A DNA stretch of 64,000 nt from Dehalococcoidia bacterium (GTDB lineage Bacteria; Chloroflexota; Dehalococcoidia; DSTF01; RBG-16-68-14): the NCBI GenBank assembly GCA_040882355.1, contig JBBEBM010000053.1, positions 1-64,000 on the forward strand, given 5' to 3'. Under the pieces are notes generated by a model that saw nothing but the letters and a program-made list of their open reading frames with translations, did no database searches and was not told the origin of the DNA. The position numbers and the translations under genes were made by a program. Shown one piece after another: positions 1-64,000 of this stretch (its first letter is position 1; the number at the start of each line of letters is the position of its first letter).

Positions 1-48
<48 letters not shown>

Positions 49-384
49 ACGAATGACATTGGTTCTTGGGCTCTTTCAGCAGCCTGCTTGGCACCCGTGG
101 CTGCCTGGTCTAGGGCCGCCCCAAGGAGGCAGAAGTTGCTCCGTGCCGAACACGCCATGCAGCTTCAGCTTTCCTTGCGACGACGCGCGAAGGTAGCTAT
201 TATGGTAAGTAGCTGCAGAGCGGAGCACGCCCGATTCCTTCCCGCCACCAGCTTCGGGCCTCTGTTCACTGCCGAGGCCGCCCCGCAGCCTCACCCCTAA
301 TGAATAGCCTCGGCACCCTCTTTCACCCACCAACACTCTCCCTTGACAGCCACCCGCCGCTCTCGAATACTCGTTAGCGCCGAA

Positions 385-903
385 ATGAACGCACCTGACA
401 TCACGCAGCTCGACCGTGAGGACATCCTGTCCCGTTCGTCGCGCAGCCGGCAGGCGCTGCTTGACGCGGTCCGCCGACTGCCAGTTGGTGAATTCAATCG
501 CGCGCACGGCAACGAGTGGAGCGCCGCGACCCTGCTGCGGCACGTCGTCTGGGTCGAGTTCTACTGGACGGCGCTCGTACGGGAGCTCCAGCAGCGCGGC
601 CAGCCTACTCTCGACATCGACAAGACGGTCAGCGAAAACCTGGCCCGCGAGGCGTCTCGACAGGCGGGCACGCCGCCGGAGCCGCTGCCGGAACCGCCGC
701 CCTACGCGACAAGGGACGAAGCGCTGCGCGGGCTCGACGACTCCCGGCGCGCCTTCGCCGATGTCGTCGCATCGCTCACGGCCGACGACCTCCAGCGCCG
801 GTTCTCGAATTCTCGCGGCGTCGCGTCGCTGCGCTTCGCTGTCGAGCACGTGATCGAGCACGACTGGGACCACGCGGTGCAGATCGCCGGCCTCCGAGCG
901 TAG
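385..903 (+). CDS. DinB family protein
   Basis: WSAATLLRHV and EHVIEHDWDH histidine motifs; ATG at 385 preferred over TTG at 343. Confidence 0.75.
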   Translation: MNAPDITQLDREDILSRSSRSRQALLDAVRRLPVGEFNRAHGNEWSAATLLRHVVWVEFYWTALVRELQQRGQPTLDIDKTVSENLAREASRQAGTPPEPLPEPPPYATRDEALRGLDDSRRAFADVVASLTADDLQRRFSNSRGVASLRFAVEHVIEHDWDHAVQIAGLRA

Positions 904-922
904 GACAAAAAGGACAACCACC

Positions 923-1876
923 ATGCCACAGGTCGAAACGCTTCGCGGCCCCGTCGACACCGCTCAGCTCGGCGCCACGCTCATGCACGAGCACGTCTTC
1001 GTCCAGTCGGAGGGCGTCGCTCAGAACTTCCCCTCGGTCTGGGACGAGCCGCCCCAGACGAACACCGCCCGCGCGAAGCTACGGGAGCTCGTCGAGACGG
1101 GCGTGCAGACGATCGTCGATCTGACTGTGATGGGACTCGGGCGCAACATCCCGCGCCTGCGGCAGGTAGTGGGCGACATTCCGCTCAGCGTCATCGTCGC
1201 CAGCGGCCTCTACACGTACAACGAGCTGCCCCACTATTTCCAGAACCGCGACGCCGACGCCATGGCCGACTTGTTCGTCCAAGACATCACCGAGGGCATT
1301 CAGGGCACGAGCGTCAAGGCCGCGATCCTGAAGGTGGCGACAGACGAGCCGGGCGTGACGCCGGGCGTCGAGAAGGTGCTCCGCGCCGTCGCGCGCGCCC
1401 AGCGCCGCACGGGCGTGCCGATCTCCACGCACACCCACGCCGCGACTCGCCGCGGGCTCGATCAGCAGGCGATCTTTGAAGAGGAAGGCGTTGACCTGAG
1501 CCGCGTGATTATCGGCCACAGCGGCGACACCGAGGACATCGAGTACCTGGAGGCGCTCATGAAGCGCGGCTCGTTCATCGGCATGGACCGCTTCGGGCTC
1601 GACCAGATCCTGTCGATGGAGAAGCGCGTCGGCGTCGTCGTCCGCCTCTGCGAGCACGGCTACGCCGGCCAGATGGTGCTCGCCCACGACGCGTGCAGCT
1701 ACATCGACTGGTACCCGATGGAGGCCGTGCGCTCCGTCGTGCCGAACTGGCATTTCGCGCACATCAGCCGCGACGTGCTGCCCGCGCTACGCGCGGCCGG
1801 CGTCCAGGAAGAGCAGATCACGCAGATGATGGTGCACAACCCCCGCCGGGTCTTCGAGCACGGAGGAACCTACTAA
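923..1876 (+). CDS. phosphotriesterase-related amidohydrolase (PHP/PTE family)
   Basis: TLMHEHVF, ISTHTHA, IIGHSGD, LAHD motifs; AAGGA SD. Confidence 0.9.
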   Translation: MPQVETLRGPVDTAQLGATLMHEHVFVQSEGVAQNFPSVWDEPPQTNTARAKLRELVETGVQTIVDLTVMGLGRNIPRLRQVVGDIPLSVIVASGLYTYNELPHYFQNRDADAMADLFVQDITEGIQGTSVKAAILKVATDEPGVTPGVEKVLRAVARAQRRTGVPISTHTHAATRRGLDQQAIFEEEGVDLSRVIIGHSGDTEDIEYLEALMKRGSFIGMDRFGLDQILSMEKRVGVVVRLCEHGYAGQMVLAHDACSYIDWYPMEAVRSVVPNWHFAHISRDVLPALRAAGVQEEQITQMMVHNPRRVFEHGGTY

Positions 1877-1885
1877 CGCCCCGAG

Positions 1886-3112
1886 CTAGCTCGCCTGGCG
1901 CTGGGCGGCGGCGCGGGCCATGGGGTCGACCGGCGAGCGGCCGCGCTCCTTCTCGCTCTTCCGCTCGCGCTTGGCGGCCTCAAGGTCGTTCTGGGCGCGT
2001 TCGAGCAGCGCGTGCGCGGTGGCGCCGTCCTCCGGGAAGCACGTGATCGCCACGCTCACCGTGACGGGCTGCGCTTCCGCGTCGCCGCTCGCGAAGATCG
2101 AGACCTGGGCCACGCTGGCGAGGAGCCGCGTCGTCGTGGTGACCGCGGCCGCCCGATTCGTCTCGGGCAGCAGCACGGCGAAGTCGTCGTCCCGAATGCG
2201 CGCGACGATCTCCGGCGGTGACACCGTCTCGGCGAGCGTCGTCGCGACGGCGCGCAGGAGACGGTCGCCCATCGACTGCCCGAAGGTCGAGTTGAACTCG
2301 CCGAAGTCGTCGAGGTCGAGCAGCACGAGCGAGAGGCCTCGCCCGTAGCGACCGGCGCGCACCATCTCGCTCTCCAGCTCGTGGAGCAGGTAGCGCCGGT
2401 TGTGCACCCAGGTCACCGGATCGACATCGCTGAAGCGGAGGGCCTCGTCACGGACGAGCAGGTCTCGCAGGCCGAGCGTCAGGTGCCCGGCGAGCAGCTC
2501 CAGCGTCTCGACGTCGATGTCCTCGCGATCAAAGGCGAAGACGACCATACCCAGCGGCTCGCTCTCCACCACCATCGGCACGAAAGCAAGCTTGCGCACG
2601 CCCAGCGTCTCATCGGCGGCGCGCCAGCGCTCCTCCTCAACCTGGCCTTGCATCAGCGTCGCGAAGCTCCGGCGGAGCGCCACCTCGCCGTCCTCAAGGA
2701 TGCGAAACAGGTCGTTGTTCTGGACCAGCGAGAACTCGAGCGCGGTCAGGTCTTCCTGGAAGGCGTCCATCGCGGCCTCCAGGCGCGAGTCGTGGCAACC
2801 CTCCAGGGCGGACGCCCGCAGGAGCTGTCGCTTGCGGTCGAGGAGCAGCGGGTAGACGAGGATCGCGCCCGTGACCGTCGGCGCCTGCTCCATGAGCATC
2901 GCCATCATCTCCTCGATCGTGGCGGTGCTGTGCAAGAAGAGCGAGAGGATCCCGAGGCCGTGGAGCTGCCGCTCGCGTTCCGTCTCACCCGCCTCGCCGG
3001 GCGCGTCCTGTTGCGCGGACATCGGATAGCCCGGGCGACCCTCCGGCGCGTTCTCGCCTTGGTCTCCGTCGTCAGTCGGCTTCTTCCAGCGCAGCCACGG
3101 CGTCTTAGCCAT
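1886..3112 (-). CDS. GAF + degenerate GGDEF domain protein
   Basis: DPVTWVHNRRY, LLDLDDF..FN..FGQ.MGD; active-site motif reads RIRDDDF instead of RxGGDEF. Confidence 0.85.
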   Translation of the reverse strand: MAKTPWLRWKKPTDDGDQGENAPEGRPGYPMSAQQDAPGEAGETERERQLHGLGILSLFLHSTATIEEMMAMLMEQAPTVTGAILVYPLLLDRKRQLLRASALEGCHDSRLEAAMDAFQEDLTALEFSLVQNNDLFRILEDGEVALRRSFATLMQGQVEEERWRAADETLGVRKLAFVPMVVESEPLGMVVFAFDREDIDVETLELLAGHLTLGLRDLLVRDEALRFSDVDPVTWVHNRRYLLHELESEMVRAGRYGRGLSLVLLDLDDFGEFNSTFGQSMGDRLLRAVATTLAETVSPPEIVARIRDDDFAVLLPETNRAAAVTTTTRLLASVAQVSIFASGDAEAQPVTVSVAITCFPEDGATAHALLERAQNDLEAAKRERKSEKERGRSPVDPMARAAAQRQAS

Positions 3113-3806
3113 CGATCACTCCCTGCTCCTCGCGGGCCTTCATCCGCAGGTACACTTTGCCGTTCTCCTGAGGGATCACCTCGCAGAGGCGGTCCATCGA
3201 CATGCCGACGTTTTCGCCGAGCAGCTCCAGGTCCAGCTCGCCCTCGGTCCGCACCGAGATCACCGGCACGCCGTTCGCGTAGCTGATCAGCGAGATCTCC
3301 TCCACACCGGGCATGGTCAGCAGCGCCCGGTGCAACGGCACGAGATCGACCGAGCCTTCCCGGTCCTCGACCGTCATCAAGTACTGCTTCGGCAACAGGT
3401 CGATGCCGCGGCGCCCGAGCGGCTGCGGCCCCTCTTGCGCAGGCTCCGCCGCGCGCTCCATGCGCTCCCGTTCGATCCGGTCCCACAGGCGATCGAACGT
3501 CTCGCGCGTGCCCGGCGTCTGGACGGGCGGCGTGGACTGGTCATCGTTTGCGGCGCCTGTCGCCGACGCAAGCTCAACTTGAGGCTCAGGCGCCCGCGCA
3601 GGCTCAGGCACCGGCTTGGTGCTCGTCGCGGGCGCTGGCTCGCCGCCGTCGGCGGCGAGGCTGTCGCGCAGCAGCATGACAGCCCGCGTCGCCTGGCGCA
3701 GGCTCCACTCCAGCTCCTCCAGCGCTTGCTGCCACGCGGACGGCGCAGCGTTGTCGCCGGAAGCGCCTTCCAGGGACTCCTTGGTCAATCGATCCTCCTG
3801 GACCAC
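3105..3806 (-). CDS. hypothetical protein, overlaps the GGDEF gene start (translational coupling)
   Basis: native codon bias, AGGAG SD before GTG, 8-bp overlap. Confidence 0.7.
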
Positions 3807-3933
3807 GCAATTGCTCCTATCTCATGTTCGGCACTTCGGGCAGCGCCATTCACATCTGTCGGATAAGCTGGACGAGCCAGGGAGCTTCGTGTATCATCGC
3901 CACGCTGGCCCAGATTCACCCAGGAGGAGCGGC

Positions 3934-5187
3934 ATGACCACCGGCGCCAAGGAGATCTACGAGGTAGGCGAGCTGCCGCCCATCGGCGAAGTGCCGCCTC
4001 AAATGTACGCCCAGGTGATCCGTAGGGAGCGATTCGGCGAGCCGAGCAAGGCTTTCGCGCGCGAACGGGTGCCCGTGCCCGAGATCGACCCAGACGAGGC
4101 GCTGGTGCTCGTGATGGCGGCAGGCATCAACTACAACAACGTCTGGGCGGCCCTGGGTGTGCCCGTCGATGTCATTCGAGTTCACTCCCAGCTCGGCGAC
4201 GACTCCGGGTTCCACATCGGCGGCAGCGACGCCTCGGGCATCGTCTACGCGGTCGGCGCCGGCGTGAAGAACGTTAAGGTGGGCGACCATGTCGTGGTGC
4301 ATTGCGGCGTCTGGAAGGAAGACGACCCGTTCATCAAGGCGGGCGGCGACCCCATCGTCGCGCCGAGCGCCAGGATCTGGGGCTACGAGACCAACTGGGG
4401 CAGCTTCGCTCAGTTCACGAAGGTCCAGGCGCATCAGTGCCTGCCGAAGCCGCCGCAGCATACCTGGGAGGCGGCCGCCGCGTTCATGCTCGTCGGCGCG
4501 ACGGCGTATCGCATGCTCACTCACTGGGCGCCCCACACCGTGCAGCCGGGCGACGTCGTCCTCGTCTGGGGCGGCTCCGGCGGCCTCGGGTCGATGGCGG
4601 TCCAGATCGCGAAGGCTCTCGGCGGTACCGCGGTCGCCGTCACGTCGAGCGACGAGAAGGGCGAGTACTGCAAGCGGCTGGGCGCCGCCGGCTACATCAA
4701 TCGCAAGCAGTTCGATCACTGGGGCATGCCACCCCATTGGACGGACGACGAAGCGTACAACGCCTGGACGCTAAAGGCGCGCGCGTTCGGCAAGGCGCTC
4801 TGGGACGTGCTCGGCGAGCGCAAGAACCCGCGCATCGTCTTCGAGCACCCGGGCGAGGACACGATCCCGACCTCGATCTTCGTCTGCGACAACGGCGGCA
4901 TGGTCGTGATCTGCGCGGGCACCACCGGCTACAACGCTGTCGTGGACCTGCGCTACCTGTGGATGCGCCAGAAGCGCCTCCAGGGCTCGCACTTCGCGAA
5001 CGACGAGCAGTGCGCCGGAATCAACCAGCTCGTCACCGAGGGCAAGGTCGACCCCGCCCTCTCGCACGTCTACCAGTTCGACGAGGTCGGCCTCTGCCAC
5101 CAGCAGATGTACGAAGGCAAGCAGCCGGACGGCAACATGGCCGTCCTGGTGAGCGCCCCTCGCGAGGGGCTGACCGACGTGCCGTAG
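3934..5187 (+). CDS. ccrA: crotonyl-CoA carboxylase/reductase
   Basis: [51 protein letters not shown] at 3922-3927. Confidence 0.93.
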
Positions 5188-5197
5188 CCCCGTGATC

Positions 5198-5228
5198 CGG
5201 TAGCGGCGACCTTTAGGTCGCCACCAGC
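5198..5228 (+). repeat. GTAG-type REP-like hairpin
   Basis: GTAGCGGCGACCTTTAGGTCGCC; second copy at 21944-21974 with 2 mismatches in 31 nt. Confidence 0.75.
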
Positions 5229-5305
5229 GTCACGTCTTGCAAAAGGCGCGTTTCCCGATGGCCAGGCTTCACCCTGGCACACTCGGTCGACCAGTGGAGG
5301 CCCTC

Positions 5306-5737
5306 ATGACTGACGTAGATTCGATCCTCGGCGTGAAGGTCGGCGACACCGCCGAAGTCACCAAGACCGTCTCCGAGCAAGACATCGTCGACTTCGCGCG
5401 CGTTACCGGCGACGAGCAGCCGCTCCACCTCGACGACGCCCACGCCGCGAAGACGCGCTTCAAGCGCCGTATCGCCCACGGCATGCTCAGCGCCGGACTG
5501 ATCTCGGCGGCGCTTGGCGTGAAGCTGGCGCCGAACGCCACCGTCATCTACCTGAGCCAGTCGCTGCGCTTCCTGCGCCCGGTCTACCCGGGCGACACCG
5601 TCACCGCCAGGGTCGAGGTCACGGCCATCGACCCTGAGAAGCGCTTCGTCACCTGCTCCACGGAGTGCGTGAACCAGGACGGCCAGTCCGTCCTCACCGG
5701 CGAGGCCACGGTGCTGTTGGACGCGCTGGGTGGGTGA
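5306..5737 (+). CDS. MaoC/PhaJ-like (R)-specific enoyl-CoA hydratase
   Basis: FARVTGDEQPLHLD and IAHGM hydratase-2 motifs; GGAGG SD. Confidence 0.88.
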   Translation: MTDVDSILGVKVGDTAEVTKTVSEQDIVDFARVTGDEQPLHLDDAHAAKTRFKRRIAHGMLSAGLISAALGVKLAPNATVIYLSQSLRFLRPVYPGDTVTARVEVTAIDPEKRFVTCSTECVNQDGQSVLTGEATVLLDALGG

Positions 5738-5740
5738 CGA

Positions 5741-5932
5741 TTGGCGATGCTCAGACTGCGATTCGTCGCAGCTTCACTCCTCATTACGGTGCCGCTTGCC
5801 ACATCTCTCACGGCCCTCCTGCTGGGTATGTCGGTGATCTTGTGGCTTCTGATCGGTCTAGGCTTGGCCTCCTTCAACGCCTTGACGTTGTTTGTGATCT
5901 GCAAGCAAGGGCTGACTGAGTACGATTGGTGA
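5741..5932 (+). CDS. small membrane protein, two predicted TM helices
   Basis: hydrophobic 63-aa ORF filling the gap, atypical composition. Confidence 0.4.
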
Positions 5933-5972
5933 TTCCGATGGCTCGAGTCGAATGCGGTATACTAGTCTCGCC

Positions 5973-7661
5973 ATGGCCACGAACGGCCCCAGCAACGGCA
6001 AGCCCGAGGACCTGCGCTCCGCCCTCGCGGAGTGGGAGGAGAAGACGCTGCAGCCCGCGCTGAAGCGCTCGCCGGAGCGCGACGCCGCTTTCGAGACGAG
6101 CGTCGGGCCGGTCGAGCGCCTCTACACCTCGCTAGACATCACCGACACCGACTACCACCGCGACATCGGCTACCCGGGCGAGTACCCCTACACCCGCGGT
6201 GTCCAGCCCACGATGTACCGCGGCCGCCTCTGGACGATGCGCCAGTACGCCGGCTACGGCACCGCCGAGGAGAGCAACGAGCGCTTCAAGTTCCTCCTGA
6301 CGCAGGGCCAGACCGGCCTCTCCGTCGCCTTCGACCTGCCGACGCAGATCGGCTACGACTCCGACGACCCGCTGGCCGAGTCGGAGGTGGGCCAGGTGGG
6401 CGTCGCCATCGACTCGCTCCAGGACATGGAGACGATGTTCGAAGGCATCCCGCTCGACCAGGTGAGCACGTCGATGACGATCAACGCCCCGGCGCCCGTG
6501 CTGGTGGCGATGTACATCGCCGTCGCCGAGAAGCAGGGCGTGCCCTCCGGCGACGTGATGGGCACCGCCCAGAACGACGTGCTCAAGGAGTACGTCGCGC
6601 GCGGCACCTACATCTACCCGCCTCGCCCGTCGCTGCGCCTCGCCGCCGACCTGATCACCTACTGCGCCGGCTCCGCGCCGAAGTTCAACCCGATCAGCGT
6701 CAGCGGCTACCACATCCGCGACGCCGGCTCGACCTCCGCGCAGGAGATCGCCTTCGCCTTCGCCAACGCCATCGAGTACATCGAGGCGTGCCAGGCGCGC
6801 GGCTTCGGCGTCGACGAGGTCGCGCCGCGCATCTCGTGGATCTTCAACACCCACAACAACTTCTTCGAAGAGGTCGCCAAGTACCGCGCCCTCCGCCGCA
6901 TGTGGGCGCGCCTGATGCGCGATCGCTTCGCCGCCGAGGACCCGCGCTCGTGGTTGCTGCGCACGCACGTTCAGACGGGCGGCGCGACGCTCACCGCCCA
7001 GCAGCCCGAGAACAACATCGTGCGCGCGTCGCTGCAGGCGCTCGCCTCCGTGCTCGGCGGCATCCAGTCGCTCGCGCTCTCCTGCTACGACGAAGCGCTC
7101 GCCATCCCGACCGAGGACGCCCAGCGCATCGCCCTCCGCACCCAGCAGGTGATCGCCCACGAGACCGGCGTCACCGACACCGTCGACCCGTTCGCCGGCT
7201 CGTACTTCGTGGAGAGCCTGACGAACGAGATCGAGCGCCAGGCGCAGGAGTACCTCGACCGCGTCGAGGACATGGGCGGCGCTGTCGCCGGCATCGAGTC
7301 CGGCTACATGCAGCGCGAGATCCAGGAGGCGGCCGTTCGCCAGCAGCAGGAGATCGAGGACGGCCGGCGCGTCGTAGTCGGCGTGAACAAGTTCGTGACC
7401 GAGGCGGAGCAGCCCCCCGCCATCTTCCGCGTCGACAGCGAGCGCGCGAAGAAGCAGGTCGAGCGCGTGCGCCGCCTGCGAGCCGGGCGCGACAACGAAG
7501 CCGTCAGCGCCAGCCTCGCCCGCCTGAACGAGGCCGCTCGCGGCGACGACAACCTGATGCCGCCGCTCCTCGACGCCGTGAAGTCGTACGCCACGCTGGG
7601 CGAGATCTGCGGCGAGCTGCGCACCGTCTTCGGCGAGTACACGCCACCGACGGTGGTCTAG
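5973..7661 (+). CDS. B12-dependent acyl-CoA mutase, substrate-binding large subunit (methylmalonyl-CoA mutase family)
   Basis: [41 protein letters not shown]; no DxHxxG cobalamin-binding domain. Confidence 0.93.
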
Positions 7662-7688
7662 GCGGCGGAAGCCAGCCCTCCACCCATC

Positions 7689-9326
7689 GTGGCACCGCCC
7701 GCCCCCGCTAACACTCCCGCTGACCTCCACTCGCCCGCCCGCGGCCCCGTCTTCGGCAAGCGAGGCGTCGCTGCGAGCGGTCAGCCGCTGGCGACGCTTG
7801 CCGGGCTCGACGTGCTGCGCGGCGGCGGCAACGCGATCGATGCCGCGCTCGCCGTCTCGGCCGTGATGGTCGTCACCCAGCCCTACTCGAGCCACCTCGG
7901 CGGCGACGCCTTCACGATCATCCGCACCGCTTCCGGCGAGACGGTCGCGCTGAACGCGGGCGGCCGGGCGCCGCTCGCCGCCACACCCGAACGCTTCCCG
8001 GACGGGGTGCCGCTGCGCGGCCCGACCGCCGTCGCCGTGCCGGGGCTGGTCGACGCCTGGTGCGCGCTCCAGCAGCGCTTCGCCACCAGGCCGCTCGCCG
8101 AGCTGCTCGCGCCCGCGATCGCCCTCGCCCGCGACGGCTTCCCGACCTCGCAGAGCCTCGGCCGCGTCGCGCGCGGATCGCAAGACGAGCTCACCGCCGA
8201 CCCCGGCTGCAACGAGGTCTTCTTCGGCGAGGGCGTGGCCCGTGCGGGCAAAATCCTTCGCCAGCCCGACCTCGCGCGCACGCTCGAAGCGATCGCGTCG
8301 GACGGCCGCAACGGCTTCTACGGCGGCGCGGTAGGCAAGCGCATCACCGCGTACATGGAGGAACATGGTGGTCTGCTCTCGGACGAGGACCTGGCCCGCG
8401 ATCAGGCCGTCTGGGGCGAGCCGCTTCGCGTCGACTACCGCGGCTGCACGGTGTACGAGCAGCCGCTGCCCTCGCAGGGGTTCCTCGCGCTCGAGGCGCT
8501 TAACATCGTCGAGGGCTTCGACCTCGCGAATGCGCCGGCGACATCCGCCGACGCCGTCCACCCCTGCGCCGAGGCGATGCGCCTCGCCTTCGCCGACCGC
8601 GACGCCCATGTGGGCGATCCGGACGCCGTCGAGGTGCCGATCGAGCGCCTCCTGTCGAAGGAGCACGCTGCGGAGCTGCGCCAGCGCATCACAAACGGCG
8701 CGGAGGCGCCGACCACGTCGGCGCTGCGCGGCGGCGACACGACTTCGTTCGCCGTCGCGGACGAGCAGGGCAACCTGGTGAGCTTCATCCAGAGCATCTT
8801 CCACCCGTGGGGCAGCGCCGTCCTCGTGCCGGGCACCGGCGTCCTGCTGAACAATCGCATGCTCGGCTTCTCGCTTGACGCGGCCAGCCCGAACGCGCTC
8901 CGGCCCGGCATGCGCACCGTCCACACGCTGAATACCTGGCTCCTCGATGGACCCGACGGCGTCGTCTACGCCGGCGGCACGCCGGGCGCCGATTTCCAGG
9001 TGCAGACGAACCTCCAAGTGATCACGAACCTCGTCGACCGCCGCCTCGACCCGCAGAGCGCCATCGACGCGCCGAAGTGGGTGCTCACGGCCCGCGGCGA
9101 CCTCGCGCCGAAGTGGGTGCTCACGGCCCGCGGCGACCTCGCGCTCGAAGGGCGCTTCCCGCAGGAGACGCTCGACGAGCTGTCGAAGCGCGGCCACCGC
9201 GTGAAGCCGGGCGCGGCCTGGGAGACGACCTTCTCCCGCAGCCAGCTCGTCGCCCGGCGAGCGGACGGCACGCTCCTCGCCGCTTCCGACCTTCGCGGCG
9301 AGGGCTCGGCACTCGGCTGGAGCTAG
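7689..9326 (+). CDS. gamma-glutamyltransferase family protein
   Basis: GGNAIDAA, GDTTSFAVAD nucleophile Thr, GTPGAD. Confidence 0.9.
   Translation: MAPPAPANTPADLHSPARGPVFGKRGVAASGQPLATLAGLDVLRGGGNAIDAALAVSAVMVVTQPYSSHLGGDAFTIIRTASGETVALNAGGRAPLAATPERFPDGVPLRGPTAVAVPGLVDAWCALQQRFATRPLAELLAPAIALARDGFPTSQSLGRVARGSQDELTADPGCNEVFFGEGVARAGKILRQPDLARTLEAIASDGRNGFYGGAVGKRITAYMEEHGGLLSDEDLARDQAVWGEPLRVDYRGCTVYEQPLPSQGFLALEALNIVEGFDLANAPATSADAVHPCAEAMRLAFADRDAHVGDPDAVEVPIERLLSKEHAAELRQRITNGAEAPTTSALRGGDTTSFAVADEQGNLVSFIQSIFHPWGSAVLVPGTGVLLNNRMLGFSLDAASPNALRPGMRTVHTLNTWLLDGPDGVVYAGGTPGADFQVQTNLQVITNLVDRRLDPQSAIDAPKWVLTARGDLAPKWVLTARGDLALEGRFPQETLDELSKRGHRVKPGAAWETTFSRSQLVARRADGTLLAASDLRGEGSALGWS
9068..9139 (+). 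repeat. exact 36-bp tandem duplication, in frame within the GGT gene
   Basis: cgcgccgaagtgggtgctcacggcccgcggcgacct twice; APKWVLTARGDL twice. Confidence 0.95.
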
Positions 9327-9429
9327 AAAACCTAGTTCCCTGTGCATCTCTCGGATGCTAGACTCAGGGGCGTTTGCCCTCGAAGGGCGCACGCCTCAAC
9401 ACACCTACTGACAGACGGAGGAGCGGCAC

Positions 9430-10173
9430 ATGAACAAGCTAGACGGGCAGGTGGCGATCGTGACGGGCGCCTCGCGCGGCATCGGCCGGGCGGTGGCGAA
9501 GGAGCTGGCGGACTGGGGCGCCGCCGTGGTCGTCAACTACTTCCAGAGCCAGGAGCCGGCGGAGGAGCTGGTCGGCGAGATCGTGAGTAGCGGGGGCAGG
9601 GCGATCGCCGTGCGGGCAGGCGTAGGCCACCCCGATGACGTGCAGGCGATGGTGGAGAAGGCGCTCGCTGAGTTCGGCCAGATCGACATCCTGGTGAACA
9701 ACGCCGGCGTCAACCGCGACCGCACTCTGCGGCGCATGTCCGTCGAGGAGTGGCAGGAGGTGATCAACACCGACCTGAGCAGCGCGTTTTACTGCACCAG
9801 CGCCGTCCTTCCGCACATGATCGAGCGCACCTACGGACGGATCATCAACATGTCCAGCATCATCGGCCAGATGGGCAACGTCGGTCAGGCGAACTACGCC
9901 GCGGCCAAGGCGGGCCTGATCGCCTTCACGAAGTCGGCGGCCCAGGAGGTGGCGCGATACAACATCACGGTCAACGCCATGTGCCCCGGCTTCGTCGAGA
10001 CCGACATGGTGATCGCCCTCACCGATGAGGTGAAGGAAGCGCTGCTCAGCCGGGTGCCGCTGGGCCGCTTCGGCAAGCCGGAGGAGGTCGCCGCGTTCTG
10101 TCGCTTCCTCTGCACGGAGGGCGACTGGATAACCGGCCAACAGCTCAACCCCAACGGCGGCATGTACATGTAG
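9430..10173 (+). CDS. phaB: acetoacetyl-CoA reductase / 3-oxoacyl reductase (PhaB/FabG-like SDR)
   Basis: TGASRGIG, NNAGVNRDRT, NYAAAK, C-terminal NGGMYM resembling PhaB. Confidence 0.65.
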   Translation: MNKLDGQVAIVTGASRGIGRAVAKELADWGAAVVVNYFQSQEPAEELVGEIVSSGGRAIAVRAGVGHPDDVQAMVEKALAEFGQIDILVNNAGVNRDRTLRRMSVEEWQEVINTDLSSAFYCTSAVLPHMIERTYGRIINMSSIIGQMGNVGQANYAAAKAGLIAFTKSAAQEVARYNITVNAMCPGFVETDMVIALTDEVKEALLSRVPLGRFGKPEEVAAFCRFLCTEGDWITGQQLNPNGGMYM

Positions 10174-10209
10174 CGGCCTCCGGGCCGGCAACGCCAGGGA
10201 GGTGAGATC

Positions 10210-11310
10210 GTGGCAGAAGTAAGCATCCCATCGGGGCCGCAGCAGCTGACTCCCGAGTGGCTCACGCAGGCCCTCCGTTCGGGCGGCGCGATCAAGAACG
10301 CTTCGGTCACATCACTCGACACGACGGTCATCGGCGAGGGCGCCGGCTTCCTCGGACAGCTCGCGCTGGTCCGGCTTCACTACAATCAGGCAGAGGAGGG
10401 GGCGCCCCAATCACTCATCGCGAAGCTGCCCGCCGCAGCCCAGGAGAACAAAGAGATCGCGCAGTTCTTCCGCTTCTACGAGCGGGAGGTGCGATTCTAC
10501 GACGAGATCGCGGCGAACGTCGAGCTGCGAACGCCTCGCCTCTACTTCAGCCACTTCGACGCCGGTTCGGGCGACTTCTGCCTGCTGATCGAGGACCTTG
10601 CGCCGGCGTGCGTGGGCGATCAGCTCACCGGCTGCTCGGGCCAGCACGTCGAGCTCGCCATTCGTGAGCTGGCGAAGTTCCACGCGGCGTGGTGGGAGCA
10701 TCCGCGCCTGGCGGAACTCGACTGGCTGCCCTCGATACACGACGAGTGGTACGTGGAGGCCGTCCAGGGCGGTTACTTGCAGGCCTGGGGGCCCTTCATC
10801 GACTACTTCGGAGATCGCCTCCTCCCGGCGATGCGCGACCTTGGCGAGCGCTACGGGCAGCGGATCCCGCAGCTCATGAACTACTTCGGCACGGCCCCGT
10901 GCACGATCATCCACGGCGACTATCGCCTGGACAACCTCTTTTTCGACGCGGCGAAGGGCGGAACGTCGTTCGCCGTCATCGACTGGCAGATCTCGGCACG
11001 AGCGCGCGGCGTCTTCGATGTCGCGTACTTCCTGGCGGGCACGCTCCCGTCCGACGAGCGCAAGGTCGGCGAGCGCGACCTCGTGCGCATGTACCACGAT
11101 CTCCTGGAAGAGGGCGGCGTGAGCGGCTACAGCTTCGACCAGTGCTGGGAGGACTACCGCCGCTCGCTGCTCTTCCTGCTGAACTACGCCGTCATCGGCA
11201 TCGGCTCGCTCGACTTGGCGAACGAGCGCGGCGTCGAGCTGTTCGAGATGATCGCGCAGCGCACGCTCACGGCAATCGACGAACTCAACGCCGGCGAGCT
11301 GCTGCCGTAG
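10210..11310 (+). CDS. APH/ecdysteroid-kinase-like phosphotransferase
   Basis: IHGDYRLDNL and IDWQ motifs. Confidence 0.85.
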   Translation: MAEVSIPSGPQQLTPEWLTQALRSGGAIKNASVTSLDTTVIGEGAGFLGQLALVRLHYNQAEEGAPQSLIAKLPAAAQENKEIAQFFRFYEREVRFYDEIAANVELRTPRLYFSHFDAGSGDFCLLIEDLAPACVGDQLTGCSGQHVELAIRELAKFHAAWWEHPRLAELDWLPSIHDEWYVEAVQGGYLQAWGPFIDYFGDRLLPAMRDLGERYGQRIPQLMNYFGTAPCTIIHGDYRLDNLFFDAAKGGTSFAVIDWQISARARGVFDVAYFLAGTLPSDERKVGERDLVRMYHDLLEEGGVSGYSFDQCWEDYRRSLLFLLNYAVIGIGSLDLANERGVELFEMIAQRTLTAIDELNAGELLP

Positions 11311-11329
11311 TAGCGGCACCGCTCTAACC

Positions 11330-11351
11330 GTAGCCCGGGCCTTCAGCCCGG
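11330..11351 (+). repeat. GTAG-type REP-like hairpin
   Basis: GTAGC-CCGGGC-CTTCA-GCCCGG. Confidence 0.55.
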
Positions 11352-11444
11352 CTGGCAATCGCGAGGCGTCGCTACGGCCTGCCCGTAGCCCCCTTCGTCT
11401 CGCTGACGGTATAATCGTTCCGCACCACGCCGGAAAGGGGCCCT

Positions 11445-12494
11445 ATGCCGCGGACGCCCAGCAGCATCGTCGTCCTCCTGTTCACGGATCTCGTGGGCTC
11501 CACCGAGCTGCTCGAGGCGCTCGGTGAAGACGCCGGTGAACAGCTTCGACGTACCCACTTCAGCATGCTTCGGGACGTGGTGAATGCCCGCGGCGGACAG
11601 GAGGTGAAGAGCCTCGGTGACGGCCTGATGGTCGTCTTCACCAGCGCCGTCGATGCGCTCGGCTGCGCCGTCGCGATGCAGCAGGCGGTGCAGGGCCACG
11701 ATCAGCTCCGCTCGCGCGTGCGTGTCGGCCTGCACGTGGGCGAGCCCATCCAGGACGAAGATGACTACTTCGGCATGCCCGTGGTGACCGCCACGCGGCT
11801 GTGCAGCAGCGCCCAGGGCGGCCAGATCCTCGCGTCGGACCTCGTGCGACGTCTAGTCGGCTCACGCGGGCAGTACACCTTCCGGGACCTGGGTGCGCTC
11901 CAGCTCAAGGGCATCGCCGAGCCGCTTGCTGCCTGCGAGGTCGCGTGGGAACCCGAGGTAGCCGCGCCGCCGTCAAGGCCGACCGCTGTGCGCGCCTTTC
12001 GCACCATCCTCTTCACGGACATCCACGCTTCGGGGGTGCTGTTTCAGCAAATTGGCGACGACCGGGCCTGGCTTATCAAGCAAACGTGGGCGCGCATGAC
12101 GCGGGAGGCCGTCGAGGCGCATGACGGTATAATCGTGAAGGAGCTTGGCGACGGCGCCCTGGCGTCGTTCTTATCCGCGACGAAAGCGGTGGAGTGCGCA
12201 GTCAGCATTCAAGGAGGGTTCGCGGCCCAAAAGGAAGCCGAGGAAACTCAGACGCAGGTGAAGATTGGGCTGAACGCCGGCGAGCCAATCGTCTCCGATG
12301 ACGACATCTTCGGCTCGGCGGTCTACCTGGCGAAACGAATCTGCGACGAGGCACAGCCCGGCCAGATCTTGGTTTCCGAGGCCGTACGTCAGATCGTGGC
12401 AGGCAAGGAGTTCCTCTTCGCCGACCAAGGCGAGACCGCCCTGCGCGGCTTCGAGGACCCAGTGCACCTGTACGAAGTGCGCTGGCGCGACTAG
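11445..12494 (+). CDS. protein with two tandem class III adenylate/guanylate cyclase domains
   Basis: LFTDLVGST..VKSLGDG..VGLHVGE and LFTDIHASG..VKELGDG..IGLNAGE. Confidence 0.88.
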   Translation: MPRTPSSIVVLLFTDLVGSTELLEALGEDAGEQLRRTHFSMLRDVVNARGGQEVKSLGDGLMVVFTSAVDALGCAVAMQQAVQGHDQLRSRVRVGLHVGEPIQDEDDYFGMPVVTATRLCSSAQGGQILASDLVRRLVGSRGQYTFRDLGALQLKGIAEPLAACEVAWEPEVAAPPSRPTAVRAFRTILFTDIHASGVLFQQIGDDRAWLIKQTWARMTREAVEAHDGIIVKELGDGALASFLSATKAVECAVSIQGGFAAQKEAEETQTQVKIGLNAGEPIVSDDDIFGSAVYLAKRICDEAQPGQILVSEAVRQIVAGKEFLFADQGETALRGFEDPVHLYEVRWRD

Positions 12495-12542
12495 AGCTAG
12501 TCCGGGAAGCTTGCCACACGCTCAACACAGGAGGTTCACAGC

Positions 12543-13436
12543 ATGGCCATCACGCTAATTACAGGCACGAGCACCGGCATCGGCCTCGCGACGGCGCTTC
12601 ACTTCGCCCGCAAGGGCCACGACGTCTACGCGACGATGCGCAACCCGGCCAGCGGGTCCGGCGCCCTGAAGGATGCGGCGCAGGCGGAAGGCCTGACCAT
12701 CAATGTCTCACAACTCGATGTAGACGATCCTGCCTCCATCGATCGCGCCGTCCGCGACGTGCTGGCTGACGCCGGGCGCATCGACGTGCTGGTGAACAAC
12801 GCCGGCATCGGCGACCTGGGCGTCGTCGAGAAGACGAACGACGACATCGCGAAGGCGATCTTCGAGACGAACTTCTTCGGGCCGCTGCGCCTGATCCGCG
12901 CCGTCCTCCCCGGCATGCGCGAGCGGCAGAGCGGCGCGATCGTCAACGTCAGCTCCGTCGCCGGGCAGATCTCGGGCGCGGGCATGAGCCTCTACAGCGC
13001 GACCAAGCATGCGATCGAGGCGCTCAGCCTGTCCCTCGCCGTCGAGGTCACCCAGTTCGGCATCCGCGTCGCCGTCATCGAGCCCGGCTTCATCGCCACG
13101 CCGATCATCGGCAAAGCTGTCGCCGTCATCCCCACGGACGACGATTCGCCGTACGCGGACCTCGAGCGCCGTCTCCTCACGCTCTACTCGCAGGCGATGC
13201 AGATCGGCGCCGACCCGAGCATCGTCGCGGAGGTGATCGAGCACGCCGCCACGACGAGCGAGCCGAAGTTCCGCTACCCGGTGGGGGTCGACGCGACCGC
13301 GTTCATCGAAGGGCGGCGCCGGATGACAGACGAAGAGTTCATCGCCGACCTCGGCGGCAGGATGACCGACGGAGAGTACTGGGCGAAGTTCGCTCACCGC
13401 TTCCCCATGCCCGCCGAGGAGCCGGCTGCCCCGTAA
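12543..13436 (+). CDS. SDR family oxidoreductase
   Basis: TGTSTGIG, NNAG, YSATK. Confidence 0.92.
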   Translation: MAITLITGTSTGIGLATALHFARKGHDVYATMRNPASGSGALKDAAQAEGLTINVSQLDVDDPASIDRAVRDVLADAGRIDVLVNNAGIGDLGVVEKTNDDIAKAIFETNFFGPLRLIRAVLPGMRERQSGAIVNVSSVAGQISGAGMSLYSATKHAIEALSLSLAVEVTQFGIRVAVIEPGFIATPIIGKAVAVIPTDDDSPYADLERRLLTLYSQAMQIGADPSIVAEVIEHAATTSEPKFRYPVGVDATAFIEGRRRMTDEEFIADLGGRMTDGEYWAKFAHRFPMPAEEPAAP

Positions 13437-13561
13437 GCAGGCCGCGCCGCTCCAACCTATGCAAAGCTCGGCGCAACCTTCCTCGGTCGCGCATCTCGAA
13501 CGACCGTCCGGGCGGGCCCCTCGCTATAATGATGGCGGCATTCGTGACAAGGAGCACAACC

Positions 13562-14566
13562 ATGCAGTACCGCAACCTCGGCGACACCGGCATCAGCGTC
13601 TCGGCGGTCGGCTTCGGCGTCTGGACGGTGAGCACCGGCTGGTGGGGCATCAAGGACGATGACTACGCCGTCGATCTGCTGCGCAAGGCTCACGCCGCCG
13701 GCGTCACCTTCTTCGACACCGCCGACACCTACGGCAACGGCAAGGGCGAGACGATCGTCGCGCGCGCGCTGAAGGACGTCCGCGACGAGATCGTCATCGC
13801 GACGAAGTTCGGCTACGACTTCTACAACCACGCGGACGAGCGGCGAGGACAGCAGGAGCTGCCGCAGGACTTCTCGCCCAAGTTCGTTCGCTTCGCCGTC
13901 GAGCAGAGCCTGCAGCGGCTGGAGACGGACCGCATCGACCTCTACCAGGTCCACAACCCGCGCATGACGGCCGTCGAGAACGATGAGCTGTTCGCCACGC
14001 TCGAAGACCTGAAGAGCGAGGGCAAGATCCGCGCCTACGGAGCCGCGCTCGGCCCGGCCATCGGCTGGGAGGAAGAGGGCCTCGCTTCGATGCGCACGCG
14101 CGAGATCGACGGCCTCCAGATCATCTACAACATGCTGGAGCAGGACCCGGGCCGCGCCTTCTTCCCGGACGCCCGCGAGCGCAACGTCGGCGTCCTCGTT
14201 CGCGTGCCGCACTCGTCCGGGATGCTGGAAGGCAAGTACACGAAGGACACGACGTTTCCGGAGAGCGACCACCGCAGCCACCGCCCGCGCGAGTGGCTGG
14301 TCGAGGGTCTGCAGAAGATCGAGCAGCTCGCGTTCCTCACCGAAGCCACGGGCCGCACGCTGGGGCAGGCGGCGATCCAGTTCATCCTCAACGAGCCAAG
14401 CATCGCCTCCGTGCTCCCGAACATCTACGACGAGGAGCAGCTCGCCGAGTTCGCCGCGGCGTCCGACACGGCCGGGCTGACGCAGGACGAGCTCGACCGT
14501 ATCGCCGACCTCTACGAACACGGCTTCTACCTCGACCGCGGCGAGCCGGTCGCGAGCGAGGCGTAA
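13562..14566 (+). CDS. aldo/keto reductase
   Basis: FDTADTYG, IATKFG, IDLYQVHN; AAGGAG SD. Confidence 0.92.
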   Translation: MQYRNLGDTGISVSAVGFGVWTVSTGWWGIKDDDYAVDLLRKAHAAGVTFFDTADTYGNGKGETIVARALKDVRDEIVIATKFGYDFYNHADERRGQQELPQDFSPKFVRFAVEQSLQRLETDRIDLYQVHNPRMTAVENDELFATLEDLKSEGKIRAYGAALGPAIGWEEEGLASMRTREIDGLQIIYNMLEQDPGRAFFPDARERNVGVLVRVPHSSGMLEGKYTKDTTFPESDHRSHRPREWLVEGLQKIEQLAFLTEATGRTLGQAAIQFILNEPSIASVLPNIYDEEQLAEFAAASDTAGLTQDELDRIADLYEHGFYLDRGEPVASEA

Positions 14567-14608
14567 CCCATGACCCGCGCCGCTGCCTTCTTCCCACGAC
14601 CGGCGCTC

Positions 14609-14652
14609 GTAGGGGCGACCATCTGGTCGCCCTGGGCGACGAAGTCGCCCCA
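14609..14652 (+). repeat. GTAG-type REP-like double hairpin
   Basis: GTAG-GGGCGACCA-TC-TGGTCGCCC followed by GGGCGAC-GAA-GTCGCCC. Confidence 0.6.
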
Positions 14653-14700
14653 ACGAATCGCCAGACCCACCGGGCGCGCCTTGCTGGGAGGAACGCGGCC

Positions 14701-15840
14701 ATGACCTCATCTCCTGGGCCCGGCGACGCATCGGCCCAGCCCACCCGTCGCCAGTACGTGAAGTTCACGTTCTTCAAGGTCGACCCGTCGTGGCGCCGCC
14801 TGCGCCCCGACGAGCGCGAGCAGGCGAAACAGGACCTCTGTCGCGCGGTCGAGTCGTACGGCGACCGCCTGCTCATCCGCAGCTACAGCCTGATCGGCCT
14901 GCGCGGCGACGCCGACATCCTCCTCTGGCAGGTCGGCGACGGGCTCGACGAGATCCAGGAGCTGACGACCGCTGTCTTCGGCAGCGCGATGGGCCCGTAC
15001 CTGAGCACCAGCCACGCCTACCTCGCCATGACGCGTCGCTCGATCTACGTCACGCCGAAGCTCGAGCACGAGCTGGGCGAGGGCGACCGTTCCGTCATCC
15101 GCCCTAGCGACGCGAAGTACTTCTTCGTCTACCCGTTCGTGAAGACGCGCGCCTGGTACAAGCTCACGAAGTCCGCGCGGCAGGGCATGATGGACGAGCA
15201 CATCGCCATCGGGCGGAAGTATCCGTCGGTCAAGCTGAACACCACGTACTCCTACGGCCTCGACGACCAGGAGTTCATGCTCTCGTTCGAGACGGACGAG
15301 CCGTCCGACTTCCTCGACCTCGTGATGGAGCTGCGCGAGACCGAAGCGAGCGGCTACACGCTGCGCGACACGCCGATCTTCAGTTGCATCGCGATGCCGC
15401 TGCGGCAGGCGCTCGACAGCCTGGGCGCGCCGGGCGACGCCGTCGCCGCGCCTGTGGCGCAAGACGGTGCAAGCGCCGGCGACGGCTGGGCGCGCGTCGC
15501 ATCGCTGGCAGAGCTGCCTTACGGCGGCAGCAAGGTCGTCTACGCGGGCGGCGAGCAGGTCGCGCTCTTCAACATTTCCGGGCGGCTCTACGCTGTCGCG
15601 AACCGCTGTCCGCACGCGAACGGCCCCCTCGCGGACGGCGAGGTCGACGGCACGACCGTCACCTGCCCCTGGCACGCCTCGCGCTTCGATCTCGAAACCG
15701 GCGCCGTGCTGGCCGGGCCCGCCGTCAAGCCGGTGGCGACGTACCAGGTGGAGGTGCGCGATGGCAAGGTCTACCTCTCGCCGGGCGGCGCCCTCGTCAC
15801 GACGGCGAGATCGCCATCGCCTGCGCCGCCCACCTCGTAG
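14701..15840 (+). CDS. coproheme decarboxylase-like (ChdC/HemQ, chlorite dismutase family) protein fused to a Rieske [2Fe-2S] domain
   Basis: YPFVKTRAWY, MMDEH, YSYGLDDQEF; C-terminal CPH..CPWH Rieske motif. Confidence 0.85.
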   Translation: MTSSPGPGDASAQPTRRQYVKFTFFKVDPSWRRLRPDEREQAKQDLCRAVESYGDRLLIRSYSLIGLRGDADILLWQVGDGLDEIQELTTAVFGSAMGPYLSTSHAYLAMTRRSIYVTPKLEHELGEGDRSVIRPSDAKYFFVYPFVKTRAWYKLTKSARQGMMDEHIAIGRKYPSVKLNTTYSYGLDDQEFMLSFETDEPSDFLDLVMELRETEASGYTLRDTPIFSCIAMPLRQALDSLGAPGDAVAAPVAQDGASAGDGWARVASLAELPYGGSKVVYAGGEQVALFNISGRLYAVANRCPHANGPLADGEVDGTTVTCPWHASRFDLETGAVLAGPAVKPVATYQVEVRDGKVYLSPGGALVTTARSPSPAPPTS

Positions 15841-15860
15841 GGGCGTTCCACCGAAAGCCC

Positions 15861-16565
15861 CTACCCCCAGGTCCCAAACGTTGCCGTCGCAAACAGCACC
15901 GCAAATTCCCGGCACCACACCACCGCGCTCTTGAACTGCGAGACGTCCGTGCCCGCGGGCACCTCGTAGTTGAACGCGCCGTCGGTCGCCTTCAGCTCGC
16001 CCAGGTTGATCGCGCCCTCTGCGTATCCACCACCGTCCGGCGAGAGGTAGACGAAAAGGTCCGGCCCGTTCCGCACCGAGAACTCCTCGAACCGGAGCGT
16101 GTAACGCCCGGGCTCCGTCTCGATGAGCAGCGCCGCGCCGCGCCCGAAGTGGAAGTCGTCCGCCCCGACGAACTCGCCCTGCTGCACCACCCGCGGCTCG
16201 AAGGCCGGCGCCGCCGCCGGCCCACTGGCGACGGTCGGCACTGCCGCCGCCTCCGCCTCATCCCCTTCGGGCGTCGCACCCTCGGCCTGCGCGTCGGGCG
16301 CCGGCGCTAGGGGACTCGCCTCCTCCAAGTGCGTGCGCTCCCACAGCGGCGATAGTGCATACCACCCCGCCGGCGCGACGACCGCCACCAGCGGGACTGC
16401 GACGAGCGCCGTCGCGAGCCAGTGGCGGGCGAACGTTCGGTGCCAGCCCTGACGATAAGCGAACGCAACGAACGCCGCAATCACGATCAGCACGGCGATG
16501 GTAATCGGCCAGCGGTACGGATAGAGGTCGGACGCGAAGCGTTCCAGGTCGCCGAAGATCGACAT
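15861..16565 (-). CDS. membrane-anchored DM13 domain protein
   Basis: two N-terminal TM segments; HFGRG, NGPDLFVYLS, LGELKA..G..NY, VVWC. Confidence 0.88.
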   Translation of the reverse strand: MSIFGDLERFASDLYPYRWPITIAVLIVIAAFVAFAYRQGWHRTFARHWLATALVAVPLVAVVAPAGWYALSPLWERTHLEEASPLAPAPDAQAEGATPEGDEAEAAAVPTVASGPAAAPAFEPRVVQQGEFVGADDFHFGRGAALLIETEPGRYTLRFEEFSVRNGPDLFVYLSPDGGGYAEGAINLGELKATDGAFNYEVPAGTDVSQFKSAVVWCREFAVLFATATFGTWG

Positions 16566-16606
16566 GACACCCTCCAGATGAAGCTCTCCGATCGAGCTTA
16601 GCAGGG

Positions 16607-16628
16607 AGACCTTACGAAAGAATTACGA
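16607..16628 (-). promoter_or_regulatory. putative OmpR-family box, DM13 promoter
   Basis: minus strand TCGTAATTCTTTCGTAAGGTCT, GTAA repeats 11 bp apart, then TAAGCT -10 starting 15 bp after the last GTAA. Confidence 0.7.
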
Positions 16629-16676
16629 GGATGGCGGAACCCAGAGCATGTCGCGGGCACGCGCGTTCGGCGACCC

Positions 16677-16728
16677 GTAATCGTTTGGTAAGGCTTGTCA
16701 TAGCCGGGTCATATCGCGGCTCTAGCCT
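16677..16728 (+). promoter_or_regulatory. putative OmpR-family boxes and -10, spondin promoter
   Basis: GTAA 16677, GTAA 16688, GTCA 16697, GTCA 16708, TAGCCT 16723. Confidence 0.7.
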
Positions 16729-16831
16729 GTCCCTCAGTGTCAGGGGAGCCGCGAAAGGAGGGACCCGCCACAGCCAGACCAGATCGTATTCACCACATCA
16801 TTCGCATCCCAAAAGAGGAGGAACAGGCCTT

Positions 16832-17557
16832 ATGAAGAAGCTGCTCTTCAGCGCAGGTCTGGCGCTTCTGGTGATCGCGCTCTCAAGCGCGGCCGCCCAA
16901 GCGACGGGCAATCCGCACCTGCGCACCTACCAGATCACACTTGAGAACCTCACCGGCGGCCAGCCGTTCTCCCCGCCGGTCGCGGCGACGCACCGCCACG
17001 GCATCGAAGTCTTCGATGTGGGCAGCAGGGCGTCGCCCGAGCTGGAGCTCATCGCCGAGGACGGCAACGAGGTGCCGATGTTCGAGCGGCTGATGATGTC
17101 CAAGAAGGTGACGGAGGCGCTTGACATCGGTCGCCCGCTGACGCCGCATGGCACCACGGTCGGCGACTTCACGGACTCGGTCACATTCCAGATCGAGGCC
17201 CGGCCGGGCGACCGCTTCTCCCTCGCGACGATGCTCATCTGCACGAACGACGGCATCACCGGCCTGGACGGCATTCATCTGCCGCACCACGGAGAGCGCG
17301 TCTTCTACCTTGGCGGCTATGACGCGGGAACCGAGGACAACACGGAGGCGAGTCAGGACATCGTCGACCCGTGCAGCGCGCTCGGGCCCGCCCCGTTGGA
17401 CGGCGACCCCGACGGCAACGAGGACAGCGCGGTCGACACGCACCCCCAGCGGCGCGTCCGCCATCACCCCGGCATCGCGGGTCTTGACGATCTCGATCCC
17501 GAACTGCACGGCTGGAAGGGCCCCGTCGCTCGCGTGACGATCGAGCGAGTGGACTGA
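16832..17557 (+). CDS. secreted spondin-domain protein
   Basis: signal peptide, QPFSPPV..TH, MLICTNDG, YDAGTEDNTE; GAGGAGG SD. Confidence 0.85.
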   Translation: MKKLLFSAGLALLVIALSSAAAQATGNPHLRTYQITLENLTGGQPFSPPVAATHRHGIEVFDVGSRASPELELIAEDGNEVPMFERLMMSKKVTEALDIGRPLTPHGTTVGDFTDSVTFQIEARPGDRFSLATMLICTNDGITGLDGIHLPHHGERVFYLGGYDAGTEDNTEASQDIVDPCSALGPAPLDGDPDGNEDSAVDTHPQRRVRHHPGIAGLDDLDPELHGWKGPVARVTIERVD

Positions 17558-17631
17558 CCAGCCCGCCGGCGGACGCAGCCAGGAAGGGCCGGGCCGGATT
17601 CGCGCCCGGTCCTTCCCCTTCCCCAGGTGAG

Positions 17632-18912
17632 TCAGGATGCCGCCGCCGGCAGTCGCACCGTGAACGTCGCGCCGCGACCAGGCGCCGAGCTCGCCTCCAC
17701 CGCGCCGCCGTGCGCCTCGACGATGCCCTTGACGATCGCGAGGCCCAACCCCGCGCCGTCCGCGCCGTTCGTCGACCGCCTGCGCGACCGCTCCGCTCGG
17801 TAGAAGCGCTCCCATATCCGCGGCAGGTCGCTTCCGTCGATGCCCTCCCCGCTGTCGGAGACGCGCAGTCCCGCGAAGCCGTTCTCCGCGAACAGCCCGA
17901 TCTCCACCTGCCCGCCTTCGGGCGTGTGCTCGAGGGCGTTTCGGACCAGGTTGCCAATCGCACGCTCCATGCGCGCGCCATCTACCGTGACCGCGGACGG
18001 CTCGCCGCTGGGCTCGAGGCGCAGCTTCACGCCCTGACGGTGCGCCTGCGCCTGCATCGCGTCCACTACCTCCGCAGCCACCTCTTGCAGCGCGACGGGG
18101 CGCCGCTCCAGCCGCAACGCCCCCGCATCGAGCTGGGCGAGCTCGAACAGGTCGTCAATCATGCGGCTGAGGCGCTCAATCTCGCGTCGGATGGTGCCGT
18201 AGTAGCGATCTATCTCGGCCTCGTCCTGGACGACGCGATCGTCCAGGGCTTCGACCATGGCGCGCACACTGGCGAGCGGCGTCCGCAGGTCGTGCGAGAT
18301 CGCGGCGGTGAGCTCCCGCCGCTCGCGGTCGAGCGCGCGGCGCTGCTCCTCGGCACCCGCAAGCCTATCAGCCAGGTCGTTCACGTCGTTGGCGAGCTGC
18401 GAGACCTCATCGCCGCCCGAGATCTCGACGCGCGCCTGGTAATCGCCGCCTGCCAGCGCCCGGATGCCGCGAGCGACCTGCTCGATCCGCCCGGCTACGG
18501 TCGACGCTGCCCAGAGGCTGAAGAACAGGGTGACGATCGCGCTGAAGCCGATCAACGCCACGAGCAGCTTGAGATCGTGGGATGTCGACACGAACATGAG
18601 CTGCGCGACGATGAAGACGTTGAGCAGCGCGACGCCGCTGCCGACGGCGGCGCTCAGGAACGCCTTCGTCTGGATCGAGATGCCCACCGCGCGGTCGGCG
18701 ACGGTCAGCGCGGCCCAACCGGCGGCCATCGTCGCGGCGCCCGAGAGCGTCAGATAGGCCGTCATCGCCCGCATATCGCTCGATGGTGGCGCCATCAAGA
18801 GCTGCGTCAGCAGTAGGCCCGCGCCGATGGCGAGCGTCAGCGCCAGCACCGCGCCGAGCCAGGGCGGCGCGAGGCGCAATGGCGCGCGGGCGGCGTTCGC
18901 GCTACGGCTCAA
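17632..18912 (-). CDS. HAMP-domain sensor histidine kinase
   Basis: TM helices, ISHDLRTPL H-box, NLVRNA, DSGEG, GAGLGL. Confidence 0.95.
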   Translation of the reverse strand: MSRSANAARAPLRLAPPWLGAVLALTLAIGAGLLLTQLLMAPPSSDMRAMTAYLTLSGAATMAAGWAALTVADRAVGISIQTKAFLSAAVGSGVALLNVFIVAQLMFVSTSHDLKLLVALIGFSAIVTLFFSLWAASTVAGRIEQVARGIRALAGGDYQARVEISGGDEVSQLANDVNDLADRLAGAEEQRRALDRERRELTAAISHDLRTPLASVRAMVEALDDRVVQDEAEIDRYYGTIRREIERLSRMIDDLFELAQLDAGALRLERRPVALQEVAAEVVDAMQAQAHRQGVKLRLEPSGEPSAVTVDGARMERAIGNLVRNALEHTPEGGQVEIGLFAENGFAGLRVSDSGEGIDGSDLPRIWERFYRAERSRRRSTNGADGAGLGLAIVKGIVEAHGGAVEASSAPGRGATFTVRLPAAAS

Positions 18913-19603
18913 ACTTGTACCCCACTCCCCAGACCGTCTTCAGGTGCTTCGGCCGCGAGGGGTCGGCCTCGACCTTGGCGCGCAGGCGGCGCATGTGCAC
19001 CGTCACGGTGCTGGCGTCGCCGGCGAACTCGTAGTCCCAGACGGCGTCCATGACCTGCTCACGCGTGAACACCTGGCCCGGATGCTTCGCCAGGTGAAAG
19101 AGCAAGTCGAACTCGCGGGCCGTGAGCTTGATCGCGCCGCGCCGGTCCTCCACAGCGCGCGTCCGGCCGTTGATGCGCAGCTCCCCGAACCGGAGCGCTT
19201 CGCCGTCGACCTGCGCGGCGCGGCCGGAGCGCCGGAGGACGGCCTTCACGCGCGCCGCCAGCTCCCGCGGGCTGAACGGCTTCGTCACGTAGTCGTCGGC
19301 GCCCAGCTCCAGCCCGACGAGCTTGTCGAGCTCCTCGCCGCGCGCCGTGAGCATGATCACGGGCGTCTGCCCCTGCGCGCGCACCTGACGGCAGACCTCC
19401 ATGCCATCGACGCCCGGCAGCATCAGGTCCAGCACGATCAGGTCCGGCTGGAAGCGCTCGTAGTCATCGAGGGCGGCGCGCCCATCGTGAGCGACGCGCA
19501 CAGCGTAGCCGTCACGGCGCAGATAGCGCTCGACCACCTCCGCCACCATCGGTTCGTCCTCCACGACCAGAACACGCTGCTCGGCCATCGCTTCGCTTCT
19601 CAT
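18902..19603 (-). CDS. OmpR/PhoB family response regulator
   Basis: VVEDE, LDLMLP, GADDYVTKPF, TVWGVGYKF; AGGAG SD before ATG 19603. Confidence 0.95.
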   Translation of the reverse strand: MRSEAMAEQRVLVVEDEPMVAEVVERYLRRDGYAVRVAHDGRAALDDYERFQPDLIVLDLMLPGVDGMEVCRQVRAQGQTPVIMLTARGEELDKLVGLELGADDYVTKPFSPRELAARVKAVLRRSGRAAQVDGEALRFGELRINGRTRAVEDRRGAIKLTAREFDLLFHLAKHPGQVFTREQVMDAVWDYEFAGDASTVTVHMRRLRAKVEADPSRPKHLKTVWGVGYKFEP

Positions 19604-19644
19604 TTTACTCCTGCCAGGCAACTCTCCTTCTCAGGCTAACGGAT

Positions 19645-19665
19645 AGACCTTACGAATCCATTACA
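19645..19665 (-). promoter_or_regulatory. putative autoregulatory OmpR-family box
   Basis: minus strand TGTAATGGATTCGTAAGGTCT then TAGCCT; 12 bp identical to the DM13 box. Confidence 0.72.
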
Positions 19666-19715
19666 GCCCTTGCCTTCGGCCAGGCCGCTCCGCCACCGCC
19701 TCGACCCGGGCGCTG

Positions 19716-19767
19716 TTCAGACATTCGTAAGAAACGTCACCGCCAGGTCAGACCTGCCCGTTACGCT
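19716..19767 (+). promoter_or_regulatory. putative OmpR-family boxes and -10
   Basis: TTCA 19716, GTAA 19727, GTCA 19736, GTCA 19747, TACGCT 19762; same 11/9/11/15 spacing as the spondin promoter. Confidence 0.68.
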
Positions 19768-19803
19768 CTGCCCCACACGTCCGCAAAATCGAGAGGAGGT
19801 CTC

Positions 19804-20733
19804 ATGAAACGACTCGTCACCCTGCTTGCGCTGGTCGCAGCGCTACTCGTCGCCGCACCGGTGCTGCTCGGCCCGACTGTTGGAGCGCAGGCCGAGCAGA
19901 AGGCGCTGGTCTCCGGCTGGTTCCGCGACCGTGAGGTCAAGTACTACGACTTCGGTATGAACACGGCGCTCGCTGGCACCGGCGTCGCTGTCGCGCCCAT
20001 CTACGTCTTCATCCACGGCATGAACGCCGACGGCACGCCCGACATGGTCGAGGGCCAGCACAACATCGTCGACGTCAGGCCCGGCGACACCGGCTACAGC
20101 GATCTCTGGCAGGTCAGTTTCGTGACCGTGCCCGACGACTACGAGCCCGACTCGATCACCTCGGAGGAGGAGATCGACACCTCCGGTTTCGATGTCGAGG
20201 CGACCGACACCTTCGTCAACTGCCCTATCGTGCCTGAGGGCACCACGCTGGAGGGCGGCGAACCGCTGGTGCAGGGCTGGTACAAGGACGAGCAGGTCTT
20301 CTACCCGGACTTCGGCCCGAACCCGGCGACAACAGCGCCCATCTGGGTGCTCATCCACGGCATGAACGCCGACGGCACGCCCGACGTGGTCGAGGGTCAG
20401 CATAACATCATCGATACCGTCCCGGGACAGGCCGATTACACGGCATTCTGGCGCGTCAACATGGTCACCGTGCCTGCCGACTACGGGCCGGACTCGATCC
20501 GCTCGGCGGAGGACGTGCTGGCGGCCGGCTTCGAAGTCACGCAGACCGACATGGTCGTGAACTGCCCCGTGACCGACGTCGCCGGCGTCGAGGTCGTCGC
20601 GATGCCCTCGACGGGCGGCACGTTCCCGGACGACGGCGGCTCATCGACGCCGTACTATGTCGCTGGCGCGTTCGCGGCGTTCGGGCTGCTCGCCGGCGGC
20701 GCAGGGCTCGCGTTCGCCCGACGCAGGCGCTAG
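19804..20733 (+). CDS. secreted protein with two internal repeats and an LPXTG-like C-terminal sorting signal (DUF7482-like, tentative)
   Basis: signal peptide; API.V.IHGMNADGTPD.VEGQHNI.D..PG..VNCP twice; MPSTGG + TM helix + RRRR. Confidence 0.8.
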   Translation: MKRLVTLLALVAALLVAAPVLLGPTVGAQAEQKALVSGWFRDREVKYYDFGMNTALAGTGVAVAPIYVFIHGMNADGTPDMVEGQHNIVDVRPGDTGYSDLWQVSFVTVPDDYEPDSITSEEEIDTSGFDVEATDTFVNCPIVPEGTTLEGGEPLVQGWYKDEQVFYPDFGPNPATTAPIWVLIHGMNADGTPDVVEGQHNIIDTVPGQADYTAFWRVNMVTVPADYGPDSIRSAEDVLAAGFEVTQTDMVVNCPVTDVAGVEVVAMPSTGGTFPDDGGSSTPYYVAGAFAAFGLLAGGAGLAFARRRR

Positions 20734-20780
20734 CTACAGCAGTCACAACTGTAGTAGGGGGCGCTCGATCAGAGCGTCCC

Positions 20781-21848
20781 CTACGCCTTCGCCTTCACCA
20801 GGTCCCGCGCCGCGCTCTCGACCGGCGTGCGGTCGAAGAACGACGGGTTCATGCTCAGGTGGAGGCCGGCCGGGTTCGTGAAGACGAAGTCGCGGTAGTC
20901 GGCGTCGCTGAGCAGGCCCTTGTCGACGAGCTGGTGGCTTTCGAGCAGCACCTCCGACAGGTGCGGCACGTCCCAGTGGCCGATGTCGGAGCTGAAGAAC
21001 GGCTGCAGTCGCACGCCCAGCGGGTTGCCCTTCGCGTCCAGGGCGCGGTAGACGCTCATGTCGTCGGCCTCGCAGCCGAAGTAGAACTGCCGGCCGAACA
21101 TGTCGACGAAGTCCTCCTCGCGGTCGATCAGGCTCGACGCGAACTCGTCGTACTGCGCGTAGTCGCGCGGCCCGGTGCTGGGCGCCGCTCCGTTGCCGCG
21201 CTGCTCGCCTTCGACGTGAAAGGCCTCCGGCGCGTACTGGGCAAAGAGCTCGCCCAGCAGCGCCGTATCGAGCTTGCGCGGATCGTAGTTCTGGATGCCC
21301 TCGGCGTTGCGCTTCTCCCAGTGCTCCTCGAGTCCGTGGAGCAGGTCGCTCCCCCAGCCGGCGCCGCCTTCGAGGAAGCCGAACTGCAGGTCGGGGAAGC
21401 GCTTCGGCACGCCGCCCATGACGAGCGAGAGGCAGAGCTCGATCTGCTGGTAGGCGTGGCCCATGATGTGGTTGTACATGTAGCTCGACGGCGAGCGGCG
21501 CGCCTGCGGCATGTAGTGCAGCGCCGGCGCACCGTGCGACGTGACCGCGATCTTGTGCGAGCGGAACGCCTCCCAGACCGGGCTGTAGTCGTGGGCGCTC
21601 TCGTAGCCGTAGCAGTCGAAGTGAGCGGCGAGCGGGTACGCGCCCGGCGCCTCGCGTTCGAGCGCCGCGATCGGCCGGCCGACGCCCGCCGGGATCACGC
21701 ACACCTTCACGCCGAGCTTCGTCACGTAGTCCAGCTCGTCCAGCGCCTCCTCCGGCGTGTGCATCGGGATCATCGCCACCGATGTCATCCGGTCCTGGTA
21801 GGGCGCCGTAATCTCCCAGTTCATCGTGTTGAGCGCGCGCAGCGACAT
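20781..21848 (-). pseudogene. amidohydrolase-2 family protein, probably 5'-truncated
   Basis: FGFLEGG and FSSDIGHWD present; N-terminal metal-binding DxHxH-type segment absent; in-frame stop inside a REP hairpin just upstream. Confidence 0.55.
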
Positions 21849-21943
21849 GCGTTCCTCCTCGGCGGGTCAGACTTCAGCCTGACGCACCCCGATAGATACG
21901 CCGTAGGGCGCATCGTGTCAAGGGGCTCGCTCCGTCGAAGGCT

Positions 21944-21974
21944 CGGTAGCGGCGACCTTCAGGTCGCCATCAGC
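21944..21974 (+). repeat. GTAG-type REP-like hairpin, copy of 5198-5228
   Basis: CGGTAGCGGCGACCTTCAGGTCGCCATCAGC. Confidence 0.75.
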
Positions 21975-22023
21975 AGCGCCCCCTTCACAGCGCCGCCCAC
22001 CCGGGCAGCCTCGCCCTCTTCCG

Positions 22024-22260
22024 TCCGCGGGTCAGGCTTGAGCCTGACGAAAAACCGCAGCCCACCCGGCCGCGCGATTCGTGTCATTACGATTTGCAAA
22101 AACGCCCTCTCGCGCCGATCACGCCGGTTTGCCTCTCCGGCGCCGAATCTGGCGGGCCGGCCCCCTCGCGTGGCACGCCCACGCCGAGCTATCGAGGAAG
22201 AGGATAAGGGTGGCGGAAGATTGCGCGAAGGGGGCGGTGGCACGGGGGCCCCGGGACGCG
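22024..22260 (+). repeat. left arm of long imperfect inverted repeat
   Basis: aligns by eye with the reverse complement of 23689-24024. Confidence 0.8.
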
Positions 22261-22626
22261 CGGGCATCGACCCGCTCCGGCGACTCTAGCTGTAGCACAA
22301 ATGTGTTGACTTAGGAGGAATGTCGTGCTCTAATGTTTAGTGAACGGGTCGCGCGGAGCCAGGCCGTATCACCCACCTTTCATCGAGAATATATGTGCTG
22401 CGCTTGTGGAGGTCAAGAGGTCGTCACCATGGATACATGCGCCGGGGCCTCCCCTTCTGGCCTTCCTACCTCCGCCTCCGCCCTCCGTGCCACCCACCCC
22501 TTCGCGCTCCCCGCCGCAGCCCTTACCCTACGCTCGACAAGAAATCGTGGACGTGCAGCGCCCGGACGCAGGCCCGGCTACCTGGCGTACACTTATCGAG
22601 GCCGAGGAAGACTTAGTGACGGCCGC

Positions 22627-23178
22627 CTAGCGCGGAGCGTTCAGTCGCGGGTCACGGCTATCGAGGACGGCCAGCCGCGAGCTGGCTTGCACGCGGGTCG
22701 GGAAGACGATCAAGTTGTCTCCGAGACCGGTAGCGGATGGGACGAGGATACCCTCCGCGTCGCGATCGATCGCCGCTGCCGCCAGGGCCTGCGTCGGCTC
22801 GAAGTCATAGTCGCGGCTGAGGACGCCGGCGGCCAGCCCGAGTGCCGTCTCATCGTGGCAGTCGAGCACCGCCTCCAGTTCGACCTCCAGCTCGCTCAGC
22901 CGGAAGTCATTGAGCTTGCCGAGGAGCTCCACCGTGACGTGGCGAACGACCTCCCCCAGTGCGGTCTCTGGCCGCAAGGCGAGATAGAGAGCGGGCCACG
23001 TCTGGTGTGTGGAAAACTGGTCCGACCCCCGGTTGTAGCGACCCGAGACGAGCAGCGAGCCGGACGAATCGAGAGCCTCATACCTGCGCCGATGAAATCG
23101 CCATGCTCGGCCCTTCCAGCGCCCCGGACCAAGTCCAGCGATCGCCGCGCTCGCGTCCCAGCCGGTCGGCCTGGCCAC
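22627..23178 (-). CDS. RES domain toxin
   Basis: SGRYN (R), ALYLA..ETALGE (E), GILVPS (S), NLIVFP. Confidence 0.9.
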   Translation of the reverse strand: MARPTGWDASAAIAGLGPGRWKGRAWRFHRRRYEALDSSGSLLVSGRYNRGSDQFSTHQTWPALYLALRPETALGEVVRHVTVELLGKLNDFRLSELEVELEAVLDCHDETALGLAAGVLSRDYDFEPTQALAAAAIDRDAEGILVPSATGLGDNLIVFPTRVQASSRLAVLDSRDPRLNAPR

Positions 23179-23189
23179 TCGATGGTGGC

Positions 23190-23555
23190 CTACACGAACA
23201 CGCCGGAGTCGAGGGCTTCCAGCGCGGCTTCCACTCGGTCCACCCTGCCAACGCGGACCGCCTCTGCCGGGGTCATGCCACCCAGGTAACGGCTCTCGCT
23301 GTGGAACCAGCGGCGGACCGGGTCGCGGCCCCGGAAGGTCGCGCGGGCTCGCTCCTGCAGGCGCAGTAGCTCTGCCAGCCGCTGACGCGCCAGCTGCTGG
23401 GGATAGGCTGCCCCCGCCCTCCAGCGCTGAAGGGACCTGCGATTGCTGTCCAGCGCCTGCGCCAGGTCGTCCTCCGACATGCCCAACGACTTCTCCAGCG
23501 TGTCGAGCGCCTGGCGAGGAGTCACTTCAAGCGTCGGTGCCAATGCGCTCATCAT
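23190..23555 (-). CDS. Xre/MbcA/ParS-type antitoxin
   Basis: N-terminal HTH; C-terminal WFHSESRYLGGMTP..LEALDSGVF; TTGACA-18-TAGCAT promoter 5 nt before ATG (leaderless). Confidence 0.9.
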   Translation of the reverse strand: MMSALAPTLEVTPRQALDTLEKSLGMSEDDLAQALDSNRRSLQRWRAGAAYPQQLARQRLAELLRLQERARATFRGRDPVRRWFHSESRYLGGMTPAEAVRVGRVDRVEAALEALDSGVFV

Positions 23556-23688
23556 TTCTCATGCTAGCCGTTCGACCCGCGTTTTGTCAACCAAAGTTCG
23601 CCTCCTTATGTTCGGCGGACAACGAGTCCGAAGGGCGCAGGTCAGACTGCTCGACAAGAAAGCGTTGGCAAGGGCCCGCTGCCGCTTT

Positions 23689-24024
23689 CGCATTCCGCGG
23701 CCAAGCCCGCCGCCGCGCACATCCGCGCTCTCCCGCCGGGGCCTTACCCTAACGACGACAACCCGGCGCGGGCATGCGGCGCTCAACACCCACCCGCCAG
23801 ATTCGCGCTCCGGAGGAGATTCGAGGGCCTCGCCCGAAAAAGGCGATTTTGCAAAACGTACTGCCACGTTTCGCGCGGTCTCCGCCCGCGGCAGAGCAGC
23901 GCAAGGCGCTTCGTACCCTCTCCTTTTGGGAGAGGGTCGGCCGGAGGCCGGGGTGAGGGACTGCCACGTTTCGCGCGGGCCGAGCGGGCTGCGGTTCCCG
24001 TCAGGCTAAAGCCTGACCCGCGGA
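23689..24024 (-). repeat. right arm of long imperfect inverted repeat, with a 100-bp insertion
   Basis: inverted copy of 22024-22260; 19-bp direct repeat actgccacgtttcgcgcgg at 23860 and 23960. Confidence 0.8.
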
Positions 24025-24133
24025 ATGATAGGGCTCTGGCGCCGGCTAGGGCAGTGGGGTGGGGTCGAACTTCGAGCCTCCAGCCTGGGGCCGCGTGCTA
24101 TCCTGGCCCCATACACACAACCGGAGGTGGTTC

Positions 24134-24889
24134 GTGACGACTGATCTGGAAACTACGATGACCTCGCCCGTGCCCCAGGAACCCCCCGACACCGGCGACC
24201 ACGCCAAGGTCGCCCTGGTCATCGCCGCGCACCCGGACGACGCCGATTTCGGCGCGGCGGGCACGGCGCACCTGTGGTCGAAGCAGGGCTGGGAGTTCTA
24301 CTACCTCGTCTGCACCGACGGCTCGAAGGGGACCGAGGACCCTTCGCTGACGCCGGACCGCCTGGTGCCCATGCGCCAAAAGGAGCAGCGCGCCGCCGCC
24401 GAGACGCTGGGCGTGAAGGACGTCTTCTTCCTCGAAGGCCAGGTCGACGGCGAGCTGACGTACACGCGCAAGCTCCTCGGCGACGTGGTGCGGGTGATCC
24501 GCCAGCTCAAGCCCTACGCCGTCTTCACGCACGAACCGTCGGAGGTCGTCATCCGGAACTCCTTCGTCAACCACTCCGACCACCGCACGACGGGCCTCGT
24601 CTCGATCGATGCGGTGTACCCCTCCGCGCGCGACCGCCTCAACTTCCCGGAGCACCTGGACGAAGGGCTGGAGCCGCACAAGGTGAAGGAGATCTTCATC
24701 TGGGGCTCGGAGAAGGCCGAGTTCGTCGTCGACATCAGCGAAGCGGTCGAGACGAAGATCCAGGCGCTGCTCCGCCACACCAGCCAGTTCGGCGAGGGCT
24801 CAGAGTTCCTCAAGTTCGTCCGCGAGCGCTGGAAGGGCGAGGACGGCCGCTACACGGAACGCTTCCGCCGCGTCGTCCTGTTCCGCTAG
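24134..24889 (+). CDS. PIG-L/LmbE family deacetylase
   Basis: AHPDDAD, NHSDH; GGAGG SD before GTG. Confidence 0.9.
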   Translation: MTTDLETTMTSPVPQEPPDTGDHAKVALVIAAHPDDADFGAAGTAHLWSKQGWEFYYLVCTDGSKGTEDPSLTPDRLVPMRQKEQRAAAETLGVKDVFFLEGQVDGELTYTRKLLGDVVRVIRQLKPYAVFTHEPSEVVIRNSFVNHSDHRTTGLVSIDAVYPSARDRLNFPEHLDEGLEPHKVKEIFIWGSEKAEFVVDISEAVETKIQALLRHTSQFGEGSEFLKFVRERWKGEDGRYTERFRRVVLFR

Positions 24890-24891
24890 CG

Positions 24892-25383
24892 TTGGGTCCG
24901 CGCTTCTGCCCTCAGTGCGCGACACCACTTCGCAGGCGGCGCGCCTTCGGGCGAAGGCGGCTCGTCTGCGCGCAGTGCGGCTTCGTCCACTTCAACGACC
25001 CGAAGGTGGCGGTGGGCGTCGTCGCTCAGCGGCGCGGACGGCTACTACTCGTGAAGCGCAACCACGAGCCGCACCTGGGCGAGTGGTCGTTCCCCTCCGG
25101 ATTCATCGACGCGGGCGAGCCTTTGGAGGAGGGAGCCGTGCGCGAGACGAAGGAGGAGACGGGCCTCGACGCGCGCATCGACGGCCTGATCGGCGCTTAC
25201 TCCCGCGCGGGCGAGCGCGTGATCTTCATCGCCTACGCGGCGCGAGTCGTCGGCGGGCGGATTGAGGTGGGCGCCGAGTGCCAGGACGTGCGCTTCTTCG
25301 CCCCGGACGCGCTGCCGCCGCTCGCCTTCCCGCACGACCCGGCTATCGTGCGGGCGTGGCAGGAGAGCCGCTACCGGCGCTAG
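24892..25383 (+). CDS. NUDIX hydrolase with N-terminal zinc ribbon
   Basis: FCPQC..CAQCGF; G..DAGE....GAVRETKEETG Nudix box. Confidence 0.85.
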   Translation: MGPRFCPQCATPLRRRRAFGRRRLVCAQCGFVHFNDPKVAVGVVAQRRGRLLLVKRNHEPHLGEWSFPSGFIDAGEPLEEGAVRETKEETGLDARIDGLIGAYSRAGERVIFIAYAARVVGGRIEVGAECQDVRFFAPDALPPLAFPHDPAIVRAWQESRYRR

Positions 25384-26453
25384 GGCATGGCAACGGTAGT
25401 GGAGTAGGTGTCGTAGTACGTTTCTCCGGTGATGTCGTCCGGGAACTGTCCGATTCCCTCCAGCAGGATCTGGTCACCCGGCCGGTGCGAGCGGACGACC
25501 GCGCACAGGTCTCCAGGCGTCGTCAGGACCTGGCCTTCCGCTGCTTGCAAGACGTCGCCTGACACCCAGCCCTGCTCGAACAGCGGGCTGCTCGTGTCCA
25601 CGCCGACGATCACAACGCTACCTTCCACATACGGGACGCCGTAGTCCGCTTCCAGGTCCGGGGTGTTCGGGATCACGTTCACGCCCAACCAATCGATGTC
25701 CTCACCCAGCAAGAGCTGCTCGTAGACCGACATCGCGTCGTCGATTGCAATCGCGTAGTTGACGTTCTCCAGCCCTGCTTGCAGGAATCCGAGCGTGTTC
25801 ACGCCCACGACGGCCCCCGTCTTGTCGACCAAGGGCCCGCCGCTGTTGCCGTGGTTGAGCGCGGTATCGGTCTGAACCATGTTCTGCAAGCCGTAGTAGT
25901 CCATCTGGGCAGTGAGCTTGCTGACCAGGCCGCCGGTAAGCGAGAGCTCGGTTTCGCCGAACTCCTCTGACGGCGTGCCCGGGAACCCGACGGCGTACAC
26001 CTGAGAGCCGACCTTGAGATCGCCGACTGAGCCGATCACCGCCGGCTCGAAGGGGGCCGCGTCGCGAACCTCGATGACGGCCAGGTCGTCACACGGGCTG
26101 CGCCCGACGATGCGCGCCGGGATCTCGCGGCCGTCCTCCGGGCTGCGCACCGAGATGCTGCCGGCGCCTTCGACCACATGGTTGTTCGTCAAGATGTGGC
26201 CCTCCGCGTCCATCACAATGCCGGTGCCGGAGCTTGCGCCGCCGTAGAACCCCTCGGCCAGGATGAAGACCGCGGACATTTCGTATTTGGGAACGATCTC
26301 CTCGGCGCTGACCTCCGGGTTGGAGGCAGGCGGGGCGGACTCGGTGCCGTCATCGCTGTCGCTCGTCTTCTCGCCGCCGCCGCCACTGCAGCCAAACGCC
26401 AGGAGCGCTCCGAACGTGAACACTGTCGCCAGGAGCACGGATCGCCGGAACAT
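25380..26453 (-). CDS. S1C (HtrA-like) serine protease lipoprotein
   Basis: LAFGC lipobox, TNNHVV, DLA, GNSGGPL, PDZ-like tail. Confidence 0.9.
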   Translation of the reverse strand: MFRRSVLLATVFTFGALLAFGCSGGGGEKTSDSDDGTESAPPASNPEVSAEEIVPKYEMSAVFILAEGFYGGASSGTGIVMDAEGHILTNNHVVEGAGSISVRSPEDGREIPARIVGRSPCDDLAVIEVRDAAPFEPAVIGSVGDLKVGSQVYAVGFPGTPSEEFGETELSLTGGLVSKLTAQMDYYGLQNMVQTDTALNHGNSGGPLVDKTGAVVGVNTLGFLQAGLENVNYAIAIDDAMSVYEQLLLGEDIDWLGVNVIPNTPDLEADYGVPYVEGSVVIVGVDTSSPLFEQGWVSGDVLQAAEGQVLTTPGDLCAVVRSHRPGDQILLEGIGQFPDDITGETYYDTYSTTVAMP

Positions 26454-26659
26454 GGGCCAGCCCTCGCTTTCCAACAGCAGCCGCCGCCTGGTCCAGCAAG
26501 GCGACGACCTTCTGACTTCGCATTCAGCGTAGGGCCGCAGGAGAGGGCACGGCGATAGGCGATCCCCCGCGCGCGGCAGCGCGCCGCGTGTAACTCGGCT
26601 CGCGGTCGCACTATCAGCCGGAAGGAGGAGGGCCTGAGATGAGGACGGCGGCGACCGGC

Positions 26660-27706
26660 CTACGGCTTCGGGTGGGCGGCGAAGAACTCCCAGAGCAGGT
26701 CCGTCGCCTTGATCTCGCGCGTCGTCACGCCGAGACTGGCGACGTCGACCGGCGCGCCGGGCCAGGTGTGCCCGCCTTCGCTGATCACGTAGAGCACGAC
26801 GTCGGCACCCTCAGCGCAGCCCGCGTAGCGCTCCAACGTGACGTGCTCCGAGACCTGCTCTTCTTCGGGTGCCGTGTCGCACGCATCCTGCGCGGCCCAC
26901 TTGCCGACCGACTCTCGCACCGCCGGGAAGCTCAGGTTGCTGAGGGCCTCGATGCCGAGCGGGCCGCCCTCGAAGGGGATGATCGGGTCTGCGACGCCGT
27001 GGAAGGCGAGCACCGAGACGGGACCGGCCGGGGCGCAGTCGGCGGCGAACGTGATGCCGGCGATGGAAGCGAAAGCGGCGATGCGCTCGGAAAGGTCGCA
27101 GCCCAGCCGCGACGACATCAGCCCGCCGTTCGAGATGCCGGTCGAGTAGACGCGCGCCTGATCAATGCAGAGCTGCTCCTCCAGCGCATCGAGCAGGCCG
27201 CCGAGGAAGGCCACATCGTTCGCGAAGCCGGCCGTGCCGGGCGAGATGTTCCAGAAGCCGATCGGCCCCTGACCCTGAGGCGTCACGAGGACAAAGCCCT
27301 CCTCATCCGCCTTCGCCGGGAGCTGGCTGTAGCGGTCCTGCTCATTCGAGTCGGAGCCGAGGCCGTGCAGGTTCAGCACGAGCGGCATGGCGGCGTCACC
27401 TTCGTACGCGGGGGGGACGTGCAAGACGTAGGTGCGCTCCTCGCCCTCGAAGTCGAACGTTTCGTTCGACGCGCCCGGCTCGCGCGGCCGCGCCGGCGAG
27501 CATGTTGCGCCCTCCGCAGCCGGCGTGCCGCCGGGATCGTCGCTCGGTTCTTCCGTCGCCAACTCCGCCGGCGTGAGGTCCATCGTCGGGTCGGCCGAAC
27601 TCGCCGTCGACGCGTCATCATCGCAGGCGATGGGCAGCACGGCAATCGCGAAGAGCGCCGGGAGGGCCCAGCGTAAGGAACGGCCGGACATCGCCGGCAT
27701 CGTCAC
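26660..27706 (-). CDS. PHB-depolymerase/LpqC-like esterase lipoprotein
   Basis: LPIAC lipobox, LHGLG, GISNGG, HGVAD, GHTWPG. Confidence 0.85.
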   Translation of the reverse strand: MTMPAMSGRSLRWALPALFAIAVLPIACDDDASTASSADPTMDLTPAELATEEPSDDPGGTPAAEGATCSPARPREPGASNETFDFEGEERTYVLHVPPAYEGDAAMPLVLNLHGLGSDSNEQDRYSQLPAKADEEGFVLVTPQGQGPIGFWNISPGTAGFANDVAFLGGLLDALEEQLCIDQARVYSTGISNGGLMSSRLGCDLSERIAAFASIAGITFAADCAPAGPVSVLAFHGVADPIIPFEGGPLGIEALSNLSFPAVRESVGKWAAQDACDTAPEEEQVSEHVTLERYAGCAEGADVVLYVISEGGHTWPGAPVDVASLGVTTREIKATDLLWEFFAAHPKP

Positions 27707-28983
27707 GCGCTCATCCGGCGTGCCGCGTCACTGTCCGCGTCCACGGACAGGCCGAGCACGCGGCTAATCAGGCGCAGCTCGTCGGCGATGAGACGCGGCA
27801 TGAGGAAGCGATCCCGCACCCACTCGCGGCCGCGCGCGCCATGCGCCCGTCCCTCGTGGGGGTTCTGGAGGATGCGGAGGGCCGCAGCGGCGCACTGCTC
27901 CGTCGATTCGACGAGGAGCTCGGCGCTCTCAGGCGGGATCTGGAGCGGGATGCCGCCCGCGCGCACGGCCACCACCGGCGTCCCCTTCCATAGCGTTTCG
28001 GATACGACAAGGCCAAAGCCCTCCCGCACCGACTTCTGGATCACGACGTCTGAGAGGCTTTGAAAGGCGTTTACCTCCACGTTGCTGACCCCGGTCAGGT
28101 TCGTGAAGACGTGGACCTCGGGGTCGTCCTTCGTCTCGTCCATGATGGCGCGGTAGATGTCCCAAGCCTCCGGATCGTCCAGCGCCATCGAGCCGAGCAG
28201 CGCGAGCTGGAGGTCGGGCACCTCCTCGCGAACGCGCCGGTAGACCTCGATCACGCCGAGCGGGTCCTTCCAGGGATCGAAGCGGGAGACCTGCGTCATC
28301 AGTGGACGCTCCGTCCGGACGCCCATCCACTCCATGATCCGCCGGGCGAGCGCCTGAGGCACCGGCATGTTCTTTGGACTGCGCGGGTCGATGGCGGGAG
28401 CGATCACGGCCACCCGACCACCGTCCAGCCCCGGCGGCACGAATTCACTCATCGTGAAGACGACCGCGTCGTAATCCTTGATGAAGGGCTGCAGGAATGC
28501 CCAGACATCCCTGTTCGGCTCCGACGTATCGATGTGGCAGCGCCAGATCCAGCGCATGCTGTGGTCCGGGCCAAAATGGCGCATGGCCGCTGGTTGGGGG
28601 TCGTGCACGATCACCACGTCGTACTCCGCCTCAAGCAGCTCGGCGTTACGCTTGTTGTAGCCCAGGTAGGTATCGCGTTCCTCGCTCGTCAGCGTCACCT
28701 CGGCGCCCTGCAGGGCGTTGTGGATGCCCTTGGTGATGCGGAAGAACGGCTCGTCGGCCGTGATCACGCGCCATTCCGCCTGGATGCCGAGCCCCATCAG
28801 CAGGGGCACCTCTGAGCGGAGCAGCTCCGACACGCCGCCGCCGTACGGCGTCGCGTTCAAGTGAAGCACGCGCACGCCTCGCAGCGGCGCCGCGAGCGCG
28901 GCGAGCTCCTCAATCGCGGCGCGGCCGGCCAGCTCCTCGAACGGGAGCGGCGACTGGCTCACAACGTCGACCAGGCGAAGCAT
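27703..28983 (-). CDS. treT: GT4 glycosyltransferase, trehalose synthase TreT-like
   Basis: GGGVSE, HDPQP, WRCHID, SRFDPWK, EGFGLVVSE. Confidence 0.8.
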   Translation of the reverse strand: MLRLVDVVSQSPLPFEELAGRAAIEELAALAAPLRGVRVLHLNATPYGGGVSELLRSEVPLLMGLGIQAEWRVITADEPFFRITKGIHNALQGAEVTLTSEERDTYLGYNKRNAELLEAEYDVVIVHDPQPAAMRHFGPDHSMRWIWRCHIDTSEPNRDVWAFLQPFIKDYDAVVFTMSEFVPPGLDGGRVAVIAPAIDPRSPKNMPVPQALARRIMEWMGVRTERPLMTQVSRFDPWKDPLGVIEVYRRVREEVPDLQLALLGSMALDDPEAWDIYRAIMDETKDDPEVHVFTNLTGVSNVEVNAFQSLSDVVIQKSVREGFGLVVSETLWKGTPVVAVRAGGIPLQIPPESAELLVESTEQCAAAALRILQNPHEGRAHGARGREWVRDRFLMPRLIADELRLISRVLGLSVDADSDAARRMSA

Positions 28984-29174
28984 GCTGTCCTCTCGGCGAA
29001 CGCAGGGAATCCGCGTTCTGCGACCAGCTCCATCTCGCTGCCTCCTAAGTATACGTCTCGGCCGCGCCATGAGACCCGCTAGCTTCGCTATCCGCCTATT
29101 TGCCAAGTGGGTTGCATGGTATAATCGGCGGAGCGTCCGCCAGGCGGGCGCCCCGTTCAGACCGGGAGGCGTCG

Positions 29175-29879
29175 ATGTTTGATAGCTGGCAAGCGATTGT
29201 TGGGCTGGTGGCTGGCGTCCTCATCTTCTACGCCATCGTCCTCTGGCTGGGCATCGTCTATTGGACTTACCACGACATCAGCGATCGCACTCGCGACGGC
29301 GGCACCCGCTGGCTCGCGGTCCTGCTGGTGCTCATCTTCAGCCTGCCGGGCCTGTTCCTTTACCTGTTGCTTCGCCCCAACGACACGCTGAGCGAGGCCT
29401 ACGAGCGGCGGCTGGAGGCGGAGGCGCTCAAGCAAGAGCTGGCCGAGCAGCGACGCGCTTGCCCGACATGCCGACGCCCGGCGAAAGAGGAGTTCATCGT
29501 CTGCCCGTTCTGCCGGACGAAGCTGCTGGAACTCTGTGTAGCCTGTGGCCGAGGGCTGGAGTTGAACTGGGTTGCCTGCGCGTACTGCGGAGCCAACGGC
29601 CCCCAGTCTTCGGCGCCGCCCGTGATGGAACAAGCGCCGCCGCCGATGGACCGGCCGGCCCCAGCGCCGGCGCCGGTGCCGCCGCCGCTGCTCAGGGACG
29701 AGCCGCCGCCGATGCCCGTGCCTGACGCCCTGGCCGCGACACCGCCGCCGCCCGCGGAGGTCGCCGAGCGCCCCACGGCCCGCCCGGCGCCTCGACGGCC
29801 GCAGCGCCGCCCGGCTTCCAGCGCCTCGCGGCCGAACCCTTCGCCGTCGTCTTCGCCGCCCGGCACCCCGACGCAGTAA
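29175..29879 (+). CDS. membrane protein with double zinc ribbon and Pro-rich tail
   Basis: TM helices then CPTC/CPFC/CVAC/CAYC; GGGAGG SD. Confidence 0.85.
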   Translation: MFDSWQAIVGLVAGVLIFYAIVLWLGIVYWTYHDISDRTRDGGTRWLAVLLVLIFSLPGLFLYLLLRPNDTLSEAYERRLEAEALKQELAEQRRACPTCRRPAKEEFIVCPFCRTKLLELCVACGRGLELNWVACAYCGANGPQSSAPPVMEQAPPPMDRPAPAPAPVPPPLLRDEPPPMPVPDALAATPPPPAEVAERPTARPAPRRPQRRPASSASRPNPSPSSSPPGTPTQ

Positions 29880-29930
29880 CGCAACGGTCGCGCCACGCGG
29901 CGCGTTCGATCCGTCGTTTCGTCCTGCAGT

Positions 29931-30875
29931 CTAGTAGAGCAGCGCGAGGTCGGCGTGCTGCCGGAAGAGCTCGATCGCGCGTTCCAGCTTGCGCCGGCCG
30001 GAGAAGCGCGTCCTGTCGTAGAGCTCGTCCACCTGCTCGACAGTGCGCACCGTGCCTTCGGGCGCCAGCAGTACGGTGATTTCAAGCCCGCTGCCGCCGA
30101 CGCGATCGAAAAAGTAGGGGCTGGGCTGCTGGCCACCCGTCAAGATCAGGCAGTCCGGCTCGGTCGCGAGCGCGGCCAGGTGGAGGTCCATCTTGTCGAA
30201 GCGGTTCACCACCGCCTTGTGGCCGTGCTGCAGGAAGTAGGGCTGGCCCGGGTCGGAGGAGATGGGCCCGATCATCACGAACTCAACGGCCTCGTCTTCG
30301 GGCGCCTCGTCGAACAGACGCGAGGCGCGCAGCGCCTCGGCCAGCTCGCGGATGGTCGGCCCGGCGAGCAGGCGGTCCTCCGGCACGACAGCCAGGCACA
30401 TGAGGTTGCGTTCCGCCAGCGCGTCGCGCACCTTCGTCAGGGCGCGCTCCTTCTGGCGCGTGACGATCACACCGAGCAGCGCATCGCCGAGCGCGCCAGC
30501 CGCGGAAGTGAGGTCGCTCAGCCGCAAGGCGTCCGCCTGAGCGCTGACCAGCACGACCTTCGCCGAGAGCGCGCTCGCGAGGTCCTTCGCATCGCCGGCC
30601 GGCGCTTCGATCAGGCAGACGGCGCCCGAGGTGTCGGCTTCACGGGCCTGCACCTGCGCGTCCTGAGCGCTGACGGCGCTCGCGGGCGCCGTACAGCCCG
30701 GCACCGACGCGAGCGCGCGCGCGTCGTCCTGCGCGGTTGCGGCGTCCTCGTCCTGGGAGCGCACGCGGAGCAGGCGGACGGCCTTGCCCTGCTCGGCGAG
30801 CAGCGCGCCGAGCGCCGCCGTCGCCGCCGTGCGGCCTTCGCCGGGCTGGAGCGAAGCGATCAGGATCGTGGTCAT
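29931..30875 (-). CDS. BioD-like/DRTGG domain protein (phosphotransacetylase N-terminal-like)
   Basis: degenerate P-loop PGEGRT, VPEDRLLAGPT, CLILTGG. Confidence 0.75.
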   Translation of the reverse strand: MTTILIASLQPGEGRTAATAALGALLAEQGKAVRLLRVRSQDEDAATAQDDARALASVPGCTAPASAVSAQDAQVQAREADTSGAVCLIEAPAGDAKDLASALSAKVVLVSAQADALRLSDLTSAAGALGDALLGVIVTRQKERALTKVRDALAERNLMCLAVVPEDRLLAGPTIRELAEALRASRLFDEAPEDEAVEFVMIGPISSDPGQPYFLQHGHKAVVNRFDKMDLHLAALATEPDCLILTGGQQPSPYFFDRVGGSGLEITVLLAPEGTVRTVEQVDELYDRTRFSGRRKLERAIELFRQHADLALLY

Positions 30876-30990
30876 CGGCGGTAGTATAACGTCCACCGTT
30901 ACCCTGGGCACGTCCGGCGCCCGGCCGTGCGCCCCCACCGCGTGTCCCCTCGGAGGAACGCCCCGGCAGGTTCCGAGGCGCCCCTCACAC

Positions 30991-31042
30991 TCCCTCACCC
31001 CGGCCTACCGGCCACCCCTCTCCCGCCCAGGCGGGAGAGGGG
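30991..31042 (+). repeat. CCCTCACCCC..CCCTCTCCC..GGGAGAGGG miniature repeat
   Basis: near copy in reverse orientation at 23916-23960. Confidence 0.7.
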
Positions 31043-31058
31043 CTAAGGGGGTTGGTCG

Positions 31059-32903
31059 TTATTCTACCGTCACGGTCTTCGCCAGGTTGCGTGGCTGGTC
31101 CACGTCGCAGCCGCGCCAGACGGCGATGTGGTAGGCGAGCAATTGCAGCGGCAGCACCGTCAGCGCAGGCAGCAGCAGACGCGATGTCTCCGGCACCTCG
31201 ATCACCTCGTCAGCCTTCGACGCCAGCTCGTCATCGCCCTCGTTGATCAGCGCGATGACGATGCCGTCGCGGGCGCGCACCTGCTCGATGTTCGAGAGCA
31301 TCTTCTCGCGCAGGCCGTCGCGCACGGCGATCGCAAGCGTCGGCATGGACTCGTCGATGAGCGCGATCGGGCCGTGCTTCATCTCGCCCGCCGGGTAGCC
31401 CTCGGCGTGGATGTAGCTGACCTCTTTCAGCTTGAGGGCGCCCTCCATGGCGACGGGGTACTGGAGGCCGCGGCCGAGGAAAAGGAAGTGGTGATAGCGA
31501 TGGAATCGATGCGCGAGCTGCTCGATCTGGCCGGCGCGCTCGAGGACGCGGCCCATCTGCTCCGGCAGGTGCGCGAGCGGCGCGACCAGCTCCGCCAGCC
31601 GCGCCTCGTCTAACCGGCCGCGCAGCCGCCCGATGTGGCACGCGAGCAGGTAGAGGCCGACCATCGACGCCGTCAGCGTCTTCGTGCTCGCGACACCGAT
31701 CTCGGGGCCGCAGCGCGTGTAGAACGTCCCGCCGGCGACGCGCGTCGACTGCGCACCGGGGGTGTTGCAGACGGTGATCTGGAGGGCGCCACGCTCGCGA
31801 GCTTCGTGCATCGCCTCCAGCGTATCGACGGTCTCACCGGACTGCGCGACGGAGATGACGAGCGTCTCCGGCCCGATCAGCGCGTCCCGGTAGCGGAACT
31901 CCGACGCGTTATCGACCTCCGCCGGCAGGCCGGCGAGCGCCTCGAAGTAGTGGCGGCCGACCATCGCGGCGTGCAGGCTCGTGCCCATCGCGATGAGCAC
32001 GACGCGCTGCACCGAACGCAGCGTCTCGTCCGCGATCTCGAGCTCGCCCAGGTCGACGCGGGGCGGGTCGAAGAGCACCCTGCCGCGGAAGGTGTCGAGC
32101 ACGCACTCGGGCTGCTCCATGATCTCCTTGAGCATGAAGTGCTTGTAGACGCCCTTCGCCGCCGCCACAGGGTCCTGCGGCACCGTCTGCGGCGCCTTCT
32201 CGATCGCCTCGCCGCCCGCGTTCCAGTAGCGCACTTCCTCGCGCGAAAGCTCTACCAGCTCACCGTGGCCGAGGAAGGCGACGCGACGCGTCAGCGGCAG
32301 CAGCGCGGGCAGGTCGCTCGCGACGAAGCGCTCGTGCTCGCCGTAGCCGACGACGACGCCGCCGGCGTTGCCGACACGGGCCGCGACCAGCCGGCCGGGG
32401 TGCCGGCGGCTGAGCGCGACGATCGCGTGGGCGCCGTGAACGCGTCCTATCGTCCGGCGCAGCGCCGACGGCAGGTCGTCGGCCTGCGCCAGGTACGTCT
32501 CGAGCAGGTGAGCGAGCACCTCGGTGTCCGTCTCGGAGTGGAAGCGGTGCCCGGCCGCGCGCAGCTCGTCGCGCAGCGCCAGGTAGTTCTCGACGATGCC
32601 GTTGTGCACGACCGCGACATCACCCGTGCAGTCGAGATGCGGGTGGGCGTTCTCGTCCGATGGCTTGCCGTGCGTCGCCCAGCGCGTGTGCGCCAGGCCG
32701 AGCGTCCCCGGAGGGTAGACGCCCTCCAGCGTCGCGTTCAGGTTGCCGATCTTGCCCGCCAGCTTCCTCAGGTGCAGACGGCCGTCGCCGTCCAGGACGG
32801 CGAAGCCGGCGCTATCGTAGCCGCGGTACTCGAGCCGCTGAAGGCCCTCCAGCAGCAGTGGGGCCGCTTCCCGCAGGCCTGCGTAGCCGATGATGCCGCA
32901 CAT
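31059..32903 (-). CDS. glmS: glutamine--fructose-6-phosphate transaminase
   Basis: MCGII, HTRWATHG, EGALKLKE, PRNLAKTVTVE. Confidence 0.98.
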   Translation of the reverse strand: MCGIIGYAGLREAAPLLLEGLQRLEYRGYDSAGFAVLDGDGRLHLRKLAGKIGNLNATLEGVYPPGTLGLAHTRWATHGKPSDENAHPHLDCTGDVAVVHNGIVENYLALRDELRAAGHRFHSETDTEVLAHLLETYLAQADDLPSALRRTIGRVHGAHAIVALSRRHPGRLVAARVGNAGGVVVGYGEHERFVASDLPALLPLTRRVAFLGHGELVELSREEVRYWNAGGEAIEKAPQTVPQDPVAAAKGVYKHFMLKEIMEQPECVLDTFRGRVLFDPPRVDLGELEIADETLRSVQRVVLIAMGTSLHAAMVGRHYFEALAGLPAEVDNASEFRYRDALIGPETLVISVAQSGETVDTLEAMHEARERGALQITVCNTPGAQSTRVAGGTFYTRCGPEIGVASTKTLTASMVGLYLLACHIGRLRGRLDEARLAELVAPLAHLPEQMGRVLERAGQIEQLAHRFHRYHHFLFLGRGLQYPVAMEGALKLKEVSYIHAEGYPAGEMKHGPIALIDESMPTLAIAVRDGLREKMLSNIEQVRARDGIVIALINEGDDELASKADEVIEVPETSRLLLPALTVLPLQLLAYHIAVWRGCDVDQPRNLAKTVTVE

Positions 32904-33120
32904 CGTAAGGTCCTTTCACTCTACATTGGCTCGTCGTCGGTCCGTCCAGTGAATATGGGCAGGGTCAGGCTCCTTCGGCTGTAAGATGCTTCGCTTCGCT
33001 CAGCATGACAAAGGGAGCGGCCCTCTCGACCGACTCGAGACGTTCTTGTGAATTGGTTGGAAACTTGCTGTGTACGTTGCCGCGGAGTGGGGCGGGGGCT
33101 GCAGTCTCCCCCGGCACGTT

Positions 33121-33252
33121 GGAGGGCCTTTGTCAGGGACTCCCATCCCTGGTTTGTGCCGTCCATGACGACCGTGCAGCCGAGAGGCCATCCGCCGAGT
33201 TGTTCGATGAGCCTCTTCCTCGTCATCCGCCGCCAGCGGATCAGGCGCTTAT
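33121..33252 (-). ncRNA. glmS ribozyme (GlcN6P-activated)
   Basis: minus strand AGCGCC..GACGAGG..ATCGA..TCGGCGGAT..ACAAA..GACAAA, in order, upstream of glmS. Confidence 0.9.
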
Positions 33253-33324
33253 CATGCCACCGACCTCAGTCGATGGGGTGTCCCGTTGTCGCGGCGTCCT
33301 GCCGTATCACCTCCCTTTTCTGGC

Positions 33325-34182
33325 TCAGGCCGGCGCCAGCTCGCGCAGGCGCGCTACCACCGCATCGATGGCGTCGTCGGGCGTCGAGGCGCCTGCGGTG
33401 ACGCCGACGCGCTCGTGGCCCGAGAGCCAGCCAGCGTCGATATCGTCCGCGGACTCGACGTGATACGTCTCGACGCCTTCGTCGCGGGCGACCTCGGCCA
33501 GGTGGCGCGTGTTCGCGCTCTCGCGTCCACCGACGACGACCATCAGATCGACGTCGTGGGCGAGCTCGCGCGCCGCCGCCTGCTGGCTTGTCGTCGCGTT
33601 GCAGAGCGTGTTGATTACGCGCAGCTCGCTGATGTGGTCCATGCGCCGCTCGAGCAGCGCCCGCACGAACTCAGCGAAGTGCGCCTCAGTCTCGGTCGTC
33701 TGCGAGAGGACGCCGACCTTGCTCGGCAGGTCATCGGGCAGCGAATCGATCTCACCGACGCTGGTCACGGCGAAGACCTTGCCCGGCGCCCAGCCGAGGA
33801 CGCCGCGCACTTCCTTGTGGTTCGGGTCGCCGAAGACGATGACGGCGAATCCGTCTTCCGCCAGCCGCTTCGCCCACTGCTGCGAGCGCGTCACGATGGG
33901 GCAGGTGGTATCGACGACAGGCACGCCGCGCTGCTCCAGCTCGCGTACGACCGACTCGCTGACGCCGTGAGCGGTGATCGCGACCGGGCGCGCGTCGACC
34001 TGGTCGACGGCGGTGATCACGTCGATGCCCTGCTCCTTGAGCCGGTCGACCACCTGAGGGTTGTGGACGATGGAGCCCAGACTGACCATCTCGCCGACGG
34101 TCCCGGTCGCCTCCTCCATCATCTCGACGGCGCGGCGCACTCCGAAGCAGAACCCCATATCGCGGGCGAGCACGATCTCCAT
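33325..34182 (-). CDS. ispH: 4-hydroxy-3-methylbut-2-enyl diphosphate reductase
   Basis: GFCFGV, DTTCP, TLCNAT, TAGASTP. Confidence 0.97.
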   Translation of the reverse strand: MEIVLARDMGFCFGVRRAVEMMEEATGTVGEMVSLGSIVHNPQVVDRLKEQGIDVITAVDQVDARPVAITAHGVSESVVRELEQRGVPVVDTTCPIVTRSQQWAKRLAEDGFAVIVFGDPNHKEVRGVLGWAPGKVFAVTSVGEIDSLPDDLPSKVGVLSQTTETEAHFAEFVRALLERRMDHISELRVINTLCNATTSQQAAARELAHDVDLMVVVGGRESANTRHLAEVARDEGVETYHVESADDIDAGWLSGHERVGVTAGASTPDDAIDAVVARLRELAPA

Positions 34183-34209
34183 GTCGCCTCCAGTATACCC
34201 TCTCGACGG

Positions 34210-34893
34210 CTACGCGGGCGTCTCCAGCTTCGTTTCGAGGTCGACGTTGGCGTAGACGCCGCGATACTCGGGCGGCAGCAGCGCGGCGATGCGGCGCATG
34301 ATCAGGTCCGTCGCCTCGGCGGCCGATTCGTTGTTGATGCGTTCGACCGGGGGCACGCGAAACGGCTCGCCGATGGTCACGGTGACGCGCTTCATCGAGT
34401 AAGGCTTGAGGAAGATCCAGGGCCAGCGGACACCCTCCGTGCCCGTCACCGCGACAGGCAGGATCGGCGCGCCGGTGCGCAGTGCGATCAGACCTGTGCC
34501 CGGGTGGCCCTTGCCGAGGCCGCCCGTGCGACTCCGCGTGCCCTCCGGAAACATCACGAGCATCTCGCCGCCCCGCACGGCCTCGCTCGCGGCGCGCAGG
34601 GCGCCGAGATCGGCCTGGGTGCGGCGCACCGGGAATGCGCCGAAGGCACGGAAGGCGAGGCCGAGGACCGGCCAGCCGAACATCTCCTTCTTGGCCATGA
34701 ATGTCGGGTGGCGAGGGATCGCCAGGCAGATGGCAGGCGGGTCGGCGTTGTTCATGTGGTTGCTCGCCAGGATCAAGCCGCCCTCGAGCGGCACGCGCTC
34801 CTTGCCAACGACCTCGAACTTCCGGCAGTAGACCGTGAAGCAGAGCCTGTCGATCTGGATGACCCCACGACGGAGCGCGTCTAGGAGTGACAT
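34210..34893 (-). CDS. plsC: 1-acyl-sn-glycerol-3-phosphate acyltransferase family
   Basis: NHMNNAD and FPEGTRS motifs. Confidence 0.85.
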   Translation of the reverse strand: MSLLDALRRGVIQIDRLCFTVYCRKFEVVGKERVPLEGGLILASNHMNNADPPAICLAIPRHPTFMAKKEMFGWPVLGLAFRAFGAFPVRRTQADLGALRAASEAVRGGEMLVMFPEGTRSRTGGLGKGHPGTGLIALRTGAPILPVAVTGTEGVRWPWIFLKPYSMKRVTVTIGEPFRVPPVERINNESAAEATDLIMRRIAALLPPEYRGVYANVDLETKLETPA

Positions 34894-35606
34894 GGCACCA
34901 AGGACAGGATACGCTCAACGACCTCGTCGAGCGAGAGGTGGTCGGTGTTGATGACGACCGCGTCGGCGGCAGGCCGGAGCGGCGAGACGCTGCGGGCGCT
35001 GTCGATGGCGTCGCGCCGGGCGAGCTCGTCGCGCACCTGCTCCTCCGTGGTCTCGCGGCCCGCAGCGACGAGTTCGTCGTACCGACGACGCAGCCGTTCT
35101 TCAGGCGAGGCGTCCAGATAGACCTTAACCGGCGCATCCGGCAATACGACCGTGCCGATGTCGCGGCCCGCCATCACGAGGCCGCCCTCGCGCGCCAGCC
35201 GGCGTTGTTGTTCGACCATCGCTTCGCGCACGGCGCGCACTCTCGAGACGAGCGACACCGCGGCCCCAACTTCGGTCGAGCGGAGCCGGTCGGTGACGTC
35301 GACTCCGTCGACGAGCACGCGCGACGCCTCCGGCGCTTCGCGCGGGCCGGGTTCGAGGGCGATCGAGACGCTGCGGGCGAGTTCGCCTAGGGCCGCCTCG
35401 TCTTCCAGGTCGAGCTTTCGTTCCAGCGCCGCCAGCGTAATCGCGCGGTACATCACGCCCGTATCGACGAAGCCATAGGCCAGCCGTCGAGCGACGCGCG
35501 CACCCACGGCGCTCTTGCCCGCCGCGACCGGCCCGTCGATGGCGACGCAAGGCCGCTCACCTTCGGTCGACCCGCTTCGCTTTCCACGTCCTTCGCTGGC
35601 CTTCGT
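34881..35606 (-). CDS. cmk: cytidylate kinase, start uncertain (ACG at 35606 or frameshift)
   Basis: VAIDGPVAAGKS P-loop upstream of the called GTG; DTGVMYRA, GRDIGTVV. Confidence 0.9.
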   Translation of the reverse strand, partial: TKASEGRGKRSGSTEGERPCVAIDGPVAAGKSAVGARVARRLAYGFVDTGVMYRAITLAALERKLDLEDEAALGELARSVSIALEPGPREAPEASRVLVDGVDVTDRLRSTEVGAAVSLVSRVRAVREAMVEQQRRLAREGGLVMAGRDIGTVVLPDAPVKVYLDASPEERLRRRYDELVAAGRETTEEQVRDELARRDAIDSARSVSPLRPAADAVVINTDHLSLDEVVERILSLVPCHS

Positions 35607-35673
35607 GCGTGCTCCTTTACGAACGAGCGTTCACGGAGAGTATAGGTGGCGGCCGGAGAAGGGGACAAGCGTG

Positions 35674-36420
35674 CTAGTTGGGCCCGGCCGTCGCCTGTGA
35701 CGTCGCGGCGACGTGACGAGTAGAGTCGAATGGCTCGAAGAAGGCGCCGCCGATGGCGAACAGGCCTCGCTGCGGGATCCAGAAGTCGCCCAGTCGCGCC
35801 TGTTCGGGCACGGCGCCGGGCGGGCCAAAGTCCTGGCCGCCGAAGACGGCGCGAGTCTGTGAGATCGTCCAGATGAGCTTCGGGTTGGCGGCGAAGCGCT
35901 GGCCGTTGGGGGCGCGCCCGCTCAGGCCCAGCTTGCCGGCCTGGAGCGCGACGGTGGCGACGCCCGACATCAACCGCAGCACGGTCTCGTTGCGCCACAG
36001 CGGCTCGGGCATGAGGCCGCCGATCACGTTCATGGCCCTTGTCGCGACGGTCGGCGAGAGAGAGACTTGCCAGTCAAGCGACGGCTCGCCGGGCATCTCG
36101 ATCGAGAAGGCGCGGGGCCCGGTCCAGCGCAGGTCGATCTCCCGCACCGGCGCGTCGTGCAACGCGCTGCCGAAGTAGCGAGGGCACGCGCGATCGGGCG
36201 AGACATCCGAGTAGATCGTCCAGCTCCCTCCGCGATCGCGGTGCCAGACCGCGGTGTAAGGCGAGCCCAGCGACGTGGCGGGGAAGCGCCTCATGCAGAG
36301 GATGTGCCCCGCGGCGAACGGGGCCGCCATCACGCCATAGCCTGCAAAGCGCTCTTCCGCGCCCTCCGGCAGCGTTGCGGTGCGCTCCAGCCCTTCGACG
36401 AGGTCGCGTGGCTCAGGCAT
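35674..36420 (-). CDS. hypothetical protein
   Basis: native codon bias from ATG 36420; CPRYFG, LGDFWIPQRG. Confidence 0.7.
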   Translation of the reverse strand: MPEPRDLVEGLERTATLPEGAEERFAGYGVMAAPFAAGHILCMRRFPATSLGSPYTAVWHRDRGGSWTIYSDVSPDRACPRYFGSALHDAPVREIDLRWTGPRAFSIEMPGEPSLDWQVSLSPTVATRAMNVIGGLMPEPLWRNETVLRLMSGVATVALQAGKLGLSGRAPNGQRFAANPKLIWTISQTRAVFGGQDFGPPGAVPEQARLGDFWIPQRGLFAIGGAFFEPFDSTRHVAATSQATAGPN

Positions 36421-36439
36421 GGCCGATGGGCTTCCCGCG

Positions 36440-36892
36440 CTATCGTGCGCTGACGCGCGCAGGGCCTCGGAAGCGCCGCGACTCCAAGGCATCAAGCCTG
36501 TCGTCGAGCTTCGCAGCCACCGCCGTGGCAATGTCCGCAGCGCCTACCTGCGCGGCGACGGCTGCCACCAGGAACTGGTTCAGGCTCACGCCATCTCGAT
36601 GCGCGTGCTCGGCAGCCCGACGATGCAGGCTCTTGGGCAGTCGCAGCGAGACGGTGCCACTGTATCCCTGGCTCGCGAACGGCGGCGGGACCTGCATGCC
36701 TTGAGCGAGGGCGCTCTCAATCCAACTCTCCGCTGCTGTCTCCAAGTTGGCGTACGCCTCCTCAGGTGTGTCGCCTTCGGCGAAGCAGCCGGGGAACTCC
36801 AGCACCTGGGCCGCACACCTGCCCTGGTCGTCCGGGATGATGACACGCGCATACGCCTCACGCAGAATGCGAGCAACTCGTGGTCTAGTCAC
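36440..36892 (-). CDS. hicB: HicB family antitoxin
   Basis: EFPGCFAEGDTPEEA; YSGTVSLRLPKSLH..GVSLNQ RHH domain. Confidence 0.9.
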   Translation of the reverse strand: MTRPRVARILREAYARVIIPDDQGRCAAQVLEFPGCFAEGDTPEEAYANLETAAESWIESALAQGMQVPPPFASQGYSGTVSLRLPKSLHRRAAEHAHRDGVSLNQFLVAAVAAQVGAADIATAVAAKLDDRLDALESRRFRGPARVSAR

Positions 36893-37150
36893 CTGCTATC
36901 CCCTCCTCATAGTCCAGATCTTCTTCGAGCATGTCCAGAATGCTCTCGACCGTAATCGGGCTCATCGAGCCCGGTGATTTGGGATGGTGAGCGGCGGGCG
37001 CCCCTCCTTCTCGAACGTCGGATGCTTCCCTCTCTGCACAGACACTCGTCCGACCGATCGCGCCAGGCTTACAAGCTGTCGGCTGCGAACGTTCGCCTTG
37101 GCCGACCTGAGCTGCTGGATCCGGCGGCGAAGGGCCCGAATCCGAGTCAT
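36885..37150 (-). pseudogene. hicA: HicA-like toxin, frameshifted
   Basis: GKH..TIPNH; one added base near 36972 restores HPGSMSPITVESILDMLEED ending over the hicB start. Confidence 0.75.
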
Positions 37151-37169
37151 GGTATTATATGTAATACCA
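37150..37169. promoter_or_regulatory. palindromic operator, probable HicB site
   Basis: TGGTATTA-tatg-TAATACCA overlapping the TATAAT of hicA. Confidence 0.75.
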
Positions 37170-37284
37170 ATGGAGCTGCTTGTCAAGGCCGGCCACGACA
37201 CGCAGGCTGCACGCGCTTCCCATTGACCTCCCTCCCGACCCTCCGCTACGCTCCCATACGCCAACAAGGACGAAGGAGCGCACG

Positions 37285-39027
<1,743 letters not shown>

Positions 39028-39054
39028 AGCAGCAGGGCCCGACTACACGTTAGA

Positions 39055-39318
39055 ATGGAAACCTTGAGAGTCTCAATAGCCCGCTTGCTGAACAGAGACG
39101 TCCCCGTGGCGGAGATCTGGTGTGGGGAGGTATCGACTGCCGAAGGGTACATGGGCGAGGTGTTCGAGGAAGACGGCGCGCTGGTGGTCGAATTCTATCC
39201 GCAGGCTACAGGCCACCCATGGAGAGTCGACCTCGAAGACTTGCTAGCAGCGCTTGGAAGCGCCAGAGCAGGCCTTCAGAGCAAAGCAGGAGATGCTCAC
39301 GAGCCGAAGGATCTGTAG
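39055..39318 (+). CDS. small hypothetical protein
   Basis: 87-aa ORF, atypical composition. Confidence 0.55.
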   Translation: METLRVSIARLLNRDVPVAEIWCGEVSTAEGYMGEVFEEDGALVVEFYPQATGHPWRVDLEDLLAALGSARAGLQSKAGDAHEPKDL

Positions 39319-39390
39319 TGCTTAGATGAGGGTCCATCTTTGTCATTGGATCTCCACACCAGCGCCTGCTGCCCGCACGATCCGCGCGGT

Positions 39391-39480
39391 GGAAAGTGGC
39401 GAAGCAACGACCGATTCCTAATCACGGCCTATTTCACCGACAGGCCGAAGCGAGGAGCCGTCCTGTGGACGAGGGCATAA
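39391..39480 (+). pseudogene. 3' remnant of a toxin-like gene upstream of DUF2283
   Basis: KWRSNDRFLITAYFTDRPKRGAVLW, stop overlapping the next gene. Confidence 0.55.
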
Positions 39481-39677
39481 AGGTCTGGTTCGACCCCGAG
39501 GCTGACTACCTGGAAGTCACCTTCCGCGATCTGGCCGGCACCTTCCGTGAGACGGCTGCCGATCAGGTGATGGCCAAGGTAGACGCGCTGGGACACGTGA
39601 TCGGCTTCTCGATTCTCAAGGTGAGCGCCCTCAAGGCCGAGCCTCTCGAACTCTCGCTGGCCGACGTTCCAGCGTAA
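39465..39677 (+). CDS. DUF2283 domain protein, putative antitoxin
   Basis: VWFDPEADYLEVTF..VIGFSIL; GAGGAG SD before GTG. Confidence 0.8.
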   Translation: MDEGIKVWFDPEADYLEVTFRDLAGTFRETAADQVMAKVDALGHVIGFSILKVSALKAEPLELSLADVPA

Positions 39678-39705
39678 GGCGCCGACCCGAGAGCGCCCGG
39701 ACGCC

Positions 39706-40261
39706 ATGCCCCTCTACCACTTCAGCGAAGAGCCGGACATCGAGCTGTTCCGGCCGCACCGGGCGGCGACGAGCCAGCTCGATGACGAGCTGGTCTGGGC
39801 GATCGACGACTGGCACGCGCCGATGTACTACCTGCCGCGCGACTGCCCTCGCGCCTGCTTCTGGCCAGGCGCGCAGACCAGCGCCGAGGACCGCGAGCGC
39901 TTCTTCGGCGGCATTGAGGCGCGCATGGTGATCGCGGTGGAGGCGCGGTGGCTGGAGCGCATCCGCTCGACGTGCCTCTATCGATACGCGATGCCCGAGG
40001 TGTCGTTTACACTGAACGACGCGACGGCGGGCCACTGGGTGAGCCGCGAGGCGGTCGAGCCGGTGTCCGTCGAGCCGATCGGCGACCTGCTCGGCGAGAT
40101 CGTCCGCCGCCGGTGTCGAGCTGCGCGTGACGCCGACGCTGATCGACCTCTGGCGGCGTGTGATCGCATCGACGCTTGAGTTCTCGGGCACGCGCCTTCG
40201 CAACGCCGATGGCTTCGCGACGCTCGAGCGCGAGCTTGGCCTGACGGAGCGGGCCCGATGA
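39706..40261 (+). pseudogene. conserved hypothetical protein (DUF6886-like), one-base frameshift near 40104
   Basis: LYHFSEEPDI..PRDCPR; removing one C restores AAGVELRVTP..LEFSGTRLRNA. Confidence 0.7.
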
Positions 40262-40277
40262 CGCAGGACGCGTGACG

Positions 40278-40901
40278 ATGGCCTCGCAGCACGACGACCC
40301 GCTCGCCCACCACAGCGATACGCAGCGACTCGAGGCGTTCAGCGACGGCGTCTTCGCCATCGCGATCACGCTGCTCATCATCGAGATCGGCGTGCCCCAC
40401 GTCGAGGCCAACGAGAGCCTGACGCGCGCGCTCCTCGACCTATGGCCGTCGTACGTCGGCTACGCCGTCAGCTTCCTGAGCATCGGGGTGATGTGGATCA
40501 ACCATCACCACATGTTCAAAGACATCGTCCGAGTCGACCACACGCTGCTCGTGCTCAACCTGCTGCTGCTCATGGGGATTGCCTTCGTGCCTTTCCCCAC
40601 CGCCGTCGTCGCGGAGTACGTGCGCGAGGGCGACCACCAGACCGAGGCGGCGCTGATGTACGGCTGCACGTTCGTCGTGATCGCGATCTTCTTCGATGCG
40701 TTCTGGCTGTACGCCTCGCGCGGCCCGAGCTTGATCGACGAGCACGTGAGCGAGGCGCGCATCAGGAGTCGCACCGTACGCTATCTGCCCGGACCATTGC
40801 TTTACGCCGCCGGGCTGCCCCTCGCCTTCATCAGCCCCTGGATCACCCTGAGCATCTACGCGGGCCTCGCCGTCTTCTGGCTGCTGCCCCTCAACGAATG
40901 A
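40278..40901 (+). CDS. TMEM175 family (DUF1211) K+ channel-like protein
   Basis: RLEAFSDGVFAIAITLL and WINHH. Confidence 0.9.
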   Translation: MASQHDDPLAHHSDTQRLEAFSDGVFAIAITLLIIEIGVPHVEANESLTRALLDLWPSYVGYAVSFLSIGVMWINHHHMFKDIVRVDHTLLVLNLLLLMGIAFVPFPTAVVAEYVREGDHQTEAALMYGCTFVVIAIFFDAFWLYASRGPSLIDEHVSEARIRSRTVRYLPGPLLYAAGLPLAFISPWITLSIYAGLAVFWLLPLNE

Positions 40902-40905
40902 AGCA

Positions 40906-41049
40906 TTAGCGCTCGCTTGCGAAGTACCGGCTGGGCGTGGTACCGAGCGCGCGCCGAAACATCGCGATGAACGAGCTGGGGCTGTCGTAGCCGACGTGAA
41001 GCGCCGCTTCCGTCACCGAGCGACCTGCCGCCAGCGCCTCGAGCGCGCT
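40906..41049 (-). pseudogene. C-terminal fragment of an AraC-family regulator
   Basis: SVTEAALHVGYDSPSSFIAMFRRALGTTPSRY with no N-terminal part. Confidence 0.75.
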
Positions 41050-41100
41050 GCCCGGCGCGGTTGACCCTGGCCGCGCCGGGCAGCACACTGTTGCGTAGCG

Positions 41101-42204
41101 ATGACCCGCCGCGCACCCCGCCTCTCGCGTCGCGACTTCCTGCGCTCCGCCGCGCTCGGCGGCTCCGGCCTGCTCGCCGCGTACGCGCTCGCCTGCGAAG
41201 ACGGCGACGACGCGGCTTCATCGACCGCAACGCCGCCTCCCGACACGGCGGTCGCCGCCACGCCCGACGAGACCGACGCGCCGCTGTCGTTCTCCTGGCG
41301 GCGACTGGCGACGAACGGCCTCCAGCCCGCGCCGCGTCGCGACCACTCGCTCGTCGCGGCAGGTTCCAGCCTCGTTCTGTTCGGCGGGCGCGGCCCTGAA
41401 GGCACGATGCAGGACCTCTGGCGCTACGACGTCGACGCGGACGCCTGGACGGAGTTCGGCGCGACCGGGCCTTCGGCTCGCTTCGGCCACAACGCCGTCT
41501 GGGACAGCGCCCGCGAGCGCGTGGCCGTCTTCGGCGGGCAGGCGGCCAGCGCCTTCTTCAACGACCTCTGGTCGTTCGATCCCGCGTCGAACGCGTGGCT
41601 CCAGCTCAGCGCAGGCGCCGGGCCAGCCCCTCGTTATGGCGCCGCCGCCGCCATCGACACGGCAGGCCGGCTGGTGCTCAGCCACGGCTTCACGGACTCC
41701 GGCCGCTTCGACGACACGTGGCTCCACGATCTCGCCTCCGGTGTGTGGACCGACGTCTCCCCCGCCGAGGGCCCGCGGCCCGTGGAGCGCTGCCTGATGC
41801 GCGCGGTCTGGGACAGCAAGGCGCAGCGCCTGCTGATGTTCGGCGGGCAGACCGACGCCACGCCCTACCTGGGCGATCTCTGGGCGTTCGACGGGGCCGG
41901 CTGGAACGAGATCGCGGTCGACCCCAAGCCCTCGCCGCGCAAGTTCTACGCGATGGCCTTCGACCCCGACGCCGGCCGCGCGGTCCTCGTCGGCGGCGAC
42001 ACCGAGGACGGCCCGGCGAACGACGTCTGGACGTTCGACTCCGCGACGAACGCCTGGACGCAGCACGCGCCTTCGGGCGAGGCGCCTTCGCCTCGCTCCG
42101 GTCACGACGCCGTATGGCTCGCGGACCGCCGCTCGCTCGTCGTGTTCGGTGGCAACGACGGCACGAACGACCTGAACGACCTCTGGGAGCTGACCGTAAC
42201 GTAA
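41101..42204 (+). CDS. Tat-exported Kelch-repeat lipoprotein
   Basis: SRRDFLR, LAC, six FGG..DLW-type repeats. Confidence 0.88.
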   Translation: MTRRAPRLSRRDFLRSAALGGSGLLAAYALACEDGDDAASSTATPPPDTAVAATPDETDAPLSFSWRRLATNGLQPAPRRDHSLVAAGSSLVLFGGRGPEGTMQDLWRYDVDADAWTEFGATGPSARFGHNAVWDSARERVAVFGGQAASAFFNDLWSFDPASNAWLQLSAGAGPAPRYGAAAAIDTAGRLVLSHGFTDSGRFDDTWLHDLASGVWTDVSPAEGPRPVERCLMRAVWDSKAQRLLMFGGQTDATPYLGDLWAFDGAGWNEIAVDPKPSPRKFYAMAFDPDAGRAVLVGGDTEDGPANDVWTFDSATNAWTQHAPSGEAPSPRSGHDAVWLADRRSLVVFGGNDGTNDLNDLWELTVT

Positions 42205-42348
42205 TCTTCACATCATTCGGCTCCCTCGCCTCTTGTCCCTTCGAGCCGACGATAGCTATGATAGGTATGCACGACATCGATAGCGACGAAAGACAGCGTC
42301 TATAGCTCCAGCCGCCGCGATAGATTCGAGTGAAGGAGCGGGCCCCGC

Positions 42349-43710
42349 ATGGTAACAGCCACCAAGATCAACACCGAGCGCGTCTACTACAACTACCAGG
42401 GCAACCTGCCGCCGATCCCGATGGAGGAGCAGCCGGCCACGCCGCCGCCAGTCGACGATCTGCCGAAGCTGATCACCGACACCACACTGCGCGACGGCGC
42501 CCAGGACAGCCGCATCGCCCTGTTCCCGCACGAAGCGCGAGTGCGCTACTACGACTTGCTGCACGGCCTCGATAACGGCACCGGCACGATCTACGCTGTC
42601 GAGGCGTTCATCTACCAGAAGCGCGACGCCTGGACGCTGGAGCAGCTCCTCGACCGAGGCTACGAGTGGCCGAAGGTGACCACCTGGACGCGCGCGACGC
42701 CCAAGGACATCAAGCAGCTCGTCGACGTCTCGCAGGGGCGGGTGAAGGAGACGGGCATGCTCGCCTCCGCGTCCGACCACCACATCTTCGACAAGCTCGG
42801 CTTCCGCAGCAAAGAGGAGGCCGCCGAGAAGTACCTGCAACCGATCGAGACCGCGCTCGAGCACGGCATCACGCCTCGCGTCCACCTCGAAGACTGCACC
42901 CGCGCCGACATCTACGGCTGGGTGATCCCCTTCATGCAGCGCGTCCTCGACGCGAGCAAGGGCATCGCCAAGTTCCGCATCTGCGACACGATCGGCTGGG
43001 GCGTGCCCGACCCCTACGCCGCGCTCCCCTGGGGCATCCCGCGCCTCTTCCAGGTGCTGCGCGAGGAGACCGGCGCCGAGCTCGAGTTCCACGGCCACAA
43101 CGACTTCGGCCTGGCGACGGCCAACTCCGTTATGTCGTGGCGCTTCGGTGCGAAGAAGGTGAACGCGGCGTTCGGCGGCCTGGGCGAGCGCACCGGCAAC
43201 ACGTCGCTCGAGCAGATGATCGCCGCGCTCGTTCGCTACTACGGCGACCCGGGCCTGGACCTGACGGCGCTCGAGGAGATGAAGACGCTCGTCCACGGCG
43301 AGGTGACGCCGCTGCCCGACCGCGCTCCGATCATCGGCGAGGTGTTCACGACCGCCGCCGGCATCCACCAGGCGGGCGTCGCCGCGCAGCAGGATGCGCC
43401 GGGCGGGCTGATCTACCTGCCGTTCTCGGCGTCGCTGTTCGGGCGCAAGGAGGTCGAGCTGAGCCGGGTCGGGTCGCTCTCCGGCTCCGAGGGCATCGTC
43501 TCGATCCTCAACCGCGAGATGGAGCGCGCCGGCAACGAGCAGCGCTTCTCGAACACGAGCCGCGTCGTGAAGCAGATCTACGACAAGATCCAGGACGCCT
43601 ACGACGGAGCGTTCGACGAGAGCGCGAAGACCTTCGCCAACTACCGCCGCGACTACTACACCGCCGACGAAATAGTAGCGATGGCGCGGGAGCTCGGCGC
43701 TTTTAACTAG
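42349..43710 (+). CDS. DRE-TIM metallolyase, Re-citrate synthase-like
   Basis: ITDTTLRDGAQ, RICDT.G.G, EFHGHNDF, GERTGN. Confidence 0.7.
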   Translation: MVTATKINTERVYYNYQGNLPPIPMEEQPATPPPVDDLPKLITDTTLRDGAQDSRIALFPHEARVRYYDLLHGLDNGTGTIYAVEAFIYQKRDAWTLEQLLDRGYEWPKVTTWTRATPKDIKQLVDVSQGRVKETGMLASASDHHIFDKLGFRSKEEAAEKYLQPIETALEHGITPRVHLEDCTRADIYGWVIPFMQRVLDASKGIAKFRICDTIGWGVPDPYAALPWGIPRLFQVLREETGAELEFHGHNDFGLATANSVMSWRFGAKKVNAAFGGLGERTGNTSLEQMIAALVRYYGDPGLDLTALEEMKTLVHGEVTPLPDRAPIIGEVFTTAAGIHQAGVAAQQDAPGGLIYLPFSASLFGRKEVELSRVGSLSGSEGIVSILNREMERAGNEQRFSNTSRVVKQIYDKIQDAYDGAFDESAKTFANYRRDYYTADEIVAMARELGAFN

Positions 43711-43896
43711 GCACGGCGCTTCCCCTTCGGAGCCTGCCCTGAGCGAAGCGAAGGGTCGCCATGGAACGAGAGCTCGGCGCGCTGCAGTAGCGCACCCTCA
43801 CGTGCCACCACAGCCGAAGCCGCGGCACGCGCCGCGGCTTCGTGTATAATGCGCGCGAACGGGCGGGCCTGCCTAGCACCCGCTAGTCCATGTCTC

Positions 43897-45231
43897 ATGG
43901 GATTCGCAAGAAGAATCGGTCTCGCTGCATTCCTGGCTAGTGCCGCCCTGGCAGTCGACGTCCTCCACGCCTCCGCGCAGCAGCCCACACCTACGGCATC
44001 GGCTCCGAGCGACGCGTCGGACCAGGGCTTCTTCGACGGCTTCGGAGTCAGCGAAGCACTAGACGCCATCATGATCGTCGGCTTGGGCGTTTTGGGGTTT
44101 TGGCTCTACAGGGTTCAGGGCGAGCGGATGAGCCTTCTCAGGCAGGAGACTCAAGGCGCGAGGGACGACTTGGACGACCAGCGCAAGGACTGCGCCGACG
44201 AGATCGACCGCGAGCGCCGTCACACTGAACAACTACGTGAGCAGCACTCGGCTGCCGAGGAGCTGCTGCGGCGCCAGCTTGACGACTTGCAGCGAACGGC
44301 GGGAATCGATGCCCACGGCCTGGTTACGGCCGGGCGGATCGAACTTCCAAGCGACGTGAAGGCCAACATTCTGGAGACCTTGTCACTGGTGCGTGAAATG
44401 GCCGCAACCCGTGAAGCCGGACTGGCAACCGCCCTCGCGCCGTCGCCTGAAGACATTCTCAAGCAGCAAGTCTCTGAAGCTAACAGCCTCTTCGCTGCTG
44501 GGAAGTACGAGGAAGCGGCCGAGCTCTATTCCAGGGCCTCACAAGTCGACCCAGGCAACGTGGACGCGCTCCCGAATCTCGGTGCGGCTCTGTTCCGAAT
44601 GGCCCGGTATCAGGAGGCTCTGGACGTAATATCGCGTGCTCTAGAGCAGCGCCCAGACGATCCAGCATCATTGACGAATCTCGGCACAATCCTGGTGGCG
44701 CTAGGTCGCCCAGATGAGGCATTGGACGCCCTAACCCGTGCCGTGGCGATCGAACCGGACAGTCCGGCGGCGCTCAATGGTCGAGGCGCAGCGCTCCTCG
44801 AACTCGGACGTTTCGAAGAGGCCACCCGCGATTTGAGCCGTTCCTTGTCCTTAAGTCCGGGTGATGCGCTGGCGCTCAACAATCTGGGTGCCTGCCTCGA
44901 CCGTCTGGGAGAGCCCGTTGCGGCCAGAGCGAAGTACAACGAAGCTGTGGACCTTGCTCCGGAGGAAGCGCTATTCAGACTGAACCGTGCGAGCCTGGAG
45001 GCGAGGAGTCGTGATGTGCAGGCCGCTGAGAGAGACCTAGATTGGATACTCGGGCACAACGATTCTCTTCGCTCTTTCAGGAAGCGATACGCCGCACGCG
45101 CTGGCTCACACTCATACTTCCAGCCGCTGCGAGATAGTCGCCGGCTCGCGCGGAAGTTTCGGGCGATAGTCGGCGAGAACGAGCCGACACCAGCAGAAGC
45201 GGCGCCCACGGGTCCTGACGGCGCCGCCTAG
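43897..45231 (+). CDS. membrane-anchored coiled-coil/TPR protein
   Basis: signal peptide, TM helix, repeated NLG..L TPR units; atypical codon use. Confidence 0.8.
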   Translation: MGFARRIGLAAFLASAALAVDVLHASAQQPTPTASAPSDASDQGFFDGFGVSEALDAIMIVGLGVLGFWLYRVQGERMSLLRQETQGARDDLDDQRKDCADEIDRERRHTEQLREQHSAAEELLRRQLDDLQRTAGIDAHGLVTAGRIELPSDVKANILETLSLVREMAATREAGLATALAPSPEDILKQQVSEANSLFAAGKYEEAAELYSRASQVDPGNVDALPNLGAALFRMARYQEALDVISRALEQRPDDPASLTNLGTILVALGRPDEALDALTRAVAIEPDSPAALNGRGAALLELGRFEEATRDLSRSLSLSPGDALALNNLGACLDRLGEPVAARAKYNEAVDLAPEEALFRLNRASLEARSRDVQAAERDLDWILGHNDSLRSFRKRYAARAGSHSYFQPLRDSRRLARKFRAIVGENEPTPAEAAPTGPDGAA

Positions 45232-45551
45232 CTCGGCGGCGTGTAGGTCGACTGCTTCGCCTTCCGCATGGCGCGGACGCCTTCGGCGCGCGACATCAAC
45301 GGCGTGGTCTTGATCGACTTCACGGCGCCGCGCGCAGCGACGGACATCGAGAACGCGGCGGCCGTCACGTTGTCCGGCATCTGCACGATCGCGACCACGT
45401 CGTACTCGCCGAACGCGAAGTAGCCCTCGACGAGCTTTCCGCCGAGCTTCTTCACCGCCGGTGTCACCGCCTCGATGCGGTCTTGCGGCTTCGCCACCAT
45501 CGTTGCCCACGCCTCGGGTGTGTACGCGACTTCCAGTAGATAGAGTGCCAT
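45228..45551 (-). CDS. GYD domain protein
   Basis: FGEYDVV; AAGGAGG SD. Confidence 0.88.
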   Translation of the reverse strand: MALYLLEVAYTPEAWATMVAKPQDRIEAVTPAVKKLGGKLVEGYFAFGEYDVVAIVQMPDNVTAAAFSMSVAARGAVKSIKTTPLMSRAEGVRAMRKAKQSTYTPPS

Positions 45552-45684
45552 GTGCTGAACCTCCTTGCTTAAGTTGCCATCATTATAGGGCCGCCCGCGC
45601 CCCCGTCAACGCGGCCCCGCTCGATCCGTGGTCGTGCTCTCGTATACTGGGGACGCGCGAACCGAGGTTCGCAGGAGGTACGCG

Positions 45685-45909
45685 ATGGCCGAGCTGGTGA
45701 AGGACGTGGTCTGCGGCATGGACGTCGACCCCGACGCGGCGCCCGCGCAGTCGGAGTACGGGGGCGCGACCTACTACTTCTGCGCCGTCGGGTGCAAGGA
45801 GGCGTTCGACGCGGACCCTGCGAAGTACCTGAGCGGGGAGGCGCCGAAGGAGATGCCGGCGCCAGCGGGCGCGTCGTCGAAGAAGTGGTGGGAGTTTTGG
45901 AAGGTGTGA
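45685..45909 (+). CDS. YHS domain protein
   Basis: DVVCGM..YYFCAVGC..F..DP.KY; KKWWEFWK tail. Confidence 0.88.
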   Translation: MAELVKDVVCGMDVDPDAAPAQSEYGGATYYFCAVGCKEAFDADPAKYLSGEAPKEMPAPAGASSKKWWEFWKV

Positions 45910-45954
45910 TGGGACGTCTCTCTTCCCACCCACCCGCCCAGAGAGGATGGTGAT

Positions 45955-46032
45955 CTGGGGGACACTCCTTCGGCTTCGCTCAGGACAGGCCCCAGACCCC
46001 CGGCAGCGGGGCTCCGCCCCTCTGCACTCCCC
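45955..46032 (+). repeat. nested miniature repeats
   Basis: GGGGGACAC..CCCAGACCCCCGGC element interrupted by CCTTCGGCTTCGCTCAGGACAGGC; relatives at 43732-43754 (reverse) and 32984-33010. Confidence 0.55.
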
Positions 46033-46080
46033 GTCACGAACCGCCTGGAGTGCGGTAAAGGAAAGGGCAGGAGAAGCACC

Positions 46081-46623
46081 GTGGCTGACCAAACCGCGAT
46101 CGACGATCTCATTGCCAAGATGACGGAGGAGCGCGAGAAGCTCCTCGCGCAGATCGAGGCGCTGGACGAAGATGCCGCCGAGCAAGCGCCCGCCGACGGC
46201 GAGGGCGAGGCGCAGTGGTCGGCGAAGCAGCAGTGCGCCCACCTCGCCGAGATGGAGACGGCGTATCGCGCGTGGGTGGCGCGGGCGCTGGCGGAGGACA
46301 ATCCGGATGTGTCGACCACGCGCGGCGAGCCCGTCGCGATCCCGCTCGACCAGGCGAACGGGCATCCGCTGCGAGACCTGACGTCGCAGTTGCGCGCCCA
46401 GCGCGAGACAACGTTGGCGCTGATCCAGACGCTGCACCCGGAGGACTACGAGCGCACCGCCTCGCAGCGCATGTTCGGCTCGCTGACGGTGCTTCAGTGG
46501 CTGCGTTCGTACTATCGACACGACCGCATGCACCAGGACCAGATCGCGGGCCGCGACCCGTCCTATAAGCCGCGCTACGCCGGCGGCGGCGAGCCGGACC
46601 AGCGCCGCACGCGCATTCAGTAA
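46081..46623 (+). CDS. DinB family protein
   Basis: [10 protein letters not shown] and HDRMH. Confidence 0.8.
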
Positions 46624-46631
46624 CGCCAAGC

Positions 46632-47615
46632 ATGGCCCGGCCGCGCGTTTACGTCACCCGCGAGCTCCCCGGCGACGCGCTCGACCGCCTGCGCCGCGAC
46701 GCGGAGACCGAGGTCTGGCGCAACGAGCTGCCGCCGCCGCGCGAGGAGCTGCTCCGCGCGGTCCGCGACATCGATGGCCTCATCTCACTGCTCACCGACA
46801 CGATTGACGCCGAGCTGCTCGACGCGGCGCCGAAGCTGCGCGTTGTGAGCAACGTCGCCGTCGGCTACGACAACATCGATGTCCCGGCGGCGACAGCGCG
46901 CGGAGTGCTCGTTTGCAACACGCCCGGCGTCCTCACCGAGACGACGGCCGACTTCGCGTTCGCCCTCCTACTCGCCGCCGCGCGACGCCTGCCCGAGGCG
47001 GAGCGCGCCGTGCGCGAGGGGCGCTGGAAGACCTGGCACCCATCGTTCCTGCTGGGCCGCGACGTCTACGGCGCGACGCTGGGCATCGTCGGGCTGGGCC
47101 AGATCGGCGAGGCGGTCGCCCGCCGAGCGCGCGGCTTCTCGATGCGCGTCCTCTACACGAACCGGACGCGTCGGGACGACCTCGAGCGCGAGCTGACCGT
47201 CGAGTCCGTGGGATTCGAGGATCTGCTCGCCCAAGCCGACTTCGTTAGCGTGCACGTACCGCTCACGCCGGAGACGCGCCACATGTTCGACGACGCAGCC
47301 TTCGCGCGCATGAAGCCGACGGCCATCCTCGTGAACACGTCGCGCGGCGCCGTCGTTGATGAAGGCGCCCTCCGCCGCGCGCTCGAAACGAAGCAGATCG
47401 CCGCGGCGGCGATCGACGTCGCGGAGCAGGAGCCGCTGGCGAGCCACGACCCGCTCCTGCGTCTGCCGAACCTCCTCGTAACGCCGCACATCGCTTCGGC
47501 GAGCGTCGCGACGCGGGAGCGCATGGCCGCCATCGCGGTCGACAACGTGCTCGCGGCGCTGGCGGGCCGGCCGCCCCTCCACTGCATCAACCCGGACGGA
47601 CGCCCCGCAACGTAG
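46632..47615 (+). CDS. glyoxylate reductase / D-glycerate dehydrogenase
   Basis: [27 protein letters not shown]. Confidence 0.9.
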
Positions 47616-47679
47616 GCCGCATGGCGTACGCCGATCTGCGGTCTTGACAAGTGCCGCTCTCGGAGCTACCGTAGCGTTA

Positions 47680-47895
47680 GAGGAACCCGCACCGGCATGG
47701 GATAGTTCCGAAGGGAGGTCCTCATGAAGAACAGCATTCGGGTCCTCTGGGGTGTTTGGCAGGTTGACAGGTCACGCCCTACAGGCGCCGTCTGGTAGGG
47801 CACCCCGGAACCGCCGAACCTCGCGTGACGCGGTCACGACTGTTGGAAGGAAACCAGCCACACCGCTCGGGGGCTACCCGATTTGCGGGGTCGGC
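47680..47895 (+). ncRNA. candidate structured RNA, 6S-like
   Basis: TTGACA(47644)-17-TACCGT promoter; 5' and 3' ends complementary; extensive internal pairing. Confidence 0.35.
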
Positions 47896-47974
47896 GGAAG
47901 CGAACTACACGGAAGTGAACGTGTAAGGGCTTTCTCAGCAATGGGAAAGCCCTTATGCTAGAGCAGGATGCTCC

Positions 47975-48634
47975 ATGCCGCCACGCCGTCCGCTTAGTCG
48001 CAGCAGCAACCTCTGGTTGGCGGAGACCCTCTGGAAACTGGGCGCCATCCAGTTCGGCAGCTTCACGCTCGGCCGCACGACCGTCGATTCGCCGGTCTAC
48101 GTCAACCTGCGCCTGCTGATCAGCCACCCCACCGCCCTCTGGCGCGCCGCCCACATCATCTGGGACGAGCTGCAGACGTTGCAGAGCATGCTCCACCCCC
48201 AGGTGCAGCCGTTCGAGCGGGTGGCAGGCGTGCCGTTCGGCGGGCTGCACGTCGCGAGCGCGTTCTCCCTCACCGCCAAGGTTCCCATGATCTACCTCCA
48301 CCCACGGCCGGACGACCTTGGCAGGGACATCGAGGGGGTGTACCACCCGAACGAGCGCGCCCTGATCATGGACGACCTGCTCGCCGGGGGCGGCAGCATC
48401 CTGGAGACGGCGCTCCAGCTCGGCGAATCTGGCCTCATGGTGCGCGACGCGGTCGTGCTGCTCGACCGCCAGCAGGGCGGCCGCGAACGCCTGCGACGCC
48501 AGGGCATCAACCTCGTCTCGCTGCTCACGCTCGAGGTGCTGATGAACTACCTGATGTCCAGCGGCAAGATCACGGAGGACCAGTACCGCCGGTCCATGGC
48601 GTTCCTGGAGACACACCGCCACCTTGAGACGTGA
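47975..48634 (+). CDS. orotate phosphoribosyltransferase-like protein
   Basis: FGSFTL..SPVYVNLR, GVPFGG, IMDDLLAGGGS PRPP loop; usual RK..K loop absent. Confidence 0.75.
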   Translation: MPPRRPLSRSSNLWLAETLWKLGAIQFGSFTLGRTTVDSPVYVNLRLLISHPTALWRAAHIIWDELQTLQSMLHPQVQPFERVAGVPFGGLHVASAFSLTAKVPMIYLHPRPDDLGRDIEGVYHPNERALIMDDLLAGGGSILETALQLGESGLMVRDAVVLLDRQQGGRERLRRQGINLVSLLTLEVLMNYLMSSGKITEDQYRRSMAFLETHRHLET

Positions 48635-48715
48635 CCCCGATATTGCCTCAACCGCTAGCCCCGTTATACTGATTCCGTTAGCCAGGACTATGTTCGGAAA
48701 GAGGGAGGAAAACCC

Positions 48716-49284
48716 ATGAGGAACCTATGGCGCCTGTGGCTGGTCGTCGGGGTGCTTGCGCTCGGCGCGTTCGTAGTGGCGNNNNNNNNNNCCCCCACGG
48801 CGATGACGGCGGCAACGCAACCGCCACCGAAGAGGCGACCTCCGAAGACGGCGGTGACGGCGACGCGGACGCGACGGATACGCTCGAAGATGGCGAGGAG
48901 GACCCGACTGAGGAAGACGGCGACGGCGGAAGCTCGGGCTCGTCAGACGTACCGCTGCCGGATGGCGCGAATGAGGAGTCGAGCCTGACGTACTCCGGAT
49001 CGCAGCTCCCCTTCCCGATTCCTTCCGAATCGGGCGTCGATGCCAGCACCTTTGGCGAGCTCACCGTCAAGACCTACACCGTGGACGGCTCGCCGGAGGA
49101 CATCGTCGACTTCTACAAGGACAACCAGGGCGATTGGGAAGAAGCCTATGGAGTGACGACCTCGGAGGGCGGGCTGCTCCTCTGGACCATGGATGACGGA
49201 CAGCAAGCCGCCTGGATCGTGACAGCCCCGGGCAGCGAGGACGGTACTACAAGCCTCACCGTTGCCAGCGGCCACGCCGAATAA
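48716..49284 (+). CDS. probable acidic lipoprotein spanning an assembly gap
   Basis: signal peptide before the Ns and an acidic ORF after; 10 N at 48782-48791. Confidence 0.6.
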
Positions 49285-49359
49285 CAACGGCGTAAGCGAG
49301 AGCAGGAGAGTCCGGGAGCGACGCGCCCGCACTCTCCTCTTACTCGACGATCGGTCAGC

Positions 49360-49575
49360 TCAGAGCAGGCGGCGGACCGGTTTGCGGCCCGGCCGCGGGT
49401 CGTAGTTCGACTTGAACATCTCCAGCTTGTCGCGCTCGATGAGATACTTGCCGGCGAAGAGCACCGCCGGCACCTTCTTCTGCTTGATCAGCCGGCGCAG
49501 GCTCTGCGGATGAATACGCAGGATCCTCGCCGCTTCCACGAGATCGAGGTAGTTATCGAACGGGTTGGATGCCAT
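49360..49575 (-). CDS. small HTH_17 (excisionase/BldC-like) DNA-binding protein
   Basis: LDLVEAARILRIHPQSLRRLIKQKKVPA; AAAGGGGAG SD. Confidence 0.88.
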   Translation of the reverse strand: MASNPFDNYLDLVEAARILRIHPQSLRRLIKQKKVPAVLFAGKYLIERDKLEMFKSNYDPRPGRKPVRRLL

Positions 49576-49878
49576 ACGCTCCCCTTTGGCCGACTAAGAT
49601 GCTAACACACGTGCATAAATATACCACAAGATGTCAACAGAGTGAAGCTACCTCTTGCGCCGCCTGACCCGGCCCGCCCGCTTGAGCACGGCGTCCCGAT
49701 AGGCCGGCCCCAGGCCGGCGCCGTGCTTCTTCATCCGGCGCCGCTCGGCCTCACGACGGCCTTCGCGCCGGCGCCAGCGCGCCGGGCGCTCCTCGTTGGC
49801 TTCTCGGTCAGCGCGCGGGCTCATCGAACGGGATCCATGCGTCGCGATTCCTTCCGGGTACGCTCGCTATAGTGTGAC

Positions 49879-50712
49879 ATGCGGCCAAAGGGGCCCGTCA
49901 ATGTGCTCGATCGCTTCGGAGAGGAGCGACAGCGCCTGCTCACGCTGCTCTCCGGCCTCTCGCCGGAGCAGTGGCAAGCGCCGACGCCGTGTCCGGACTG
50001 GTCGGTAAAGGATCTGACGGCGCACATCCTGGCCGACGACCTGGGCAACCTCTCAGGCGGGCGAGACGGTTTCGACGGGCCGGCCAACTGCGATCTCTCG
50101 AACTGGGGCGAGCTTGTCGCCTTCATCAACGAGCGCAACGAGGAGTGGGTGCGCGCGACGCGGCGTCTGAGCCCGCAGGTGTTGATCGAGCTCCTCTCGT
50201 CGAGCGGTGACCGGGTCCTCGATCACTTCCGATCCCTCGACCCGCTTGCGCTGGGTGCGCCGGTGAGCTGGGCGGGCCCCCAGCCGGCGCCTCGCTGGCT
50301 GCACGTCGCCCGCGAGTACACGGAGCGCTGGCTGCACCAGCAGCAGGTCCGCGAGGCCGTCGGCGCACCCGGACTCTTCGAGCGTCGCCTCTTCGCGCCG
50401 GTGCTGGACACCTTCGTCCACGCACTTCCGCGCACCTACAGCGAAGTGTCCGCACCGGAGGGCGCTCACGTGCGCGTCGTCATCAGCGGCGATGCCGGGG
50501 GTGCCTGGTCGCTTGTGCACCACGAGGGCGCATGGCGCCTCTTCGAGGAGATCGCTGCCGAGGCGACGGCGGAGGTCGCGCTCGACGAAGACACCGCCTG
50601 GCGGCTATTCACGAAGGGCATCTCGCGCGGGGCCGCGCGCAAGCGCATGCGCCGGTCCGGCGATGAGAGGCTGGCGCTCGTCGCGCTCGACACAGTCGCC
50701 ATTATCGCTTAG
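49879..50712 (+). CDS. MDMPI-family (DinB superfamily) protein
   Basis: TPCPDWSVKDLTAH and ERWLHQQQVR. Confidence 0.85.
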   Translation: MRPKGPVNVLDRFGEERQRLLTLLSGLSPEQWQAPTPCPDWSVKDLTAHILADDLGNLSGGRDGFDGPANCDLSNWGELVAFINERNEEWVRATRRLSPQVLIELLSSSGDRVLDHFRSLDPLALGAPVSWAGPQPAPRWLHVAREYTERWLHQQQVREAVGAPGLFERRLFAPVLDTFVHALPRTYSEVSAPEGAHVRVVISGDAGGAWSLVHHEGAWRLFEEIAAEATAEVALDEDTAWRLFTKGISRGAARKRMRRSGDERLALVALDTVAIIA

Positions 50713-50789
50713 GGGTTTCCTTCGATTGACCGGCCTTCCGAGCCGGTGCTACACTGCCAGTGCTCCCAGCGAGCGCACCGTAGAGGCCC

Positions 50790-50817
50790 AAGGGCCGTGG
50801 GCACGGCCCTTCTTGTT
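50790..50817 (+). terminator. terminator-like hairpin in the metE leader
   Basis: AAGGGCCGTG-gg-CACGGCCCTT then CTTGTT, downstream of a TTGACC-18-TACACT promoter. Confidence 0.55.
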
Positions 50818-50843
50818 ATGTACGACCTGAGAGGACAGCGCCC

Positions 50844-51818
50844 ATGATCGCCACTGTCGTCGGCAGCTACCCGAAGATCCCGAATCGACCGCGACCGGCC
50901 CGGCTGCGCAACGCCATCGCCCGCTTTGACCGGGGCGACGTCTCGAGCGAGGAGCTGGACAAGGTCGCGGACGAGGTGACGATCGAGGCGCTCCAGGAGC
51001 AGGCCGAGGCGGGCCTCGATCTGGTCACGGACGGCCAGATCCGCTGGGAAGACGAGCAGACCTACCTCGCGCGCAAGCTCAGCGGCGTCTCGATCAACGG
51101 GCTGATCCGCTGGTTCGACACGAACATGTACTATCGCCAGCCGGTGATCGAGGGCCCCGTCGGCTGGCGCGAGCCGATCACCGTGCGTGACTACGCCTTC
51201 GCGGTAGAGCACAGCGCGAAGCCGGTGAAGCCTGTGCTCACGGGGCCGTACACGCTCGCCCGCCTCGCTGTCGACCAGCACTACAACTCCGTCGATGCGC
51301 TGGCGACGGCGTTCGCCGAGGCGCTCAACCAGGAGGCGAAGGCGCTTCAACAGGCGGGCGCCAAGCTCATCCAGTTCAACGAGCCGGCTGTGCTCACGCA
51401 CAAGGATGACTTTCCCGACTTCGGCGCGATTAGCCGGCGGCTGGTCGATGGGCTGAACGTCGAGACCTCGGTCTACTTCTACTTCGGCAACGTGGACGGC
51501 ATCTACCCGCAACTGCTCGACCTACCGTTCGACCTGATCGGGCTCGACTTCGTGATGGGCGCCGCGAACGAGGGCCTGCTCCACCGCTCGCCCTTCACCA
51601 AGAAGCTCGGACTGGGCATCGTCGACGCGCGCAACACGCGGCTGGAGTCGCCGCAGCAGATCGCCGAGCGGATCAAGTCGCTCGCGGGCAACCTACCGCC
51701 CGATCACATCCACGTCAGCCCCAGCGCGGGGCTGGAGTTCCTGCCGCGAGAGGTCGCGCAGGAGAAGCTACGCAACCTGGCGCAGGGTGTGCGCCAGGCG
51801 GAAGGGGTGCTGGTATGA
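50844..51818 (+). CDS. split cobalamin-independent methionine synthase, non-catalytic half
   Basis: RWFDTNMYYRQP; Zn ligands absent (YFYFG, PSAGL). Confidence 0.8.
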   Translation: MIATVVGSYPKIPNRPRPARLRNAIARFDRGDVSSEELDKVADEVTIEALQEQAEAGLDLVTDGQIRWEDEQTYLARKLSGVSINGLIRWFDTNMYYRQPVIEGPVGWREPITVRDYAFAVEHSAKPVKPVLTGPYTLARLAVDQHYNSVDALATAFAEALNQEAKALQQAGAKLIQFNEPAVLTHKDDFPDFGAISRRLVDGLNVETSVYFYFGNVDGIYPQLLDLPFDLIGLDFVMGAANEGLLHRSPFTKKLGLGIVDARNTRLESPQQIAERIKSLAGNLPPDHIHVSPSAGLEFLPREVAQEKLRNLAQGVRQAEGVLV

Positions 51819-52795
51819 GCAAGGGCCTGCTTACCACGACAGTCGGCAGCTTTCCGAAGCCCGACTATCTGCAGAAGGCGCGCAACCAGTTCGCCGCCGG
51901 CAAGCTGCCGCTCGACGAGCTGCAGGAGCTGGAGCGCAAGGCGACACGCGAGGTGATCGCGCTGCAGGAGGAGCTGGGCATCGACATCCTCGTAGACGGC
52001 GAGATGGCGCGCGGCGACATGGTCGTCTACTTCGCCGAGCACCTCCAGGGGATGGAGATCGGCGGGCTCGTGCGCTCCTACGGCAACCGCTACTACCACA
52101 AGCCGATCGTGAAGGGCGGCCTGCGCTGGACCGAGCCGATCACGCTCGAGCTGTGGCGCTTCGCCCAGGGTCTCACCGACAAGCCGGTGAAAGGCATGCT
52201 CACCGGGCCCTACACGATGGTCGAGTGGTCGTTCCTCGAAGGTTACGACGACCGCCGCACGGCCGTCCTGGAGATGGCGAAGGCCGTCCACATGGAGGCC
52301 GTCGAGCTCGATCGGGCGGGCGCCGCCTACATCCAGATCGATGAGCCCGCGCTCTCAACCCGGCTCGAAGACCTCGAGCTCGCGATCGAGGCGATGGGCG
52401 TCGTCACTGAGGGCCTGCGCGCAAAGACGCTCACCCACATCTGCTACGGCGACTTCGTCTCCGTCTACCCACGCTTCCTCGATATGCCGGTCGTCCAGTT
52501 CGACCTGGAGATGGCGAACAGCGGCCACGACCTGGTCGAGCTGTTCAAGGCGAAGGGCTTTCCCGAGGGCAAAGAGATCGCCTGGGGCGTCTTCGACGTG
52601 CACACGCACGTCGTCGAGACGGTCGACGAGGTGAAGACCGCCATCAAGCGCGGCCTGGAAGTGCTGCCGCCGGAACGGCTCTTCATCGACCCGGACTGCG
52701 GGCTAAAGACACGCACCTGGGACGAGGCGGAGGCCCAACTGCGCGTGATGATGCAGGGCGTCCACGAAGTCCGCCAAGAGTTGGGTATCGAGTAG
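51815..52795 (+). CDS. metE: split cobalamin-independent methionine synthase, catalytic half
   Basis: TTVGSFP, QIDEP, THICYG, DPDCGLKTR; ATGA overlap with the upstream gene. Confidence 0.88.
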   Translation: MSKGLLTTTVGSFPKPDYLQKARNQFAAGKLPLDELQELERKATREVIALQEELGIDILVDGEMARGDMVVYFAEHLQGMEIGGLVRSYGNRYYHKPIVKGGLRWTEPITLELWRFAQGLTDKPVKGMLTGPYTMVEWSFLEGYDDRRTAVLEMAKAVHMEAVELDRAGAAYIQIDEPALSTRLEDLELAIEAMGVVTEGLRAKTLTHICYGDFVSVYPRFLDMPVVQFDLEMANSGHDLVELFKAKGFPEGKEIAWGVFDVHTHVVETVDEVKTAIKRGLEVLPPERLFIDPDCGLKTRTWDEAEAQLRVMMQGVHEVRQELGIE

Positions 52796-52807
52796 CGCCA
52801 GGACTCA

Positions 52808-53125
52808 TTGGATTCGGCGGATGACCGTGGCTTACGCTTGGCGATCCACATCGCCATCTACTGCGTCGTCACGATCGTGGTCGCTGTCACCGCCGCGTGG
52901 CGGATATGGCGACTCGCAGCAGCCAGCTCCAATCGACAAGAGAGATGGGCGCTCCGAGGCGGGGTTGTCATGGGCATCGTCACCATTGGAACGATCGGTA
53001 ATGTTGAGGCTGCCTTTCTCGGCTTCCACCCCGTTGCGCTCATTCCTACGACCGTCTTCGGAGCGCTCGGATTCGGGCTAGGGGCAATAGTTGGCGTGCT
53101 CGGCGCATTCGTTTTCAGGCGTTGA
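52808..53125 (+). CDS. small membrane protein
   Basis: about three hydrophobic segments, atypical codons. Confidence 0.5.
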   Translation: MDSADDRGLRLAIHIAIYCVVTIVVAVTAAWRIWRLAAASSNRQERWALRGGVVMGIVTIGTIGNVEAAFLGFHPVALIPTTVFGALGFGLGAIVGVLGAFVFRR

Positions 53126-53798
53126 CGGCTGTCGGGGCGGCTGGCTGGTCGTGCGCTACGAGGGCGCGAAGCGACTGCGCCTCCTCGACATCGCCGTCGT
53201 CCCCACCTTTGACGAGCTGCTCGCCCTCACGAAGGGTTGCGTGGCCGTCGCCGTCGACATCCCGATCGGCCTGAGCGACAGCGAGCCGCGCGCGGCGGAC
53301 CGCGAGGCTCGACGCCTCCTCGGCAGGCCGCGCATGACCAGCGTCTTTCCCGCGCCGGTACGCGCCACGCTCGCCGCGAAAAGCTACCTCGAGGCCCGCG
53401 ACCTGTCGTTCCGCGCGTGCGGCCGCAAGCTCTCGCAGCAGACCTACAACATCCTGCCCAAGATCCGCGAGGCGGACCGGTCGATGACCCCCGCGCTCCA
53501 GCAGCGCGTCGTCGAGGCGCACCCGGAGGTCACCTTCCGGGCGCTGAACGGCGGGCGCGCGATGGCCTATCGCAAGAAGTCGCGCGCTGGCCGGCAGGAG
53601 CGCCTCGCGGTGCTCACGAAGGTGTTCGAGGACGACACCGCCTCCCTCGCGCCGCCGTCAGGCGCTGCGCGAGACGACCTGCTCGACGCCTGCGCCGTCG
53701 CCTGGACGGCCTGGCGTCTCGCGCAGGGCGAGGCGCAGCGCCTGCCCGCCCGCCGCGATCTCGATGCGCGCGGCCTGCGGATGGAGATCGTGTACTAG
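53091..53798 (+). CDS. DUF429 family (RNase H-like fold) protein
   Basis: GVDGCRGGW, VDIPIGL, EAHPE, DDLLDA, RMEI. Confidence 0.85.
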   Translation: MACSAHSFSGVDGCRGGWLVVRYEGAKRLRLLDIAVVPTFDELLALTKGCVAVAVDIPIGLSDSEPRAADREARRLLGRPRMTSVFPAPVRATLAAKSYLEARDLSFRACGRKLSQQTYNILPKIREADRSMTPALQQRVVEAHPEVTFRALNGGRAMAYRKKSRAGRQERLAVLTKVFEDDTASLAPPSGAARDDLLDACAVAWTAWRLAQGEAQRLPARRDLDARGLRMEIVY

Positions 53799-53836
53799 GG
53801 GGTGGCCGCTATACTGGGCGCGCCAAGGAGGTCACG

Positions 53837-54265
53837 ATGCCCGCGAAGCTCACGAAAGACGAAGCCCATGCCTTCCTCGACAGCCGGCCCGGCTGGCTAG
53901 TCCTCACGACGATCGGGCGCAACAGCTATCCGCACACGATCCCGGTCGGCTACTTCCGCATGGGCGACGACGTCTACACCGGTGGCCGCGCCGGCACGCA
54001 GCGCCTGAAGAACATCGAGCGCAACCCGAAGGTGAGCGCGCTCGTCGAGAGCGGCAAGACGATGCAGGAGATCAAGGGCCTGATGATCGAGGGCGACGCC
54101 GAACTCGTCACCGAGCCGTCGGAGGTCCTGCCGCTCATGCGCGAAGCCGCGCGCCAGCGCGGCACGCCGGACGACCAGTTCCCGACCGCGGCGCGCCCCG
54201 GCGTCGCCTACATTCGCATCCGGCCCCGGCGCTACGTCTCCTGGGACTACTCGCGCGAGGGCTGA
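53837..54265 (+). CDS. pyridoxamine 5'-phosphate oxidase-like (PPOX class) protein
   Basis: LTT....YPH, NIERNPKVS, SWDY; AAGGAGG SD. Confidence 0.85.
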   Translation: MPAKLTKDEAHAFLDSRPGWLVLTTIGRNSYPHTIPVGYFRMGDDVYTGGRAGTQRLKNIERNPKVSALVESGKTMQEIKGLMIEGDAELVTEPSEVLPLMREAARQRGTPDDQFPTAARPGVAYIRIRPRRYVSWDYSREG

Positions 54266-54361
54266 CGGAACGATCGACCCGAAACGGGCGTACTGTCGGG
54301 CGAGATGATGGCGCAGACTGAGAAGGCCGAGCTGACGCCTGTGCCCCTGCCGGCCGCGGTC

Positions 54362-56965
54362 CTACTTCCTGGGCCTTCGATACAACGTAGCTACGAGCCG
54401 CACCGGCTTGTTGCCAGCCTTGCCTACCGCAAAGCGTGGCAGCCTACGATGCGTCATGAAATACGCCAACGGGTCAGAGCGGCAACCGATTACCTCAGCG
54501 GGCGACAGCGACCAAGCCTCCGCAAGCGCGTCCTCCACCAATGACCTCCAGTCGCGCTGTTGAAGTGTCGAGAACACCTGTCCCGGCGCGTAGGGTTGGC
54601 GCTGCATGAGAACGACATCGTCACTCAGCGAGATCTTCCCATCGGCGTAATCAAACGCCCGCCTTTCTAGCAGGACCATTCTGTGTTTCTTGTGGAACCA
54701 CGCGGCGAGCGCGCGTGTCGACCGGTACCTTCGGCCGGCATATGCGATCGGAAGGTTTCCTACATCGCCACCAAAGGCCCCGACCTCGGCTGCAAGCGTG
54801 GCGCGTTGGTCGCTGCGTTCCGCAGCGCGTGCCTCTACCAGTTCACGCTGCTCAGTTGCCCACCTCGCTAAGCTGCCCGGCTCAACTAGGGCTACGCCCA
54901 AGTCTCTGGCCGCACGGCTGGTCTTGCCCAAGATCATTCCAGGCAGGTTTGTCGGGCGTACAGCTAGACCGCCGGCATATACCACCCCGTCAGCTGCCCA
55001 CCGCCCATGAGTCATCCTACGCAGTCCAGGAAGAGCTGCTCGCCCCACAGGACGCCCGTCCGCTCCGGAGAGCGGCCGCAAGTACCGGCCTATCTCCCGC
55101 AGTCCCGCCTTCTCGTATGCCGTCAAATCGTCGTAGTCCAGGCAATTTAAGCGTGCCAGGAGCCTCGCCGGTTCCACCACCAGCCAATCGTTCGCGCGCA
55201 CGACGCAGACGGGCGCGGTGTTCGGTTCGGCCAAATAGAGGTTGACGTCGATCGCAGCACACATCTGGGCAAGCGCCACAGTGAACCCAGGCGAGAAAAT
55301 ACCTCCGCTCACGATCGATTGGGCATTCTCCCGTGGATCCTTGCGCAACCACACTCGAACACACGTACCTCCATCTCTCACGCTGGGTCGATGATCTACG
55401 CGTCGCAGCAGGGGCCGCGACGCGAGTCCTTGCTCGAACTCCAGCGCCCGGGTTGCCTGCTGCCCCTGGTCGAACCTGCGGGTCGTCACACAAACGTGGT
55501 CGCCGAGCATGAAAACGGAAAAGAATCCGATGCCGTACTTGCCCGTTGATTCAAAGCCTTTTGCAAGGAGACCCGGAAGCTCGTGCTGCATTAGCAGCGA
55601 GCCCCAGTAGGTGGTACCGAAGTCGAGGAGCGGCCCGGTGAGAACTCTCTCGGACATGCCAATGCCGTTGTCTTCGACCTCCATCCAAGGCCCGGCGCGA
55701 TCTTCACCGAACCGAATTGTGACGTCCCCCCAGTCCTCCGGCCGTGCTTCGCACACACGACGCGCGCGCACCGCGTCACACGCATTCTGGATCAGCTCTC
55801 GCACCGGTATTAGCCCGCTGCTTCGTTCCCCATACAATGTCTCGCCGCCTAGCTTCTGGACCAGCCCCGCCACGTCGGTGACCTGTATTCTCGCATCCAC
55901 GGGCACCCAGCCGTCGCAGCGAATGAAAAGAGCAAGGCGCATCGCGTCTTCCGCACCTCGAACGCCCTTCGCGACGAATCTCTGCCTGCCGCTGTCGGTG
56001 AGCAAGGAGTCCACCTCCCTCAGTTCGTCGTCTGCCAATCGAAGGAGGTCAAAGCCCAGCCACCAGGCTTCGGCATCCTCTGCTGGGAAACCGTGCGCCG
56101 ATGCGTACACGAGTCGGTCAGTCTCTAGATGTGGTTGCTGGACCTTCTCTTGGAACACCCAGTGGAGTTGTGATCCATCTCCAGGTTTGCGAACGGCCCT
56201 GAGGAACCCTGGTGCGCGCTCACCGTAGATGTGTGCGGCGTCGGCTGTGCGCACCAGGCAAGCAAGCGGCAGAGGATCCACAGTCCAATCACGAGGGGAC
56301 CCCGGTGGCGCACCGAGCTTCTGACCGAACTGCGCGTTCAGGTTTGCGACAGGCCACCAGTGGCTATGGCCGAGCCTACCGATGAGCGGCGCATAAGTAT
56401 TCCGCAGGTCAACATCCTCTATGAGGTGGTATTCAGCATCGCCTTCGCGGTCGCGCCAGGAGATCCGTGGCAGCTGTTCGGCGCGTCTGGCGTGCAGGTT
56501 GCGGAGAACTTGCTCCTTCGCCTCGCGCTCCATCTCCGGGCTAACGTCAGCGAGTTCCTCGGCAGATGGGACGCGACCAAGCTCTGCGGTCTTCAGAGCG
56601 ATGACGGTGTCCTGCCAGCTTACGTCCTGCTTGAGCTCAGCCAGACCCCCAGGGTAGGCCGCCAGGCCCAATCCGAGGTCGTGTACAAGAAAGGCACCGC
56701 CCAGGATGAACGCCTCCACGGGATTGATCTCAAAGGCCTCGCCGGCGATCAGGTCGCCGGTCTCCCACAAGGCATCCAGGTGGGAGACGTCATGCACCGT
56801 GAATTCGGGCAGGTCGCGCGCGATTTCGGCGGCAAGCACCGCCGCGCGCTCGCGGAATCTCAGGAACGCGTTTCGCAGCCGCTCACGCTGCTCGCGAAAC
56901 TCGTCTTCGCCCGGCTGTTCGGCCAGGGTGCTCTTCCAAAGCCGCGTCCTCTCGAATGGTAGCAC
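54362..56965 (-). CDS. N-terminal HD-like domain + HSP90-like GHKL ATPase (HD-CE type)
   Basis: FTVHD..H, VHDLG, RTADA; RELIQNACDA, DNGIGM, GKYGIGFFS. Confidence 0.85.
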   Translation of the reverse strand: MLPFERTRLWKSTLAEQPGEDEFREQRERLRNAFLRFRERAAVLAAEIARDLPEFTVHDVSHLDALWETGDLIAGEAFEINPVEAFILGGAFLVHDLGLGLAAYPGGLAELKQDVSWQDTVIALKTAELGRVPSAEELADVSPEMEREAKEQVLRNLHARRAEQLPRISWRDREGDAEYHLIEDVDLRNTYAPLIGRLGHSHWWPVANLNAQFGQKLGAPPGSPRDWTVDPLPLACLVRTADAAHIYGERAPGFLRAVRKPGDGSQLHWVFQEKVQQPHLETDRLVYASAHGFPAEDAEAWWLGFDLLRLADDELREVDSLLTDSGRQRFVAKGVRGAEDAMRLALFIRCDGWVPVDARIQVTDVAGLVQKLGGETLYGERSSGLIPVRELIQNACDAVRARRVCEARPEDWGDVTIRFGEDRAGPWMEVEDNGIGMSERVLTGPLLDFGTTYWGSLLMQHELPGLLAKGFESTGKYGIGFFSVFMLGDHVCVTTRRFDQGQQATRALEFEQGLASRPLLRRVDHRPSVRDGGTCVRVWLRKDPRENAQSIVSGGIFSPGFTVALAQMCAAIDVNLYLAEPNTAPVCVVRANDWLVVEPARLLARLNCLDYDDLTAYEKAGLREIGRYLRPLSGADGRPVGRAALPGLRRMTHGRWAADGVVYAGGLAVRPTNLPGMILGKTSRAARDLGVALVEPGSLARWATEQRELVEARAAERSDQRATLAAEVGAFGGDVGNLPIAYAGRRYRSTRALAAWFHKKHRMVLLERRAFDYADGKISLSDDVVLMQRQPYAPGQVFSTLQQRDWRSLVEDALAEAWSLSPAEVIGCRSDPLAYFMTHRRLPRFAVGKAGNKPVRLVATLYRRPRK

Positions 56966-57090
56966 TCGATAGCCTCACTTGCTTGTGCAATTGAGCAGCT
57001 CGACCGCCTGCCCGCCTGAAATCTAGCACAACCCAGGCCCTCTTTCAACATAGGACCGGCAGAACGTGGCCCGGTGGGTAGCCTAGCTGC

Positions 57091-58152
57091 TTAGCGCGCC
57101 ACCCGCGCCGGCTCCGCGTCCACCGCTTTCACCAGGTCGATGGCGCGGGCGAGAGTGTCGAGGCGCTCAGTAGGTGTACGGCCCTCGGGGTCGACACGGA
57201 GGGTGGTGACGCCGGCGTCGCGGTAGACGCGGATGCGATCCTTCACCATCGCGTCGGTGCCGAGCAGGTTCGTCTTCAGCACCAGCTCGTCCGGCACCAG
57301 CTCCGCCGCCTCGTCGCGCTTGCCGTCGAGCCACAAGCGCTGCGCCTCCTGCGCGACGTCCTCGTAACCGGCGCGCTGGAAGGCGGCGTTGTAGAAGTTG
57401 TGCTCGCGCGAGCCCATCGCGCCCAGCGTGAAGGCGAGCCCCGGCTTGCGGCGCGGGGTCAGCGACTCCGCGTCGTCGCCGAACGCCACGACGCCGCCCG
57501 CCTGCAGGTCGAGGTCGGCGAGCGAGCGCCCGGCCTTCGTCGCGCCGCTGGCGATGTGGTCGAAGAAGACGCCGGCGTGGTCAGGCATGAACGAGGTGCC
57601 GAGCCAGCCATCGGCGAGCTCGCCGGTGAGCGCGAGGCTTCGCGGGCTGAGCGTGGCGAGGTAGACGGGGATGTCGGGCACCGCGGGCGAGCCGGAGCGC
57701 AGCGGCTTGCCCTCGCCGCCCGGCAGCGGCAGCGTGTAGACCTTCCCCTGGTAGCTGAGCCGCTCGCCCTTCGTCGCGATGCGCACGATCTCGATGAGCT
57801 CGCGCATGCGCGTGACCGGCCGGTCGAACGGGATGCCGTGCCAGCCCTCGATCACCTGCGGGCCGCTGGTGCCGAAGCCGAGCACGAATCGATTGTTCGA
57901 GAGCGACGCGAGCGACATCGCGGTCATCGCGACAAGCGCGGGCGTGCGGGTACCGGCCTGCATGATGCCGGTGCCCAGCCGGATGGTCGACGTCTTGGCG
58001 GCGAGGTAGGCGAGCGGCGTGACGGCGTCGTAGCCCCAGGCCTCGGCGGACCAGACATCGTGCACGCCCAGCCGCTCGGCCTCGACGACGAAGTCCGTCG
58101 CGCCGTCCCAGTCGCTGTTGCGCGCCCCGCCGAAGGTAATCGAGATACGCAT
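57091..58152 (-). CDS. LLM class (probably F420-dependent) oxidoreductase
   Basis: AEAWGYDA, GTSGPQVIEGWHG. Confidence 0.9.
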   Translation of the reverse strand: MRISITFGGARNSDWDGATDFVVEAERLGVHDVWSAEAWGYDAVTPLAYLAAKTSTIRLGTGIMQAGTRTPALVAMTAMSLASLSNNRFVLGFGTSGPQVIEGWHGIPFDRPVTRMRELIEIVRIATKGERLSYQGKVYTLPLPGGEGKPLRSGSPAVPDIPVYLATLSPRSLALTGELADGWLGTSFMPDHAGVFFDHIASGATKAGRSLADLDLQAGGVVAFGDDAESLTPRRKPGLAFTLGAMGSREHNFYNAAFQRAGYEDVAQEAQRLWLDGKRDEAAELVPDELVLKTNLLGTDAMVKDRIRVYRDAGVTTLRVDPEGRTPTERLDTLARAIDLVKAVDAEPARVAR

Positions 58153-58163
58153 CGTTTCCTCCT

Positions 58164-59936
58164 CTACCGTCTTCGGAACTGGCGCGCCAGCGCATCCGAG
58201 CTGACGTGGATCATCGTTGGGCGGCCGTGCGGGCAGGTGCGCGCGTGCTCCGACGCTTCGAGCTGGCTAAGCAGCTCGCGCTGCTCCTCGTCGCTGAGTG
58301 GTTTGCCGGCGCGGACGGCAGCGTGGCAGGCGAGCGACGCGGCGACTCGATGCGCGGGCTCCTCGCTCGGACTGTCTTCGCGGCCGAGCAGGTCGAGCAG
58401 CTCGCTCACGGCGCGGGTCGCGTCGCCGCCCGCGAGCGCGGGCGGCACAGCGCGCACGAGATACGCGCCGTCGCCGCCAAACGGCTCGACGCACAGGCCT
58501 GCCGCCTCCAGTTCGCCGGCGAAGTCCTCCAGCAGCGCCCGCTGGCGCGCCGTCAGCTCCAGCGGCGCGGGCTGGAGCAGCGGCTGCTGCTCGCGCACGC
58601 CATCGCGGCGGTCGGTGAGGAAGCGCTCGTAGAGGACGCGCTCGTGAGCAGCGTGCTGGTCGATCAGGTACATGCCTTCCGGCCCCTCGGCGATGACGTA
58701 GGTGTTGCCCACCTGGCCGACCGCGCGCAGGAGCGGCAGCGCGTCGTTACCGAGAAGCGGGGGCGCTTCGACGGTTGCTGGTCGCTGGTGGCTGGTTGCT
58801 GGTGCTGCGGTCGGAAGGGGCAGCGGCGGCGACTGCTCGCGCCAGGTGAGCGGGGGCGTGGCCGTCTCGAGCGTCGAGCCTCGAGCATCGAACATCGAGG
58901 CTCCGGCCTCCAGCGTCCAGCTCCCACCATCGAGGCCAGGCACGGGCGCGCGCGACGAGAGCGTGCGGCGGACGGCGCGCTGGACGGCGGCGAAGACGGC
59001 GCGTTCGTCTCGGAAGCGCACCTCGGCCTTCGTCGGGTGGACGTTGACGTCGACCTCGTCCGGCGGCAACCGCACCTCGAGGATCGCGACCGGGAAGCGC
59101 CCGACCGGCAGCATGCCCTGGTAGGCCTCGATCACTGCGAACGTGAGCGCGCGGTGGCGGATCCAGCGGCGGTTGGCGAAGAGCGAGACGTAGTTGCGGT
59201 TCGCGCGCGAGACAGCGGGCGAACCGACGAGGCCGCTGACCTCGATGCTGCCCTGCCCTTCGCTATCCAACGGGATCAGCTCGGCGGCGACCTCGACGCC
59301 GTAGACGGCGGCGGCCGCGTCGCGCAGGTCGCCGTTGCCGGGCGTCTGGAGAAGCACGCGGCCGTCGGCGCGCAGCGTGAAGCGCACCTCAGGGTAGGCG
59401 AGCGCGTACTGGCTGACGACGTTCGCTATCTGGGCGCTCTCAGACGCGGGTGTGCGGAGGAACTTGAGGCGGGCCGGCTGGCGGCGGAACAGCCCTTGCA
59501 CGGTGATCGACGTGCCGGGCGGCGCGCCGGCGCTCCCCTGGTGCGCCACCTCGCCCTCGCGCAGGACGATCCGACCGGCGACGAGCGCGCCCGCTGGCCG
59601 CGACGCCAGCTCGACATCGGCCGCGGCGGCGATGCTCGGCAGCGCCTCGCCCCGGAAGCCAAGCGTGGCGATGCGCCACAGCTCCTCCTCCGACTGCACC
59701 TTGCTCGTCGCGTGGCGCTCGAAGGCCAGGCGCAGCTCGTCGGGCGGGATGCCCTCGCCGTCATCGACGACGCGGAGGAACGCGATGCCGCCCTGGCGCG
59801 TCTCGACGGTGATCTGGCGCGCGTGGGCGTCGAGCGCGTTCTCGATCAGCTCCTTGACGACAGAAGCGGGCCGCTCGATCACCTCGCCGGCGGCGATGCG
59901 GGCGGCCTCCTGCGGGCTGAGCACCCGGATGGGCAC
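58164..59936 (-). CDS. mutL: DNA mismatch repair endonuclease
   Basis: AAGEVIERP, GFRGEAL, DQHAAHER, CPHGRP. Confidence 0.97.
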   Translation of the reverse strand: MPIRVLSPQEAARIAAGEVIERPASVVKELIENALDAHARQITVETRQGGIAFLRVVDDGEGIPPDELRLAFERHATSKVQSEEELWRIATLGFRGEALPSIAAAADVELASRPAGALVAGRIVLREGEVAHQGSAGAPPGTSITVQGLFRRQPARLKFLRTPASESAQIANVVSQYALAYPEVRFTLRADGRVLLQTPGNGDLRDAAAAVYGVEVAAELIPLDSEGQGSIEVSGLVGSPAVSRANRNYVSLFANRRWIRHRALTFAVIEAYQGMLPVGRFPVAILEVRLPPDEVDVNVHPTKAEVRFRDERAVFAAVQRAVRRTLSSRAPVPGLDGGSWTLEAGASMFDARGSTLETATPPLTWREQSPPLPLPTAAPATSHQRPATVEAPPLLGNDALPLLRAVGQVGNTYVIAEGPEGMYLIDQHAAHERVLYERFLTDRRDGVREQQPLLQPAPLELTARQRALLEDFAGELEAAGLCVEPFGGDGAYLVRAVPPALAGGDATRAVSELLDLLGREDSPSEEPAHRVAASLACHAAVRAGKPLSDEEQRELLSQLEASEHARTCPHGRPTMIHVSSDALARQFRRR

Positions 59937-59985
59937 GTTGGGGGAACCTCCGCCGCTATTCTAGCACGGGCGGGTTCGGCGGTCG

Positions 59986-60543
59986 TTAGCTCGATTCCGG
60001 GCTGCTGTATTCTGGGTACCGAGCTCGGTATCCGAGCAGCCTCGCTAGCGGCGCCAACACAGCAAGGACCGTCCGCTGGACCAGCATCGGGGGCCACGGG
60101 AGGAAGGTGTCGTACTCCCGGGCCAGGAGCGCCCCTTGCAGCGGGTTCGGCATGCCTTGTTGGTTGATCTTTCCCGCCCGGGCTAAGCCGAAGAGCGTCT
60201 CGAAAGCCGCTTCCGCCTTCAACGCAGGCCGCACCTCGAAGAGCATGTGCGCGTCGGTATTGCCGTCGTTCCACAACGTGTGCGGAATGCGGGGCGGAAG
60301 AACAACGGCCTTTCCGGCGCCAAGGTCTTGTTCCTCGCCCCCGAGACGGTAGCGCACCGCGCCCGACAGGACCTCCACCCGTTCCTCCTGGCGCGCATGG
60401 ACGTGCTCCATCACTCGCGCCGCGCCAGGCTTCATGAACAACTCAAACTGCAAGAGCTCGCCTGCCGTGTCTCGCGCTCGCTGGCGGAAGATCAGCCTCT
60501 CACCGGTAACGGGATTTTCGATCGCATCGCGTTCCTGGGACAT
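59986..60543 (-). CDS. cupin domain protein
   Basis: ENPVTGER, EHVH..QEE, PH. Confidence 0.85.
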   Translation of the reverse strand: MSQERDAIENPVTGERLIFRQRARDTAGELLQFELFMKPGAARVMEHVHARQEERVEVLSGAVRYRLGGEEQDLGAGKAVVLPPRIPHTLWNDGNTDAHMLFEVRPALKAEAAFETLFGLARAGKINQQGMPNPLQGALLAREYDTFLPWPPMLVQRTVLAVLAPLARLLGYRARYPEYSSPESS

Positions 60544-60585
60544 AGTCCGGCTCCCTTCGTTTTAGTCGTGTGAGTCCGTCGCACA

Positions 60586-62196
60586 CTATAGAGGGTAGCG
60601 GGGGGTACTTGGCACTCGCCGGACCTCCGCCTCCGGCGGCACCGCACGCAGGCGGTCTGCCATGCGCTCGCCGATCATGACGCAGGTGAGGTGGGTGTTG
60701 GCGCGGGGCACCTCGGGCATGATCGAAGCGTCGATCACGCGAAGCGACTCCGTCCCAAGCACCCGGCACTCGGTATCGACGACCGATTGCGGGTCATCGG
60801 GCGGGCCCATGCGACAGGTGCCCACGATGTGCTGGGCGTCGCCCGCCGCGCCGAGCAGCCAGGCGTCGAGGTCGGCGTCGCTCCCGAAGCCGTCGACGCC
60901 CCGGCGGTAGTCCGGATCGAGGCTGAGCGTCATCGCTCCCCCGGCGATCGCCGTCGTCGCGGGCTGTCGGGCGATCTCAAACAGGCGGCGGGCGCCATCG
61001 CGCAGGCGCATGAGGTCGCGCTCGTCTGAGAGCATGCGCTCCTCGACCTGCGGGTCGAGCTCCGGGTCGGCGCTGGTGATGCGCAGCCAGCCGCGCGAGT
61101 AGCACAGGTTCACCCAGCAGCCGAAGAGCGCCATCGACGGGTTGCCGAGCACCATGTTCATGCCCACCTGCATCATGTCGTTCTCTTCGTCGCCCGCGAG
61201 CCCAGACGTGTAGCGGACGCAGACGTTGGTGTGGCGAAAGTCGGGGTCCGGCACGCGGGCGTCCTCGCGCAGCATGAGCAGGAGTTGGACGACGGGGTGG
61301 TCCTGCAGGCTCTCGCCTACCGGCAGGTCGATCAGCGGCGCGATGCCGAGCGACCGCAGATGTTCCGGCCGGCCGACGCCCGAGCGCTGGAGGATGGCCG
61401 GCGTGTGAACCGCGCCCGCGCTCAGAATCACGTCGTTCGCGCGCACGGAACGCCACTCGCCGTCGATGCGCACCCGCACGCCGACCGCGCGCGTGCCCAC
61501 GAAGTCGACGCGGTCGACGAGCGCACCGCCGCGGATCTCGAGGTTCGGGCGGTCGCGCGCCGGCTCCAGGTAGCCGTCGTTCGTCGTCACGCGCTGCTCG
61601 TCGCGGCTGTTGATCGCGTAGGGCGAGACGCCGGTACCCATCGGCGCGTTGTGGTCCTCGCACCACGAATAGCCGAGCGCGAGGGCGCTCCCGGCCAGCG
61701 CCCGGTCGCCGGCGCCCCACTTCTCCCTCGGCGCGCGGTAGATCGGGATCGGGCCACCGTGGCCGTGGTAGGGCGCATCGCCGAAGTCGAGATCGTCCTC
61801 CAGCTTGACGAAGTAGGGCAGCACCGCCTCGCCCGACCAGCCGTCGCAGCCGTGCACCGTCACCCAGCGGTCGAAGTCGGCGAGCGGCGGCCGGATGGCG
61901 ATCTGGCCGTTGATCGCCGACGAGCCGCCCAGGCCGCGCCCGCGCCAGAACAGGCTAGGCTCCTGCGACTCTGTCCGGCGCGCGCGCAGCTTCGTCCAGG
62001 AGAAGTCCGGGTGCGCGACCATCGCGGAGGGATTGGGGATACGCATCTCGCGCGGCGCGTCGGCGGAGCGCCAGTCGGGCCCCGCTTCGAGCAGCAGGAC
62101 GCGGCACGCCGGGTCTTCCGTCAGCCGGGCGGCGAGCGTCGCGCCGGACGAACCGGCGCCGACGATGACGTAGTCGTACGAGGCCTCACGCGCCAA
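60586..62196 (-). CDS. GMC family oxidoreductase
   Basis: GAGSSG, GGSSAING, HIVGTCRMG, ANT. Confidence 0.92.
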   Translation of the reverse strand: MAREASYDYVIVGAGSSGATLAARLTEDPACRVLLLEAGPDWRSADAPREMRIPNPSAMVAHPDFSWTKLRARRTESQEPSLFWRGRGLGGSSAINGQIAIRPPLADFDRWVTVHGCDGWSGEAVLPYFVKLEDDLDFGDAPYHGHGGPIPIYRAPREKWGAGDRALAGSALALGYSWCEDHNAPMGTGVSPYAINSRDEQRVTTNDGYLEPARDRPNLEIRGGALVDRVDFVGTRAVGVRVRIDGEWRSVRANDVILSAGAVHTPAILQRSGVGRPEHLRSLGIAPLIDLPVGESLQDHPVVQLLLMLREDARVPDPDFRHTNVCVRYTSGLAGDEENDMMQVGMNMVLGNPSMALFGCWVNLCYSRGWLRITSADPELDPQVEERMLSDERDLMRLRDGARRLFEIARQPATTAIAGGAMTLSLDPDYRRGVDGFGSDADLDAWLLGAAGDAQHIVGTCRMGPPDDPQSVVDTECRVLGTESLRVIDASIMPEVPRANTHLTCVMIGERMADRLRAVPPEAEVRRVPSTPRYPL

Positions 62197-64000
62197 CGGC
62201 GCGCTCCTCTATCGACCGCAGCACCTCGTGAGCGAACTGGAGCGAGCGCTCCTGGTGCTCGATGTTTTGCTCGATTGCGAGCGACCCGTGGCCCGCGTCG
62301 AACCAGATTAGCTCGATCTCCTTGCCCAGCTCGCGCATCTTCTCCTCGTAGACGTGCATCTGGCGCGACGGGCAGCGCGTGTCGTTGCTGCCCTGGATGA
62401 CGAGCAGCGGCGCGCGCACGTCAGACGCGTAGGTGATCGGCGAGCTGCGCGCGTGCTCCTCGGGCTTCTCGTCCGGCGTGCCGCCGAAGAGCGCGACCTG
62501 GTAACGGCGCAGCGTCTCCGCCTGGTCCTCGTACATGAGCACCCAGTCTGCGATGGCGACCTGCGCGATGCCGCCCGCCCACAGCTCCGGCAGCCTGCCG
62601 AGACCGAGCAGCGTCAGGTAGCCGCCGTACGAACCGCCGGCCAGGAAGACCTGGTCCGGGATCGCGATGCCCTGCTCGACGAGCCAGGCGTAGGCGGCGC
62701 CGATGTCGTCGACCTCCCAGTGACCGAGGTCGCCCTCGATGCACTTCTGGAACTCGCGTCCGAAGGTTGTCGAACCGCGGTAGTTGATGCTCAACACAGC
62801 GAAACCGTGGTCGAGCCACGCCTGCGATCGCGGGCTGAAGCTGTCCATCATGACGGCCGTCGGGCCGCCGTGCACGTTGAGGACCGCGGGGAAGGGGCCC
62901 TGGCCTGGCGGCGTCGCGAGCCAGGCCTGGATGCGAGCGCCTTCCGTCGAGTCGTAGGAGACCGATCGCCACTTCGCGCCGGGCGGGGCATCGTCGCCTT
63001 TGAGCAGCACACGGCGCTCAGCGCCCGTTTGCTCATCGAGCGCGACGACGCGCGCCGGACGCGTCGAGTCGCTCAAGAGAACGTATATCTCGCCACCGGG
63101 CGCGAAGTGCGCGTTCACGACCGTGCCGGAAGGATGATCGAGCCAGCGCAGCGAGCCGCCAGTGAGGTCGTAGACCGCCAGCCGCTGGACGGCCTCGTTC
63201 ACCTGCATCATGAGCAGATGCTGACCGTCCTCCGACCAGTCGACCGGAAGCACCTCCCCTGGCACATCTGCGAAGTCGAGATCGACCCGATCGCCGGAGC
63301 GCGGCGACCAGACCAGCGGCCGGCTGAGCCCGCTGCGCGTCGTCGAGCAGAGGACCCGGTCGTCGCCGGGGACGCGCGAAAAGCGCGTGGCGGTCACGCT
63401 CGCGCCCTCGTCGTACAGCTCGGCGATGCGCTCGCCCGTTGCCGTGTCGAACGCCGCGAGGTCGACGTCGGTCGAATTGCTGCGCTCCGTGAGGCCGAGC
63501 ACCGCGATGCCGCCGTCATTCGAGAGGTTCACCCCACGCATGAGCGGTCTCGTGTGATAGAGGAGGGAGCGAGCGCCGATCTCGCCGGCGGCGCCCAGCT
63601 CGATCAGGTAGGTGTGGAAGCCTTCGCGCGTCGCTGTGGTGAGCGTGAGGCGGCTGCAGTCGCGACTCATCGCCAGGCCACCGGACGCGTACAGCGGAAG
63701 GTCGGGCGTTACGTCTTCGGCGTCGCCGCCCTCGAAGGGCACGCGCACGACGTGACCGATCTCGTTGCCCTGCTCGTCGTCGAGATAGTAGACGAAGCGG
63801 CCATCGGGGCTGAGCGACGCCATCACCTTGCCTGCGGGCGCAAAGGTGAGCTGTCGCAGCTCGCCCGAAGGCACGTCCCACGCGTACACCTGCTGGACGC
63901 CGGAGCGGTTCGTCGTGGCGATGCCGCGCGATGGCTCCTGCGAGGCCACGGCGGCGATCGCGATCGTCCAGGCGCGGAAGCGCTGCTTCCAGGGCGCGTC
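62186..64000 (-). CDS. S9 family (prolyl oligopeptidase/acylaminoacyl) peptidase, 5' end beyond the window
   Basis: HGGP, GGSYGG, DTRC, GH; frame open to the window edge. Confidence 0.9.
   Translation of the reverse strand, partial: DAPWKQRFRAWTIAIAAVASQEPSRGIATTNRSGVQQVYAWDVPSGELRQLTFAPAGKVMASLSPDGRFVYYLDDEQGNEIGHVVRVPFEGGDAEDVTPDLPLYASGGLAMSRDCSRLTLTTATREGFHTYLIELGAAGEIGARSLLYHTRPLMRGVNLSNDGGIAVLGLTERSNSTDVDLAAFDTATGERIAELYDEGASVTATRFSRVPGDDRVLCSTTRSGLSRPLVWSPRSGDRVDLDFADVPGEVLPVDWSEDGQHLLMMQVNEAVQRLAVYDLTGGSLRWLDHPSGTVVNAHFAPGGEIYVLLSDSTRPARVVALDEQTGAERRVLLKGDDAPPGAKWRSVSYDSTEGARIQAWLATPPGQGPFPAVLNVHGGPTAVMMDSFSPRSQAWLDHGFAVLSINYRGSTTFGREFQKCIEGDLGHWEVDDIGAAYAWLVEQGIAIPDQVFLAGGSYGGYLTLLGLGRLPELWAGGIAQVAIADWVLMYEDQAETLRRYQVALFGGTPDEKPEEHARSSPITYASDVRAPLLVIQGSNDTRCPSRQMHVYEEKMRELGKEIELIWFDAGHGSLAIEQNIEHQERSLQFAHEVLRSIEERAVGA

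Follow-up and report, generated by a model that had tools for sequence, protein, structure and literature searches.

On balance, the 2-kb segment at positions 22024-24024 of the window, by which we mean the whole 64-kb stretch of DNA that was analysed, is probably a chromosomal toxin-antitoxin (TA) operon of the ordinary RES-Xre type II kind that lies amid the decayed clutter of palindromic repeats. The preliminary description of the locus had instead proposed a mobile, gene-carrying REPIN-like composite element, and for this we found zero positive evidence: the arms that bound the segment are old, as judged from their 78% identity, 23 gapped alignment positions and a 100-nt insertion in one of them, 1,949 nt lie between their hairpins, and no transposase was found among 130 genes beside the hairpin in 36 loci. 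Most of the observations that accompanied that proposal were borne out, namely that the inverted arms align over about 240 bp and share all five named sequence blocks in the same order, that both begin with the same REP-type hairpin, that the RES and Xre genes are the only genes inside, and that there is no transposase among the 61 window proteins scanned and no target-site duplication when the flanks are compared by eye. The two-arm layout it described holds in so far as the arms are homologous, but the architecture is not a clean pair, since the arm occurs a third time as a partial copy and the hairpin a third time on its own, and arm C carries the insertion.

We envisage that non-coding repeats, small and palindromic, have come to fill the 2.3-kb space between two divergent housekeeping-type genes. 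A local multi-hairpin module of about 237 nt with a REP-type hairpin at its outer end would then be present in three copies, two of them full and one partial, of which one (arm C) may later have been struck by another small repeat, and the whole would be a decayed mosaic of palindromic units more than a functioning transposon. The inverted layout may be the outcome of repeats landing independently in the intergenic space on either side of the operon, or of an old local duplication.

The homology of the arms extends over about 237 nt (spans of 237 nt in arm A and 236 nt in the reverse complement of arm C), with 175 of 225 ungapped columns identical. Their gapped local alignment, for which 22024-22340 was compared with the reverse complement of 23560-24024 after removal of the extra 100-nt stretch, scores 109, whereas 300 dinucleotide shuffles gave a mean of 21.4 (sd 2.6) and a maximum of 31; when the first 85 nt are dropped, the inner part of the arm still exceeds its shuffles (36 against at most 32). 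The pair is furthermore the longest among 36 inverted-repeat pairs in the whole window. In arm A the REP hairpin (22031-22048) is accompanied by a second, small hairpin and by an inner one that is long and imperfect, and in arm C the REP hairpin (24000-24017) likewise lies at the outer end, which is 110 nt upstream of where the PIG-L family gene starts. The length of arm C, 336 nt, is due to the extra stretch, which consists of 81 nt of new sequence together with a duplicated 19-mer, is bounded by a perfect 19-nt direct repeat (23860-23878 and 23960-23978, 100% identical) and includes one unit of a third palindrome family, of which a second copy lies near 30988-31042. Each arm ends in CCGCGG-based inverted termini of 7-10 nt, at which the homology stops, and arm C has CATTCCGCGG at either end. 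By eye, the flanking sequences ...CTCTTCCG and ATGATAGG... have no direct repeat in common. The partial copy, B, is oriented like arm C and is found past the RES stop codon, at a distance of 50 nt, and neither of its alignment scores was reached in any of 500 shuffles. Pairwise identities among the three copies (70/95 for A-B, 68/89 for B-C and 65/90 for the remaining pair) show them to be about equally diverged (72-76%). All three arm copies and all three hairpins of the window fall within 2.2 kb, so the arm looks local, unlike a dispersed family from which independent insertions are seeded. The second palindrome family of the locus has three copies in the window (at 5205, 14614 and 21951), a number reached in 0 of 100 shuffles.

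Features of the locus, with positions in the window and the basis of each assignment
Feature	Position	Strand	Basis
Solo 26-nt REP-like unit	21859..21884	+	88% to arm copy; 1 mismatch
Second palindrome family unit (GGCGACC-N4-GGTCGCC), between solo hairpin and arm A	21944..21974	+	palindrome scan
Arm A, full copy of non-coding repeat	22024..22260	+	homology to arm C; no Pfam hit
Terminator-like stem and T-run inside arm A	22056..22074	-	7 pairs, 6 G-C, tail GTTTTTCGTC; consensus only
Spacer between arm A and copy B	22261..22479	.	lower GC; no significant fold (z 0.11 and 0.70)
Promoter-like site in spacer	22416-22388	-	consensus scan
Partial copy B, inner ~97 nt of arm only	22480..22576	-	score 45 vs A, 37 vs C
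RES-domain toxin gene, 183 aa	22627..23178	-	PF08808, E 9.2e-20
Xre-type antitoxin gene, 121 aa	23190..23555	-	PF09722, E 6.8e-8, above cut-off
Promoter-like site of TA operon (TTGACA, 18 nt, TAGCAT)	23561..23590	-	10/12 consensus matches; consensus only
Promoter-like site, rightward from TA promoter region into arm C	23584..23612	+	9/12 consensus matches; consensus only
Arm C, full repeat copy, inverted orientation	23689..24024	-	homology to arm A
Extra 100 nt in arm C, without counterpart in arm A	23879..23978	.	direct repeat and alignment gap

The arms are non-coding. Open reading frames in the arms and the spacer have a flat GC content across the three codon positions (0.62-0.74), whereas the real genes have a GC3 of 0.80-0.96 and a GC2 of 0.40-0.51, and none of these frames gave a Pfam hit. 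The spacer has neither a coding signature nor similarity to the TA region, and the module structure of the arms shows weak covariation across the three sequences. Translated searches, which have low power for non-coding DNA, returned no match for the right-arm frame (10 candidates), only itself for the left-arm frame in a collection of 5.8 billion proteins (46 candidates), and in 1.84 billion representatives itself plus two marginal matches (E 4e-4 and 9e-4), both of them long repetitive proteins.

The hairpin at the outer end of the arms is a REP-like intergenic palindrome and belongs to a family that is common among Chloroflexota genomes assembled from metagenomes (MAGs). The hairpin pattern occurs three times in the window (0 of 100 shuffles), and the units at 22024-22049 (+) and 23999-24024 (-) are identical apart from a loop base; folded as DNA, both give a 7-bp stem with a 4-nt loop at -7.0 kcal/mol (z -2.53 in arm C). 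The solo hairpin, with its stem weakened by the mismatch (-4.1 kcal/mol, z -0.68), lies outside the segment, 10 nt upstream of the start codon of the amidohydrolase-family gene, and its 5' edge overlaps the Shine-Dalgarno sequence of that gene on the other strand. The exact hairpin 22-mer was found at 36 public loci, 18 of which come from 11 Chloroflexota or Dehalococcoidia MAGs (by record title), and it recurs in Chloroflexota, Actinomycetota, Proteobacteria and other phyla. It is outside called ORFs at 32 of the 36 loci and inside one at four, and where genes were called on both sides (n=26) these are co-directional in 16 cases, convergent in seven and divergent in three; the neighbours are rpmA, ruvA/ruvC, ilvC/leuA, prfA/prmC, nuoL, serS and similar housekeeping genes. 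Elsewhere the hairpin is mostly solo or in direct tandem, with up to four near copies per locus, and the multi-copy arrangements seen at Chloroflexota loci are direct, not inverted.

Like REPs, the hairpin is a short imperfect palindrome that is extragenic and repeated and whose stem is kept by compensating changes, the double changes seen across the 36 loci being GTCTGGCT/AGCCAGAC, GTCGGGCT/AGCCCGAC and GACAGGCT/AGCCTGTC. Classical REPs furthermore have a conserved GTAG head beside the palindrome. Here and in the Chloroflexota loci the head beside the core is TC(C/G)GCGG or similar and not GTAG, and it is in some proteobacterial loci only (L001, L025, L034) that GTAG/CTAC adjoins this core. 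The arm sequence beyond the hairpin has no match in any of the 36 hairpin loci, relatives of the TA or flanking genes are likewise absent from them, and comparison of the window with these loci gave only seven short coding matches and no synteny. The exact 18-mer core of the hairpin had no match in a literature search, and the repeat families at the locus appear to be undescribed.

The predicted cargo is an ordinary Chloroflexota RES-Xre pair, and besides its two genes no ORF of the segment bears the signature of coding sequence. For the RES toxin 282 homologues were retrieved, of which the best non-self one is 79% identical, and among the best of them (55-79% identical) the named ones are from Dehalococcoidia or Chloroflexota. 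Alignment of 31 homologues shows R27, R47, R50, E76 and S148 to be invariant, and the invariant Arg, Glu and Ser positions would correspond to the catalytic triad. In the Xre protein the HTH domain PF20432 scores 23.2 bits, just below the cut-off of 25.8, and the pair falls below the NCBIfam subfamily cut-offs. It resembles MbcTA of Mycobacterium tuberculosis (PDB entry 6fkg, PMC6436930) in having a RES toxin with invariant Arg, Glu and Ser and an Xre-type antitoxin with a C-terminal toxin-binding domain (E 1.3e-3 against MbcT for RES and 1.5e-14 against MbcA for Xre), and, as in such RES-Xre systems, the antitoxin gene comes first, upstream of the toxin gene by an 11-nt gap and with a promoter-like site just before it. 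The predicted pair is, however, only distantly similar in sequence to the solved one. The GC3 values of the TA genes, 0.80 and 0.83, are at the low end of those of the window genes (mostly 0.81-0.97), which is compatible with acquisition.

An Amidohydro_2 family gene on the minus strand (20781-21848) and, on the plus strand, a PIG-L family gene that starts at 24134 flank the locus; they are divergent and have an enlarged space of 2.3 kb between them. A consensus scan found three promoter-like sites in the region against 0.2 expected. That of the TA operon ends 6 nt before the Xre start codon. In RES-Xre systems the toxin arrests growth and is counteracted by the antitoxin, and here Xre would be expected to neutralise the NAD+-targeting RES toxin and to repress this promoter (23561-23590). 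The terminator-like stem of arm A, the T-run of which is lost in arm C, is oriented such that it would stop leftward transcription leaving the TA region, and going by consensus scans this stem and the hairpins may end or insulate that transcription before the co-directional amidohydrolase gene. RNA folding of the arms on the outward strand is unremarkable (z 0.15 and -1.44), and an Rfam search of 21700-24300 at E up to 5 gave only a 15.9-bit snoRNA noise hit. A glmS ribozyme is the sole Rfam match in the window at gathering thresholds.

Nothing was found that shows the 2-kb unit to be able to move. No transposase, integrase or Y1-family protein is present among the 61 window proteins scanned, none of 130 genes flanking the hairpin in the 36 loci encodes a Y1/RAYT or other transposase, and the segment has no blastn match in 72,556 plasmid and 50,697 phage records. 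That it is, or once was, a non-autonomous composite, in which two inverted REP-headed repeats of about 240 nt with the TA pair as cargo were mobilised in trans by a RAYT or IS200-type HUH transposase and stabilised by that pair, is in our estimate decidedly improbable; even less probable is that it represents a relic or a rare case of a cargo-carrying REP-bounded composite, two REP-headed elements of about 240 nt having captured RES-Xre and moved as single-stranded DNA by way of a Y1/RAYT-type enzyme in trans. Such a composite would account for the full-length inverted arms with a hairpin at their extreme outer ends, for each arm being a discrete unit with CCGCGG-based inverted termini and for the TA pair being the sole cargo. 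HUH/Y1-type transposition is not expected to leave a target duplication, and the absence of one here fits such elements. Inverted doublets of this very hairpin, 36-82 nt apart, furthermore exist in other phyla (L019, L034), and TIME-COMP1 offers a precedent in which two non-autonomous elements of about 260 bp transpose together with about 2 kb of cargo (PMC4133298). The functional composites described in that source have near-identical ends, however, whereas the arms here differ in 22% of aligned columns besides their gaps and the insertion, and the partial copy B and the solo hairpin misfit a two-ended element. Also against a composite, no further copy of the arm was found in the window, the 36 hairpin loci, the plasmids, the phages or, as translated ORFs, the two protein collections, no RAYT or transposase was seen among the scanned window proteins or the genes flanking the hairpin in the 36 loci, and the Chloroflexota multi-copy hairpins are direct. 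An observation that runs counter to the reading as repeat clutter is that the two full copies lie head-outward exactly around the region's only mobile-type genes, an arrangement that is a 1-in-4 orientation outcome by chance and is predicted by a composite element.

It is unlikely that the locus records an insertion, in which an inverted doublet of arm A, spacer and arm C existed first and the TA module entered arm C through a shared stretch of about 100 nt by Campbell-like integration of a circle, leaving B and the inner part of C as direct repeats around a 1.1-kb module. The module (22577-23688) is indeed exactly bracketed by direct repeats of the inner 97 nt or so, B being oriented as C and about 50 nt from the RES stop, and the TA GC3 is somewhat below that of the neighbours; but B is no nearer to C than to A, so that such an event would be as old as the split between A and C, or B would be a third member of the family. 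Furthermore the spacer is not self-complementary, a former long hairpin element therefore not being evident, and no integrase or recombinase was found in the window. Least probable of all is that two paralogous non-coding transcripts, each with one arm as its 3' part, run outward from internal promoters to the terminal hairpins and belong to the TA locus as regulatory RNAs or long 3' regions. Promoter-like sites do face each arm (22416-22388 on the minus and 23584-23612 on the plus strand), the terminator-like stem lies on the outward strand of arm A, and seven double-change pairs occur among the three sequences against 2.9 in shuffles, 1 in 500 of which reach that number. This covariation, however, stems from three sequences and a structure derived from those same three, and like the better folds it belongs to the opposite strand, which has the hairpin at its 5' end, the outward strand giving only the z values mentioned above. 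The loss of the T-run in arm C, the lack of an Rfam match at E up to 5 and the two promoter regions, which by eye are not homologous, likewise speak against such transcripts.

Several further candidates were rejected. The preliminary description had also named the possibility that the arms are remnants of two paralogous genes, and here the flat codon-position GC and the lack of a Pfam hit decide against it, as does the best-conserved block, in which by eye only one of six substitutions is at a third position. A degenerate second TA copy on the left finds no support, since the alignment scores of the spacer with the TA region, 22 and 20, are no higher than shuffles give (mean 20.4, maximum 30), and when the TA and flanking proteins were searched by tblastn in the non-coding flanks, every match had E > 0.6. 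Integron cassettes have attC sites with conserved core triplets, AAC...GTT, all in one orientation, and an integron integrase in the vicinity. B and the inner part of C lack such triplets by eye, arm A is inverted and the window holds no integrase, and an integron cassette was discarded on these grounds. An invertible promoter switch made up of A and B around the promoter-bearing spacer was dismissed as well, there being no recombinase in the window and the 48-nt arms being only 77% complementary, and a plasmid or phage origin was set aside for want of a blastn match. A marginal arm-like match at 58083-58144 (score 36, gap-rich, inside a luciferase-like gene, 1 of 636 tiles) was treated as chance.

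Among known repeat systems, BIMEs, the intergenic mosaics of enterobacteria, consist of palindromic unit types that alternate or stand in tandem with conserved linking motifs, and they may act as terminators or mRNA stabilisers. They are not known to enclose genes. The locus resembles them in that several palindromic unit types are piled up in one intergenic space, but two genes are enclosed here, and the unit families are without description in the literature searched. As in REPINs, the palindrome is short and imperfect and occurs extragenically in multiple copies in related genomes, two REP units of the same family are inverted, with hairpin-forming ends, and there is no target duplication. 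REPINs number tens to hundreds per genome, fold as whole elements into one hairpin of roughly 90-200 nt and have a cognate RAYT (Y1 HUH transposase) in the genome, typically with the same REP on its flanks; the window has three hairpins in 64 kb, all of them at this locus. The REPINs described by Bertels and Rainey (PMC3337134) are, however, about 89 bp long, have spacers of 34-110 bp and form one continuous hairpin, whereas here 1,949 nt with two genes separate the hairpins, the homologous arms of about 237 nt are far above REP length, and no RAYT was seen among the scanned window proteins or beside the hairpin in the 36 loci. TIME-COMP1, as described in PMC4133298, measures 2,469 bp and contains two Tn3-derived miniature elements in opposite orientation; it is similar to the segment in having two opposite non-coding elements (about 240-260 bp), a cargo of about 1.4-1.9 kb and no transposase inside, and in size (2.47 kb against about 2.0 kb here). 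The TIME-COMP ends described there are identical or differ by 1 nt and have 38-bp Tn3-type terminal repeats and 5-bp target duplications, whereas the present arms are 78% identical in aligned columns, without Tn3-type repeats and without flanking duplication.

If the locus were a composite after all, it would extend REPIN-type mobility from cargo-free elements of about 100 nt to gene transfer and to the Chloroflexota, and would mean that REP/RAYT-type systems, so far known only for copying tiny cargo-free hairpins, can move genes. Read as a TA operon in decayed repeat clutter, which we consider the probable case, the locus would be an example of how TA operons and several small palindrome families may pile up in one intergenic space and thereby mimic a transposon, and its repeat families could merit a systematic census.

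The two arms that enclose the RES-Xre toxin-antitoxin (TA) pair, arm A on the left and arm C on the right, are homologous over 237 and 236 nt, which bears out the roughly 240 bp of similarity proposed in the preliminary description. When 22024-22300 is aligned by MAFFT with 23640-24024 in reverse complement, one gap of about 100 columns opens in the left arm, and without this extra stretch gapped local alignment of the arms gives a score of 109, against a mean of 21.4 (sd 2.6, maximum 31) in 300 dinucleotide shuffles, with 175 identities in 225 ungapped columns and 23 gapped positions. The pair is the longest among the 36 inverted-repeat pairs detected in the window. Identity is 36/39 over the first 40 nt and falls to about 70-80% deeper in, and beyond the first 85 nt the score is 36, with shuffles reaching 32 at most. 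The 26-nt start common to both arms does form the hairpin previously ascribed to it, with a 7-bp stem and a 4-nt loop (-7.0 kcal/mol as DNA in each arm), and the hairpin pattern occurs three times in the window and in none of 100 shuffles.

Features of the segment and of the wider window
Feature	Position	Strand	Remarks
Arm A	22024-22260	plus
Copy B	22480-22576	as arm C	partial; matches arm A positions 129-226
RES toxin gene	22627-23178	minus	PF08808, E 9e-20; GC3 0.80
Xre antitoxin gene	23190-23555	minus	PF09722, E 7e-8; GC3 0.83
Arm C	23689-24024	minus
Arm and spacer ORFs			GC flat across codon positions, 0.62-0.74
Amidohydro_2 family gene		minus	flanking; GC3 of flanking genes 0.94-0.96
PIG-L family gene		plus	flanking; GC3 as above
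Third hairpin unit	21859-21884		one stem mismatch; 165 nt left of arm A
GGCGACC-N4-GGTCGCC units	5198-5228, 14605-14632, 21944-21974		all in the same orientation
Insert in arm C	23879-23978		100 nt
Second copy of insert unit	30988-31042		inverted; 3' of gene 29931-30998
Tandem duplication	9068-9139		perfect, 36 nt (12 codons)
Internal repeat	19993-20171, 20335-20513		179 nt, 78% identity
GlmS gene	31059-32903
glmS ribozyme	33110-33260	minus	85 bits, E 4e-18; upstream of GlmS gene
10-N run	48782-48791		gap or masked stretch, in ORF without Pfam hit
HTH_17 excisionase-like gene	49363-49575
867-aa ORF	54362-56965	minus	failed GC3 filter

The arms are not the only repeats at this locus. A third, partial arm copy, copy B, is separated from the stop codon of RES by about 50 nt and scores 45 against arm A and 37 against arm C, either score being reached by none of 500 shuffles; no arm-like sequence besides these three copies was found in the window. 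The third hairpin unit lies immediately upstream of the Shine-Dalgarno of the flanking amidohydrolase-family gene, and between it and arm A there is one unit of another palindrome family, GGCGACC-N4-GGTCGCC, whose three copies in the window (a number reached in 0/100 shuffles) each have GGTAG or CGTAG just before them. Classical REPs carry a GTAG head, which this head resembles. Furthermore, the 100 nt by which arm C exceeds arm A consist of 81 new bases and a perfectly duplicated 19-mer, and they hold a unit from a further palindrome family. This unit of about 50 nt, accompanied by the perfect 19-nt target duplication, comprises a stem CCCTCTCC/GGAGAGGG, GGCCGG..CCGG and then GGTGAGGG, and together with its second copy it appears to represent a third family of small mobile palindromes.

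The 22-nt hairpin pattern, scanned against one genome collection, matched 36 loci, the source genome not being among them, and none is syntenic with the window. By record title, 11 Chloroflexota or Dehalococcoidia MAGs account for half of them (18/36), several of these MAGs contributing 2-4 loci. The other 18 belong to Beta-, Gamma- and Deltaproteobacteria, Actinomycetota, a planctomycete and an Elusimicrobia MAG, and the exact hairpin is present in at least five phyla. With genes called by a crude GC3 criterion, it falls within an ORF in only 4/36 loci, and where genes were called on both sides (n=26) these are co-directional in 16, convergent in 7 and divergent in 3, one of the convergent loci, L014, changing class with an uncalled ORF. 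The 130 nearest genes are housekeeping, with no Y1 or other transposase family among them at E up to 1e-5. Allowing two mismatches in the core reveals additional copies in many loci, and in some stem variants double changes preserve pairing. Multiple copies in Chloroflexota loci are in direct orientation (L009, L014, L016, L020, L031, L032, L035); L019 (Gaiellales) and L034 (Steroidobacteraceae) contain inverted doublets with 36-82 nt between the copies. From this distribution we can conclude that the arm ends are a genuine REP-like element. In the proteobacterial loci the hairpin adjoins others with a common GGCT(T/G)(C/A)AGCC centre and CTACA-type heads, and in L014, a Chloroflexi MAG, two direct 41-nt copies of the unit (8260-8300 and 9985-10025, 88% identical) enclose the greater part of a gene for a 569-aa secreted protein, one of them lying within its 3' end. 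Neither the exact 18-nt core nor this cross-phylum family appears in the full-text literature searched, subscription journals being outside its coverage.

The 237-nt arm, on the other hand, has no occurrence elsewhere in the collections searched. Past the hairpin no arm similarity was found in the 36 loci (longest match 57 nt, 79% identity), blastn of the segment against plasmid and phage collections gave no match, and Rfam holds no family matching the arms. Translated searches with ORFs through each arm, a weak test for non-coding DNA, gave at most the query itself and two marginal hits to repetitive proteins.

The preliminary description recognised no genes inside other than RES and Xre, and these are the sole ORFs of the segment with a coding signature. 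Their closest solved structures are MbcT and MbcA, and Arg, Glu and Ser positions of the toxin are invariant in 31 aligned homologues. Altogether 282 RES homologues were detected, the best non-self ones 55-79% identical, and since the named ones are from Dehalococcoidia or Chloroflexota the pair is a common family in the lineage. The Xre start is preceded, at a distance of 6 nt, by a promoter-like site, and a terminator-like stem with a T-run is found within arm A on the strand from which the operon is read. The remaining window genes are of ordinary metabolism and housekeeping, and there is no tRNA gene. The gamma-glutamyltranspeptidase gene contains the tandem duplication, and the internal repeat of the DUF7482 protein gene agrees with a two-domain Pfam hit. 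The composition of the 867-aa ORF is, judging from the failed filter, atypical for the window, and its region may be foreign DNA; a few kb upstream are the excisionase-like gene and two ORFs without Pfam hit.

With regard to a mobile or formerly mobile composite, the inverted, head-outward arrangement of the arms around the TA pair is suggestive, and it comes near the geometry of TIME-COMP1, a transposable composite of 2,469 bp whose 262-bp ends are oppositely oriented (PMC4133298). However, the defining marks of such composites are missing: the segment has neither near-identical ends, family-specific terminal repeats nor a flanking target duplication, the last already reported as missing. The preliminary description likewise saw no transposase, and indeed no transposase, integrase or Y1 protein was found among the 61 window proteins scanned, three further ORFs having been examined as translations only. 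Of the defining features of REPINs (short spacer, continuous hairpin, high copy number and cognate RAYT; PMC3337134), the first two are absent from the segment. We consider a composite rather improbable. An insertion scar, with copy B and inner arm C as direct repeats left by recombination, is also unlikely, if a little less so; copy B is no closer to arm C than to arm A, the three copies being equidistant (pairwise identity 70/95, 65/90 and 68/89).

Outward non-coding transcripts are a very improbable alternative. Two promoter-like sites do point outward, into the arms, and folding the three copies to a consensus points to three modules, namely the REP hairpin, a second one that is small, and an inner one that is long and imperfect and corresponds to copy B. 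In this predicted fold 7 pairs have both partners changed, compared with 2.9 in shuffles (7 being reached by 1/500), which is a hint only, because there are three sequences and the structure was derived from them. Single-sequence folding of the arms is unremarkable (z -2.27 and -1.98 on the hairpin-5' strand, 0.15 and -1.44 on the other).

We lean, at slightly better than even, towards an ordinary TA operon amid repeat clutter. A chromosomal RES-Xre operon would then lie in intergenic space that gathered several small palindromic repeat families, among them a local multi-hairpin module in two full copies and a partial one, and these copies are old, about equally diverged and in one case interrupted by another repeat. 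In such a setting the hairpins and the terminator-like stem plausibly insulate transcription.
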